64,000 bases of DNA, from NCBI GenBank assembly GCA_000165425.1, contig CT868252.1, positions 186,001-250,000 on the forward strand. Reading direction: 5' to 3'. A program made the position numbers and the translations under genes. Origin of the DNA: Paramecium tetraurelia (lineage: Eukaryota). Numbering within the stretch: the first letter of the stretch is position 1; each line of letters opens with the position of its first letter. Of the stretch, positions 1-64,000 are shown piece after piece. Below the pieces are notes generated by a model. That model was not told where the DNA came from and ran no database searches. It saw only the letters and a list, made by a program, of their open reading frames with translations.

Positions 1-656
1 TTGGAAAAGGTATTAATTCAAAGAGAAGTAGGCTAATATTTTAGATTGATAGAGAATTATGATGAGGCTATTGAATGGTATGATAAAGTGATAAAAATAA
101 AACCAAATCATATAAATGCAATTTGGGGAAAAGGTTAATAATAAGTTTTATCTGTGTAGGCGAATCATTAAGAATGCAAGACAAATTCAGAAAGGCAATC
201 GCTTATTTTGACAAGGTTCTGAAATACCATCCAAAGCATTTCTTGTCTCTATATGGCAAAGGTATCATCAAAAACTATATGTTTTTCAAGGAGAAGCACT
301 TAGAATGCTCAAGTATAATTATGATGCTTCTGTTGAATACAAACAAGCACTTGAATTGTAGCCTAACCATATTAAAGGATTATTTGGATATGGGGAAGTA
401 TTAAAACTGATGAGAAAGTACCAATAATCTTTGGTATGCTACAAGAAAATCTTGGAAATAGATTAAGGCAATATGGAAGCAGTGTAGTTGAAATGTAACT
501 ATCTATTATTGAAATTTAGATGAGGTAGAACATTTCATTTCATAAATGTAATAAAAGGAATAGATTAATATAATGAGAAAGTAAGATCTCTAAAGCAATA
601 GTAAATTTTTTGATGGTCTTTAAACCAATACTCTAAATTTTAGAAAAAAGTTTTGA
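1..656 (+). CDS. TPR-repeat protein (5' end outside window)
   Basis: 34-aa TPR units such as GKGQYFRLIENYDEAIEWYDKVIKIKPNHINAIW and GKGESLRMQDKFRKAIAYFDKVLKYHPKHFLSLY; GT-AG introns 10-31, 134-159, 262-290, 495-519; TGA 654-656. Confidence 0.9.
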
Positions 657-748
657 ATAAAAACAAAGATGTATATGATAATACTAAAAAATTTTCAATT
701 ATTAATACAAAAATGAAAAGCTCTATTAATTTTTTGAATAGTAATTTA

Positions 749-2050
749 TCAATCATGATCATGTTATTTTTTTTTCTCTTCCTTTTTTCTTCTAACCTCC
801 TTGAATTTGGTTCTTAATTTAGCATCGTGTCTTTAAAGATTTTCTAAATTTTCTTTTTCTATTTATGCCTTATCGATATCCAAAGCTGCCAAATTTGTAT
901 AATCTCCTCTCAGTTACGCATCAGATGGTAGAAATGGAGGTTTGATGGTTACTTAATGTGGTTACTAAATATGATTTATGTATATTTACCATATGTCGAT
1001 GATCCCAATATCGTACGCCATCAAACTCTATGTATCCCATGTAAGTACCAAATATTTTACACAATTCTTATTAGCCCATATTAATGGATCCTTCAAAATA
1101 ATCGGTAGCTTTTCTTTTAACTTTTCCAAATTTTAAAGTTGCAGTCAATCCTTTATTTGTCTAATACGTAGAAACACCAAGAGTCTTGATGAATTACTAA
1201 TAATATACTTCAACTTTCATTGAACCCATGATAGTTCCACTGTAAAGTTCATAGGCAAAATTATAATCAATTCTCTGGCCCCCATTGAATATTATGGTTC
1301 TTTTACCCTTATTCTTGAGAGTGATAGAGTTAAGTCCAGCCGAGGCTTCGTAACAATAATTTCTAATCATATACAAAGGTGATACCCAAAGTATTTATAA
1401 GAATCATCTCTACCAACACCATAGAATTAGCTTATGGGTGGGTGGTGACTAATTTACTCTGCATATAAAGTTGTTCCATCTGACAAGAAACCTTCGACAG
1501 TTTCTCCCAAGATAGGATTTAAAGGCTTGTGGAAACTCAGGTTTATGTGGAATGTAGCTATGGTAGCAGTTATGACCAATTTCAACTACTCCATAAAATC
1601 TACTGTTTGAACGGCTCGGTTGATATACAAAGGAAAGAATATGGTAGATTATAAATTTTTCTCCAAAGCCGATTTGGCAATCATTGCCTTAATTGGAAAA
1701 CTGATTTTAGTGAGATTCATGTCTCCAGATAAAATTTTACGTCCGATTTGCTAAATCACATAGGTCCCCACGGATCTCATACATTTGATTTGCTTTTTAT
1801 CTTCGAATTTCTTTCCACCATCTTTCTATGCTTGATCACATCTAGAGTCATCCTTAGATTGAATCGGTTGAAATGTTGCTACCTTTTATTATATAATATC
1901 ATATGGATCATTATTGAAATGCCTAATAAGATTATTGATTTTCTCATACTCTTCTGTGATGTAAAATTGCACAGCATCAGGAGCAGTTTATTAGACTTGT
2001 TATATTCTTATATCGTTATCCAAATCTTCTGAACTTAAGGTGCTATTCAT
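749..2050 (-). CDS. Oxysterol-binding protein (OSBP/ORP family)
   Basis: OSBP signature EQISHHPP, plus HKPLNPILGET and LPSDAQLRGD motifs; ATG 2050, TGA 751-749; short introns. Confidence 0.92.
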
Positions 2051-2340
2051 TTTATTTATTTAATTAAAATCAAATCATTTTTCAATGATAAAATTCATAA
2101 AATCACTTACTCACTTTTAATCCACATTGACCATTTCATATTTCTAAGTACTTTAAAAGTTCTAAAATTTATCATTCAAAAAAGATGTTAAAATAATTTT
2201 ACATTTTACATTGTTGTTTTAATATTATTACATATTTACTTAGGTTTTAATTTAGCTGATAATATGATGTGTACAGATATTATAGGAAGTAATTCGATTA
2301 ATTAGCATTTGATTAATTTGTTTATTTTAATAATTATTTG

Positions 2341-2847
2341 ATGCTGATCAGCAGTGCAAAGCAATCTGTTAGATCAAGTAACAATGAAAGCACAAATTTT
2401 AATTCTAGATTATGTAGAAACCTCTAATCGATGACAATAAGTGCAAGATTCTAAACAGAATTATTATAATTGGAATAATAAAATGAACCATTTTTATTCA
2501 GTTAATAACGATCAACACTTAGGTAATGAATAATTAAATTTAGTTCTGTGGATTTTAGTAGATAAATTAGTTCTAAACAATCATGTAGATCTAGTATGCC
2601 AAATATCAATATTAATGGATATCATAATCCATGTTCTAAAAGAAAAAATGATAGAATGATCCTAAGAACAACACCTTGTCTTATCTATATGCCTGGACTT
2701 AAAAGAGAAGACATCAAGGAAGATACATCATCATAACTCGCTTATCAAAAACAGATTAGAAGTCCTCTTTTGAAAACTCCCATTAAACACATAAGCTTTT
2801 AATTTAGAAATAGAGATAAGTGCAATCCACTCCATAAAATAAATTGA
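2341..2847 (+). CDS. Hypothetical Ser-rich protein
   Basis: Open in the ciliate code with one ~21-nt GT-AG intron near 2523-2543; no recognisable domain. Confidence 0.55.
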
Positions 2848-2954
2848 CTTTTTCAATAATCATTAATAAATTTGGATTGATGCATATTCTTCCTTAAGAT
2901 ACTTTCAATTTAATTAAGATTTTTGATTATGATATAAATGTTAGATGATAATCT

Positions 2955-3404
2955 TCACTTAGTAAGCGATTAATTGAATTTTTCGATATTTTTAATATCT
3001 CTTTAGTATCTAGTTCGCTCTTACAGTCGAAGTTATTGGAGCGTCTTTGTTTCAGTCATATAAAGGTCTAGTTTTTACTACTAATGTTTTTGTTGAGCCT
3101 TTGATGCACTAAGTTCTTTTCTGAGATTGAGATTTTCAAGTATTAGTTTTTCCTATTGAGAGAGAAGGGATTCAATTTATTAAGATGTCTTTGAATTCAT
3201 GTCATTGATCAGTTTGTCTTTGGCAGCCAATTCTTTTTTCAATTACTCAATTGTTTCAATGTTTGTTTGAATGTTGGAAAATGTTTATTAAAATTTAACA
3301 GTTTGAGGTTCGAGTGTAACTATAGAATCGGCACTTCGTTTTGTTTAATTCGGGGATTAGAACATTTGGTGAAGTTCATCTTATGTAATATATAGTGGAT
3401 TCAT
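2955..3404 (-). CDS. Hypothetical coiled-coil protein
   Basis: ATG 3404; heptad-like IETIEQLKKELAAKDKLINDM; first in-frame TGA at 2957-2955 (3' end could be extended by splicing). Confidence 0.6.
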
Positions 3405-3432
3405 AAAAGGAAATAAATATATTTTATTTCTA

Positions 3433-4133
3433 ATGCAATAAGATAATTAAGCTCAAGAAGCACAAATTTTAGAAGATTTAATTATCGAAGACTTCTAAAA
3501 AGTGATCACTTCATTGACAGATGCCCAGGTTGCCATTAATTATTTTGAAGATGATCCTGAAAATCCTAAAATATTAGTATTCCTGAACTTAGTAATCCAA
3601 TCTCTAAATCAATCCAAATCGAATTACTAATCAATCAACATCAAATATTCGAACTTAATGGCCAAAATCAAATTGATAAAACAACATGTTAAAGAATTAT
3701 GTTAGGAAATTAAGATCTAAATTAAATACAACACAATAGTTGATGAATATCTTTCTTTCTTTACAAACAAAATATTGGATCAATAGATTGGCATAGAGGA
3801 AAAGAAGCAATTTAATGTATCCTCAAAAGAGTCAACAAATGTTTCAGAACTCTTAAGTGCTCTCCCTGTAGAAAAATGGAATCATGATATCTTTATATCC
3901 AAAGAGTAGATTATTGCTAGTCTAATGTAAATTTTATAATTAATTATAGGAAGAGAAAAGGAAAGCTATTTTTGGAGATGTAGATGCTTTGGATTAACAC
4001 AGTCAAGTCAGAACCTAAAGTGGAGGAATATGGAAAACCTTTGTATTTGAGAGCAAGTTACAAGTCTGACTTGATTTTCTTTGGTGTTGCAGTATGTTTA
4101 TGCATAGTAGTTGCTTATTGCATGAGTTAATGA
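3433..4133 (+). CDS. Hypothetical tail-anchored membrane protein
   Basis: One 23-nt intron near 3927-3949; C-terminal hydrophobic helix LIFFGVAVCLCIVVAYCM directly before TGA. Confidence 0.7.
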
Positions 4134-4162
4134 TAATTATAATAAAATTAATAATATATTTG

Positions 4163-6529
4163 ATGGATAATGAGATCAATAATTAAGATTAATAATAACA
4201 ATAATTTCTAGTTGACGAAAGTGTAAAACCATAGAATTTATTTACTAATCATCTTATCTCATCTAATAGAAGGAGTTACACAAATTTTTCTCAATCTCAA
4301 CTCATTCAGTCAAATCTCCCTTAATTATTAGAAAAAGTGTTAATACATATTTTATCTGAATAACTAATAGAAATGGGTACATTCGTAGTTGTTGACAATT
4401 GTGATTTAGAATTGTTTTGTTCATAACTATCTGTCTAACCACTTAAAGATTTTATTTAAAATTAGGATAGCTCCAAGTTACATCCTTAATAATTGTAGCA
4501 TTATCAAAATTATGAAAAGGATTTAGAAACAATTAAGATATAGATTGACCCAAGGAAATTAAGAATGTTGATTGTTTAATGTAATAAACTTGTTGTAACA
4601 TACAAATCTATCCAATTATTGATTAACAAATTTAAAGTACAGATGTATGCTAATTCTATTGATGGTGAATTGAGTAGGCTACAATGTCATCATCTACTTG
4701 AAAAAATAGAATAAGAACTTTCTCAAATATAGAAATATCACGATGTAGTTAAATAAAAATTAGCAGAGAAAAACGAAATTGCTTAATTTTTAAATTATCC
4801 CATAAAAGATGTGTATAAATAAGAAATCAAACGATAATTTTGTTTAATATTCATCCAAAAAGATTAATAGACATTCCCTTAAAAATAGAGAACTGAAATC
4901 TAGCCTACTTTAACAATCCATAAAAAACTTCCTAGTTATCGATAATCTACAATTAGTTTGTTAAGACCTGGCAAACATACTCAATCTATTTCAAATGACA
5001 ATAGAATTAGTGAAGAAATCTCAATAAAAAGCAGAATTACTTAACATTTTTATTCAATTGAAAAAAAAATCAATGATACAATGTCTTAGAAATAATTATC
5101 CTTCTTATAAAAATATAAAACTAAATTTTCCAATACTACTTATGACTCATTCACCATGAAATTAATCGAAAATATTTACTTATCAATTTAGACCAATTTT
5201 CTAATTAATAATATAGATGAAGTATTTGAGAATTACAACGATCAAATTAATCTTTAGCAATTATAAACAATTATGAAATTACTCAAAACTTAAACTTGTA
5301 TTAACATATTTGAGAAAATAATAAACTCTAAATCGATTTAGCTTAATGAAGAGTTGTGCAGTAAAGATCTAAAAGCCAAATGTAAATAAGATCTAAAGAT
5401 AATCTCGGATATTTTTACATAAGAATAACTTATAAGACTACATCAAAATATCCATCAACTAAATTAAACGATAACTTCATATTTAAATTAATTAGACAGT
5501 ATAATCCATTAAATATTAGACGGAAATAAAAATACCATTAACTTCAATTTACTTTAAATATAGGCAGATTTCTAGCAAATATCTGAAGATATTATCTCGA
5601 GAATGTATGGTTAAACTTTACTTATGCTAAAGTATATTCAAAATAATAGCATCATTTTATTGTAGTCTTTATCAAATTTCCTTTCTAAAACTAATTTTTC
5701 TGAATAGCATTTACTCCTTTATCCATTTCAATAATTGGCATCCGCAATCAATAAGACGATAAATTAGGTATTGCATCAAGCCTAAAATGAAATTGTAAGT
5801 AATCTCTTATTTGAAACTTATATATGCATTATTTCAAAACATATGATCGATAGAAGATAATAATATATTGAATAGCTAAATTCGTAAAGTAAGTTAATCA
5901 TGTTGCAAATTTCTTAAATCATCTAAGGGAAGTTACTAAAACAGTAGATTTACTCATATTCCCAATCAAAGGTTTACTTATATGATCTTAATGAAATTTA
6001 ATAATCCATCGAATGGCTATTTGATTAACATATTCTTAAGAAACAAATTAATAGAACTATGGATTCAATTGAAGAATTTTCATTTTTTATCACGCAAATA
6101 ATATCTTAGATTAAGGCTCTATTTGAGGAGGAATTTTTTAATGAAAATATTAAGTATAATAGAATTGCTTCCTAATTACAACTATTTGAAAACTATGTTA
6201 AATAAGAAATTCTAAAGAAGCCTTCAGAGCAACAGCTGAAAATTCAATGGTCAAACAAAATATTTAGACTCTTCCATAAAATCAATAATGAATATTTACC
6301 AACGTCAAGATCAATGACAAGAAGAAAATAAACAACAGAACCAAAATCTTTAGATAATCAAACTGCTTTATAAAGCCCAGCCCAATCTTCATAATAATAA
6401 AAGCTCACATTTTTTAAACAGAGTATATATGTAAAAGGTAATAGAACACATATTTAATAAACTGAAAGATTAACATAATCCACTGTAAAGTTTAAAGACT
6501 AAAAGGAATTGGAAAAAAAAATAAGTTGA
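4163..6529 (+). CDS. Hypothetical 788-aa Gln-rich helical protein, intronless
   Basis: ATG 4163 and TGA 6527-6529 are in the same frame, with an apparently continuous reading frame in the ciliate code. Confidence 0.75.
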
Positions 6530-7073
6530 AAATTAATTATTATACTTTTAATTCATGATACACAATAATTAATATTATAAGTATTCTTTTAGATATTTAA
6601 AGAACAAAATTTTTGATTTTCCTTTACTAATTATCTTATGGTTTAATAGAAAGAGGAATAATATAATTTTAAGAATAATTTTTTTGCTTTTTATTTATTT
6701 TATTAAGTTCGTAAATTAATTAAAAAAATACAAAATATATCTTTATATGACTTTCTTTAGTTCCTCATGAATTAATTTTCTCTTGTTGGGATGGTTAAAC
6801 GGTTAGGACTTATGTTTTATTAAGCAAGTCTTAGAGGATTTAAAAATAGTATTATACTAAAAGAAAGTAAATATTGGAAATTAAAGTAGATATGAAGATT
6901 ATTGATAATGTTTAACGATAAAAATATGAGTAAATATATTATATTGCCAATTTGAAATAAAGATTAATAAAATTTAATTGCTTTGTAATGAATTATATGA
7001 ATATATGAGTTAGAATAAATGCACATAAGTATTTGAAAGAAACTGATTTATATAATAAATCATTGATTATATA

Positions 7074-7977
7074 TCACATCTCAGTTAACCTTTTTTTTAT
7101 TTCTTGAATCAGATTCTCTTGAGTAGTTTGTTTTAATTTAAACCATTAGTTCAAATGATTGGCACTCAATCTTTCCTCAGGTTGGATACTAAACATTTAA
7201 ACGAATAAATTTTTGCATTCTTGATCTAAGTTTGATCGTATGTCCTTCCAATAGGTGTCCCATTGTTTATTTTTAATTAAATTCCACCATGGATCATGAT
7301 TGTCTGGATTATTTGATTCAAAGGGAGGATGACCAGTTATTAAAATGAAAAATATAACAGCAACCGAAAACAAGTCACTCTTTATATAATTTGGATTTGA
7401 TGTCCATATTTCTGGAGCAGTGTATCCTTCACTACCAGCTATGGTTTATTTTTCGATTGCCATCTTCCCATTCCATCTGGCAAAACCGAAATCACATAAT
7501 TTGATATTGTATTAACTATCTATAAGAACATTTGATAATTTAAGATCTCCATGAGTAAATCCTTATTCATGCATATAAGTTAGAGCTAGAGTTACCTGAT
7601 ACATGAGGGAGGCAGCTATGCAAACTGGAAATGGAGAGGATTTGATCAATTAAACTAAGGTGCCATAGGGACAATATTGAAGGACCAGACATGTGAAATC
7701 TTGGCTGTAGCCGAATAGCTCAATTATATGGGGATGCTTGATGTGGATGAGAATTTGTATTTCATTCTTAGTAACTTCAAGTTATTGGAAGTAATACGAA
7801 TAAGTTAATGGCGGTGTCTTATATTTTTTGGGCTTGGCACTTCAAGGCATATTCTTTCTTTTCGTTTCCTTTGGTCTCAAGCGCGAGAAGAACTTTAGCA
7901 TCATGTCCTTCACCCAAGGTAGATTAGATTTTTAAGCCTTAGAAAAACTGGGGAGGTAATGCCTAAACTTGTTGCAT
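7074..7977 (-). CDS. Ser/Thr protein kinase
   Basis: LGEGHDAKV Gly-loop, YALK, HGDLKLSN, DFG, GYTAPE, SDLFS; the frame needs two 23-nt introns (7818-7840, 7775-7797). Confidence 0.88.
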
Positions 7978-8159
7978 TCGAATAATCTTAAATTAAATTA
8001 TGTAAAATCATGAACTTAATTTAATATTGGACATAAACTCTAATCTCTTGCCCTCTCTAAAAGATAATGATGCGGCAATTCTCTAATTTATAAAGATTAT
8101 TTTAGAATTATAGTCATGTATAGATTATCATAATTAATTTACAATCAATTTGCTTCTAA

Positions 8160-8720
8160 TTATGGCATTTATTAACTCTACAGGAGTGGTTGAAATTAAG
8201 ATTTTGAATATAAAAACTAATTTCAAAATCTTACAAACTTTGAATAGTGTAACTTTTCAAGAAAGGAGTCTATGATGATTTGAGAATCCAAAATTATAAA
8301 CCTCCTAAGTTAAAGTAAATATCGATACTATAAGGGCAAATAAAATTTTAGAAGTCTAATATCATATTCATAATTTCTCAATTTTTCAATTAGAGTAGGA
8401 CTACTACAATAAGTATTTGAAAATGTGTAACGAAGCTAGCAAAGAATAAATTTGATTAGATTTATATAATCTAATTAGAGATTTTAAATAAGAGGTTCTG
8501 AGGAATAAAGGACTAAAATTAGAAGTTTAATTAGCAACATGGATTGCACATGGAGGAAAATAGGATAAGCATTTCAATACAATATTGACTGAAATTCTGT
8601 TAATACTTTAAGTGGTATAGCTATTATCATTTAATCCTAAAGACATATATGAGGCCAATCAGGCAAATTTAAGTGAATTGCAGTGTGAATCCTTTTTTTT
8701 AGGTATTAATGGATGACTAA
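8160..8720 (+). pseudogene. Possible decayed gene relic
   Basis: Coding-like composition in short frames broken by TGA and frameshifts; no consistent gene model found. Confidence 0.2.
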
Positions 8721-9298
8721 CTTTATTGCCTTGGCTTGTTCAGGTAGTATGATACATAATTTAAAATTATAAATTAGTAAAATGTCAGAAATCTTGAACT
8801 ACCAAATTATGTACATAAATTATTAATATTTTACAATATTTAAGGATTAAATAATCCATATTTAATATAAAAAGGCTATCTATTATTATTTAATAAAAAT
8901 TTTGTTTAATTCTTGTGTTTTTATAATTCATTTTATCTATTAAATTTTCAATGAGTTTATTATTTAATAAATATATTAGTATCTTTATTTTGAGCTTCAA
9001 ATAATGGTAATCATATCTTTAAATTATATGAGTCTAAATTTCACATTCAATTAATCAAAATTATGATGAATCTAAGAATTTTTAAACAATCTTTCTTAAT
9101 TAGATTTGTTTTTTAATTCAGATCAAGGTGTCAATTTAATCCAAAATATTTTTGATAAATCTTATAATTATATGAATGGATGATGGCTAATTCTTATCAA
9201 TTAACTAGTGTAATTAATTAATTCTATTGTATTCTATTGTATTTTCTTCAAAGTCATCACTATTTTTGGATAAGAAATCTATTACGGAGTGATTTAAG

Positions 9299-11047
9299 AT
9301 GCTTCCTCTACTTTCTAAATAGTTCTATAATCAATATAAAAGTTCATATCAAAACTAATAAGATTGGATTGATTCATCTTTAGACAGTTTTATCTCCAGA
9401 CTAAAGAATTTATCTACTAATCTAAAGAAACCAACTATAAGAGTTGAAAAGTCTTATTATTATTAAGATATAAATATAAAGGATTTAATAGGAATTCATA
9501 AAAAGGAACAAAAAGATTTTACAGTTAATAAACATAAAAAGAAATCTGTAATTAAATTCCTGCATAAACAGTATAATATTATTTAAAACTAGAAAAGTCA
9601 AATATTACAAAATTAAATTAATAAGTTATCTGATCTTTTGAGTATCATACTCAATAATGTAAAAGAATATAAGCTCATATTAAAAATAATATTAATGCGC
9701 TGTATAACATTTGAAGATCAAATTCAATAACAGTAAAATTAAATTCATTCATCTAAAATAATACAATGGTATTATTAAAATGTTATGGCAAAGGAAATAT
9801 CGGATTTTTAAACTGCGATCATCCGATAAGTTATTATATTTTATAAATTATCAGATAATTAATTTTTATACATGATCTGCTACAAAAGGAAATTCTTTTC
9901 AATCGAAAAGTACAACATTTTTATGTTAAAAGAAGGGATCCAATTTTCAAATGTAATTTTAAACGTATTATCAAGGATTAACACTCACTAGTAATATAGC
10001 TTTATTCGTTTGAACCGAAAATCAATTGGATTAAAAATGATAATTCTGACTTAATCTCATTTGAATTGTGCCAGAACAAAAATAAGTAGAACTTCAAATT
10101 TGCTCCGCATATTGGAAAACTATTAAAAGAGTTTATGAATGGGAAGGTCTGCTTTTAAGGAATAAATAATCACTATAAAATTGCCTAATATATCTAGAAA
10201 AGAAATTATGGTTCTGTATTTATCTTATTCTACTATTTTAGATAGTTCGAATGAGAAATATTTTCAACGAGGAATTAGTCACATGCAAAATTCTTAAATA
10301 GGGAACAGCGGAATAAGAACTGGTAAAATTTATGAGTAATAAAGGTATTTCGAAATGAAGTAATTGCCCTATAGTTTTTAAATCATAAAAATATTCCCAA
10401 GTTAAAAGAATATTATATTGAATCACACCATAACTATATAATATACGAGTTTATAGAAGGAGCTTCTTTGGATAATTTCATCAAGAAAAATATACTTAAT
10501 AAGGATCAAATTTATAAAATAATGAAGGTAAATTTTTGAAATTATCTATAGGATTTATTGGCAATAGTAAAATATTTACATAAAGAAGGATTCAGTCATT
10601 AAAACATCAAATTAGAGAACGTTTTTTATTGTTCAATCTAGGATCATATAACTTTAATTGATTTCGGATAATCAAAAATAAAGAATATAATACATTTAAA
10701 ACATGTTTCATCAATATACACTGAAATTACTTAAGATTAGACAAATGCCAATACAGATAGTAACAGGGAGTCTTCCATGGAATAAGATTATAAAGATTGT
10801 GGAATTGTGTTTTTGTAATTGTAAGCAATTCTAAATAAATTTAAGAATAACTCGAAAAATATTGAACAGTTAAGAATTGCTAAAACTGAAAGAAAATGGA
10901 ATAATTCGTTAGATTGTTACTGAGTTTCATAATTAAAATGTCTCTAAATTTATTATGAAACTTATTAACTATAGTAATTTATAAACCTTAGACAATCTTA
11001 ATTTTGCATAGACCTTTTATGAACCTATTGCGTCTATGAAATACTGA
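9299..11047 (+). CDS. Protein kinase-like protein, probable pseudokinase (start may instead be 9766)
   Basis: VTCK, NEVIALQFLNHKNIPKL, YEFIEG, HQNIKLEN, DFG; introns near 9953, 10216, 10323, 10528, 10821; TGA 11045-11047. Confidence 0.8.
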
Positions 11048-11158
11048 AAATTTTGAAACTATTTAATTTGTATAATCGAAGTTTTGTTGATTTAATATAT
11101 GTGTACTCTTAATTAAGGAATTAATTCATTAAGTTTAATAAAATTTATTTATCCAAAG

Positions 11159-12504
11159 ATGGGTGATCATTTTAAGAAAATTGACATACTAATAAGGAAA
11201 TAGCAATTCCAAAAGAGTTTAAGTAAGCTAGAGAAATTGTAAGTTGAATTGAACACTAAATTAAATAACCCCGAAGAATGCTCTGAAACTGAATTAGTAT
11301 TATGATTATTAATGAGATTCTTCAAAGCAATATTTATGAAAGATATGCCCAAATCTTTATTGATATCAACTAAGTTTATCGTGCTATGCAATATTTGATA
11401 AATATGATCAAAATAGAAAAAGAACTTTTCAAAACTCAAAACGATAAAGAAAGCATTCTTAGACTATGTAATTCTTATGCTAAAATTGGTAATAATTGAC
11501 AATACTTTAAGGAAGATGTTGCTTTTATTGTTGCTACTATGAGTAAACCTTCAAATACCTTGATTATGCATAATAATTGTTGATCAAGCATGGCTTAACT
11601 TAAACTGGAGTATATGCTATGACATTAACACAATTGGGGAATTATTACAGATTTATGTTCCAAGATGATTTAGCGGAATCGATGTTATATGAGAGTATCA
11701 AAATTAGAGAAGACCTATTTACAAGATAATCAATAGTACTATTTCCTTACATATTTTAGGAAGTTGCAGATTCTTTGCATGGATTATCGTAATTATTTTC
11801 AGATGAAGGAAAGATAGAAGAAGCCATGAAATCCATTTCAGAAGCCATTTCAATATGGACAGAAGTTCTAGGTTATCAACATATAAAAACTGCCAAGTCA
11901 ATCTATTTGAAAGGCAATCTGTACTTAAGAATGAAAAATAATCAAGAAAGTAGAATTATTGTAATTTATCTAGATTTATCTGCTGCTGAAAAACTTATTA
12001 CTGAAAGCTTAGAAATTAATCTCAAGATTATGGGAGAGTCATCTTAAGATATTGCTGATTGTTATCATTCATTAGGAAAAATTAAAGCTTATAATAAAAC
12101 TTCAAATGAATTTGAATAATATTTCAAAAAATCTCAAGAGATCCTAAAAACCTTGTATGGTCAAAGTCACGCAAGTATCGCAATTATTCTTAATAATTTT
12201 GGAAGATCTTATTTTGAAAGAAAATAATATGAAGAAGCAGTTAATTGTTTTGAAGAATCTATTAAAATCTACACATAGTTATGTGGCAATATGCATGGTA
12301 ATTTAGCAATTACCCTCAAAAATTGTGCAGATTGCCACAAAGAACTCGGTCGATACAAATAAGCTTATATTGACTATCAAAGATCATTAGAAATTTATTA
12401 GGTATTTATCTTTTATAACGAAGAAAATGTAAATAAACTCTTCATAGGCAAATTAAATATAAAATTTAATGTCCTAAATCTCAGATAAGTACTTAGAGGA
12501 TTGA
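11159..12504 (+). CDS. Kinesin-light-chain-type (42-aa) TPR protein
   Basis: HASIAIILNNFGRSYFERKQYEEAVNCFEESIKIY and HIKTAKSIYLKGNLY repeats; three short introns; TGA 12502-12504. Confidence 0.85.
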
Positions 12505-13845
12505 TATATAAAACTCAAATTTATCAAAAATTATCAATATTTCACTCATATTTACATGTTCTTAGATTGACCAATTCTTTTTTCTCATTCTTTAAAGTGA
12601 AGCAGCAATTTAGTTATAAATAAATTTTTAAAATAGGTGATACTAATTTAATTCATATTCTATAGAAGGCGTTAAATTACAAGGCAATTAACTGTAAATT
12701 AGTCAAATTATTGATATATAATTTTCAAATATTTTTGGAAATGGAAGATCTTAAATTCACCTTGAATTAAATCAATATTAAGAAGAGATTATTCATTATG
12801 TAGTTTAAATATGTAAATTATTATATTGTTATTAGTTGATATTAAATATTATTTATTATATAATATGCAATAATAAAAATTATTAAAAATTTTTGATTAA
12901 AAATGAAAATAATATGAAATATCAGATATATCTTAGATAACTCTCCTGGTGGTATTTTCATAAATAGTTTAATATTTGTTACTTATTTTATATAACAATA
13001 TTGTCTCATTAAAATTAATGTAATGTATTATAAATTCTTTTCTGATTAATCTTTGTATTATATTGAAATTTATTATTATCAAATTCAATTGTAAGATTAT
13101 TATTTTAACCGCATCATATTCAACATTCTTGGAAATATTCGTTTTAAATTAGAAAAAAGAGTTGCCTTTTAAAAATCCATAAATGAACTTCGCCCATGTG
13201 ATTTTATATAAGTAATAATCAAAGTCTAGAACGGAATTAGAATAGGATGTGTTATTACTATGTTTAGAGGTTTTTATGTTAAGTATATAGGAAATATGAA
13301 TTAATAATAAATATATTCCTCTTGCTTAAACCATAAATCAATAATAATATGTATTTTTACTTCAATTTCAAGATCAACATTTTATAATAGTAATTAGTTT
13401 TAAAATAATGAAGAATCCATATATTTAGAAAATTAAGGTGAATAATTTAAGAAGTTGTTTCTGTTATAAATACAATGAAAAATATACCAAATATATCTCA
13501 AGAATCTCATTAAACACCTAAACAATGCATATTAATAAAATATACATAGTAATATTTGCTTAACAATAGAGAAATTAAAAAAAATTCTTTAATTTTAATA
13601 AGTACTATTTTAGTTTTTGAATAATGTATTATTTTAATTAGAAAATGTAAATGAAAACTAGGATTCTCTTATAATATTATCAAATCAACTAATGTGTGAT
13701 TAATTTATATTATAAAAATATAATAAAAAAATTTTTTAATATAAACAAAGAAAAGTAAGTATCAAAAATTGAAATGAAATTTTCTAGTAAACTTTGAAAT
13801 AAAAATTGATTAAATTTTTGATTATATATTATATATTGTGAAAAA

Positions 13846-14040
13846 ATGGGACTTACTAAGTTCTATTATTTAACGGTAAGAGAATAAATAATTTTGTAAT
13901 TATAAACCAGAAGTAATTGTTATCACATAGATCATCAAAGCAAAAACGAATTATAAGCTTTAGACTCTTACAAGTACACCCAGAAAAGACGAATCTTTAA
14001 CGTCGATGTTGAGGAACTAAGAACAAAGGTTGCATATTGA
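13846..14040 (+). CDS. Possible 64-aa small ORF
   Basis: ATG after an A-rich leader, locally higher GC; length is within chance expectation. Confidence 0.2.
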
Positions 14041-14137
14041 TAGATTGCTGTTTATTTTGTATAAAGTAAAGAGAAAATTCTAATGAAGATACGAATTATA
14101 TTATTTCGTCATATTTAATGTATAAAAGGTGATAAAG

Positions 14138-15529
14138 ATGGATGATATTTTTGATAATATATTTAAAAAAATTTCTGCCTATAGAATGAGTGTTGCATCT
14201 GACTCTAAATGCGAAAATGAACCCAATCAGACTTCAAGTGAGGTATATTAAATAACATAAATGTTGTTTTAGATAAAATTCCTTTGGACGCCAAAAGCAG
14301 AGGAAAAACTTAAAGAGCTTCACGTCTTGTAATAAGGTAACTGGAAATCCATAAGCTCAATACTAAATGGTCCTTCGCCGATTGAATGCATGCATAAATG
14401 GCAATAACTTCATCCAGATTAAGTATGTTGTTTATAATAAAGAAGACTCATTCAAGACAACTGTGGTCCCCTTAAGAGGATGAATAGTTGAAAGAATTAG
14501 TATAAAAATATGGAAAAAAATGGAGTAAGATCTGTACAGTAATGAATTGGAGAACAGGAAAACAAGTGAGAGAGCGTTATTTGAATTAGCTTTAAGGGAC
14601 TATAAATTAAGATAAATGGACAGAGGAGGAAGATAAACTGATTCTGAAATTATATAGGAAATTTGGAACTAAATGGAGTTATATTTCAAGTTTTTTAAAT
14701 GGAAGACCTGTAAATAAAATATGTCTATAAATATAGGAAAATATGGTAAAGAATAGGTTTTATGCCAATCTAAAGAGAAGATATCAATGTGATCTAGGGG
14801 ATTCTGACGATGATGATTTTGAAAGGGAATCTGCTATCTCCTCTGATGATGAGAGAATTATACTGTAAAAAAGGAGAAAATTACCTAAATCAACAAAGGA
14901 TGATCAAAAATAAAAAAAAATTTAAGTTAAGGATGCAAATCAAGAAAATCTTTAAAGGATGACGAGATCAAAACTGATTAAATAAAATGATGAAAATAGC
15001 TAAAAATTAGATGGCTCTAATGAGAATGAAAATAATTCTGGTATTCATTTTCAATATACATTAAGGATAGCAAAATGCTAACTCTCTAATCAATAACCAA
15101 ATCACTAATATTAAAAGAGAAAATTTATTAAAAATTGATCACAGTAACATTAATTCTTAATTTCTTCAACAACCTCTTCCTACTTAGACAGCAAATTAAG
15201 AGGCCCAAATATTCAATAATTCTCATATTTTCTAATAATATTCCAATATGGCACTATTGAATTAGTCGAATACAAAAATAGTGACGGATCAAAATTCACT
15301 TTTATATTTACAACAAAATAAATAATCATAATTGCCTTTTGCAATTAATCAATACCCAGGAATTCAAATGATAAACCCCATCTTAGGGTTTGTTTCTCCA
15401 TAACAATAATATGTATATTAGTTACCATGTCAATAAAATTACTTTGATTAGATTAACTATTTTCAAAAATGGAATGAATTCTCTTCATTATACAATAATT
15501 AGTTATTGTAAAGTGGCTTGTAACCATGA
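14138..15529 (+). CDS. Three-repeat Myb transcription factor with Gln/Asn-rich tail
   Basis: WTPKAEEKL...W; WSPQEDEQLKELVQKYGKKWSKI...RTGKQVRERY; WTEEEDKLILKLYRKFGTKWSYIS...GRPENMVKNRFY. Confidence 0.93.
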
Positions 15530-15597
15530 GATTACTAATAAGAATGTAAACAAATTATATATGTAATCGCATTATCTATAAGACATATAATATATAA

Positions 15598-15963
15598 TCA
15601 AATTTTCTTAATTGCCAAATTAAAATTACTCTATTTTATTTCCAGTTTTAATTTGTTTCTTAAATAGTGTCTAAGACTTTTGCTAGTAGAGTCATCATCC
15701 TCAAAATCGGATAAACCTTCTAAACTAACTCTTTTGTTATTAATGAATTATAAAACTTATTCATATAGTTCCTGATAGCTCTCTACAACTATTAAATTCT
15801 TTATCGACTAGTCGTTTTGAATTATTAAGTCTTTTATAAAAATTATAAAAATACCTTTTAAATGTTCCTTCTCTGTTTAAGTAATTAATTCTTCCTTCAA
15901 TAACTGTTGCAAAAGGAAAAAGACTTTTGCATATGGAGAATCAAATTACCCGTATTTTGCCAT
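15598..15963 (-). CDS. Small hypothetical protein
   Basis: ATG 15963, one short intron near 15831-15854, LLKEELITQTEKEHLKDLII segment, TGA 15600-15598. Confidence 0.65.
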
Positions 15964-16871
15964 TAAATATAAATATTATTATGTTATTTTTTAATCAAAG
16001 CAGCATTAAATATTATTTGTATCCAATAATTATTTTTAAGTTTTTTAACAAAATGAATACGAAAAACATATCATTCATCCAATAGATGATAGTAATTTAG
16101 ATATAATGCATTGATATTCATATATGAGGAAATTTTTAAATTTTCAATTAACTGAAAAAGATGACTTTTAAATTAAATTATTAATTAAATTTAGTGGAAA
16201 TAATTGTAATTAAAATGAAGCAAATAAACAGAACCATAATTAAATTGAGATTATTAAATTTAACCAAAGTAAGAGAAATGTAAATAAGCAAAATATAACA
16301 CTAATTTGATTTCCCTATAATTTCAATCTCTACACTTGTACTACCAAAAGTCATCTATTTACTTGGATGTAGACACCATACAGAGCATTAACTTAGAAAT
16401 TAAAGTTTAATGTATTATATATCATATAATATTGGTCATAATACAATTGTGTCTCATTATAAGATACCTTTGAACTGATGAAAATATCAGATTTAATATA
16501 CTTTTAGGTTGAAGGATGTTTTTTAATGCAAATATTATTCACCCATTTAAGTCATAGAATGAGAAAAATAAATAGAAATATTTATTAATAATAATTAAGA
16601 TTTTAATATTTTATTGTTCATGCCTGCATTGTTTGAGTGAAGGTTTATATAATTCAGCTCGTCTCTATCAATCATTTTTCTATTACAATATTATACAATA
16701 TTTGAGATCATAAAATTAGTTTGATAATAAAGAAGTCCTATTAAGGTAATTGATAGAATATAATCGTTTAGAGGGTATAATCCAAAAGGAAAAATTTTTT
16801 AATGACTAAGGTAACTTGGAAGTTAATACTTATTGAAATTTAGTTTATTAAATTAATGATTGATAATAAAT

Positions 16872-18430
16872 ATGTTAAGAAAGGCTATTTTGTTAGGAGC
16901 ATTTACTACTGGATGCACATTCTTTATGCCCCCGCAACAAAAGAAGGATCTTCAAGGATTTACAGCAGGCTTCATCAATTCCTTCTCTGCAATCAAAACA
17001 TGTACAATGACATCTTGATTTAGTAATCGAATCTCTTTATGACTATCAAGTAGAGTTAACCAAATTTGAGTACAATACTGAGGAATATCATCAATAAAGA
17101 TCTATTGTAAGGATATGTATTCTTATTTGTAGATTCATCAAAGAGTTGCTGATAGGATTTTGAGATTAAGCATTGAGAACAAAGGGGTTTATTTAAAAGC
17201 AGGCCAATATATTGGGAATTTGGAGAGAGTTATGCCAAGGTAATTTATAGTTAAACTTAAGGGAATTTACATAAACACTAAGAGTTTTATAAGATCAAGG
17301 ACCTCAGGTGTCTTTTGAAGATGTCAAAATTGTGTTAGAATATGAATTGCAGAAACCAATTTAAGAAATATTTACAACATTTTCTCATAAAGCCATTGCA
17401 GCTGCTTCATTAGCTTAAGTTCATTAGGCAACTTATAATGGAAAAGAGGTTGCTGTAAAAGTACAATTTCCCTAGTTACGAGTTTAATATAGGTATGATT
17501 TAATGATAATACACAATATTGCTAAATTGTGTGATTTTGTTGTGTCAAATACTGGTACAAGTGAATTACATTTTTCTGATTTATTTTCTACATTTCGAAA
17601 GGCTTTGGAGAAAGAACTTGACTTTACTTTGGAGGTTTAAAATGCTGAAATAACTAGAACCAATTTCAAAAATAATACTAGAATTTACATTCCTCAATTT
17701 TATGAATTTTCTTAAAGAGTTATTATAATGGAATTCATTGATGGTGTAAAAATTAATGATGTAAATAAATTAAAAAATCCAAGGGAATGTGCTAATATTT
17801 TAATTGATATGTTTGGATAAATGATATTTAAATATGGTCACGTTCATTGTGATGCACATCCAGGGAATATATTGATCAGAGAACAAAATGGAAAATAATA
17901 ATTGGTATTATTGGATCATGGATTTTACACAGATATTGATCAAGAGATGTTATAAAACTTTAGATGTTTATGGAATAATATTGCTAAATTCAATTATAAA
18001 GAAGTGGAAAAATACGCAACGAAATTGGGCATCAAAAAGGAACATATCGAATTTTTACCATTAATTTTCTTTTATAGAACCATATCATCAAAAAAGAAGT
18101 TGGGGGATGCTTTCAGTGTTGAGGAGAGACAATATTTAAGAAATAAAGATCTAGTAACTTTGGAAAATATAAATGCCTTATTGAGATCGATGCCCCCTGA
18201 GATCATGTTTATAATTAGAGCAGCCAATTTAGTAGGAATTCATAATGCTTTACTTGGAGGTATTTCATATAAGGTATATTAACTAAGGTACTACAAGAGA
18301 CAGACTTTTAAAATTCACAGAATATTCTGTTAAAAATTCAGAAAAGAGTGTTTGGAAATAAAAGTTTGAGTGGATAAAACTAAAGATAGCTCTATTTTTA
18401 TTTGAATTTTTTGGTTTAACACATAAATGA
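16872..18430 (+). CDS. ABC1/UbiB atypical kinase (ADCK1/ADCK5-like)
   Basis: GVYLKAGQY, IAAASLAQVH, VAVKVQ, KELDFTLE, HCDAHPGNILI, LLDHG. Confidence 0.92.
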
Positions 18431-18692
18431 GTATTTTATAATGTAAATTATATCTATTTTATGAATAATCTATCATTTGAGCTAAAAGTTGGTAATCACT
18501 ATTTTACTGATTCAAAATAATTTCAGTATTATTATAAATAACTTTAATATTATTTTAATATAGTAGACTTAATAGAAATGATATGATAAAGTTATCAAAA
18601 GAATGTATTTGAGGTAGATGTGAATGTGTGAAAAAGATATTAATCTATATCCTTTCTTAAAATAATAAATAAATTTATTTAATATATTGAAT

Positions 18693-20130
18693 ATGTCTCA
18701 CAAATTTGTAATTGTTGGTGCTGGTCTTTCTGGATTGAGCAATGCATTTTTCATTAAGCATTTTTTCCCAAAGGCTTAAATAACTTTAGTAGAGTAATCT
18801 AATCGTGTCGGTGGGATGATCATTTCAAATAATAGAAATGGATTTATTTGTGAGGAAGGTCCAAGATCAATAAGAATGGGAAAGTACAATAGACCACTAT
18901 ATCATATTCTAAATAAGATCGGACTTTATAAAGAATGTAAAATAAGTAATCAAATCAATAGTTGTGCCCAGTATTCAGTAGCCATATAGTTATATATATT
19001 GGAATGGGAAATTAAATGCTGTTCCTCTGCAAATGAATTTAGAAACAATATCCTAATTTGTATAGGATAATGGAAGTGGGGATGTCTTTAAACTAATAAA
19101 AGCATATCCGAAGATGTTGTTTAAGAAACTAGATACGGACAATTTGGGAGATTACTTGGAGTTGGTATTGGGAAGGGATTTGACTGAAAAATATGCTGAG
19201 TCCGTATTTTACGGGATCTATGGGGAATCAGTGTATAATTTATCGAAGGCTTTGTGTTACTAGAAGAGTCATATGAAAGGATATGATGAATAGCAAATAA
19301 GCAAGGATTTGAGTTTCGATAAGGACTTTGAATAGGCGAGGGATTAGAAATTGAAAGGAGGTAACAATGATGATTATGCATAGCAAATAGTTATAGATTC
19401 AAAGAAGGTGTAGAGTCTCTACCAAAGAGGATGCATGCTTATTTATAAGAGACATATGAATCGGATTATAAGGTGAAGTTGAATTCGAAGGCTAAGTGTA
19501 TTGATCTGTCAAGAAAGGAATTGGTAGTTGAGAGTAGGGAGGAATAGGAGGAGTAAAGATTAAATTATGATTATTTGATATTGAATGCTCCTACTCATCA
19601 GTTATCTCAGATAATGATTAATTCTAATTTGAATAAGGTTGGGGAGATGTTCAGAGGAGTTAAGTGCAATACATTGGTGACTAGAAATATATGTTGGGAT
19701 CAAAAGATATTGCCTAAGGAAGTATGAAATAGATAGTAATATTAAGTTTAAAGGCTTCGGATATTTAATAAATCCAAAGTAGTAGTAGGTGATTTTGGGG
19801 ATGGTGGCAGATTCACTTTCCTTTCCTTCGTAATATCCTGAGAATGCTACCAATTTATCTGTTATGTCAATATATGATGTGAATGATCATGTGATTTTGA
19901 GTGAGTTGAGTAAACATTTGGGAGTGAAGATTCCTGATCCAAAAGAGATAGTCACTAAAAGTTGGTCAAAAGCATTTACTCAATTTTCACCTGGACATTA
20001 GGAGGAAATGAAGAAGATAGAGTCAGAATTGAATGCAAAAAGTATAATAATAGGAGCCAACAATTACACACTGGCTATCCCAGAATTGGTGTACTTGTCC
20101 TATAGTAAGGTGAAACAATTATATTTGTGA
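18693..20130 (+). CDS. PPOX: Protoporphyrinogen oxidase (PPOX/HemY family)
   Basis: VIVGAGLSGL Rossmann motif, EQSNRVGG, GFICEEGPRSIR, GIYG, GFGYL, W-x-KAFTQFSPGH. Confidence 0.85.
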
Positions 20131-20173
20131 ATAATAATTTTCAGTTAGTGCTTTTAAATTTAAAATATAAAAC

Positions 20174-21643
20174 ATGGATTATGAAACTCTCTTTGCCGTT
20201 CTGCCCAAAGAACCAAAAAAATGGTCAAGGGAAGATGTATCGTAATGGCTCAACTTTGTTGGTTTACAGTCACTGTAAAGCACTTTCAGTATGTATTTAT
20301 TTATAAGAGTAGTAAATAATTCAATTGATGGATCATGTTTAGAATTAATAGAAGAAAATGACTTAATTGATGATCTCGGAATCAATAGTAAGATAGTTAG
20401 AAAAAAGTTAATGCATTGTAAATGTAATTTTAAAGAAAGGGTTGAAAAATGGATTAAAGGAGTACACTTAACATATTAAATCAGTAATGGTTGACGATAA
20501 GCGATGCGATAAGATGGAATAAGAAAACACTTCTCTTGAAAATACAGAATCAGCACAAGCATAATATGGATAAATTAATATATCACATGACATGATGACT
20601 AATTACATTAAGAATAATGAAATGTTATCTCAATAGTTCTAACAGCCATTATGCGAAATGTAATCGCTATACACTATAATCTAGTGAAAACAGGCCCTAG
20701 TTTTTAAAGAAATAATAAACCGGCATTTAATTAGAATAGGAAGTTGAAAACTTTGCACCTAAAATATCAAATGAACTCATTATTCAACCAACTGAAGGAC
20801 CTCAGACTAATTTTTATTGTATAAAGGAATCAGGTGGTAAGATAGGCAGACACTCTAGCAATTAGATATTAATATTGGAAGAAAGCATTAGTAGATTTCA
20901 TGCCGAAATAGTCTTTTAAGATGAAGATGTAATTTGAGTGTTTTATGAAATAGTTTTTCATTAAAGACATTGGATCAACTACTGGCACTTTCATCAAAGT
21001 AGAAAGCAAGTTAGAATTAGAAATTGGAATGGTTATAGAATTGGGCAGCAATTAATTTGAGATTTAGTAGTTGACTTCTAATAATCAAACAGTAGAAGTA
21101 AAGCTATCTTTATCTATTTATAGGTTGTCATGCTTATTATTGAAGGACTTAATTCCTCAGAAAAGCATATCATAGCTTTGAACCCCTAAAAGTGCGTTAC
21201 GACTGTAGGCAGAAAGCAAACTGCAGATCTCACTTTCAGCGAAGATCATCATCTCTCAAATATTCATGCCAAGATCTGCCTTATTGAAGGACGTGTGTAT
21301 CTGGAAGATATGGGATCAACTAACGGGTATACTTATTAAATGTTATGGTAGTTCCTGGTTGAGATTGTCTAAAGAAGGACTGTTCTCATAGTTATATCCA
21401 TTACAAAATCAAACGGCTTTCAAAATTGGAACCACTTCTACATATTTATGTAAAAGAACTACTTAGTTGATTACCGACAAGAATAACGAGAATAGTTGTA
21501 TAATTTGTATAGAAAATGACCGAGATGCTCTATACATGCCCTGCAAACATAATACTGCTTGTCTAAAATGCAGCAAGAATTTAAAAGACTGTCCAATTTG
21601 CAGAACCAAAATCCAAGATGTTATCAGAATCTACAAAAACTGA
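20174..21643 (+). CDS. SAM-FHA-FHA-RING protein (putative phospho-dependent E3 ligase)
   Basis: SAM: WSREDVSQWLNFVGL...IDGSCL; FHA1: IGR..ISRFHA..GSTTGT; FHA2: VGR..LSNIHA..GSTNG; RING: CIICIEN..PCKH..CLKC..CPICR. Confidence 0.9.
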
Positions 21644-21687
21644 TATTCTTATTAGATATATATATAAATTATATATTATTTAAGTTA

Positions 21688-22950
21688 ATGGGATCTATTT
21701 GTGCAAAGGATAAAACAAACAAAATTGTCATCAAAAGCTATGCAAAACCTGGAAATACACCAACTCCTAATGTTCCACCAAAAACCATGAATACATACAA
21801 ATATGTTGGTGAAGAGTTTCAATAAGAAATTGAAAAAAATGATCCATCTTATTCTCAGAAACAATAAAAGTGGAATCAATACTACTAGAGGAAATATGAC
21901 CTATTGAATGATGTGAATTATAGTGCTTTATTAAAAAGATCACCATCGATTGAGTAATTATAATAACAGACTAATGAAGATGATCAATGCAAAGAGCCGA
22001 AATTAAATTCTAACAAGCAGTTTTCAAAGAAATTAATATTGTAGCTAGCATAACAACTTGGTGGCCCTTTCAAATTGACAAATCAAGATATTATAGATGC
22101 TTATCTTCTAAAAGAAATCAATAACGAAGATTTTAAAAACATTCTTATGGATGGAGCTATTTCCAAATACAGATGGAATTTTTGGATGGCTCAAGTTTAT
22201 AGGAACTAAGATTATGATCCTCTTCTTTATTAAAAATTGAAAAATGAAACTCCATCTCAGAAAGTCCTCGAAGATATAACCAAGGATGTCAATAGAACTT
22301 TTCCTTCTCATGATCACTTCAAAGACAACAATTAAGGTTAGCAATAATTATTATCTGTTCTCAAAGCCCTTTCCATTCTCAATGAGGATATTGGATATGT
22401 ATAAGGAATGAATTATATTGTTGGCTTCTCTTTAATTGTCAGCGGAGGTAAAGAGGAGGAAGTCTTTTGGCTTATCCATTTCATTAATACCAATCCTCTC
22501 TTCTTCTGGTGGGAAATATATAGAGTCAACTTTAATTACACCAAAGCTTTGTGTCAAGTCTTCTTAAAAAATTTTTATGAATAACTCCCAGGTCTTTATC
22601 AGCATTTCTAAGATGAAGGAATAAGTGAGTAGTAATACATTTGGCAATGGATTTTAACCTAGTTTTTATATACATTCCCCATCGATAACGTGATTTTCTT
22701 TTGGGATTTCATATTGGCAACCGACATCTTTTCAATCATTAGAATTAGTATAGCTTTTCTTAAGGAATATGGATTTGATTTAGTCAACAAAGACATTGGT
22801 GAAATTTCGGAATATTTTACTGGGTTCATTAAAGATCAATTACAGATAGACATTCCACAAATAATCGAAGCTGCAAAAAAGATAGATGTAAATATGACTG
22901 ATGACTAAAAACAATTCTTTAAAAATTATAAACCTCAATCATCTACTTGA
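21688..22950 (+). CDS. TBC-domain RabGAP with predicted N-terminal acylation
   Basis: DITKDVNRTFP (Arg finger) and GYVQGMNYI (Gln finger); N-terminus MGSICAK; intronless, 420 aa. Confidence 0.92.
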
Positions 22951-23049
22951 TATTACTAAATTTCGATTTTATATGTAAATAAATTTTATAGAAATATTAA
23001 TTTAATATGCTACATTATTTGTAATATTGAAGTGCTGTTCTTTAATTAA

Positions 23050-23667
23050 ATGAATTAGCAACAGAAATTAAGCATCTATTATTCATTGTAATTTAAGCAT
23101 CAACATTAATCTTCCACACCTAAAAACTCAAAGTATTAGGATATAAAAGATAAGTGATATATCAGTATAATTTTGATCCATCTTTAACAGGTATTTTTTT
23201 AACCAGTATGATAACAGAGCTAACATAATAAATATATTAACCAACATGATATCAATAATTTTATATGGCTATTATGATCATGATGTAAAAGAAACCTTTT
23301 AAACATTTGCTATAGATAATTTAAACTTATTCAAAATCATTTTTTGTATTTCTCATTTATAGAGTTGGATCTGATAGCAATTTAGAATAAGAAAATTTAA
23401 AAACAGTTCTATATATCTTATTGAAATAGTAAATGAAAACTGTATTAGGATAAATTTCAATCAAAATTGAAAGAAGCATCTAAAGAAATTCCAGTGTCAT
23501 CTCAATGTAAGAATAACATGTTAAATGGTTATAATAATTAAAGGAAACATAAAATGAGGTAGCCTAGAAAGAAGGATCATTTAAAATATGGATATTTATC
23601 AGAACAGGGCTTGGAGTTAAATTATTGATTGGATATAATATATTGTAATAGTAATAATCAGCATGAA
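23050..23667 (+). CDS. Possible hypothetical gene (structure uncertain)
   Basis: About 100-codon open frame ending at a TGA near 23665; 5' exons ambiguous. Confidence 0.2.
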
Positions 23668-23731
23668 TAAATCAAGAGTAGAATAATATCAAAAATTATT
23701 AAAAATACGTGAATATATCAACTCATAATAA

Positions 23732-24031
23732 TCATTTATACTTAACAATACTTAAATAACAAATCCCTACTCCAGCAGCTGCCAATACTTATGTAGGATA
23801 GCTATATCCCCAATCTTCCATATAGGCGCATGTGATTTAAAATAATGCTAGCATAGGAGGAAAACACAGAGCCTTTGATCCTATGAATTTTGCATAGTCT
23901 AATCTAAGCTAGGATTTTGTCCAAGTTGCGTTTGCAGAGCTGAAGGGATAATCATAGATCCCCAAAAAGATTGAAAATAATAATCCATTACAATAGCCTT
24001 AAATAAGTTGACTTTTTTTCTTTTAATCCAT
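23732..24031 (-). CDS. Small 99-aa multi-pass membrane protein
   Basis: Intronless ORF with hydrophobic segments GLLFSIFLGIY, ALCFPPMLALFQI and VLAAAGVGICYLSIV. Confidence 0.65.
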
Positions 24032-24043
24032 TTTATTATATTT

Positions 24044-26889
24044 ATGAATATATTAATATTATTGATTTTATAGCCATGTCTTATGATATAATTGTTGGAT
24101 GGACTAATAGTAGTGGAATATCAATTTGTTGACTACAACAATATTTAATTTGCTTTAACTTGCAAAACTTAATTCTGGTGTTTAATTGGATTTGGTTCCA
24201 CATATTCAAATGCTGACATTATCAGGATGTCTAATGTTAATGGAGTTTTGAAAATTGAAGACACCCTAGAGCAGAACAAGATTTCGTTTACATCTCCTAC
24301 TGTCGATGCTTAGCAAGATATATATGTTTTGGATGCTTTGATAAATGATACATATATATTTTCTTCGTTTTTAAAATCGACGAACTCAGATGATCCCACA
24401 GATGAATTAATAGACTCTTATAATAATGTTGAAATGTTTTATGCCATCAATGAGAAGAGTATAGATTTTGATACTTACACCTAATTTGGTAGGTTTTAAC
24501 TTCAAACTTATTAATGTCATTATACTTGTGCCACATGTTATGGACCATTTGCATATTAATGCACAATGTGTAATGATAATAGCATCCAAGTTCTGAATGG
24601 CTAATGCAATTCTAATTACTATAATAATGTAACTGAATTGCTAAACAAGCAAATCTTAATAAAGGATGAGTTTATTCTTTAGTGGGAATATGATAAAAAT
24701 GATAATATTATCTTATAGATAGAAATATTCTCATGTGATTGGTTTGGCTTGGGATTTAACAACGATAAGTAAGAATTGCAATTTAATATAGAATGGAAAA
24801 TACTGATATGTTACTCATTACTATAGAAACAATAACCATCAACAATGACAAAGGGTATTATGTCTAGATTGATGACATGTTTGGAACTCAGAATACTGCT
24901 CCATTATCAGACACTCAGTTATTTGGAACCTAAGATTGGATTTTGGATGGCTTTACATACAATAATGTTACAGATTTATTAGTTATAAGAGTTCATCGTA
25001 AATTGGTCACTTCTGATAAATACGACTTTGACTTTTCGTAAAAGAAGGACACCTTGAGTATTTATGCATTTGGTCTAAATGGTCAATAATACCATAGTGC
25101 CAATAGAGGGGCATTTCAATTTGAATTGTCTAAGAATAATTAATCCTATTAAGAAGATTATTGGGACAAATTAGTTCATAATGGTCACGTCATACTCATG
25201 TTATTATTTTGGTCATTTATTTCAGATGTCGGCATATTTTACGGAAGACAATTGAAGAGTTATCCAAAGTATGTTCGAGTCCATGGCATGATATTTCTAT
25301 TCTTATCAATAGTCACCTACTTTTTTGTATTTGGGATGATATCGTAATAATAAAAAAGAATATAACAATTAGGATATTAAGAAACCAAAATAATTCTTCA
25401 CTTTATTCTTGGAGTTGTCATATTATTAATAATGACAACACAAATATTTTTAGGTTTACTAGCGAGAAATAATTTAGAATCCAATAATGGCACATATTTG
25501 ATTTACAAAGTGAAATACATTCATAAATATCTTGGTTACTTATTGTACATAATTACAAAGATACAAGTAATTATTGGAATTACCATATATGATTCCTCAT
25601 ATATTGGACTGTTCATTATCTATTACGTCTTATTGTTTTTAATTAAATTTACCATCGAAATGCTCTATTATTATTAAGTGTCTGCAATGTCTCGAAAGAG
25701 AATTAAATACAGTTAAATTGAATAGGACCAACAAACTCTCTATGAGAGCATTATTGAAAAACTGAACACTGGCACTCCATACTAAGAGATGATAGAAGAC
25801 TATCCTAAAATTACATACATTATTCTAAGAGAAGCAGTCTATGATGTGAGTGATTTCAACCATCCAGGAGGATAATACATCTTCAGAAAAATCAAAGGTA
25901 GAGAAGTTGGACGTTATTTCTATGGATCCTACCCAATTAAAGACACTAAATTACATAAACACTCTTAGTTTGCAATCAATTATATCGAAACTCGTTATTT
26001 AGGAGATTTCAAAAATGAATCATGTCCCATGCTTTACACTGTCTCAGATTTTAAGAAACCATCTCATGTTTGGACATTACAAGAAATTAAATCCATGGGT
26101 ACCAATGTCTCTCTGTTTAAGTTCATTAACTAAGATTTTAAAGTGAATTAAACTATCTAAGGAGTCTAGTGGTTTGGTAGATACTTCTATATCAAACCAT
26201 ATGGCATTGGAATAGATTTCTAAGAGAGACCTTACACAGCTGTTTCATGCTTAAGTGAAATGAATATCAAATATAGGTATGAATTGATTGAGTATCTCAA
26301 ATCAAAAGATTGGACTAAACCTTTGCCATAACTGCCACAATTATCAAACATTTTATAGTTTGTTATCAAAAAGTATAATGGCCAAAAAAACTTAAGCAAG
26401 TTCATTCACACTGCATCTCATAAGAGATTTGAAATCACAGGACCTTATGGCTTTGGATTGGAATTAGATGATCACAGTTCTGGAGTGCATTATGTATTTT
26501 GTTAGGGTACTGGTGTTCTGCCATTTCTGGATCTATGTGATTATCTTCTAAGAAAGGCTATATTTTCCATTATGTACCAGGATGGGTTGCCAATTCAATA
26601 GCAGTATAATTCATTGGACAAATTTAAATTGATCCTCTGTGTGTCATCCAAGACTTAAATTTTGGGATATCCTATTTTATAAGACTTAGAATATTTGAGT
26701 GGCTAATATAATCTAAATTTATTTGAGTTCCACATAACAAAGTTGCATTACACTAAAAGAGACATACAAGATAAATTGAAATATTAGGCTGCAAAGGTTT
26801 ATGTGTGTGGATTCCAATAATTTGAAGATGACTTAATAGAATTGCTCTAACAATGTGGTGTAGACTCCAGATATATAGTATAAATATGA
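24044..26889 (+). CDS. Multidomain oxidoreductase: signal peptide, DOMON, Cys-rich repeat, DOMON, cytochrome b561, cytochrome b5, FAD/NAD(P)H-binding FNR-type domain (940 aa)
   Basis: WFGLGF..MENTDM..YHSANRG; four TM His (GHV, VHG, LHF, IHK); VYDVSDFNHPGG..KHS; ERPYT; GPYG; QGTGVLPF; VYVCG; single intron 24769-24791. Confidence 0.9.
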
Positions 26890-27512
26890 GAGCTATCAAT
26901 CTGCGTTATAGTATTTATTAATCACAGTGTAGAGAATAACTCTCTTTCTTCTGAGATGCATCAACATCTATATCTTTATTATAGATTGCTTTCTTTGTTG
27001 TTGGTTATTTCATAAATTCTTCTTTATTTTCTCTGATTTCTCAATATATATTTTGATTCTTTTAAATAATATATCATCTATTCCACTCTTTAAGATATTA
27101 TTTCAGCTTTTGTAAAATCATCCTTAAATGTATATTCTTTATTTCATACTGTTTCAAATTTCCAGTTAATTCTTATAAATCACTAATACTTTTTGTATGT
27201 AAATTGCAAAGTAAAAACAAAAAATTAATTATTGATATAATAAATTATAAATTATATATGAATTTAGAATTTTTATAAAAATAGATGAGTTAGTTAGGAC
27301 TCGATTCAGTATGTACTAATACGTACAATAAATTTATTTTTAATTTGAATAAAGGTTCATTCTTGAATTTTATTTGGTTGGCTTTATAATTTAATAATTA
27401 TTCACTATCGATTATAATTTCTGGACAATATCTTATTTATCAATTATAGATATTCCTTTTCAATATGTTTTAAGCTCAGCAAATTAAATCTAAATTGAAT
27501 ATTTTCTTTATT

Positions 27513-27830
27513 ATGATAGAATAGTCCAAATAGAAACGATCTTACACCAAAATACCTCCAAGTAAAAAGAGAGCTTTGATTCATAAGGTTTTTCAAAATG
27601 GATTGCAAATTAAGCAAGTATGCATGAGTATGAAAATGTAGGCAGCTTAGTAATTATAACTGAAGTATGCTACGGCTAAAACAATAATACTTCTTTACAG
27701 AATCAAAGTGGTGAGGAAAAAACTTATATTCCCATCAAATAAACGTTGTTTAATTCTTCCTTTAGACAATAAGAAAAATAATGTTATGATTGTCTCTTTG
27801 GTTGCTGGAAAACTATAAAATTAGAAATGA
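27513..27830 (+). CDS. Small helix-turn-helix (homeodomain-like) protein
   Basis: KRSYTKIPPSKKRALIHKVFQNGLQIKQAAQQLQLKYATAKTII; intron 27618-27641; alternative in-frame ATG at 27465. Confidence 0.75.
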
Positions 27831-28718
27831 AATATTAGATTTAATTCAAAATGAATTTTTCTTCATCTTGTCCACATAATTACATTTTTTCGAGAACTTA
27901 GTGTTATCAAAACTTTTACCTATTTTTGGTATTTACATAATGCTAAATATCTTTGTACCTTTGAGTCATAAATTGATGAATTCTAGAACGGAAACAACCA
28001 AGATTTTATGATTAACAAAATATATATCTACATTCAAATAGGATCCCTATACTTTTTTAAATATTTTATATAGTTAACTCCAACTATTTAACAAAGAGTG
28101 CAAGTTTTGATAAATATATTTAAAATTAAAATTAATATTATACTGTTATAAACAAATTCGTCAATCTTATTTTGGGTTAAGTAAATGGATGGTGCTTCTA
28201 CTTTAATTGAGTCATTATTAATATTAAATTTATTAATTATATAAAAATATATTCATAGTAATCTCTACTTGATATAAAATTTTAATATAAACTTATTTAT
28301 AATTTTTTTTCTTCTCTTCTCCAAAAAATAGATAAAACTTATTAATTTTCTCCATAAAATTAATGTAAGCACAACATAACAAAACATAATGAGCATTCAA
28401 AAAGTTCACTACAATCTAGTTGATTTTCATTTCAATTTTGGAAATTTATATAATTTGATCTGCGTTTTTCTTTATAGAATCTATGCTACATTAAATATGA
28501 ATCAGCTTGATAAATTGGATTTGAATTAAAATGAGTGATGTATATTCATTCAAATTTGATACTATATAATTTATTTATAAATCTAATTAGAGAGCTGCTT
28601 AATACAAATCTAAAATATTATAAATGGGATGTTTGAAATGATATGCTTAGATATAAAGTATTGATGTGTATGACGGGTAAAATATAATATAATAATGATT
28701 TGAATATTTTCATAAGAA

Positions 28719-28943
28719 TCATGCAGATGTTAAACTGACGCTATCCCTAAGTTGATTAATTTAGATATACTGTAATTCTTCATCTTATTCTGATTCTGTT
28801 AACTCATCCATTACAGGAATTCTAACTTAAGTCAGATTATAAATTATTAATCTATTGTTCAAGATTGTCAAAGCTGGACCAAATTAAATTCTCTAACTTC
28901 TCAAAACAGGCATTGCTATTCTTGATATCAAACGAGCAAACAT
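28719..28943 (-). CDS. 74-aa small protein with mitochondrial-presequence-like N-terminus
   Basis: MFARLISRIAMPVLRSQRIQFGP (Arg-rich, no acidic residues) followed by acidic DELTESEQDEE. Confidence 0.5.
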
Positions 28944-29136
28944 AATATTAAAATATTAATTATGGTTAATTGATATTATAAAGGAAGAATTAATTCCAAT
29001 TTAATATATAATATCAATTCAATACATAAAGAATTTGTTTGGATTATGTAAAATGAATTCGTTTATAAAATTGCTCCTATAAGAAGAGAGTTAGTTTATT
29101 TTACAAGAAATATTATTGTAATATGTATTAACAACA

Positions 29137-29972
29137 TCAACGAAAAATTTTCATACTGCCTGTTATTGGCTATTAACAGATACTACACTTCTATAAATTG
29201 ATAGACATAAGAGCACACTATTCACAATACTTCTAATGTCCACATGGTATTAATGCATGAGTAATCTCTCTGTCCATACAAATAATACAACAAGTGTCCT
29301 GTTGTATTTCAGGTTTTTGAGGTTTTTATTCTTCGTTCAAATCTTTAATCTCTTTTATAACTATTTATTTTTTCACTTACCGTTTATTTTATTCAAAGTT
29401 TATTTGTTATGCCATTGATGATTGAATCTAATTAAACTATTCAATTTTATCTTAAATTTGACCTCTTAACTCTTAGTTCTAGGTCTAATTTAGAAATATC
29501 TCCAAATTTGATAATTGTTCATTGATATGATGCTACTGAGTATGGAAATCCATATCAAATAAAGCTGACAGGATACTATCGCAAACCACGAGCATTTCTT
29601 GAATTTGAATGTCGAGGTTTGGATTTTATAATCGATTTTCACTTTGGAAATCCCTTTAGGAAATTTCAAAAACTTCCACGTTCCTTCCATTCATCAGCAG
29701 AAAACATTAATCTTATACTATAACTATCTCAAATTTCAAGTTTTCAATTTTGATCGGAAGCTTGAGATTACGACTTTGTAATAAATTTGGTTATACTTCA
29801 TTTTAGTTTCAAGTATGCAATTATTTAATTTTACAGACCCCTTTTTAAAATCCTAATCATGATCAACAGCAAATACATACACAAAACCATTCTTAATTCG
29901 TATATGCCATTCTTTAGATAATAATTTACCTTTAGGGAACTCTCGAGTATTGATTAGTTTATATTCCTACAT
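29137..29972 (-). CDS. C-terminal RING (C3HC4-type) E3 ligase
   Basis: CIICMDREITHALIPCGHQKYCEQC..CSICQQPI; one 23-nt intron; central coiled coil. Confidence 0.85.
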
Positions 29973-30325
29973 ATATTATGACTTATTGTAATTATTAAAA
30001 TATAAATAATTATGAAAAGTAGAAGTAAAACACTTGTTTTTTGATAAATAAAATTAGATTACTATAGAATAAGATGTTGAAACATTTGAAGTAGTGATGA
30101 ACACTTGAATAATTCAATTAAATAACAAAAGTTTTAAAATTAATAGGTGGAACTCTATTTGTTAAATATGTTGATTAACTACAATTGATGATGGAAGAAA
30201 TTGAAATCAAAAGAACACCCTTGAATTTCTTTGGATTTATAAATGTAAATTTTGTAAATATTCTGGGAATTGTTAATTTCTCAATATAATATAAGTAAAC
30301 GATTATGAAATGTAATTAAATTAAT

Positions 30326-31348
30326 TCACAAATATAAGACCACACAAGTAATATCATCCCTAGCTAAACTATTTCTTTTCCATGCATCCACTGCAAAATT
30401 TAGTAATTTTTATGCTGCCAATTCAGCATTTATATTTTTATCATAACATTGACTCAAAATTGAAACTACATCTTGGGATGACAGGTACTCCCAAATCCCA
30501 TCTGAAGCAAACACTAAGATTTTGTCTTCGTTTGTTAATTCGTACTCTGTAATTTCAGGAGTTGCTATAACTCCAGCTTAAGCACCTAGTCTATCTCCCA
30601 TTGCTCTTGTCATAGCTAATCCTGGTGCATTCAATGTTTTCAACCAGACTCGAAGTGGACCCACTTAATTACCATAAATATCTTATTAAGCAGCTATACG
30701 CCCACCAGCTTTTAATATTCTTATAGCCTCATCTTCTCTAGAAGGCTTTTAGTCCTTTGTTAATTCAATAGTCTACCAAGAATTCCCAGTTTACTTTGCT
30801 ATTACACATCTACTATCACCTACATTGGCTATGTATAACTTATTTAATTTTATCAAACCACAACACAAGGTTGAACCTGCAATAACAGTTTCAATTTTTG
30901 AATTATTGACCAATTCATTATTTGTTTATAAAACACCTTTTATCAATGTTTCTCTTGGATCTAAAAGACTTTGTTCAATATATTTGGGTAGAGTGATTCG
31001 AATAAATCCAGAAACACGCTCACCATTCACCCCATGTCCATCAGCCACACCATAGAAATTCAGCCTCTTTTCTATTATAAATGCATCTTAATTAGTCTTC
31101 TGCTTTCCGCTCATCAATTATCCAGGCAAACTCATTACTCCTAAATTTGTTAATAATTCTTTGCGACCAATTTTCCAAGACTGTCTGAATTAGATTACAA
31201 TCTTACTTAGCATCTGATGTGATTGATGGTAATTTTGGTAGCCTATCGAATGATTGATATTAATAGCGTTTCGGTGTTTCAACTAACAATTGACATCAAA
31301 TAACTTACTGTAAGATTTCTTATAACCATAGGAATACCTGTGAGTCAT
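30326..31348 (-). CDS. Protein phosphatase 2C
   Basis: TNQDAF, VADGHG, ANVGDSR, GLAMTRAMGD, ASDGIWE, DDITCVV. Confidence 0.93.
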
Positions 31349-31368
31349 TTAATTATTATTAATAATAT

Positions 31369-32078
31369 TCAATTCATTAATTCCTCTTTAGCATTGCTTC
31401 TCTTATAACTTCCAAACACACCCAAGTTTCTCGTTTACTTATACTTTTGACTAGTTCTTAATTTTATTTCTCCCTGTGTATTTTCTTATTTAGGAGTGTA
31501 TTAACTATCTTGAATGGAGACAACATATTCTTCCTCTAATTTGAAAATAGCATCTAACAAATGAGAATTATTATCGAATGCCAACTATTTAGCCTTTTAA
31601 AACAATTCAGCTGTTCCCTCCTATTTTGTGAACACAATTCTTAATTGCAAGATTTCTATGTATAACTATACTTATTATATTGGATCTCGACTGATCTTGA
31701 TTGCCTCTAAATAACTAAGTTCTGCAATATCATTTAAATCAACTCTAAAACATCATTAAAATGTATTACAAGAAATATAAATCACCGATTAATGAATAAA
31801 TTTTTATCAACAAATCATCGTCTTCACATATCTCAGCAGCCACTGTTAAAAATTCGTCAATTTTTTTGAATTCTTGTGTTACATCTTAAAATGGTAGTGT
31901 ATTCTCGATCTTTTTAAATTCAATTAACCCATATAAATAGAAAATCTGCATTAATGTTTAGGCTAAATACTTGGCTCATTTAAGGGTCTAATGGATCAGA
32001 GACTCCCATTTTCAGACTCTTTGTTTCAATTGCATGGAGAGCTGATTCATAATCTTCCAAATTTAAATTTAAATTCAT
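31369..32078 (-). CDS. TPR protein, possibly NASP/Hif1-like histone chaperone
   Basis: DPQMSQIFYLYG helix, IYSLIGDLYF..AELSYLEAI TPR, C-terminal RNLGVFG; two 25-nt introns. Confidence 0.6.
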
Positions 32079-33172
32079 ATTAATTAAGTGAATGTTAAAA
32101 TATTTTCTGTTTTTTGAATGTATTTCCAATAGAAAATATATACAAACTAAATATATCTAGAATTATATTTACATTATTTTTGGATGTGTTAATTCAATTT
32201 TTTGATAATTTATATGGAGTTTTTATTTATTATATAAATAAACTTGTTAGAAATATGTTGATAAGAGTATTTGAAAAAAGTCATCATGATCTCAAAAACT
32301 AAGAATAAATCAAATATTTATTAAATTTAAAATGAAGAATAAAGAATTTAAGTTAGACTTCAAAGGGATATATTAATTACTAAATAAATTAAAATTAAAT
32401 TATTTTTATTATAAGCAATTTTAATAAAACACATTTCATTAATTATATAACTCTAAAGATTTAAATAAATTAGTGGATAAATTAAGAAATTTGTCTAGAT
32501 TCGATTAAATAATCAAGATATCACAATTCTTTCTAAATTTCTCTAATTTTTTAGTAAGTTTGAGTAATTTGTAAATAAAATATAATACCAAGATCTAATA
32601 TAAACAATAGAAATCTGTTTAATTAATTTATCAAAAAAACTAAATGATATAAATACTCTATTCCAATTAATCGACTTATGAAATAATGTTCTTCAAAATA
32701 AAATGTTGAAATTTTTGACGTAGTTATCATAAAACTTAAGGTAAATTATACAAATTATTTTATTAAATTAATAGATTCTAGCAAATACCCTAAAAAGACA
32801 ATAATTCTTATACTATTTTTGCAACGAATAATTATTTCTAAAGTATATATCTAATCATCTTTAAAGCTTATGATAGAAGAGAATAAATCATAAATCATCC
32901 AAGTCATTTTCAAAAGAACATGTAAAAAAGTTTTATTAATATAATTATTTTATTATTTTATTTTCGTTTTTTCACTTAATTCTTTTGAATCATTGTTATC
33001 AGTGACTTTTAGCAATTTTTGGTTACGAACCGATTAGTAATTAGGTTAGATTTACATTTTATAAAGTCCAGTTTCTTACCTGAAATTTATAGAAATTAAC
33101 ATTGTCGCAAGTTTTGAATTCTTTGAATATAAGATAATGTATCAGAAGAATGATTTATTAATCAATAAATTA

Positions 33173-36100
33173 ATGGGAATTTGCAGCTCTAAAAAATCTG
33201 ATAAGGAAGCAGGAATATAACTGCAAATAGAGTAAACAGTAGCAGAATAGAAAAAACTGAAAATTGAAGAAGAGCTCTAAGTATAAAACTCAACCAGGCG
33301 TTCAATTTGCAATTAATTTTCTACACTTAACACAAATGGAAATGCTGTCACACTTCATTAAGCTGAATAAGAGGTCTAAGAATATTAGGATGGTGAGCCA
33401 GAACAACAATAACAGCCCAAACAAGCCAAAACTTCAAAGAAGAAGCCTAGATCAACAAAAGATGACGTAAATTACTATAGAAGATCAGATCACGTACTGA
33501 AAGTCTTTTCTTTAGTGGTTGAATTAACTCAAAATGATCAAAAAAAATATTACAATATTACTATTGGAACAAAAATTAAAGATTGTGTACATTATGCTCA
33601 TATGAATGGCATATTGATCACTTAAAATGATTTTGAACTTTTTACTTTACAACCAGAGACATTTAAAGAGGCTAATAAATATTCTCGAATACCAACATTC
33701 TTTTCTACTGATAATTATTTTAATATTGACAAAGAGAGTCCAAATAGCTTTATTTCTTTTGAGAAACTATTAAATATTGAAAGAAAGATTGCTCTAAAGT
33801 AAACTCAAATGAGATCAAAGAAGAAACAGAGCATGATATAAGATTAGCATCTAAATAAAAAAGAAGCTGACTTTATTTTGACCACTAATTTAGAAATGCT
33901 TGAAATTATAACTGTTGTTGATATTGAACAACAGTCAAGATTTTTAAATGTGTTGTTTCATTTGATCCTATAACACTATCATTAAAATCTAGATTAGTAT
34001 TTAGTGTTTATAATAAATACAACATTCTTGTTTGATATACCTCCCTAATTTGATTAACCAAACATGTATAGGTTGGCATTGTTCTATGATAGTCTCTCTT
34101 ACTCTTTAAAAGATCTGTAATAGATTTTACTTAATGATAAAAGCGAATTAAGTAATGTACTACACAAAAAATTGTCATTAAACTTAATAGAGATCCTCAT
34201 TGGCTGTTATGAGAAGTATCTCTACAGACTCAATTTCACAATATCAACAGTATTTTATGTTCCAAAATATAAATCATTTAAGCTGGAATCGTTTGGTAGA
34301 ATGAAAACTTTAATAGAATTCGGTCAAAATCCAGAAGTGACTTTGAAGACTTTGGAGGAAAAGAAATATAAGACGTTTGTAAAAAGTTTCAAGAAAGATT
34401 TATATGCAATAACTGATATGATAATCTACTTCAAAAGGGTTTAGACCTAGAATTTAAGAACCATAACGACAACGAGAAAGAAGTACTTTGTTAACATGAA
34501 GAAAGAGTAATTAGAGAATTTAGAGGAAGAGAAGAATTATTGTTTATTAGCTGAGAAGTTGTTTTGTCATAATCAAGATCGTTATCTACTTGAATTCCTT
34601 AAGATGGCCATATATTCACATGAAGGGAGTGATGTTGATAAAATGATTTAGGATTTCAAATAAGCTACAAACTCTCTTCAGAAAGAATTAAATGAAGTAG
34701 ATTTTTAGTAAGACTCAAAATAATTCGATGAATAAGATTAAAATCAAGAATAGCAAAAACAATCTAACTCTAATTCAGTGGATTTGGATGAGTTGGCTGA
34801 AGTAAAGTAAATAGACAGCTTTCCTGTGAATATAAGAGAAGACTATAAATCTATTGCGTTGAATAAGGACAAAATTTCAGAAGTAGACCAAACGTATTAG
34901 GAGATAATATATCAGTCATTACTCTATGGTAATAAATTTCAAGCTTGTTATGAAAAGTTTCAAACTTTATAGAAACCTATTTTTTAAAATTGTTATGTGG
35001 AGATACTTAATATTTTCTATTTTATTAGACAATATCCAGAAGATTCATGGCAAGAGAAATTAAAAGTTGTTTCTTAAAAGATGGACAAAGTCATTGATAT
35101 CATTAAAACAATAAAGGATGATAGCGTTGACAATTTCCATATTACTCTCCTATTTTAAATTATGACACTGTCTTAAAAGAAACCCTTTGTGATTTTAAAT
35201 TAATTATAGAAATGCATATCTAATCAACTGAAATAAAAGATGTAAATGGATCATAGATTAAGAAGTCAAAATTAAGCTAAAGGGTTACTTGAATAAAAAA
35301 AACATGTAATGTTATAAGTTTGGTCAGCTCTGTCTTATCTCAGCTCAGATAATTATTTTTAGGCAATCAGCAAAATCTAAAAAGCGATAGGATTCTAATT
35401 GAAAAATCAGCATTAAGCATCATTGTCCTATGGTTATTCTTTGTTAGTGAGTGGAGAAATAGCCAGAATAAGTTTAGCACCAGTTTCAGCTATGCTTAAC
35501 TTAGAAATGAGTTTAGTAATTTACAATCAATTCTTTCCAGAATTCAAGTCGGTTGAAGATCAATTAGACATTTAGGATAAATCAGAATACAACCCTTTTT
35601 AAATCAAATATAAAGATATAAAAGTCAAAAATTTAGCTACAAGTAACAAAGCTAAAGTAGAGTTTTTGCTTGGAATGAGTTACTTTGATATCCATGATTA
35701 AGAAAATTCATTGTTGTGCCTCAAAAGAGCTTAAGAGTTGATGTTACGATCATTTCATATTTATGCAGAGGAAGTTGTTTTTCTAGTATTATAGTAATTA
35801 TGGATACATGTTTTACAGGATGACATTGGACATGCTATGAACATTGCATTGTTTTATGCTAATGATATGAATTTATAATATAGAAATGGTCGAGAATTTA
35901 AAAAGAAGATAATTTCAAAATTATAGTTCATAATAGGGTCAATCTTTGAATTTAATGGATAATATTTAAGTGCTATTAGATTTATAGAACGTTCTAATAG
36001 GACATTGACTAATGCAAAAGGTAATAATTTTGTAATTTAAATGCATTACTAAGCCAAGAAGATTCAAATAATTTCAAAATTGAGAGAGGCTTTTTTTAAA

Positions 36101-37270
36101 ATAAAAAGTAAATAATAAGTAAGATGTGAATAAGATTTGAGTTTATTCTAAACTTTGAATGAATCTTTGGGCCAGACATTTCAAACACTTTATTTTAAGT
36201 AACCAATTACTCTGAAAACCTCAGTGTTATTGGGTAAAGTTGGCAAGTAGATAATTCATATTCAAGGTTTGATGAGAACAGATGGATAAACTAAAGCTAT
36301 GAAATTATTGGGAGAACTGATTAAAGCTTTAAATAAGAGTAAAAAGGATGAAATCTATGGTTTGGTCTAGGATAAGTATCTAACATTATCTTTGGAAAAA
36401 ATGAATCCGAAAGAAATCGAAGTGTAAATTCATAGTATAATAGAAATTCATGATAGATACTTGTAATTTCCATTAAAGTAACATCATGTACTCAAGTGTT
36501 AACTTATCCTATTGTGTGTATTATTAAAATAGAAATCCACTAATTAAATATTTGAACATTTCAAAAATATTGAATAAACAATTGAGGATTTCTAAAATAT
36601 CCTATAATGGAAATCATTATCATCTAGTAGCAAAGATGATGTTTATGTTTAAAATAAATTTGAGACCATTGTGAAAAAGGGAAGAATCGCTATGGTCTAT
36701 CAAATTGCTAATGTTACAGAACTAATTGAACTCTTCAATAAATTTAAGAAAAAAATATTTGAAAACTTATAAAATAGGGATAAGTTCGTAGATCTAGCCA
36801 ACTAATATTAGAAGAAGATAATAAACAGTTAAGCTTTTCTAAAATTATTGGAGACTAAGCAAGAATGTTTGCTTGGAAGTTATTCTTAAGTGAAAATAAT
36901 TAATGATGGAGAACATGAATTACAATAAATAGAACCAGTTGCTGCTATTTAAAGGTAAAGTACACAACACTTGAAAGTAGTGGAGTAATCAACAGAGGTT
37001 GATACGAAGGAACATTAGAAGTTGGTTTTTGATTTGAGAAGCATTGAAGAATTAATGGTAGAGAAGAAGTTAGCCCATCATAGAAAAGGGAAAACTTAAG
37101 AAGAACTTTTAAGAATTGAAGAGACACCTGAACCAGAAAAAATGAAGAAATCGCATAAAAGAAATGAGACTGAAATCCCTGTTAATAATGCTCTAAAAAA
37201 GAAGAAAGCTGATTATAAAATAAACCCATTCCAAAGTACTTTGAAAAAACAATAAAAATAGCAATTATGA
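33173..37270 (+). CDS. Large intronless 1365-aa helical/TPR-like protein with N-terminal acylation motif
   Basis: ATG and TGA in the same frame; MGICSSKK; TPR-like KVEFLLGMSYFDIHDQENSLLCLKRAQEL. Confidence 0.8.
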
Positions 37271-37594
37271 TTTTATAGAGTTATTAAATATATTTATAAT
37301 TTAATTTAGTTTATGGCATTATAATTGCTGTTTGATATTAAATTGATTGGTATTCCAAATATGAATTATAATAACTCAATCATTTACTTAACAAATTAAT
37401 TTTAATATGATATCTGTATGAATTACTCTCAAAAGTTTAATTTATATGGCAACCATAATATTATTCATATGTTAAAATGCCAAATAATTATAAATAATGA
37501 AATTCATATATATAATAAAGTTTGTTGGGTTTATTTAAATTAAAATTACTATTAATGAAATTAATAAATTATACAACGAAGGCTTTATTCAATC

Positions 37595-39095
37595 TCAAAG
37601 TGTTTAAGTTAAGTCTTAATACCCTAATCCATGATTAAATACAAGCGTTTTTTGGAATGACTTTTTGAGCATTGCTAGATAATATTAGATGAGTAGTGTT
37701 ACAATAATTGATGTAAAATTACTGCCTTTTTTATTTGACAAACTCTATTGCTTCTTTTAAATCATATTAAAGGATTGAAGCCAAGTAAAGCACTACTATG
37801 GAGGGAGCTCTGCCTATTCCAGCTGTACAATGAACATAGACATATTCATACTCATTTATTAACTTCTTAAGAATTTAAACAGCTTTATTAGATTTCTTTT
37901 CAAAATCTTCAGAATCCATATCGAATATTTAATAGTTCTTCATCACAATATTATGTCGTTTGTAAGCATCTACTATTTGCTCCCAATTGACACCACGATG
38001 AAACATATCCAGACGAGTTTGGAGATTGAGAACTGCTCTCACTTATTTTTACTTTAAGTATAGAATATCCTATTCATTTTATGGATAAGGTCCTATCAAT
38101 ATATTCTCATTTATTTCATAGGTTTAGAATTGCACTACAAAATTCCAATCCAACTTATTTAATCTTCCGAATTCTTCATAATAAAAAAAGGAAGGCTCCT
38201 TATCAGCAAAAGAGTATCCCTAATTATTTTTTTTGATCTTAGATTTTGGAATTTTGGAAGAAGAGAATGATCCATTTTTATGTATTTATCTAGCCTAGAA
38301 TGCAGTGTATATTTGAGTCTTCACTTTTATGGGGTGAAGGTCATATTAATCCAACACTTACCTTATTGAGGATAAATCTGCTGTTTTTAAGTAACGTCCA
38401 TTGCCTCGTTCCCATATCATATTTCCTGTTTCGTCATTTCGTATCACATAATAATATCGAAAGAAGAAGTTTAAAGGATTTACAATAAATGATATCGACC
38501 ATTATTGGATAGGTTCTTGAGTTACTAGAATCACATATGATTGATTTTCTTACAAATATCAATTTTTAATTGCTATTTCATAAGTACAGGTGATTTCCAG
38601 GAACCTATCTCAGGAATAGATCCTATTATCATCATGCGTTCCTTTGGTTGTAGGGTGTGATTGAGTTTTAATTTTATAGTTCTATATCCCCAAAATTCCT
38701 CTAGAATAACATTAGAACTGTATTACGATTGAAGTACTCGCTCTTCTTGCCATTAAGAAGCAAATGTTTGGTGATAATACGATTTTCACCAGGTTCCCAA
38801 AAAGCTTTGCAAATGGAAGGCTCATTATAATCGTTGACTAAGAATTTGTACTCAAATTTTCGGGCGATCCGAGGCATTTTGACACAAATGGTCCATTCAT
38901 TATTCTTTTGTATTTATTATTATATACTTAATTCCATTATAAACGAAGTGCCTTACAAGGATCCCACATTCCTAAGGATTCATCATCTCCACATAAATAA
39001 ATAGCTTATCCAAATTGTGTGATGTAATGAATCTTAAAATAAATTTTAACAATGCGAACATCCGTAAAGGAAGTGTTAGTGGATACTGAGTTCAT
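37595..39095 (-). CDS. Laforin-like glucan phosphatase (two CBM20 domains plus dual-specificity phosphatase)
   Basis: CBM20: CGDDESLGMWD..FEYKF..WEPGENR and IGSIPEIGSW..WERGNGR; DSP: IGPYPQ, AVLNLQT, HCTAGIGRAP; four introns. Confidence 0.9.
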
Positions 39096-39558
39096 TAATA
39101 AATAAATAAAAATTTTAAGATAACTAAAATTATTTTCAAATTTAATTCATAGTCAAGTGGATTTTCAATAAGATTAGAATAAAATCTAAATCATTATAAA
39201 AGTTCACCATATTATTCCTACAAATTATTATCAAAACATATTTCACATCAATGATTAGAGCTAAAATAGATGTTTACATTTAATATTACTATCAATATTG
39301 CATTCTTTATAACATGATAAATAACAATTATTTTACTACATATGCAATGTTGACTACACTCAGTAATTAACAAAGCCAAAATATGCATAATTAATATTAT
39401 TAAATTTTAGTTTTTGATCTTTATTTGTAATTATCAACAGGAACTTACTATTAATAAGTCCGAATTTTCTTGTTTAATTCTTTTTATATATGATAAACTA
39501 ACAATAATAAAAATAAAAACTAAAGTCACTAAAAATAAATTTATATTAAAATTATGAT

Positions 39559-40542
39559 TCAATTATTTCCAAAAACATATCTAGTATAGCCTGGTAATCT
39601 AATCGAATCATCAAGATCTTGTGAAAATCTGGACTATTGTGATATTTTTGAAGTTATTTCATTTTATTCCATTTATTTGCCTTAAAAATTGGTCGTACTA
39701 TCGATTTTGTATTGAAGAACAGGCTATTATTCGATTGACTATCTTGCAGCTAATTGAGGAGGATGAATTAATAAATCTAATTAATGCAAATAGTTATTGT
39801 AAGATTCTTTAGTTGAAAATTTCTTTAGAAACTCATTAAAACTAATTCTACCTGATTTATATTATTAAAGCATGAAGAATACCCTATAATAATCATTCCC
39901 TTTAACTTGAACTCCCTTAGATTTAAGATAACTCACAAAGTCATTGAATACTAAATAGCCTTTTTATTTCTAATCTAATTTTCTAAAAAAGTTTTCAAGC
40001 TATTGAATATCATTTCCTATTTATGTTCTCAGGTGTAAAATGCTCCTTTCCATTTTGGCATATAAGCTAAATATCTAGTGTATTAATTTCTAGTGATCTT
40101 AATTCAAAACTCCTTCGGATAATTATTTTGATTATCTCCATTAAGGTGTAGGTGTGAACTTAAATAGGTTGGCAAACTCTGCATATGAAATTATATTATC
40201 ATCTTCACCACCTAAAGTAGAAAACAAGGACTCAATTTCTTCTCTTTTGAGCAGAATATCTAATTTTTGTAATGTGATAATAAAATCATCTAATTGCAAT
40301 TTCCTATCTCCATTCACATCAAAGAACTCAAAAAGTTTCCATAAACTAAATGTCGGATCATTATTTAATTTGTTTTAGCAATTTGTTAATTACTCAAAAA
40401 CATGATTGGTAGCTATTAAGAAACTAAAAAAATGATATTCCTCAGGTGTAAGTTATTTAAATTATTTTTAGAGTACATTTTTAATATCGTATTACTTATT
40501 ATCATCAACAGCAAGAGGTATAAATGGTTAGGCTTGTTTCAT
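39559..40542 (-). CDS. EF-hand protein
   Basis: LFEFFDVNGDRKLQLDDF, ISYAEF, LDQKQKGYLVFNDF, SGRISFNEF; intronless, 327 aa. Confidence 0.85.
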
Positions 40543-40833
40543 TTTCAAAAATTTTATTTGAAAAATAATAAGTTAAAAAAAATTAGCGCAATCAATCTAT
40601 ATAAATCAAGGACATATTATCATAGTTTGAGAAGAACTTGGATTCTTAGTAAGAATTAGTTTCAAATTTTGTGATTTTTAAGTGTAATTTTATAATTAGA
40701 ACCATTATTCCATGTGATCTTGTCGGAATTAGTCATTTTATATTTATATTTTTGATAAAATATAATGGAATCTAGGATAATTAAATTTTAAATAGTATTT
40801 ATTAGTAATTATTTTAAATAATTTAAATATATT

Positions 40834-42759
40834 ATGTTTGGAGGTGGCATTTTTGGGAATTAAAACCCAGCCTAAACAACTGGAGGAATAGGATAATTAT
40901 TAGGTAATGTAATTTAAGACAATTAAGGTCAATAATAACAATCTACATTTGGAGCACCTTAAGGAGGAGCTATATTTGCAAATCCAGCACAATAATAAGG
41001 TTTATTTGGATCTGCTCCAGGAGCACAAGGACAAACTGGATTTGGTGGCTTAATGGGAGGACAAATGCAATAAGGAGGCCTCGGTGGAGGATTAGGACTT
41101 TAATAACAACCTTAAGGCACATTTGGTTTAACAGGTGGTTTAGGCCAACCTCAAGGATTAGGATAATAAGCTCCTACATTTGGTGGTTTAGGAGGAGGAT
41201 TAGGAACAGGATTAGGAGGAAACCCTGGAAGTGGATTTGGATAATAAACTGGAATGGTAGGTTAAGCTCCATAAACAGGAGGTTTATTTGGTTAATAACC
41301 TTAAAATGGAGGAGGATTGTTTGGTTAATAATAATAACCAACTTTATTTGGCTAATAGTAGCCATAACAACAACAAGCAACAGGATTATTTAGTGTTTAA
41401 CCCCCTGTTAATTAACCTTATGGATAATAATAATAATAATAAGGAGGTTTATTTGGGTAGACACCTTAACAACCCTAACAAGCAGGATATGGTTATGGAT
41501 AATAATCAACTACTCCTTCATTTGGTGGGAATTCACTTTTTGGCTAATAGTAACCTCAATAATAGGGTGGTGTTCTTGGTATGGGAGTAGGATTAGGACA
41601 ACAAGCATAACCAGGTAATTAAATTGTATTGCCTGGAGGTGTGGATGATTCAGTAAATGATGCATCTTTAGAATAAAGAGTTAGATTGGAGGATACAGTA
41701 TCAGCTATTAGTTGGGGAACAACAATACCAAATTTCTTAGCGATATCCTCTTGGGATGGAAAGGTCAGAATTTTGGAAATCTAATAGAATTCATATAAAA
41801 GAGAATTATTTGAAAGAAGATCATTTTAAGTTGATGGGTAAGTTGGATAAGTGAAAAATCCTATAATTTGCATGGATGCTAAGGGAGATTTGTCTCAAAT
41901 TTTTGTAGGATGTGGATTTGATCATACAGTAAAAGTTATAGATACCAACTCAGGTTAAATTGCATCAATAGGATAACATTAAGCTCTAATAATATCAGTT
42001 TATTGGATAGAATCTGCCTAAATGATACTATCTATTTCAACAGATTAATCATTAAAAATGTGGGATGTCAGAGCCCCAGGATAACCAAGATTTTAATGTC
42101 AATTCTAATACAAACCACTTGTGTCTGATTGCAATTTCCCATTATTGGTTATTGGATTTGCATCTGAAAAATTATCCATAATCAATTTGAATGAATTATA
42201 ATAGTTACCAGGAAGATTTTAATACATCGATTCACCATTGGGAACCTATTCACAGTTAACTGCTTTAGCAATATTTCCCTCAAGAGATGGATTCACTTTA
42301 GGTTCTATTGATGGAAGAGGACATTAAACCAATATCACAACCAAATAAACATAAGGTATGCCTACTGAATTTTAATTAAAATCAATCATGACTTTTAAGG
42401 CTCATAAAGTAAATATTTAAATGTTATTTTAGGTTGAAGACAACTAAAAAGGAAAAGTCTAAAACTATTTCTTCCCCGTTAATTGTATCTAAATGAATAT
42501 CAAAAATAACTACTTTCTAATGACTGCAGGAGGAGAAGGTTAAATGATATTTTGGGATATCAATGTAAGAAATAAAATTAGAACATTTTAATTCAATTGT
42601 AATCCTATCGTTTGTGCTAAAATGAGTCCTGATGGTTCCATGCTGGCATATGCTTTAGGAAATGATTTTTCAAAAGGGCCTGAATTCTTTAATGAATTCT
42701 AACCTAAAATATAAGTTCATTTTATTCCAGAAAATGAATTAAGATACCCTAAAAATTGA
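40834..42759 (+). CDS. RAE1: Rae1/Gle2 WD40 mRNA-export factor with N-terminal GLFG/FG-repeat domain
   Basis: About 260 aa of G/Q-rich FG repeats in frame with DTVSAISW, SSWDGKVR, GSIDGR, TFKAHK, TAGGEG..FWD, LAYALGNDFSKG; intron 42409-42432. Confidence 0.88.
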
Positions 42760-43009
42760 TATATATCTATATATTTTTATTCATTCATTTTACTATTTAT
42801 ATCATCCTAAATCTTAATTATCATTTTAAAAAAATGTTATCATATCATTAAGAAATAGATTACTCAAAAATATTTGAAATTGATATTAATATCTAACAAT
42901 AAATATAGATTCTGGTTACTTATAAAATTATCTATAGATTATAATCTTTAATTTACAATAAGACTTATTAATTAATTTTATTAAGTTTTAATACTTGAGA
43001 TAAATCATC

Positions 43010-43808
43010 ATGGGTGCTTCATAAGCTCAAAAACTATTTTAAAAAGCAATAGAAACAGATAATGTTGAAAATGCACAATAAGTTCTTAAATAATTTCCAG
43101 AATTACTAAATACCATTCTTTATCCGGCTGGGAACATCTCTCCTCTAGCAAGGGCATCATGGAGAGGATGCTTAGATATGGTTATGTTGCTTTGCGAAGG
43201 AGGAGCAAATCCAGATGCATCAGATAAAGATGGGTTGACGCCATTAATGTGGGCAGCAAAGAGGGATCATGCAAATATTTGTTGCACATTATTGAGATTT
43301 CATGCAGATATCTCAAAAAGATCAAGAGAAGGATTTACAGCATTAGATTATGCTATTTTACTGGGGAATTATGATTCCGCCTATATTATTTATGAATTTG
43401 ATAAATTGATCTAAGACCCTGCAAGTTATGAATTAATTCGAACTATAAAATAGTGGAGATATGTAAATTATGAGATATTTCTTCAATCATTACAATAATC
43501 AATTATGCCTTAAAATGTTGGTGACTATACTACGAAGCCTTTAGGTAAGGAATATTATGATTTTAATTTAAGGTCGAGTGTACAATGATCCAGTTGTGGA
43601 TCCAAGAGAATCATGGAAGGATATGCTCAAAAGAATCATGAAATTTGATCCTCCTCCTATCTGTGAGAGAAGTGAGTTACCCCCTCATCTATAACCATAA
43701 AATCGATTGTTGGGAAGACTCAATAGTTACATATATGGCATGAATCCTATGCCTATAGAAGGTAATTCAATGGAAATGTAAGTACCTGAAACTAATGATA
43801 TTGCATGA
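43010..43808 (+). CDS. Ankyrin-repeat protein
   Basis: DKDGLTPLMWAAKRDH and SREGFTALDYA; N-terminus MGASQAQ; one intron near 43544-43572. Confidence 0.9.
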
Positions 43809-44057
43809 AATAAATTAATAATATGAATTTGATATTGTAATAATATTATGCTCATAATTTTGTATTTCATTTATCTTCCTTTCTTAAACATTTAAAATTA
43901 AATAGATTAAGTAATATGCAAGAAACATATAGATTTGTATAGAATACAATTTTACATTTAATTGCCTTATATGTATTTAAACTAGAAATTGCTAAAATTA
44001 GTAAGTTAATAGTGATTGTGGTTATAATGATTTAATTTTGTATATTTATCGATTATA

Positions 44058-44572
44058 TCATTCAAACTTTGGTTTGATGACACCAACATTATTGTAATAT
44101 TCGTCATGAATTTATGATCTATCTGTATAAGTATGAGCAAATATGAATGCTGATCCAAAAACAAGGAATGAATATAATTTAAATCTTCTCCAATTTTGAT
44201 TTTACAAGTATCCTTATTTGAAGACTGCTTTATTCTTTGGTCTACAATATAATTTTAGATAAATACTGATAGTATGTTGGAACTCCAGTTGATGTTTATC
44301 TGTAAAAATATGATACTGGGATGAACTAATGAATCAATATCAAATGTTACATATAACAAGCTGAATACAATTCCAGAGGCAGCAAAGTTAAGGATCCATT
44401 CATATTTGAATGTATTTAATTTATCAGCATAATCCATTTTTCTTTCTCTTAAAGCTTCATTCATATAAAATTTATAGAGTGGTTAGTCATAGAAAGACTT
44501 TTCAACTGTAGCAATATATCTCTTTTCTTGATCTCTATTTGGAATTGGTGGAATCTAATCTTCGAATCCCAT
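44058..44572 (-). CDS. Small two-TM protein (about 155 aa)
   Basis: Two 25-nt introns give a clean frame; hydrophobic WILNFAASGIVFSLLYFIPVSYF and LYSFLVFGSAFIFAHTY. Confidence 0.75.
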
Positions 44573-44598
44573 TTTAATAAATTTTTATTATTAATATA

Positions 44599-44995
44599 TC
44601 AATAAACTAATCTGAAGATATCATTATGCACGTATAAACCTCCTTAGCCATTTGGAAGAATTTAGAAACTTTATGAGAATTTGTATGTCTCAGCTTCATC
44701 CATCTGTAATTACCCAGTGACAAAAATGAATAGAGAATTCTCCAATGCTCCTGGTTAGACATCCATATCATCAATTTTATAAACTATTTTTTAGAAAGCC
44801 AATGATTCCAATTTCTCGTTGATTTATTTCAAGCCATCATGTTGTTATCCACCTTTAAATAATAAAATTAAATAAAAAACCATATGTCATATGAGAGGCA
44901 TCAGTATAAAATTAGATTAAACCCATTTTGTTTGTCATTAAAGTCTAATAGTATTGTTAGAGGAATTGTTATGCTATGGTTTAGGCGGGATTCAT
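44599..44995 (-). CDS. NTF2: Nuclear transport factor 2
   Basis: IAQQFLQQYYQ..FYTDASHMTY..INEKLESL..DVQP..FVTGQL..FSQSFQI..YVHNDIFRL; one intron. Confidence 0.93.
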
Positions 44996-45117
44996 AATTA
45001 AAAAAAAATAAATATTTTTAATGTTTTGAATTATTTAAATTTCTGTATTTATTCTGGAAAATAAGTGAAAATTTAAATAATTATAAAAATAAACAAATAT
45101 ATAAAAAAGAACATAGT

Positions 45118-45693
45118 TCACTTATTTGAATGATCACTCCATCCACTTATGTTGAAATTCTTTTGTTAAATTTACTAATTTTATGATATTGATTTAGTTT
45201 TAATTATTGGTTTAAATGAATGTGAATACAACTATATCGATAATCTACTAGTTTAGCTATTCTCATTCCGACTTTGATGCTACACACCATTATGTAGCTT
45301 CACAGAAGCTATTGTTTATTTTTTGAGCAATGAATATTCTTCAATATATGAATTTAGTTCTAAGTCCTTGTAACGAAAGGTTTCTGGCTTTTAGTCAGTG
45401 TAGTGTTTATTGCAATCTTCATACACTGGTGTTTCGAATACCTTATTTTAAGTTAAACTTCATGTCACGAGAGTGGATTTACAGATTTTTCTTTTGAGAG
45501 AGTTAGATTAATTTATTCTTGGCTGAAATTCCTTTGAAAGTTCTAATTTTAGGCCTTTGATAGGGGGTTTCAGTTGAGTAACTCTAGAGTTTAATTTATT
45601 TTCTTTGAAGGTCTTCTCTATTGGTAAAACTTTATTTGGGCAAACTTGCTGATTAATAGCTTTTGGGCTCATAAAAATAGATATGATATTCAT
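45118..45693 (-). CDS. Hypothetical protein
   Basis: Frame completed by a 27-nt intron 45442-45468; ends ISGWSDHSNK-TGA. Confidence 0.6.
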
Positions 45694-45931
45694 ACTATGT
45701 TGAATTGAAGAGAGATTAGCATTACCATTAAGTTTTCTTTAAATATTGTTTTATTATAAGGCAAAAAGTCGTATTTAAGGGTGAATTTAATTGGATCTTT
45801 AATAGTATGTAAAAATGTTTTAGTCACAAAATTCCTTATCAACAAGTATAGACTAGATTAGTTTAAATATTTACTTATTATTCATAGTTTTTCATAATAA
45901 TTAATATTATAAATAATTTAGTAAAATATTT

Positions 45932-46488
45932 ATGTAAGGAGGGATGGATGATACTTAAGATAAATAATAAGGAGATCAAGATTTGAATAATGAAGAAAAA
46001 CATATTTTAGAATAAAAATGTATAAAGCATTTAAAATATTGATAAGAATAAATATTGAATAACAGTGGTGTATTGGCTGCTTATGAATATTTTTTGAGAA
46101 GACTTTGTAAGGATGGATTCCCAAGTGGAAATGTATATGAGTATGCTGCTTAAGCTGTTTTAAAATATGAAAAAAAGAAGTAAGCAGAACAGTTTCGACA
46201 ACAGACAATGGCAAAATCATTGGCTGAACTCTAATTAAGTAGCATATCCTCAAATAAATTAAGATGAAAAACTCAAGGCTTAGCTTCAAGCAAGTAAAAC
46301 AGATGGTAAAGCTGATCCAAAAAATGATAAAAATAAATCACCTTAGAAAGGCAATAAAGATTAAAAGGAAAAAAATCCAAAAGATCAAAATTAAGGAAAA
46401 AATGATAAGAAGGATACTAAAGCATAAGGTATATAGTTAAGATTAAATTCATTAAGATAAAACAGATCCTAAGCAAAAGAAGAAATGA
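45932..46488 (+). CDS. Dpy-30/RIIa-like dimerization-docking protein with Lys-rich tail
   Basis: ILNNSGVLAAYEYFLRRLCKDGFPSGNVYEYAAQAV; intron 46020-46046 and a second near 46429-46456. Confidence 0.65.
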
Positions 46489-46610
46489 GTTACATATTTT
46501 AATTTATTTCTTAAAATAAGTTATTATAATATAATGCTGTAAATGACAATCTATAAGATTAGTTAATATTGGAGAGCTATTTATTTATATAGTTATAATT
46601 AGGAGTAATC

Positions 46611-48584
46611 TCAAAAACTTTTATTTAAAGTGTTTAAAAATTATTGCTTTGTCATCAACTATTGACCACCTCTTTATAATCTCAGAACTGTTGCAATATC
46701 TAGTTATTTGACAGCATAGCTTCGTTATTTTTTATCTGCATATGTTCTCAATATAAAATACGATTAAGCATAGTCTCCAGAATTGACATAGAGATGATAT
46801 TCTATCAATTTTAAAAACACCTTCTCCATTTCATTTATTTAAATCGTTGAAAACTATGGAAGTACTTTGGCAAAATTATTATTTTCAAATGATTCATCAT
46901 CCCATATTTTTGATGCCATGACTAAAGCAGTAAATAACACTTTCTGCCAGTTCAAACAATTGATTTCTATTCCTTGATTATGTTCTAATAATCTATTTAT
47001 ATATATCATCGATATAATTGCTACTTCCCTTTCCATTTTTGTTGTTGTCATTATGTTTTTACAATAATTTTGAATGATATCCACATTTGGTATATAATTT
47101 GTCAATTACATATCAATAAACACTTTATTAAATAAAATGGATTCTTATAAATTTAGTGTTGTGTCAACTGAAAATTGAGATTTAGGTAATTGCTAACTTA
47201 AATAATAGTTTTAGATATTAACTTATTTTCATCATATGCTTAAAATTATTCATCCAAGTACTCTGACTCTGGATTACAATTTTATTGTTCATTATTTTCA
47301 AACTCTTCAAGATAATCTTGTTCTTGGTCTTCTTCTTAATAAAGAGATTCCTTATTAATATGCTATTTTTCAGTATCAACTTGCTCCATTTGGAAATCCT
47401 AATCTTAAATGTAATCGCCATTATTCTCATCATTTATTATATTCTAACCTAACATTATTATTGTTTTATACTATCTGATAAACTGGATACATTATCAACC
47501 TATTAAATTGCATATTTATTAATGTTTTTTATTTAATCTAAGTCAGCAAGAACCATCATTTTTTAAATTTAAATACCAACACAATAACTTATTTCTTCAA
47601 TATCAATATTAATCAATGTTGATGCTAATCTTCCATTGTCAAAAGATTGATACATCATTTAAATTTATTCTCTTTCTAAATTTATTTCATTCTTGTTTTT
47701 CCCATTAATCAGCAATAGTTTATTGATAAATTTATTTGGTTTTTCTTAATGAGATTTCTAAGTAGACAATTTTTACTTTATTTAATTTTAAATAGGATTC
47801 TTAACTGTCTTTGCTGCTTGTTTTGAAATACTCTCTTTTGTATTTGTCATCTATACAACATTTGTAACTTATAAATCTTATTACTTAGAATTTATTTCTT
47901 CAAATTATGGACTCCTTTCTTTTTTGCCTTTACTTTAAACCTTTTCTAATTTTGGTAATACTCTAGGTTTGATTTAAGTCTACTCATGAGAAGGTGAAAA
48001 ACATTTTAAAGATGCTCTTCTATTTATGGGTTTTAGTATTTCTGTGAATACTTCTTTAGCTTAATCAATTTATCCATTTGAATTCAATGAACCAGGTAAA
48101 GTATTACGATTTTAAGCAAAATTATTATGATTTACTACCTTGTTATCATTGCCAGGTTCCTATTATTCATTTAATTATTTGAATAGATCCACAAATTTTT
48201 ATCTATGTCCAGGTAATAATTTTATCTCTTCTAAGACAATGTTTTATGATTCTTATGATTATGATGCTAATTATTGTAAACCACTTTTATATCCTCTTAA
48301 CAATAATTTATTTGTATATTATTATAAATTGTACTCCACTAATTATCTATTATTACTTTATTCTAATTACTTATAAAGAACACTATCTTTAAAACCTACT
48401 AAATCTGACCGATAGGTTGCATTGCTACTATATTCAGTATCTCTATTGATTCTCTCTAATATCAAAATAGCACTAATTTATTACTTTTTGAAGCAGTATT
48501 TAATTTGTTCGTCATAGTTGATTTAACGTTTAGTATTTTATTAACATAATTCTTCAATCTTGCATCATCATCCCATTTTTTCAT
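46611..48584 (-). CDS. Cyclin Y/Pho80-type cyclin with long N-terminal extension
   Basis: IISMIYINRL..NWQKVLFTALVMASKIWDDESFENNNF..INEMEKVFLKLIEYHLYV; 29-nt intron near the 5' end. Confidence 0.88.
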
Positions 48585-48659
48585 CCTATATTTATATTAT
48601 TTAGATTATTTATAATAAACAAATATAATCATGATCATTGAAATAAAAATAATTCTCTA

Positions 48660-49062
48660 TCAAATATGTCTATATTATCTATCACTATTTTATAATGTTT
48701 ATCTATAGGCTAATCTTGCCCTATTTTATTGAATATAATCAGTACCAATAATTCCTACTTTGATTATTCGTATCTATTTTCTGGAAAACAAAACTTTCCT
48801 CCAAGGATTCTAATTTGATTTAAAATGTATTTTTTCGACTTTGTAAACTAAATTTTATTTCATTTTTATGGTCTGTTGATAAACTTGAGTTGCAGACGGT
48901 ATTTAAATCTTTCTAATTCAGAGACATCAAACGTTCAACCCTCAGAATATTTCTCTATTTTATTTTATCTAATTATCTTTGGTCTTTTTCTAACTTCTGT
49001 ATCAAAGTAATAGTTCTCTATTTTTATTTGTCAAACTTATGTTGAAAAACTCCATGATTCAT
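48660..49062 (-). CDS. Hypothetical protein (may start at 49227)
   Basis: Open frame with a 25-nt intron at 48721-48745; TGA 48662-48660. Confidence 0.5.
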
Positions 49063-49327
49063 TTATAAATTATTATTCCTTTATCTTAATAATCCATTTA
49101 TAAAATTACTTATAGTAACATATATAGAGCTTATTTCATAGTTCACTAATAAAATTTTATACACTTTTGAACTCTGATTATAATTATTACAGAATAGATC
49201 CATCTATATTCTTGTTTGAATGGACATTCTTATTATTTATATCTATTCTAGATTCCAAATTTATATGGAGGATATCTATAAATAAAAAATTCAATTAACA
49301 GTTTAAAGTATTTTAAATTTAAATATA

Positions 49328-51943
49328 ATGTATGACACTAGACAGACGTACTTTGATAAAGATTCATCCCTTCATAATATCAGCAATCTTAGTGATAAAA
49401 AGGATTATCATTTTTATCAAAGAGATCTTTTAGCAGAGTTAAATCATAGTTAATAAAGATTAACTGTTTAAGAATTGGAAAATAAAGTTGTGATGTTAGC
49501 TACTGAAAATGAACGGTTATTGTCATAATTAAATGATAAAAATAGAGAAATTGAATTGTTACAAGAAGAATAAAGGATGCTTTAGAATGCTTATTAATCA
49601 TAAAAAGATGAGAGATATAGAGCAATTGAAAATAGAACTACAAAAATGATATATGAAAATGAGAAAGTAGTTTTAATGAATTAGAGTTTACAAATCTAAT
49701 TAGAAGAACTGTCTTATCAGTATGAATCATTGCAAAAAAAGTTTTAAGTAGAAACTGAAATTATTGAATAAAAATGGAAAGCCCATTATGGAGAATTGTT
49801 TGAATAGTAAAACAAGAATCTAACAGCAAATATTGAGAAGCTTCTGACTGAATTAAAATAGAATTCTGATCTTATTTCATCATACGAAGATAAATTGAAG
49901 AGTTGCTCCAAGGAATTATAAATGGCAAAGGAATAACTTGATTATAAAGATAAAAAAGGGAATGAGTTACTTAATAATAATCAACAAATCAGTAATATTA
50001 TTGAATAGTAAGATGCGGTTATAAAAAAGAATACTGAAAAGATTCAATAATTACAAATGTAATTAGAACAATAAGTCAATGAAAATAGATAATCAAAACA
50101 GAAATTGATCCATTAAGAAAAAGATATAGAGAGTAGAAGGATTAAGTATGAAGAACTGATAATTTAATTTGAAGAATTAAAATTATTGGAAAAAGAAGAA
50201 AGATTATAATTAGAAAAAAATGATTAAGAATTCCAACAATATAAGCATGAAATAAATTAGATGAAATCCAACTTAAATGAGTTGAATAGAAATCATAAAT
50301 TATAACAATAAGAAAATCAACATAATTATAATAAAGAAATCAATCATCTTAAAAAGTAAATGTAGTAAGTGATTATGGAAAATGAGGATTTATAAAAGCT
50401 ACTTACTTAAACTAGATAAAATTTAAATCATGAAATTACTAAAACCAATAACCTAGAAAAGTAAATAGCAGACAATGCACAAGAAATCTAAACTAAGGAA
50501 TAGCAATTACTAATGTAATATAAAGAATTGGAAGCCTAAAAATTAAAATTCGATAAACTATTCCAAGAAAATACATCCTACTTAAAATAATAATAAAACC
50601 AATTTGATATCAAATTGCTATAAAATTAACAATAAAATAAATTAGTAATTATTATATTTATTAAGTTAGTAAACAGAACAAATTGTATAGTAAAAGAATA
50701 AAGAAATAAATAATCTCAATGAAAAAGTCAATGTCTTATTACAGAAAATAGATGAATAGACGTCCTACATCTAATAATTAGCCTACCAAAGTAATATTAA
50801 AGGGGAGGAAATTGAAGAAACTAGACCATAAATACAAAGTCTAAGAAATGAATTACACAGGCTTTAATAACTTACAGTAGAATAGAGTAATGAGATAGAC
50901 AATTGGAAACTGAAGACGATACGCATGGAGGAAAATTATGAAATGTAGAATAAAGATCAACTTGAGAAGTTGTAAAGATTTCAAGATGAAATACAATAAC
51001 TATAAACTAAATTACATAAAACATAAGAAGAAAATATTAAAGTAAACAATAATTTATAGGAAACTTTATCTAATTTAAATCAAATACAATAATTATTATC
51101 AGAGACTCATTAATAATTGAAATTTGCAGAAAATAAAATAGAAATTTAATCTCAAGAATTGGTTGAAACTATTCAACTTAGGGAATAATTAAATTTACTT
51201 AAAGAAAAACATCAAAAAGAGATTGAAGCCTTAAAAAAGGCAGTAGATTCAAGTTTGAAAGTTAAAATTGAAAAGGAGATTGCTTAGGAAAGAGAAAAAC
51301 TTGAAAACTATTCTTAATAGATAACATTAGAAAAAAGAGGCTTAGAAAATGTTATTTAGAATTTAAATACCGAAAATCAGTTGTTGAAAACTGAAATAAT
51401 GCAATAATAAGAATATTTTAAACTACAAGTTTAAGATCTTATTGTAGATTAGTAAAAGCATTTGATAAATATCGATCATGTTTATAAGTAAATAATCTAT
51501 TTATAATTTTAGATTAGAATTAAAAGGTTTATCTGAAGCCTAGTAAATTTAGTATAATTAGTTTGTTGTCTAATTGCATTCATAAATTGCAACATTAATA
51601 GAAGAGAATAAAAATTTAAAGGAATAATCTTAATCATGGTAATAATAGCTCAAAAAATCTGAAAAGTAAAGTTCTAAACTAATTACCGAGATGGGTAATA
51701 AATTAATTTTATATGTTATTAGAGTGCCGTGTATAATCTTTAAAAAAAGATAACAGTAGACTAATAGATGAGAAATGTTATGAAAAATCCAAGAACACAT
51801 TTCTCGAGACTTAAATAAAGCGTTCCACTCCTGTTCGAGAAGTTCGGTCATCTTCAACTTATGTTGTTGGAACTCCAAAAAGGAATAGGTACGGTCGATA
51901 GTCAGTTCTAAGGGAAATAGATTTAATTAATCATTACTATTGA
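49328..51943 (+). CDS. Long coiled-coil (cytoskeletal-type) protein
   Basis: E/Q/K heptads, ELENKVVMLATENERL; introns near 50646, 51488 and 51694; TGA 51941-51943. Confidence 0.8.
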
Positions 51944-52105
51944 AAATTTTTAGTTTAAATATATTAGAATCATCATCCAGAATGCGATTATTATAAACTA
52001 AATCATTAAATTAAATATTAGTTTATAAAGTTTACTTTAATTCTTAACCTTGATATAGAAATTTCACATTAAATTATCAAATACATTTTTAAAGTAATAT
52101 AATGA

Positions 52106-52975
52106 TCAAGATCTTTTGGTTAATGTACTTATGGTTAGAGCAATTCCAGAATTTTAGGTTTGGGGAGACTCGTAAGGTTTACTGTGATGAATATTTCTTT
52201 TGATACCAAAATTAGGCTCCTTTTTGATATTGGTGATAGATGTCTTTTTGTATCGTAAAGAACTAAATTATATTTGAGAAATTTACAAATTTTGTTAATC
52301 GGGTATTTTTTCTAAGATAATATTTTTTGAGGATTTGCTTTTTAATTGTTCCAGCATCTAATCATACATTTCTTTAGATATTCCAATATGTCCATGACTA
52401 GGACTTTGAGTTGGAAGATCAGACAAAGTTTTTCTAAATAAAATAAAAATAATTACTCTAACTTCTGACTTATTTATATTATTTTAGCAGCCTACTATTC
52501 AAGCGTTTTTGATGCCTAATTTGATATTCCCATTTATACAGTCTAATCTTACATTTAGGACCTCTCTCTCTATAAGGATATAATTTTATCCTCATATATA
52601 GTTTTTAAGTCTTATATTTGTTTTTTATGTTTTTTTTACATTTCTTCGAGATGTTGGTTGAATAAAGTTTCTTGAACTAGTAATTACTCAGATTCTTATT
52701 CTTAAATTTTTTCTTATAAATTCATGATATCCTTTTTTAGGGTGATATTTTCAGCTTTTAAGTTTTAGTAATCTGCTACCTTTGCTTATAATTATTGATT
52801 TTATTTTATAAGTAATTATACTTATTATGTTAAGACTTCTACTTAAAGAGATAATTTGTTATTTTAGATGTTTAACTGATGATTTAAGATGTGCTAATCT
52901 CCTGTTTAATTCATTTTTAATTTGATATTTATTAGAAAATAAATCAGACTCTGTTCTTAATAAATATGATTACAT
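52106..52975 (-). CDS. Hypothetical coiled-coil protein
   Basis: ATG 52975, heptad-rich centre, about three short introns; exact exon joins uncertain. Confidence 0.55.
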
Positions 52976-53058
52976 TATAATATAATGAAATCTAAATTTA
53001 GATTCTTTATTTAATAGTTGATTATTTATAATCTATGAATAGCTATAATTTATCATCA

Positions 53059-54072
53059 TCATTTTTTCTAGGTCTAATCCATAGACAAGAACAATATTTT
53101 TGGATTTTTATTTTTGGCAATTAGTTAGATGGTTTCAAAATATCTAATCTACATGGCTGCTTTTGAATCCAACATATCAGCAGCCTCCCTCATTAGTTTA
53201 GCAGCTTCAACATCACTCTTTTTTTAATAATAAAATAGTACTTTTGCGGAGATGATTTTTGACTAAGCAAGTCTTTAAGCTTTAGGAGCATTGGATAGGG
53301 AAGATTGCAATTCCTCGCCCATTTACATATCCTTAATAAAAACATGTTCTAAATAGATTCCTAAATGAAATCAACAATATTGAATACCCCATTCTGAAAC
53401 AACATCAAAGACGAATCCTTCTATTTCATCAGCAATCTTCTATCTGTTCTCAATAATATCCTATAGTGTGTGTTCACCAGCAACAGTTCTTAGAGTCTTA
53501 AAATTATTATTTTATTACCGCATAAGTTATTTCTTTAACTGCTTCAACAATTTTCTTTACTCTATAGGCTGATCTACACACATCAACAACTCTGTAATAC
53601 ACAATAGTGTCAATATTGACAGTGATATTGTCTTTAGTTAATATAAGTTATCTTTCCAAGTCGATAATGCTATATTATCAAAATTAATTGTTTTACAATG
53701 TCTTTGTGCTTACAGGAATTATTCGATCTGTGAATCTAAGAAATTAACATTTATGATATACGGATTGAATTCATGTAGTCCTGGCTCCAAAGTTCTTTGG
53801 TATTTTCCAAATTTTTATAACAATCCCTTTTACCCTTAGGTTATTTCATAGTATGGATAAGGACAAAAACAACAACAACATGGCAACCAAGCTCTCAAAG
53901 TTCCAAAAAAGGATCCGAAACAATTTAAAACGCTTTCATAACAGGTCATTTTTTCATTCATTCCGTCATCCCTTCATCAATAAACTATGGAAATTTACAT
54001 TTCATTCTCGAAATTGGTTTTTGCTCTTCTCATTTATCTCTTCTCAGCGAAATTTGCTTCTCCTTGTAACAT
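53059..54072 (-). CDS. Stomatin / SPFH (band 7) protein
   Basis: QKFGKYQRTLEPGLH, TKDNITVNIDTIVYYRV, TLRTVAGEHTLQ, EAADMLDSKAAMQIRYFETI; Cys cluster PCCCFCP. Confidence 0.93.
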
Positions 54073-54203
54073 TAAATAATATAGTAATTTAATTAATGGA
54101 ATCAATTATTGCATAATGGAAATTGTTGAATCTTATTCTCCTTAACCGAAATCAATTTATAATCATAATGATACTTCAATCAAAAATAATATAGATCAAA
54201 ATC

Positions 54204-55563
54204 TCATTTCTCAAATGTTTAATTAACAACCATTGAATGTGCTAGTTGATTCACTATTTTCTCATTCTCCACATAAATCTTATTTGCATCCTTTACCTAT
54301 ATACACATATAAGATATTTGCTATTATAATCTCTATATTTATTACTTTCCCATCTATCTCACAACTTATTTATTTCACTTCTGGCTCTATTATAAACACA
54401 TCTGTTAATTCTCTAATTTTCTCATAAATTTCTTATGAAGCATTATAAATTGATAAACTCGTAAAATTCAATTTACTATCAACTATCACGAATCCAGCAG
54501 GTACTGTATTTTACTCTGTGTAACTTACCAAACTTTTACTAGCTAAAATCAACCCTTTGTTTATTCCATCTTTCAAATCTCCTATAGTACACATTTAAAG
54601 AGGATGATCAAATCCTTTTGGTTATTCTCTCAAACCTATTGGAATCTATTTTACTATGTTCTACAACTTTTTCTATGTAATTCTGCCTTTATTGGTGACC
54701 AAATCATAGACTTTAAGCACTTTCTATTACACTTCCTTTAATGTATCAGTTGTTAATGATTAGTCAATCTTGTTTGCCTTAATGTAGTCATTAAAGGCTA
54801 ATTAATAATCCTCAAAATAGCAATGAATCTAAATTTATATGATATTAAATACGTTTCCTCTATTGAAATACAAATCAGGGTTTTCTCTATTTTGATTCTT
54901 TTCAGATTGGTTGTAGGCAGACAAGGCCAAATTTAATTCATTATTATTTTTCTTTGGATTCATAAAATAATCAGAAAGGTATGCATTTCCAACTAAATAC
55001 CAGGATTGTGCATTTTTTAAATCAAATGTCAATGCTTTCTTTGCAATTTCCAATGATTTTGTCACATTTTAACTCTTATCCTTCTGATCTCCAACTTACC
55101 TCAACACTATAGACAAATATTGCAATGACTTGATATTATTTGGATCTTTTTCAATTGCAGTTTCAAAACATTACTTTGCAGCTACATAATCCTTTTTCTT
55201 CCACAAAATATGCCCTAAAGTATTTAAGCTGTCTATGTGAAAAGGATTCAATTTCATCTAAAAATTGATTTTGAATTAATTTTACTGCTTTTGTAAGTGC
55301 CTCTTCAGCAAATTTTGAATATTCAGGTAGAATGTCAGAGGCCTTTCCTTTCAAAAAATATAGCTCTATTTTATGCTTTTTTGAGACTAAAGAATTTTAA
55401 TATTCAAATTACTTTCTAAATCTTCATTATCAATCAAGGAGTCAATTTGTTTAATTATCTATGTAACTTAAGGTTTATAATGTTCTCCTTTTTGAAAATC
55501 ATATTCAGCTTCTTCTGTCAGCTGATCAACTTAAAGCTTTAATTCTGAGAGTTTTTCCTCCAT
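54204..55563 (-). CDS. TTC5: TTC5 ortholog (TPR plus C-terminal OB-like domain)
   Basis: LKGKASDILPEYSKFAEEALTKAVKLNP..LGHILWKKKD..LSIVLRQ..SWYLVGNAYLS..NPDLYFNRG. Confidence 0.85.
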
Positions 55564-55861
55564 TTAAATTAATTAAAATTAAAAAATTAATAAGAAGAGT
55601 AATTGGTTGTTCTATTCTTATAAATGTAATTGTTTATACTATAATAAATACAAAGGAACTAAGCAGAATGATGATTATTTTTATAGTATATTAGCTTATT
55701 AGATTGAAAACTAAATATTTATATTTTTTATTATTAAAATTTTAAATAATTATTATTGATTAATAAGAAAAGTAAAAGAAATTAATCAAATAGGAAATGG
55801 TGTAAATATAAAAATTAATTAATTATGAACTATTAATAGATTAGAATTTATATCTATATTT

Positions 55862-57696
55862 TCAAAAAACTTTATGTTCTTAAAATGTTGATAAAACTGC
55901 TTTAATTGATCTAGCTGAAAGCAGCTCAGTTAATTTATTAATATCTTTAGCTAATTTATGATTTTCGATGTCACTTTCTCTTAATGTTTTGTCTAAAGCT
56001 TCATCTCTATGTCTGCTGTCCTAAAATAATTAAGAAATGTATTACTTCCTTAAATTTAGAGTGATAAGTAGTATCATTTTTAAAGTTATTATTAATTTTA
56101 TTCATCTATTCGACTTCATGGTTATTAATTTTAAATTCCTTTTCTTTGATTTTAGTTAACTATTCGAGTACTTTTTTCTCTAGATCTTTTCTATAGACTA
56201 AATCTTAAGTAACTGTTGATGAAAATTATTCCAATTGATAATTATCTACAGAAAGATTTCTATTTTCTAATTCCATTCTGACTTTATCTTTCAACATGTC
56301 AGAATATTATTCTGTTATTTATCTAAGTTCTTTTTGGGCTTCTAAAATACATTATTGACTGTCTCTTATAATTTTAAGTCTATCTTAGTCTATTCTTTCT
56401 ACTTATTTTTCCATTTAGTTTAATTTTTCTTTAAATTCTTCTAAAACTAATTTCTTTACTTTTTCAATAACTTCCATAGTTTAAATTTAACTTGATGAAT
56501 TAAATTTAGCAATGTCATCCTTAACCTTATTGCATTATTCTGATTAAATTTAAATATGATCATCTAACTTTCTATTTTCATCCATCATCTAATCGCATTT
56601 TTAGCCCCAATCGTTATCGATTTCTCTTAGATTGAAGAAATGAGCTCTTTATTATTCTGCCAATTCTTCTTATTGTTTCTTTTCAAGATCTCTAATATTT
56701 TTTTCTGATTCTTAAAATCTCTCCTCTAAAGCTTTTGTGGTAAATGATCTTTACTATTAAATTTATTTGATATTATTGTCCCATTTTTGAATCTCATTTT
56801 TTAATATATTTTTATGATTCTATAATTCACCTGCATTTCTTTCTAACTAATCTTGTTTAGCTTAATTTCCTAAAAGCTTTTATCTCCATTGCAAAGTCTT
56901 CTCTTCATATTCTTCTTTCAATTACAAACCTAAGGCTCTCTCTCTTTCAATCAACTTTTCCAAATGTTTAGCAACAGCTCTTCTTTCTTCCTCTAAATGT
57001 TATGCCATTTCCTTAAGTGGTTATCTCTATCCAGGCTGATATCTTCCTTAATTTTTGCCTGGATCTTGCATACCAGCCATATTCACATTATCTTTATTCT
57101 ATTTTAGAACTGAATTCAATTCTCTTATTGAATCTTCTGTGGCTCCATTCCCTTGAATTTCTATGGATAAAATGTAACCATTGGCAGCAGCAGCTGGAAT
57201 CAACATTCTAACTCCTTAATTTCCTAATTCATTCCATCTGAGATCCAATGTTCTCAATTAGGGATTATTTCGAATAATATTTGCAAGCAATCCTGCACAT
57301 GTTGTGTTCAACCTATTATTTTGTATGTCAATGTGAGTAATAGATTTATTTATAGACATGACTTGATACAGTAATTCAAGAGCCTTTAGATTGTTGTTAG
57401 CACAAAGTTGATTCCATTATAAAGTTAAAGTTCTTAAGGACTCTTAATAAATACAATAGATTTACAATATTAGTTTTGAGTGCTTGAAATATTTCAATAA
57501 ATCCGTTGGGACTAATATTATTTCCTTTGAGATCCAGGATTCCAATATTTGGATAATTTTTGATAGTGTCAGCCACCAGTTTTGCTCCCATATCTCCAAT
57601 ATACATATCGTTTAATGTGACTCTTCCAGTTGGACATTGTCTTTATAGGATTGGAACTAGAGTTGAAATAGAAGGTCCTTAATTGTTTCTGCTCAT
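55862..57696 (-). CDS. RNI-like LRR plus long coiled coil (LRRC45-like)
   Basis: LDLKGNNI, LQWNQL, IDIQNNRL and LDLRWNELGNQG followed by about 350 aa of coiled coil. Confidence 0.8.
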
Positions 57697-57787
57697 TTGA
57701 ATTTTAAATCGTTATAATAATTAAATAATTCTTGTGTTTCTAAGAACAATTAACATTTTTGGTTTATTATTATTTAATATATTAATC

Positions 57788-58625
57788 ATGGACGATGATA
57801 TTCCTGACTTGGAAGATTTTAGTGAATAACTCTAAAAGAAAAAGGAAGCATCTGTTGATATTGGTGATTACGCTAAGCCGGTGGAGGAAAAACCTATTCA
57901 AATCCAACAACCCAAAAAATAAGATAATGATTTAACAGGTTTGAAGAAGGGATTCTTGAACGATCAAAAGAAAGACGATGATATTATTAAACCGAAAGAA
58001 AAGAAAAACCCTTTATAAATAGATGAAGTTTAGGAAAATATGAAATAAAACAATTAGTCACAATTTGGATAATTCATGTCATAAAATAAAGAGGAATGGT
58101 TAAATCAAGATCTATTACAAAAAGTAATTGATGCTTAATTAATTGTAGATTGCTAGTAATCCAAAATTATAAAAATTATTTACTAATCCAGAATATTTAT
58201 CAGCAGTATAATAGATGTAGAGTAATCCAACTGGTATTATGTAGAGATACAAGAATAATCCTGAATTTGTAGAATTAATGTCAGAGTATATGAAAACAAT
58301 GGGTGAGCATTTCTAATAATTAAAACCTTAAAAATAAGATAAGCCATAATAATAATAATAATAATAATAGCCTAAAATTATTCCTGTTGATTAGAATCCA
58401 CCAAAAAAATAACCATAAACATAAGAAGAGAAGGTCTAATATATTATAGAAAATGATAAAGAAGTAAAAGCTGTTTTACAGGATCCAAGAGTAGTAGCAT
58501 TTATTGAATATTTATAAAGAACAGGAAAAGCTGACTTTTAAGAAATTGCTTACAAAGATCCACAATTAATGTAGAAATTACAAATACTCATCCAAAAAGG
58601 TGTTTTAAATGTATAACGTATGTGA
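57788..58625 (+). CDS. STI1/DP-domain co-chaperone-like protein
   Basis: MDDDIPDLEDF, LKKGFL, NPKLQKLFTNPEY..QSNP..NPEF, QDPRV..DPQLMQKLQILIQKGVL. Confidence 0.8.
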
Positions 58626-58639
58626 TATCTAATTATTTA

Positions 58640-59799
58640 TCAAAAAGAGTTTTTTCTCTGCTTGTGATTTCCAATTCTCTTAGATTTTGGAAGATCAGAT
58701 TTGTCGGCTTTTTTCTTATGTTTAAAACTAGTCTCGAAATTCTTGATCTCCTTTTTATTATCTTTAGAATAAGTATGCACTGTGTTGAGACTTTCATCAA
58801 AGGACACTTTTCTAAATTCATTGTTAGAATAAAATCTTTTTCTGTCCTGAGTTTGATCATCTGTAGTGATTGAAAGATGATTGATCTTAAGAATCGATTC
58901 TGTCTTTTGATCTTCCCATTCAGCAATTGGATCTGACTATCTACATAAATTAGTTTATGGACAACTATTTTCTAATTGATTGTTGATGGCAATGATTAAT
59001 TCTTAATTGGTTTGATTGCTTAACATAATAGAGGAAGTCTTTAAAATTTTAGATGATTGTTAAAATTATAGAAATATAGTATTGATAATTGATAACTGTA
59101 TGAAAAATATAATATACTGAGACATCAAGATCATGACTTATTGTCAATTACATGCATAAAGTCTTCGACAATTGATCTACAATAAGTGTAATAATTATGT
59201 AGGGATCCCTTAATTAATTGATCAGATACAGGTTGATGCAGAGGAGATTAATCAATAATCTTCCATCCATCAATTTAAAGCAACTTCTCCATTTTTTTAG
59301 TTTGAAAGTACTCCTCAATTTTCACTTAATCTCTTAAGGATTGATTAGATTGTATCTACTCTATGACTTTTTACAATTTCAAATATTTATCTTTTTTTTT
59401 TAATTTTTTATTATATAAACTACAAGATTCTTACTCAGTACTGGGAGTGTTTATGTGAATGATTGGGATTTTGTAATGTTTACGAAAGGCCTTCTATTCA
59501 TCCTTCTTCCTTTGTAATCCAAATTGCAATAATTGAATATGAAATAAATCATTAATTGTTCTATCATTCTCTTTAATATCTGATCTTGCTTATCCTAAGC
59601 ATTTCCCTGTCATTTCACATAATTGAATATAAGTGTCAACATTCCTGAGTCTATTAAGTACCATAAACTCGGCTATGTCTTAATGACTTTTAGGAACAAG
59701 GGACTAAGTTAAATGGTGTTACTGAAGTTATTGAATGAGGGAATTGATTTATTTAACTATGATCTCTTTTTTCTTTAATTCTTCTAAATACGAGTGCAT
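58640..59799 (-). CDS. Hypothetical protein with RVxF-like motif
   Basis: ATG 59799; C-terminal RKVSFDESLNTVHTY; TGA 58642-58640; internal splicing uncertain. Confidence 0.65.
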
Positions 59800-59811
59800 T
59801 TAATTTAATTA

Positions 59812-62800
59812 ATGATTGCCTTCTTGAGTGGATTAATTTTGATGGTCATTCAAGTGATGGCTAAAAAATAGAAGGATTTCTTATTCGATTTAAAGGAGAG
59901 TAAGTCAATATAAGTAGACCTCTCCACCTCTAAATCAGATAAGGATTATTTGATATTGTTTGTTCGTCCATAAGAAGATGAAAAGGATGTTGATTTGGGT
60001 GAAATTTAATTTAAAAGTGCTGATGAAACATACAAATTAGAGGACTTTTATGAAAATGCCATATTTAAATCGAAATCAAGTGAGATCAATTTAAAATGTA
60101 TCACATCTCCATGTAAAGGCAGAATCACTTTGGTGAATAGTGATGTCTTAGAATTGACAACTTCAACATAAGAATTGAGTTTGACACAAAAATAACCAGC
60201 TTAGATTGTCTAATTAATGCTTCCTAGCTAGTATGATAGATTAGTGGGAGAATTTAAATTATTGGATGATGAATCAGATAAGATAAAAATAGAGGTGTTT
60301 GATGAAAGAGCAAGGTTATATGGAGACAAAGTTTAAATATCGGTTGCATTAAGTAGCAAGGATTGTGAAAAATGCAAAGTATTGGTTGTGTTGAGTGGAG
60401 ATTTGAATTTTAAAGAAGAGACGACAATTAGCAGCTAATTGCATTTATATCGAGATCTATAGGATATAGAGATCAATGAAGATGTGCAAGATTACCTTTT
60501 TGAGAGGAATGAAAATCAATATAGAGTCAAATTACCACAATCATACAATATAATATAAATTGGTATTCTTGGTGATTTATTACCTGTGATTAGAGTAACT
60601 AATAACCAGGACTCTGAGATATTCAATTCTTAAGATCCCATCTAAATTTCATAAAAAGGACAAGCCTATCATATCCATTTAAGAAAGGCAGAAGTCAATA
60701 ACAATAATGAAATAATTATTAGAGTAAATAAAGGAGGACCTTTAAAATATTCATTAGTAGTTAAAATTTTAGATGAACCGATATTATATAATAATTAAAT
60801 CATATTAGCAACTATTTCAGATAAAGGATCCCATATATATTCATTTAAGACAAGTTATAGTGATTAGGAGATTGGAGTTCATTTAAAGTATTATCAAAAA
60901 GGAATGAACTCTCTAAAAATAGGAGAATGCGATGGAACTTGTACTACAAATACTGAAGATACACACAACATAAGATTCCGTTAACATGAATAAAACCCAT
61001 CAGCCTATGTGAGTCCAGAATGTTCTAGCAAGGATTAAGAGGGATTTTGTAGATTCCAAATCTAGATTATCAGTGAAATGAAAAATACTTACCTTCTAAA
61101 TACAGTAAATGAAATAAATCGTAAAATCATCAAATCAGATATACCTTATTAAAACTATTTAGAGAAATAATAGTAGGAAAATCTGATTGTTAAATATTAG
61201 CATCAAGATGATGACGTGGAATTAATATTTACAGTTAATACTCATAATGTTGTATACTTGATAAGTAAAGACAGTAGTTGCTATCCTGTTAGATAAGAAT
61301 GTGCAAAATATATTGGAGGATCTGATCATTTAGTTATACTCAGAGGAGAGTAATTAAAGCATACTTAATTTTATGTAACTCTGACTACCAGAGAAACTAC
61401 AATCTATTAATTCTAGTTAAAAGTTTTGAAATAATCAGATATAGACGTTAAAATTTTAAAAGAAGATGAAACGTATCGTGGAGTATTGTCATTCATTAAT
61501 GGACAACAAAAGATTCAGTATTTTAGAGTTGTCATTTCCGATTAGGTTGATCAAAACATTGAAATTATTCAAGATAAGGAAACCTCACCAACTATTGAAT
61601 TTGCCATTCATTCATCACGAATGTAGGTTGCTCTTCTTTTCAATAAAGGCAATCAACTGCCAAACTTAGAAAATTATAATCTAATTACTAAAACTAATTA
61701 TCTATCTATTTCACCTGATAATTAATATTATACAAATTAGGGAAATTATACAATAGGAATTGCTAATGCTTTTGACAAAGCTACAGATAAAGAAATAATG
61801 TATACTCTTACTTATTCAACGAGTAGAACAGTTAAAACCTTGCACGTTGGTTAATAATTTGTGGATATGGCATTTGGAAGGAAGAGTAAATACTTTAGCT
61901 TTTATTATAGTAGGAACGCATCATCTTTTTATGTTAGTTTGTAAGGTAAGGATTCATAAAAGCTGATACTTAAAGTATCTAATGATATTTCATAAAATTC
62001 TTAAGAAGTGAAATATTTTAAAAAGGAGCATTCAAGTACCTTGCTTTTGGAATAATTTGAATTAAATAAATTATGTTTAAATGGTTTGACAGAAGAATAA
62101 AAGGAGGAGGAAGAAGATTCAAATTAATTGCTGTTTTGTTAAGCTTATGTAATAATTGAGAACAAAGGTTAGGAGGATATTCTATTTTAATTGAACATTT
62201 GGAACCCTGATGCTAGAATAGAAATGAAAGACGGACAGCAATATTAATTTAATTTAGAGTATTTATCAAAAGAAACCTTTTTATATTATAAAATTATCTC
62301 TAATGATACCGATGTTTAATTACATATTAATTCACATTATGGTTATACTAAATATGAGATTGAAATTATTGATACTTAGAATTAATAAGCAGTTTCTTTG
62401 TTTGCAAAAGAAGAGTACAAAACATAGCATTCCAAAAGCATTTACATGAGTGCATTTGCATTTTGTGGCAAAAATTGCTTATTAAAAATTTCATTAGTAG
62501 CATAACAATAAGAATACAACATTTCATAAATTAACAGAACCTTAGATTTTGATGATTTGGTGTATGTCACTGTGACACAAGAATTTATGGATATACAGAC
62601 TGGCATCCCAACTTAAATTCAAGTTAATTAGAATTCTCCAAGAAAATTCATTTACAATTAGATAAATGATCTGTCATAAGAATCAAAAATGAAATTAGTG
62701 TTACATGAAATTTATGGAAGAGGGACGATTTGTTTATCATTTAATGATGAAGACTAATAAAATTTAGAGAATTGTGAATTTTAAGTATTAGGAAATGTAT

Positions 62801-64000
62801 TAGAACTAACAAAGCAGTAAATATAATCGAAATTGGATGAATTAAAACTAAAACAAAACCCTTACATTGTAATAACAGTATTTTCATTAGTGAGTACTAG
62901 CAAATTGCAATTATCAATAGAAATATTCGATGACAAAAATAATCATAAATTGGTTTTAGGAATTCCTACCAGGATAAAAATGAATGCCTAAGAGGAATCA
63001 TTTTATTAATACTTTAATATTCAAAGTAATGATGATTTATACTTCAAATTCATAAAAATGCAAGGGCAAACCTATATTGAAGTAAGTAGATGCCTAGATG
63101 ACTCAAAAATAGCATGTGAATCAGAAGTAATAATAAATGAATAATTTTTGACTGGCCAATCTTATAGTCAACACATTATCCATAAATCGGATATCAAAAG
63201 ATATTGTGAACTATGTACATACGTAATTAAAGTTAAAACCATTGGCAATTCTTTGGATTTATTAATAGTAATCACTTCATAATTAAACTTTGTGTAACTC
63301 CCTTAGAATATAGCATTCACAGATTTTTTAGATGGACCAGATGACTACAATATTTATCATTATTCTTATGATACAGATCATCAAATAGAAGTTCAAATAA
63401 ATCAATATAATGGAGACACTTAGATGTGGATTGGATATCATGCAGATCTTAATATATCCAACTATCTTTATGGACCATACAACACCATTAAATAAATGAA
63501 ATTGATGAATATCACAAATTCAATTACTTACTATTAAGCCATTATACCACCCAGATAACACTTAGAAGAGAATGACAAAGATTACAATATAACTTAATAG
63601 ATCAATGGAAATTAGACTCTTGTTGGACATTACAATGATGATGACATCTATATTATTGTTAAGAACAATCAGTAAAGACAAACAAATTATTCTATTATTG
63701 TTACTCAATCTACAACAGGCAATGGTTAACTATTATAGGACGGAATAATCACATCTGCATATTTGAGCAAGCTGACCCCTACAATAACATTCTATCATTA
63801 ATAAAAAAATTAATAATAACTCTAGCTCTTTGTAAAAGTAAATCCATATGGAAATTTGAATAATTTACCTTTTGAAGATTATTTCAAAATAGAAATATCA
63901 GATGAAGCAAATTCAAGTAATTTTACAATAATCCATGCTTTTTCAATTCGTAATAATTAATTAACTTATATACTTCCAGTGCTTGAAGGCATGATAACAA
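59812..64000 (+). CDS. Giant secreted/surface protein with repeated beta-rich modules (runs off window)
   Basis: Signal peptide MIAFLSGLILMVIQVMA; about 1400 codons apparently without a stop or intron; recurring aromatic beta-strand motifs and Cys pairs. Confidence 0.85.

Follow-up and report, generated by a model that had tools for sequence, protein, structure and literature searches.

Proteins that combine a DOMON domain with cytochrome b561 (CYBDOMs) have been documented as ferric and cupric reductases, and ascorbate was the donor for all characterised b561 proteins, according to two papers (PMC10784544, PMC10784552). In HYP1 (PMC10784544), the b561 histidines lie at helix ends, one pair for the outer heme and one for the inner. 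For CRR, a five-helix CYBDOM, split GFP placed the C-terminal end in the cytosol (PMC10784552). The CRR paper also refers to Aravind 2001 on DOMON domains joined to a 'FAD/NAD-binding oxidoreductase'. Here, we analysed a 64,000-nucleotide stretch of DNA (the window) that holds a gene for a variant of the CYBDOM kind. The product carries, in order, a signal peptide, DOMON1, a six-Cys cluster, DOMON2, a five-helix b561 core, a cytochrome b5 and an FNR-type reductase. Judged from these predicted features, it is rather probable that this single type-I-like membrane protein forms by itself a complete electron chain through the membrane, running from NAD(P)H to an external acceptor. A literature search found no description of the fusion, although earlier DOMON surveys might already include the architecture, and it found no functional characterisation, in agreement with an earlier note made on this DNA.

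The gene occupies the + strand from a start at 24044 to a stop at 26887–26889, exactly as the earlier note had placed it. The same note had read the protein from one reading frame, which does not hold: frame 1 meets stops after residue 337, and the coding sequence consists of two ORFs in different frames, which are joined by removing 23 nt (24769–24791). The ciliate code (TAA/TAG = Gln) is needed for this reading, with code 6 giving ORFs of 337 and 698 aa in this region. Under table 11 the longest ORF here was ≤87 aa, and a bacterial or organellar reading was rejected because that table yielded short ORFs only. The locus is a nuclear gene of Paramecium (aurelia group) that uses the ciliate code. 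Its spliced product is 940 aa, the same length as the annotated orthologues. One of these, P0001, shares the N-terminus encoded by exon 1 and shows the junction that was predicted here, with ...GFNNDK followed by MENTDM. The gene is beyond chance: each exon is open, the spliced frame runs for 940 codons without TGA in 28% GC DNA, homologues matched the product with E as low as 6.8e-78, and the spliced protein aligned with P0001 without gaps at 92.7% identity. No tRNA or Rfam match was found within the window. Feature coordinates are collected in Table 1.

Table 1. Features of the gene and of its spliced product; positions are those of the window.
Feature	Residues	Position	Strand	Basis or detail
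Exon 1	1–241 + first two bases of codon 242	24044..24768	+	open under code 6
Intron, 23 nt		24769..24791	+	GTAAG...ATAG; frame shift of 2; absent from X4 contig
Exon 2		24792..26889	+	includes TGA stop 26887–26889
Likely signal peptide	1–19	24044..24100	+	hydrophobic peak 5–23, Kyte-Doolittle mean 2.14
DOMON1	20–154	24101..24505	+	Pfam DOMON E 1.5e-22, 80.6 bits (cut-off 32.7)
Six-cysteine cluster	C158, C162, C165, C173, C176, C188	24515..24607	+	Cys positions
DOMON2, intron-interrupted	200–361	24641..25149	+	family DOMON profile E 8.5e-42
DOMON2 putative ligands	Met243; His343	24793–24795; 25093–25095	+	family Met and His nodes
b561-type five-helix core	371–530	25177..25656	+	hydropathy, His conservation, sub-cut-off Pfam match
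b561 helices	375–393, 407–425, 447–465, 489–507, 512–530		+	hydropathy
Cytochrome b5	566–650	25762..26016	+	Pfam Cyt-b5 (PF00173) 26.3 bits (cut-off 23.7)
FAD-binding half	651–790	26017..26436	+	R721-P-Y723-T724, K768; family profile matches 2eix
NAD(P)H-binding half	791–940	26437..26886	+	GPYG 792, GTGVLP 814, C914-G915

Stranded oligo-dT RNA-seq covered 24105–26924 on a single strand. In run X4, three overlapping contigs tiled 24063–26931 with the intron removed, one of them omitting exactly 23 nt at 24769, and the RNA contigs terminated at 26931. Short-read runs X20–22 had a depth of 0 at the intron and were hence uninformative there. RNA-seq depth dropped to ~0 at 25374–25655 in three runs, X4 contigs broke at 25622–25632 and 25748–25776, and in the RNA data examined no single read or contig spanned the b561/b5 junction plus both flanks. 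The dip and the breaks close to the junction speak for an artefact, either read-through of neighbouring DOMON-b561 and b5-FNR genes or a dead fusion. We find this barely credible, as overlapping X4 contigs bridge the dip with no loose ends reported there, no stop occurs over the junction, the linker is 97% identical (29/30) to that of P0001, and the same collinear architecture was found in proteins of Tetrahymena, Stentor, Blepharisma and Fabrea. Along with the linker, b561 (96% identity to P0001) and b5 (98%) were the best-kept parts among Paramecium species.

All cofactor motifs listed in the earlier note were recovered (at residues 243 for MENTDM, 342 for YHSANRG, 599 for HPGG, 632 for the His of KHS, 721 for RPYT, 792 for GPYG, 814 for GTGVLP and 912 for YVCG). 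Its list of domains stood only in part, as the window protein passed Pfam cut-offs for DOMON and Cyt-b5 alone; the b561, FAD and NAD assignments come from homologues and the family profile, not from the window protein by itself. An NCBIfam scan of the window protein gave 0 matches. From its hydropathy, the N-terminus is likely a signal peptide. The Pfam DOMON match in the window protein covered residues 19–135, and P0001 had two DOMON stretches in Pfam. Aligned to the family DOMON profile (E 4.2e-22), DOMON1 had Tyr at both the Met node and the His node, so that it carries no heme ligands, as had been noticed. In DOMON2, the Met and His previously recognised as typical of heme binding sit at the family nodes. 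Among rows having a residue at the column, the Met was kept in 40/48 and the His in 34/48. A BLASTP comparison of DOMON1 with DOMON2 was not significant (E 0.74), and a recent tandem duplication was therefore not supported. For the cysteine cluster, no furin-like Pfam family matched in the window protein or P0001; residues 158–208 were touched only by DUF5462 (E 0.23) in the window protein and zf-AtTam37 (E 0.41) in P0001, each far under its cut-off.

The DOMON matches bear on what the chain might reduce. CDH-cyt matches were found in 7 of 66 aligned members (P0036 at E 9.1e-12), the family profile matched the DOMON of dopamine beta-hydroxylase (DBH; 4zel, E 2.5e-9), and the ligand-free second DOMON was present in all three Paramecium orthologues. 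These observations would suit the same chain serving an extracytoplasmic partner redox enzyme, such as a copper monooxygenase, with DOMON1 as a docking or ligand-binding module. That arrangement is quite improbable, given that no partner was identified and that most family members have one DOMON only.

The b561 region was also recognised as a bundle with four histidines, as the earlier note had it: His374, His406, His445 and His486 lie at the starts of helices 1–4 and were kept in 64, 66, 66 and 64 of 66 rows, respectively. His374 and His445 are at outer helix ends and His406 and His486 at cytosolic ends, which matches the arrangement in HYP1. The Pfam Cytochrom_B561 (PF03188) match of the window protein spanned profile positions 2–131 of 137 with a score of 12.1 bits, below the cut-off of 23, and P0001 scored 16.6. 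Half of the singly scanned homologues (14/28) were above that cut-off, the best at 34.5 bits. A single-sequence PDB search with the region gave no real match, and a b561-only profile of 10 rows gave 0 matches against the PDB. Together, the signal peptide and five helices would put the DOMONs outside and the b5/FNR part in the cytosol, and this predicted topology is supported. Loops rich in K+R were found at residues 394–406 (four basic, no acidic) and 466–488 (four basic, one acidic), and residues 531–560, directly after helix 5, held four basic and four acidic residues. NxS/T sequons numbered four in the ectodomain and four in the cytosolic part, giving no topology signal.

Beyond the membrane part, the b5 domain with HPGG and KHS motifs was borne out, with His599 and His632 each present in 66/66 rows and the HPGG plus second His kept in 65–66/66. 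Against the PDB, 34 of the 35 chains matched at E ≤ 1 were b5-type, with HPGG aligned. The two histidines are 33 residues apart here; the usual spacing is ~24 residues. The FAD and NAD(P)H motifs followed in the expected order (RPYT, GPYG, GTGVLP, CG), and RxY[ST], GTGxxP and CG were kept in 59–66 of 66 rows. By residue, conservation in the 66 rows was 63 for R721, 64 for Y723, 63 for K768, 61–66 for GTG, 63 for P819 and 59 for C914. Among the matches listed, 66 of 81 sequences of at least 560 aa had the ordered FNR motifs. From a reading of the alignment consensus, the Asp after the second NAD-domain strand is Gln here, at a position that bears on the preference for NADH or NADPH. The window protein had no FAD_binding_6 or NAD_binding_1 match at E ≤ 1 in Pfam, and a single-sequence PDB search with its C-terminal 295 aa found no match at E ≤ 10. 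The family profile matched NADH-cytochrome b5 reductase in the PDB (2eix, E 2.8e-18; 7rom was also matched), followed by FNRs (~1e-16), Cyb5R4 (6mv1, 2.3e-9) and cytochrome b5 (2.9e-9).

The family comprised 779 representatives at 50% clustering, and all organism-named members were ciliates, from Oligohymenophorea and Heterotrichea; among such sequences the family appears confined to ciliates. It is old, being present in both groups, much expanded, and without a description found in the literature. Pfam matches among the 66 aligned members numbered 48 for Cyt-b5, 38 for DOMON, 33 for Cytochrom_B561, 29 for FAD_binding_6 and 19 for NAD_binding_1, and in one member, P0045, each of the five scored above its cut-off and their order was the same. 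NAD_binding_6 was touched by 1/66 members only (E 0.0012). The spacing of landmarks was tight, with a median of 113 between the last b561 His and the first b5 His (His486–His599; range 95–135). A profile search of proteins added one new sequence only, a short DOMON protein, and a search of metagenome contigs with P0062 found nothing.

The earlier note had proposed a wiring of NAD(P)H, FAD, b5, two b561 hemes and a DOMON heme. Architecture, topology and the conservation of cofactor residues fit this proposal and give it partial support. Its functional suggestions (ascorbate independence, ferric reductase or oxidase activity, and a role in food vacuoles) are conjectural. In the chain that we infer from the sequence, with cofactor binding, donor, acceptor, host membrane, and the direction and route of electrons all read in this way, the cytosolic C-terminal FNR-type module would let NAD(P)H donate a hydride to its FAD, and FAD would pass electrons one at a time to the adjacent b5 heme. 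The b5, tethered ~35 residues past helix 5, would reduce the cytosolic-side b561 heme (His406/His486). From there the electron would cross the membrane to the outer b561 heme (His374/His445), move on to the heme that Met243 and His343 would hold in DOMON2, the DOMON nearer the membrane, and from that heme reach an extracytoplasmic acceptor. By likeness to plant and animal CYBDOM proteins, the likeliest acceptors would be Fe(III) or Cu(II) chelates. The distal DOMON1, which lacks heme ligands, would probably share a binding or spacing role with the Cys cluster.

On the cytosolic face of b561, basic residues were kept near the inner-heme histidines (in the consensus, R-Y-x-K precedes His406 and R-x-x-H includes His486). 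In plant CYBDOMs, residues of that region bind ascorbate. The basic residues, as well as the use of ascorbate by every characterised b561, favour a core that is still ascorbate-fed, with b5-FNR working alongside it, for example in NADH-dependent re-reduction of monodehydroascorbate or for other b5 clients. However, Paramecium has neither GULO nor GLDH, and ascorbate auxotrophy is likely in it, as stated in PMC4396506, and the fusion, domain order and landmark spacing are kept family-wide, which is more easily explained by a direct feed from b5 to b561. An ascorbate-fed core thus appears unlikely. With ascorbate as the usual b561 donor, this likely auxotrophy is also a rationale for the proposed NAD(P)H-fed chain.

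The same chain might instead end on O2, making superoxide or H2O2 as a NOX-like oxidase does, for example in phagosomes. This parallel is one of analogy alone, in the shared logic of NAD(P)H, flavin and trans-membrane heme. We give it a slim chance, since the terminal heme would have two protein ligands (Met/His) and hence no open site for O2, and since Ferric_reduct had no match in the window protein, P0001, the 66 members or the singly scanned homologues. The preferred reading remains a b5-fed chain that would reduce metal chelates outside.

As to how such a protein arose, we tentatively suggest, as a possibility somewhat short of even, that ciliates remodelled the ascorbate-driven CYBDOM reductase by attaching b5 and a b5 reductase at its cytosolic end, giving a self-contained wire with one flavin and four hemes that draws on NAD(P)H. 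This reading would go with ascorbate non-synthesis in Paramecium, and perhaps in ciliates generally. If true, the family would add to NOX/FRE and STEAP a third class of eukaryotic trans-membrane reductases that depend on NAD(P)H, assembled independently of those two, and would contain the first b561 shown to be fed by a protein heme instead of ascorbate. A natural NAD(P)H/b5-fed version would show that a protein partner can be the electron source of a b561 bundle, and would supply a compact genetic unit that carries electrons of NAD(P)H through a membrane. It would also account for reduction of iron or copper at the surface or in the vacuoles of an ascorbate-auxotrophic predator. The large and apparently ciliate-only family is thus a candidate for a lineage-specific way of acquiring metals or of redox signalling, and direct tests are feasible in Paramecium, Xenopus oocytes and yeast.

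Compared to the CYBDOMs (Arabidopsis HYP1 and CRR; animal SDR2/FRRS1), the Paramecium protein shares a signal peptide, an extracytoplasmic Met/His DOMON, a five-helix b561 that has four His, and a C-terminus placed in the cytosol. The CYBDOMs are ascorbate-fed and stop soon after helix 5, whereas the Paramecium protein continues for ~400 cytosolic residues (b5 plus FNR-type reductase), adds at its N-terminus a second DOMON that lacks heme ligands, and has a highly divergent b561 region that falls under the Pfam cut-off. With NADH-cytochrome b5 reductase, b5 and Cyb5R4 (NCB5OR) it has in common the RxY[ST], GxGxxP and CG motifs and the HPGG b5. That b5 and its reductase are normally separate, as the earlier note had it, holds as a general rule, but soluble natural fusions exist, such as the Cyb5R4 matched by the family profile (6mv1). 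The proteins of this group, either soluble or tail-anchored, reduce cytosolic or ER clients, whereas in Paramecium the two follow a two-heme trans-membrane bundle within one chain. Cellobiose dehydrogenase likewise relays electrons from a flavin through a Met/His b-heme of DOMON fold to external acceptors, but is secreted and soluble, with a GMC flavin domain, a sugar donor and no membrane step. The NOX/FRE/FRO proteins are alike in logic, with NAD(P)H, FAD, two trans-membrane b hemes, an outside acceptor and a C-terminal FNR-type dehydrogenase in one polypeptide. Their Ferric_reduct domain has six helices, of which helices 3 and 5 carry the His pairs, and membership of NOX/FRE was rejected on the absence of a Ferric_reduct match from all scans. 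By comparison with NOX/FRE, the membrane part of the Paramecium protein is b561-type, and the predicted chain has an extra b5 heme between flavin and membrane and an extra DOMON heme outside.

The gene lies in AT-rich DNA (GC 0.21–0.31 across the window), and reading positions 23000–28000 with translation table 11 gave a longest ORF of at most 87 aa. With the ciliate nuclear code, in which TAA and TAG encode Gln, two long + strand ORFs in different frames were found (see table). The protein had earlier been described as encoded in one reading frame, which had to be amended, as a single-frame translation of 24044–26889 meets TGA stops past residue 337. Removal of a 23-nt intron brings both ORFs into a single frame of 940 codons plus TGA. 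This splice was accepted because an RNA contig from source X4 (24063–25632) lacks exactly 23 nt at 24769, because the annotated orthologues from Paramecium primaurelia (P0001) and P. sonneborni (P0002) are 940 aa each, with the predicted junction (...GFNNDK/MENTDM...) contained in P0001, and because the spliced product aligns to both without gaps (92.7% and 86.1% identity, respectively). Short reads from three oligo-dT runs (X20–X22) had zero depth at the junction and were neutral on the splice. Genetic code, very short intron and orthologues together mark the DNA as that of a Paramecium from the aurelia group.

Features of the gene, its spliced product and its surroundings. Nucleotide positions (nt) are those of the window, residue positions (aa) those of the 940-aa protein; conservation is given in rows of the 66-row family alignment A2
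Feature	Position	Strand	Basis, score or conservation
ORF 1, 337 aa	24044-25057 nt	+	ciliate nuclear code
ORF 2, 698 aa	24793-26889 nt	+	ciliate nuclear code
23-nt intron, GTAAG...ATAG	24769-24791 nt	+	DNA sequence
N-terminal hydrophobic segment	5-23 aa		hydropathy
DOMON1	20-154 aa (24101-24505 nt)		E 4.2e-22
Six-Cys cluster	158-188 aa
DOMON2	200-361 aa		E 8.5e-42; ligand nodes Met243, His343
Five helices	375-393, 407-425, 447-465, 489-507, 512-530 aa		hydropathy
b561 His	374/406/445/486 aa		64/66/66/64 of 66
Trp	382 aa		64/66
HPGG			65-66 of 66
His	632 aa		66/66
Arg	721 aa		63/66
Tyr	723 aa		64/66
Lys	768 aa		63/66
GPxG			65/66
G-T-G			66/61/66 of 66
Pro	819 aa		63/66
Cys	914 aa		59/66
DOMON Met			40/48 (rows occupied at that column)
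DOMON His			34/48 (rows occupied at that column)
ABC1 atypical kinase-like gene	17503-18366 nt	+	ordinary neighbour
RabGAP-TBC protein gene	21568-22947 nt	+	ordinary neighbour
Upstream gene	23682-24104 nt	-
99-aa ORF within the upstream gene region	23735-24031 nt	-
PP2C phosphatase gene	30329-31348 nt	-	ordinary neighbour
1530-aa ORF	32678-37267 nt	+	ciliate code

X4 contigs tiled the gene with overlaps (the remaining two at 25622–25776 and 25748–26931, the last stopping 42 nt past the stop codon), and the stranded oligo-dT runs spanned 24105–26924, with the first mate always on the - strand. Depth in these three independent runs fell to ~0 at 25374–25655, which encodes helices 3–5, the contigs break close to the b561/b5 junction and no single RNA record contains the whole gene, all of which speaks against a single transcript. 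In favour of one, this stretch has the lowest GC of the gene (0.23–0.25) and is covered by X4, the frame remains open through the junction region, the 30-residue linker is identical to that of P0001 at 29 of 30 positions, and no loose or clustered molecule ends were reported at the dip in the RNA data. We consider the dip to be probably technical, although a transcript boundary inside the gene is just conceivable.

The upstream gene is read opposite to the studied gene; its RNA contig extends to 24039, whereas RNA contigs of the studied gene, whose ATG lies at 24044, begin at 24063, indicating that the two divergent transcripts begin within ~25 nt of each other. Pfam gave no match for the 99-aa ORF in this upstream region and no family at E ≤ 0.001 for the 1530-aa ORF, and the RabGAP-TBC, PP2C and ABC1 neighbours are unrelated and offer no functional context.

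A Pfam scan of the window protein, as the earlier note had suggested, scored above the cut-offs for DOMON (residues 19–135; 80.6 versus 32.7 bits) and Cyt-b5 (26.3 versus 23.7 bits), but Cytochrom_B561, aligned over profile positions 2–131 of 137, stayed below its cut-off (12.1 bits, cut-off 23), and FAD_binding_6 and NAD_binding_1 had no match at E ≤ 1. Used as single sequences to search the PDB, neither the last 295 aa nor the b561 region gave a real match; the b5 segment alone matched 35 PDB chains at E ≤ 1, 34 of which were b5-type, with HPGG aligned.

When 1.84 billion representatives were scanned in full, 779 homologues reached E ≤ 1e-3, of which 228 had E ≤ 1e-10 and 43 had E ≤ 1e-30, and HPGG, RxY[ST] and G[TS]GxxP were ordered and spaced in 80 of 150 among the matches listed and in 66 of 81 listed matches of at least 560 aa. 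Pfam families tallied over the 66 rows of A2, whose first row is P0001, were Cyt-b5 (48), DOMON (38), Cytochrom_B561 (33), FAD_binding_6 (29), NAD_binding_1 (19) and CDH-cyt (7). One homologue, P0045, has five families all above cut-off, in the order DOMON, b561, b5, FAD and NAD, and the b561 cut-off was passed by 14 of 28 members scanned individually. Compared to PDB, the A2 profile matched NADH-cytochrome b5 reductase (2eix, E 2.8e-18; also 7rom), many FNRs (E down to 3.9e-16), Cyb5R4 (6mv1, 2.3e-9), the DOMON of dopamine beta-hydroxylase (4zel, 2.5e-9) and cytochrome b5 (2.9e-9). The predicted b561 and FNR assignments are family-level rather than single-sequence ones.

Every residue tabulated with its conservation was found in the window protein. 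Landmark spacing across the family is tight, at a median of 113 (range 95–135) from His486 to His599 and 32–36 from His599 to His632. Ten members (P0009, P0018, P0019, P0033, P0042, P0047, P0050, P0051, P0061 and P0063) have 0–18 residues before the first b561 His and no DOMON; these may be true b561-b5-FNR proteins or 5'-cut gene calls. A DOMON profile derived from A2 matched both DOMONs of the window protein, and the first, noted earlier as lacking obvious heme ligands, indeed has Tyr at both ligand nodes; both annotated orthologues, P0001 and P0002, have the same motifs there. P0036/P0164, P0058 and P0104 likewise carry tandem DOMONs. The cysteine repeat between the two DOMONs of the window protein exists as a six-Cys cluster, but its furin-like label was not upheld, as no furin-like Pfam family matched and the cluster was touched only by DUF5462 (E 0.23) and, in P0001, zf-AtTam37 (E 0.41).

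Among 30 representative clusters looked up, 8 were organism-named and all 8 were ciliate (Tetrahymena utriculariae 2, Paramecium sonneborni 1, Blepharisma stoltei 2, Stentor coeruleus 2, Fabrea salina 1), the remainder being metagenome or transcript-sized contigs. The four close matches are Paramecium species, and a search based on P0045 added one further named protein, from the same Fabrea transcriptome assembly. In a FastTree tree of 52 rows, a branch of support 100 had the six heterotrich rows on one side, where they formed at least two groups of paralogues, and the Paramecium and Tetrahymena rows fell in the other half, where the window protein joined P0001 and P0002, then the 819-aa single-DOMON paralogues P0003/P0004, then a Tetrahymena protein (97). 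As judged from this ciliate distribution and tree, the fusion is older than the split between Heterotrichea and Oligohymenophorea and was duplicated repeatedly.

If the signal peptide is cleaved, the DOMONs would lie outside the cytoplasm, and the odd number of predicted helices would place b5/FNR in the cytosol. The predicted cytosolic loops are basic (394–406, 4 basic and 0 acidic; 466–488, 4 and 1), residues 531–560 past helix 5 (4 and 4) are uninformative, and loop 426–446 (3 and 1) is less clear. His374 and His445 are predicted to begin helices entering from outside and His406 and His486 helices entering from the cytosol, which suggests an outer and an inner heme pair. This arrangement matches HYP1, which has five helices with H211/H278 apical and H245/H314 cytoplasmic (PMC10784544); for Arabidopsis CRR, a five-helix protein of the DOMON plus cytochrome b561 (CYBDOM) kind, split GFP showed a cytosolic C-terminus (PMC10784552).

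Joining a cytosolic FNR-b5 pair to a DOMON-b561 protein at its cytosolic end would create a one-way electron chain, from NAD(P)H to FAD, the b5 heme, the inner and then the outer b561 heme, the DOMON2 heme and an external acceptor, which by analogy with HYP1, CRR and animal SDR2 might be Fe(III) or Cu(II) chelates. Such a chain, which we infer in its entirety, is the simplest and best available reading and appears reasonably likely. The redox potential of NAD(P)H is far below those of b5, b561 and DOMON-type hemes, so outward flow is favourable. The nearest kin of the reductase part are NADH-cytochrome b5 reductases; we leave the donor as NAD(P)H because the consensus Asp of the family's NAD domain is replaced by Gln in the window protein. 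The b561 core could still use ascorbate, bound at basic residues conserved on its cytosolic face, although the same residues could equally bind an acidic face of b5. Paramecium, according to Wheeler et al. 2015 (PMC4396506), is without GULO and GLDH and likely an ascorbate auxotroph; such a cell would be a poor setting for a b561 that needs ascorbate at millimolar levels in the cytosol, which would give a rationale for the fusion to an NAD(P)H-fed chain.

Public database entries were named automatically, as 'DOMON domain-containing protein' or 'Cytochrome b5 heme-binding domain-containing protein'. Full-text literature searching found no description or assay of the five-domain protein, in agreement with the earlier statement that no functional characterisation was known; a domain survey may already mention it, and the CRR paper cites Aravind 2001 for DOMON fusion to a 'FAD/NAD-binding oxidoreductase' (PMC10784552). 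The initial observation holds after two corrections, one for the intron and one for the furin-like label, which lacks support, and with the family-level b561 and FNR assignment as a caveat; the ferric-reductase activity and food-vacuole role suggested earlier are hypothetical. The window protein resembles NOX/FRE in its proposed working but is not a member, as Pfam scans of the window protein, P0001, A2 and single members gave no Ferric_reduct match. Its DOMON with the heme ligands, the number of predicted helices and the arrangement of His residues make it a CYBDOM member, and it differs from that kind in containing b5 and a b5-reductase-type FNR.

Follow-up and report, generated by a model that had tools for sequence, protein, structure and literature searches.

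Architecture and transcript of the gene

The window analysed here, a stretch of 64,000 nucleotides of Paramecium tetraurelia DNA, contains on its forward strand a macronuclear gene (40834-42759; all positions are those of the window) whose product combines an N-terminal FG-repeat domain with a predicted Rae1/Gle2-type WD40 propeller. Translation under the ciliate code (NCBI table 6) gives 641 open codons followed by a TGA, with 81 TAA or TAG codons specifying glutamine. The original prediction of a single continuous frame is thus right as to the 641 open codons, but the frame is interrupted by two in-frame introns of 24 nucleotides, and the mature protein without them is 625 residues long. The features of the locus are as follows:

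40828..42799, forward strand: transcribed span; spliced contigs of the runs X3 and X4 extend from 40831 and 40828, respectively, to 42799
40834..40903, forward strand: exon 1, 23 1/3 codons beginning with the start codon (MFGGGIFG...); start as in the NCBI protein P0002 and the P. sonneborni protein P0003
40904..40927, forward strand: intron 1, 24 nucleotides, GT..AG, in frame; absent from one contig each of X3 and X4
40928..42408, forward strand: exon 2, encoding what remains of the FG domain, followed by the linker and the greater part of the propeller
42409..42432, forward strand: intron 2, 24 nucleotides, GT..AG, in frame; missing from X3 and X4 contigs
42433..42759, forward strand: exon 3, encoding the final blades of the propeller up to the TGA stop (42757-42759)
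40834..41622, forward strand: FG domain, mature residues 1-255, span including intron 1; delimited by composition, predicted disorder and conservation
41623..41640, forward strand: short linker (IVLPGG...) from the FG domain to the first charged residues; identical in P0003
41641..42756, forward strand: predicted Rae1-type seven-bladed WD40 propeller, span including intron 2; motifs SIDGR and FKAHK

Transcription was followed in four runs, two of them represented by contigs (X3 and X4) and two by stranded oligo-dT reads (X20 and X21). Their RNA nature is apparent from the removal of the introns and from the empty flanks, with a depth of zero at both 40600-40753 and 42833-42900. The stranded reads, whose first mates lie on the reverse strand and hence report RNA from the forward strand, cover 40831-42755, and as far as contigs and reads reach, the transcript has a 5' leader of only about 3-6 nucleotides before the ATG and a 3' UTR of about 40 nucleotides. 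The frame is also open from an upstream in-frame ATG at 40765; since RNA cover begins only at about 40828-40831, downstream of that codon, the ATG at 40834 is the first on the mRNA. A spliced X3 contig of 1251 nucleotides (40831-42105) bridges the junction of the FG part and the propeller, and cover is unbroken at about 21-26x over 41524-41754. With the frame open throughout and the junction spanned by a spliced contig, it is confirmed that a single gene and a single coding mRNA specify both the FG domain and the Rae1-type propeller.

Introns aside, the gene matches an "unnamed protein product" in NCBI (P0002) letter for letter, and the predicted product differs from P0002 only by intron 1. 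This intron, whose gap the alignment places at 40902 (the same join as 40904-40927), was missed in the NCBI protein model and is kept there as NVIQDNQG, eight residues that stand opposite a gap in P. sonneborni P0003. Intron 2 has already been removed from the NCBI model, in which P0002 reads FKAHK-VEDNQ. The public NCBI gene model, which retains intron 1, needs correction.

At the TGA rate of the window (0.021 per codon), we calculate a chance of about 0.003 for a run of 269 TGA-free codons. Nevertheless, other frames are likewise open across 40350-41850, where composition is skewed, and conservation is accordingly a stronger argument for the FG frame than openness. Such conservation is provided by the P. 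sonneborni protein P0003 (636 residues), which displays the same architecture of FG domain and propeller and is 79% identical to the P. tetraurelia protein over its full length, with higher identity in the propeller (90%) than in the FG part (64%). Its FG domain of 266 residues is charge-free and contains 19 FG dipeptides (7.1 per 100 residues), and in the alignment the FG motifs lie mostly at matching places, with indels that are in-frame only. Some aromatic sites of the tail are occupied by tyrosine in P. tetraurelia and by phenylalanine in P. sonneborni.

The C-terminal propeller

Rae1 is a mobile nuclear pore protein that itself has hardly any FG repeats and docks on the GLEBS motif inside the GLFG domain of Nup98. 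To this family the C-terminal domain can be assigned by several lines of comparison. The propeller is complete, as had been proposed, and starts near residue 270 in the NCBI model: phmmer aligns residues 282-622 of the query with residues 35-348 of human Rae1, and the AlphaFold model has a pLDDT mostly above 90 over 270-633, with all-beta blades at 277-622. The best match in both sequence and fold is human and mouse RAE1 (PDB: 3MMY, 4OWR, 7VPG and 7BYF), with which the Paramecium domain shares a seven-bladed WD40 propeller of about 350 residues. In the phmmer search the four human and mouse Rae1 chains score 98.9-102.4 bits (E 2e-28 to 2.5e-27), the next families after Rae1 at most 40 bits, and Bub3, the other GLEBS-binding propeller, only 27.8-28.7 bits; Bub3 thus shares the fold and motifs but is a clearly weaker match. 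Likewise, in Foldseek all matches listed down to rank 14 are Rae1 chains (E 1.5e-25 to 4.7e-24; TMt 0.84-0.88), the first non-Rae1 match stands at rank 17 (E 1.2e-17), and Bub3 follows at rank 18 (TMt 0.78). The three nearest Atlas clusters are annotated as 'mRNA export factor' (0.94-0.95) and Bub3 clusters first appear at rank 11. The Tetrahymena orthologue behaves similarly, scoring 66 against Bub3 and 146-149 against Rae1.

At the sequence level the Paramecium protein is about 26-27% identical to human Rae1 and 37% identical to that of Tetrahymena, whose 'poly(A)+ RNA export protein' (P0005 of T. thermophila) is a bare propeller of 372 residues. The family motifs SIEGR and FKCHR correspond to SIDGR and FKAHK at the aligned places in Paramecium. 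Human R239, F257, W300, D301, R305 and K307, which we take to line the groove that accommodates nucleic acids and viral proteins, are matched by identical residues of the Paramecium propeller in the phmmer alignment, and human K302 lies opposite an isoleucine. SIEGR is named as a characteristic Rae1 motif in the available excerpt of PMC2951903. Of 46 family-conserved columns, the threshold being conservation of 75% or more in 45 other members, 38 are retained in the Paramecium propeller, compared with 31-46 in other members. Two nearly invariant aromatic positions are altered, YDW having become NDF.

In a midpoint-rooted tree of Rae1 sequences, built of family members only, the two Paramecium proteins fall inside a clade of 32 sequences (SH-aLRT 100) together with the Tetrahymena 'poly(A)+ RNA export protein' and a protein of Pseudocohnilembus. 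The stem branch of the Paramecium propeller is long (1.03 changes per column) and, together with the replacement of YDW by NDF, suggests that its set of partners may have shifted. A profile search with 17 Rae1-like sequences returned 22 proteins at E <= 1e-20 among 2248 candidates, none of them from Paramecium; P0002 and P0003 themselves were among those it did not return. Taken together, the phmmer, Foldseek and Atlas comparisons bear out the proposed grouping with Rae1, the tree speaking to placement within that family, and the propeller is predicted to be of the Rae1 type and not Bub3.

The N-terminal FG domain

The 255-residue FG domain contains 14 FG dipeptides, namely four GLFG, one each of GIFG, TLFG, SLFG, STFG, GTFG, PTFG, TGFG, SGFG and PSFG, and the initial MFG, so that the motifs originally listed (four GLFG, GIFG, TLFG, SLFG and several TFG) are all present in mature residues 1-255. 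It is dominated by glycine (29%) and glutamine (26%), with F, I, L, V and M together making up 19.6%, and has a density of 5.5 FG per 100 residues. Of its 16 phenylalanines, 14 lie within FG dipeptides; the repeats are of the GLFG/FG type, and NIFN does not occur in the tail. Mature residues 1-262 contain no D, E, K or R, the first charged residue being D263. The first K or R lies only near residue 274, so that trypsin would release no peptide from within the tail or spanning its junction with the propeller. In the AlphaFold model residues 1-259 have a pLDDT below 50 and no secondary structure, and are hence predicted to be disordered. Across all six frames of the 64 kb only eight 100-residue segments have at least four FG dipeptides, and all of them lie in this frame (40756-41281).

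These features invite comparison with the FG domains of Nup98, Nup116 and Tetrahymena MacNup98A, which the tail resembles in being charge-free, predicted disordered, rich in glycine and glutamine, GLFG-containing and close to 20% in hydrophobic residues. According to the available excerpts, Nup98 FG domains contain 0-0.5% D and E, 0.1-2.3% R and K and 13-17% FILVM (PMC4283134), and MacNup98A is depleted in D, E, R and K and rich in GLFG (PMC8245513). The tail is shorter (255 residues, 266 in P. sonneborni, against about 500-740 in Nup98-type FG domains, for which a length of 400-1000 is characteristic) and sparser (densities of 5.5 in P. tetraurelia and 7.1 in P. sonneborni, in FG per 100 residues, against a Nup98 median of 9 in the accessible part of PMC4283134), and it has four GLFG motifs against 27 in MacNup98A. 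Pfam Nucleoporin_FG scores 21.4 bits on the tail, below the cut-off of 32.2.

The composition of residues 1-262 leaves no charged island in the tail, and hence no GLEBS, and the Nup98 anchor domain was not among the 27 Pfam families found at E up to 0.1. The protein would thus differ from Nup98 in having neither GLEBS nor the autoproteolytic/anchor domain and in bearing instead the receptor of GLEBS, the propeller; on this predicted domain make-up it is not a member of the Nup98 family. A single-chain fusion of Nup98, GLEBS and Rae1 was considered and rejected, as the tail lacks a charged segment. A search with the FG domain, in which low-complexity matches were filtered, recovered two proteins, both from Paramecium, among 8000 scored candidates, with neither a Nup98 nor a paralogue among them. 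At the DNA level the repeats of the FG domain are degenerate only (63-89% identical over 19-34 nucleotides), for which reason a recent tandem expansion was also rejected; the domain appears to be old and not a fresh product of slippage.

Leaders of other Rae1 proteins

To place the tail among its relatives we surveyed the leaders preceding the propeller in 85 Rae1-like proteins, drawn from the best 150 matches of one search, to which all the following counts refer. Most leaders in this set are about 20-37 residues long, in place of which Paramecium has the 255-residue FG domain. Leaders longer than 150 residues occur in 2 of the 85, both from Paramecium, a count to be read with the fact that many of the surveyed sequences are gene calls on metagenome or transcript contigs with the coding table unstated, and that the standard code would truncate TAA/TAG-rich ciliate leaders. 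Within this set a long FG extension is accordingly rare and not a general feature of Rae1, in agreement with the original prediction. The accompanying description of Rae1 as normally a bare propeller is correct in that long leaders are rare, but too strong in that 21 of the 85 have at least one FG in a short leader. Moreover, 19 of the 85 begin with M..FG, as does the Paramecium protein with its MFGGGIFG. Structural studies of Rae1 generally remove this MFG leader and pay it no attention.

Three further proteins among these best 150 matches, all unnamed products from transcriptomes or metagenomes, have low-complexity leaders of 60-150 residues: P0028 begins with MFGQQ and has GLFG-like motifs and six FG in a leader of 79 residues; P0094 has a leader of 142 residues with four FG, FNFG and FSFG motifs and 12 charged residues; and P0132 has a GLG- and Q-rich leader of 150 residues without any phenylalanine. 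These leaders are two to four times shorter than that of Paramecium and have fewer FG, and since the tree places all three proteins in its other main clade, their leaders are probably independent of it. The survey shows the short MFG leader of Rae1 to be what appears to be an evolvable module, probably enlarged several times independently.

Origin and predicted role of the tail

We consider it probable, with some reserve, that the gene codes for a Paramecium Rae1/Gle2 whose short FG leader grew into a 255-residue, charge-free domain of the GLFG type. The tail is best read as a likely expansion of the ancestral leader and not as a piece of Nup98: the 19 relatives among the 85 that start with M..FG and the intermediate leaders of P0028 and P0094 point to expansion, and growth of a leader fits better than a Nup98 piece because there is neither GLEBS nor the Nup98 anchor domain. 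The proposal that Rae1 has been fused to its own nucleoporin repeat domain therefore survives as regards the FG domain, which is real, and gives way to leader growth as regards its origin.

From its composition (uncharged, with GLFG motifs and about 20% hydrophobic residues) the tail is predicted to resemble cohesive FG domains of the Nup98 type. As such it should allow Rae1, along with the RNP that it holds, to adhere to the pore's FG meshwork or dissolve in it, and, again judged from composition, it should bind transport receptors. Rae1 would then be present at pores by virtue of its own tail in addition to the docking of the propeller on the GLEBS of Nup98. This docking is expected to persist and not to be replaced, since the propeller keeps most of the family-conserved residues, and the tail, being sparser than Nup98 domains, is expected to be a client and not a builder of the FG phase.

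Paramecium would offer a natural variant in which the propeller that grips GLEBS itself bears a Nup98-like FG domain, and in which the contribution of such a tail to an export factor could be cleanly tested, be it residence time at the pore, passage of large RNPs or choice between the two kinds of nuclei in one cell. Such a test is practical in Paramecium, in which RNAi by feeding and GFP tagging are available. We see the protein as a curiosity with a testable mechanism, not as the answer to a long-standing open question. We found no description of an FG-bearing Rae1 in the accessible portions of the literature on Rae1, Paramecium and ciliates, FG repeats and Nup98, namely PMC3032688, PMC6411479, PMC5824931, PMC2951903, PMC4432229 and the bioRxiv preprint 10.1101/2025.08.27.672535, and the words Rae1, Gle2 and GLEBS are absent from PMC5450191.

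Alternative explanations

One alternative, unlikely in our estimate, is that the tail, rich in Gly and Gln, acts as a low-complexity, prion-like domain of a general kind, directing Rae1, which also functions in mitosis, to RNP granules or the spindle instead of to pores. Its glutamine and glycine content and an FG density below that of Nup98 domains would suit such a role, as would the tyrosines that P. tetraurelia has at some sites of phenylalanine in P. sonneborni, the F-less leader of P0132, and the established roles of Rae1 with Bub1 and the spindle, which are quoted in the available text of PMC6411479. Against this, nearly all phenylalanines of the tail lie in FG dipeptides, with four full GLFG; the complete absence of charge is, in the accessible part of PMC4283134, a signature of cohesive nucleoporin FG domains; and P. 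sonneborni has more FG dipeptides (19), not fewer.

The original prediction went further and envisaged a rewired export module at the transcribing macronucleus, able to bypass or supplement docking on GLEBS; in its stronger form, considered here, the FG-bearing Rae1 takes the place of that docking and serves this nucleus specifically. It is correct that GLFG Nup98s mark the macronuclear pores of Tetrahymena: the excerpts of PMC4432229 describe GLFG Nup98s as macronucleus-specific and NIFN Nup98s as micronucleus-specific, and the GLFG/FG-type tail of Paramecium, devoid of NIFN, would match the former. The propeller is also fast-diverging, having changed the near-invariant YDW to NDF, and in a 2011 survey (available part of PMC3032688) the closest Paramecium hit for human RAE1 and yeast Gle2p was placed only in category 4 ('partial similarity'), against category 2 for Tetrahymena. 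On the other hand, Tetrahymena MacNup98A retains a GLEBS domain of 44 residues (excerpts of PMC8245513), indicating that ciliates in general have not given up docking on GLEBS, 38 of the 46 family-conserved columns are retained in the Paramecium propeller, and the portions of the literature available to us contained no report of nucleus specificity in Paramecium. We regard this module as quite unlikely. Equally doubtful is a variant in which Rae1 serves as its own device for pore passage, the tail dissolving the mRNP into the FG barrier by FG-FG cohesion and so replacing a transport receptor, while the propeller with its NDF may have loosened or lost the GLEBS tether. The same excerpts of the 2011 survey give NXF1/TAP, Mex67 and p15 as undetected in both ciliates sampled.

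That the low-complexity expansion is neutral, tolerated without any function of its own while Rae1 acts through its propeller as elsewhere, is improbable. Between the two species the tail has indeed diverged more rapidly, with indels and 64% identity where the propeller retains 90%, and Rae1 leaders in general vary widely in length and composition; yet its length (255 and 266 residues), its lack of charge and most of its FG places have been kept in both species, its repeats are old at the DNA level, and no frame-breaking change has occurred over some 790 nucleotides.

Least of all do we believe that the FG part belongs to a separate or untranslated upstream region and that the real protein starts at the ATG at 41581, an artefactual reading to which the several open frames and the very short observed 5' leader lend some color but which is largely refuted at the RNA level by the single spliced contig that bridges both parts, by a depth of about 24-26x on either side of 41581 without a step or rise and by the in-frame splicing of intron 1 within the FG part, and further contradicted by conservation of the FG frame as protein in P. 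sonneborni, with in-frame indels only, and by the gene models of the two species, which start independently at the same MFGGGIFG. A very short 5' leader such as that of this transcript allows, in some eukaryotes, leaky scanning to later ATGs.

Gene structure and transcription

We examined RNA evidence over 40600-42900 from the raw reads of two oligo-dT RNA-seq runs, both stranded (X20 and X21), and from two assembled contig sets (X3 and X4), the latter being recognizable as RNA because introns are spliced out and the flanks are empty (zero RNA cover at 40600-40753 and 42833-42900). The first mates of the stranded reads lie solely on the minus strand, as is usual for transcripts of the + strand. 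Cover by the oligo-dT reads is gap-free over 40831-42755, with a depth of ~21-26x across the FG/propeller junction (41524-41754), and the junction is bridged by contigs of X3 (1251 nt, 40831-42105) and X4 (1049 nt, 40828-41900). These observations bear out the original prediction that the FG part and the propeller are joined, as both are carried on one mRNA. Read depth, which has no step at the internal ATG 41581, speaks against the alternative, namely translation starting there. RNA cover starts 3-6 nt before ATG 40834; hence, the in-frame upstream ATG 40765 is off the mRNA.

Two 24-nt stretches are absent from the RNA contigs:

42409-42432, + strand, intron, already known; removed in the NCBI model P0002
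40904-40927, + strand, second intron, in-frame, GT..AG, inside the FG part

The latter is retained in P0002 as NVIQDNQG, precisely the eight residues that lie opposite a gap in the P. sonneborni counterpart (P0003) in a pairwise alignment. The P0002 model (633 aa) is wrong at this point: without the two introns, the CDS comes to 1878 nt and encodes 625 aa, the true length of the protein.

The window is AT-rich (GC 0.21-0.31) and has long frames in the ciliate code only (TAA/TAG read as glutamine). Under table 6 the frame is open from ATG 40834 to the TGA at 42757-42759 (641 codons, of which 81 are TAA/TAG). Three other frames of 310-430 codons are also open under this table across 40350-41870, as the FG-coding DNA has a skewed composition, so that the length of an ORF says little there by itself. 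A search with the propeller part (8 proteins returned from 1442 candidates) recovered P0002, a Paramecium tetraurelia macronuclear "unnamed protein product" equal to the window translation without the eight residues at 42409-42432, as the top match, followed by P0003 (636 aa), whose architecture is identical. The window thus belongs to P. tetraurelia or to a source that cannot be told apart from it at this locus. The gene is already modelled publicly, though as unnamed or uncharacterised. It stands alone, with short spacers on both sides, between two genes for which no functional link to FG-Rae1 is evident:

39559-40542, - strand, EF-hand gene, 327 aa (EF-hand_7, E 1.4e-14)
43010-43588, + strand, ankyrin-repeat gene, at least 192 aa (Ank_2, E 5.5e-16)

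The FG tail

Residues 1-255 contain 14 FG motifs (four GLFG, GIFG, TLFG, SLFG, three xTFG, TGFG, SGFG, PSFG and MFG) in a sequence rich in glycine (29 %) and glutamine (26 %), with 19.6 % hydrophobic residues (FILVM) and no charged residue (D, E, K, R) at all in positions 1-262. AlphaFold assigns residues 1-259 a pLDDT below 50 and no secondary structure. Across all six frames of the 64-kb window, the 8 windows with at least four FG per 100 aa all fall in this tail. The P. sonneborni tail (266 aa, 19 FG) is likewise charge-free, and its FG motifs occupy matching places, the differences being some F/Y swaps and in-frame indels only. Repeats in the tail DNA are all degenerate, with 63-89 % identity over 19-34 nt, which rules out a fresh slippage product.

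The protein is also not a piece of Nup98, having neither anchor domain nor GLEBS-like segment: the anchor-domain family is not among its 27 Pfam matches, and no GLEBS-like segment was found by composition over the whole tail, as this is devoid of a charged island. Tetrahymena MacNup98A is described as having a 44-residue GLEBS within its own GLFG domain (PMC8245513). The Pfam Nucleoporin_FG model scores 21.4 bits, below its cut-off of 32.2. Judged by the values given in PMC4283134, the tail is like Nup98 FG domains as regards charge and hydrophobicity, but is shorter and sparser, with 5.5 FG per 100 against a Nup98 median of 9.

Identity and relationships of the propeller

From about residue 270 AlphaFold predicts a confident all-beta propeller, and three comparisons favour Rae1 over Bub3, in agreement with the original assignment. 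In phmmer searches against PDB sequences, four Rae1 entries scored 99-102 bits over residues 282-622, as against at most 40 bits for all non-Rae1 entries and 28 for Bub3. Among the Foldseek matches listed, ranks down to 14 are all Rae1 chains (TMt 0.84-0.88, ~26-27 % identity), the first non-Rae1 match has E 1e-17 and Bub3 is at rank 18. By language-model similarity, the three closest clusters are all labelled "mRNA export factor". The Tetrahymena thermophila "poly(A)+ RNA export protein" P0005 behaves likewise (Rae1 146-149 bits versus Bub3 66). SIEGR, given as a Rae1 hallmark in PMC2951903, corresponds to SIDGR in the Paramecium protein, and FKCHR to FKAHK. Across 45 further Rae1-like proteins, 46 columns are at least 75 % conserved; Paramecium retains 38 of them and the others 31-46, a notable loss being the change of the near-invariant YDW to NDF.

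Exhaustive searching with HMMER, which covered 1.84 billion representatives, yielded 25 proteins with E values up to 1e-30, and the top one shares just 39 % identity. The query's own 50 % cluster was absent from this result, though P0002 and P0003 belong to the 90 % collection, and a profile search with Rae1-like sequences likewise returned neither. In a quickly built maximum-likelihood tree with 53 Rae1-like proteins chosen from those fetched (356 of 841 columns, SH-aLRT support only, midpoint root without outgroup), the two Paramecium proteins pair on a long stem (1.03 changes per column) inside a 32-row clade (support 100) with Tetrahymena and Pseudocohnilembus, the named relatives there being bare (372 aa, MNQPQQQQQD..., and 368 aa, MNMQQNQND..., respectively). 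A preprint (bioRxiv 10.1101/2025.08.27.672535) states in its Results that Gle2/Rae1 is broadly conserved across all alveolates and Gle1 missing in ciliates, and in its Discussion, to the contrary, that Rae1/Gle2 is missing in ciliates. Ciliates do possess Rae1, as seen in the present gene and P0005.

Leaders of Rae1-like proteins

We measured the leader, i.e. the part before the first-blade anchor motif, in 96 proteins of 320-700 aa, drawn from the best 150 matches of one search and skewed to relatives of the query. Eleven without an anchor-pattern match, including P0132 and P0179, were dropped, leaving 85, among them the Paramecium pair and a number of near-duplicates belonging to a single cluster. 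Among the matches listed, the leader is mostly 20-37 aa long and exceeds 150 aa in only 2/85, both Paramecium, which argues against long FG extensions as a general Rae1 feature; the next longest belongs to P0094 (142 aa, 4 FG, 12 charged residues). For many of these proteins the source is a metagenome or transcript contig whose coding table is unknown; had the standard code been applied, a TAA/TAG-rich ciliate leader would have been lost. Among the same matches at least one FG occurs in the leader of 21/85, and 19/85 start with M-x(0-3)-FG, Paramecium's MFGGGIFG included. Given these small FG leaders, the original view of Rae1 as normally little more than a bare propeller is overstated. P0028 has a 79-aa leader with 6 FG, including GLFG-like motifs. 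P0028, P0094 and P0132, all unnamed transcriptome or metagenome proteins, fall outside the Paramecium-containing half of the midpoint-rooted tree, in its second main clade. A tiny FG leader is thus common in Rae1 and was probably expanded several times, Paramecium being the extreme case. The ~150-aa leader of P0132 (Logan contig, 486 aa, a Rae1 homologue) has GLG and Q runs without any F, resembling an "FG domain without F".

Functional implications

The gene, its mRNA, the two domains, their conservation and their rarity are established, whereas the mode of action is inferred. The charge-free GLFG tail is predicted to cohere with the FG domains of the pore and to bind transport receptors. The protein is likely held in or near the pore FG meshwork through its own tail, on top of propeller-GLEBS docking; with its tail so short and sparse, it would be expected to join the FG phase as a client and not to help build the barrier. 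The original prediction allowed the tail to bypass or supplement GLEBS docking: conservation of most family columns would speak for persistence of that docking, and the long stem, together with the replacement of YDW by NDF, for some shift in it. In a 2011 survey (PMC3032688) the best Paramecium match to human RAE1/yeast Gle2p is ranked category 4 (partial similarity, similar length not required) and that of Tetrahymena category 2; the former rank is indirectly consistent with the FG-bearing protein as the best, and perhaps the only, Rae1 in the Paramecium proteome surveyed. In Table 3 of that survey, TAP, Mex67 and p15 are unclassified for either ciliate, which is compatible with a bolder but unlikely reading: the tail might stand in for the FG-binding function of a transport receptor. 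The macronucleus-specific action also proposed originally is a slight possibility, drawn by analogy with Tetrahymena Nup98 (PMC4432229).

We found no description of an FG-bearing Rae1, from Paramecium or elsewhere, in the literature searched, mostly at listing level, and the Tetrahymena pore inventory PMC5450191 has no mention of Rae1, Gle2 or GLEBS. FG-Rae1 is real, clean and testable; it should moderately surprise a pore specialist and settles no open question.

A probable second related copy

The RNA contigs are fragmented into unitigs that overlap by 30 nt (41871-41900, 42076-42105 and 42145-42174), the shared pieces being deeper. Ten sites within 41513-42660 show a second letter in 13-75 % of X20/X21 reads (e.g. 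42645 G>A in 26/38), and loose contig ends past 42410 represent spliced exon 3 with synonymous differences. A closely related, expressed second copy is indicated, probably the whole-genome-duplication partner.
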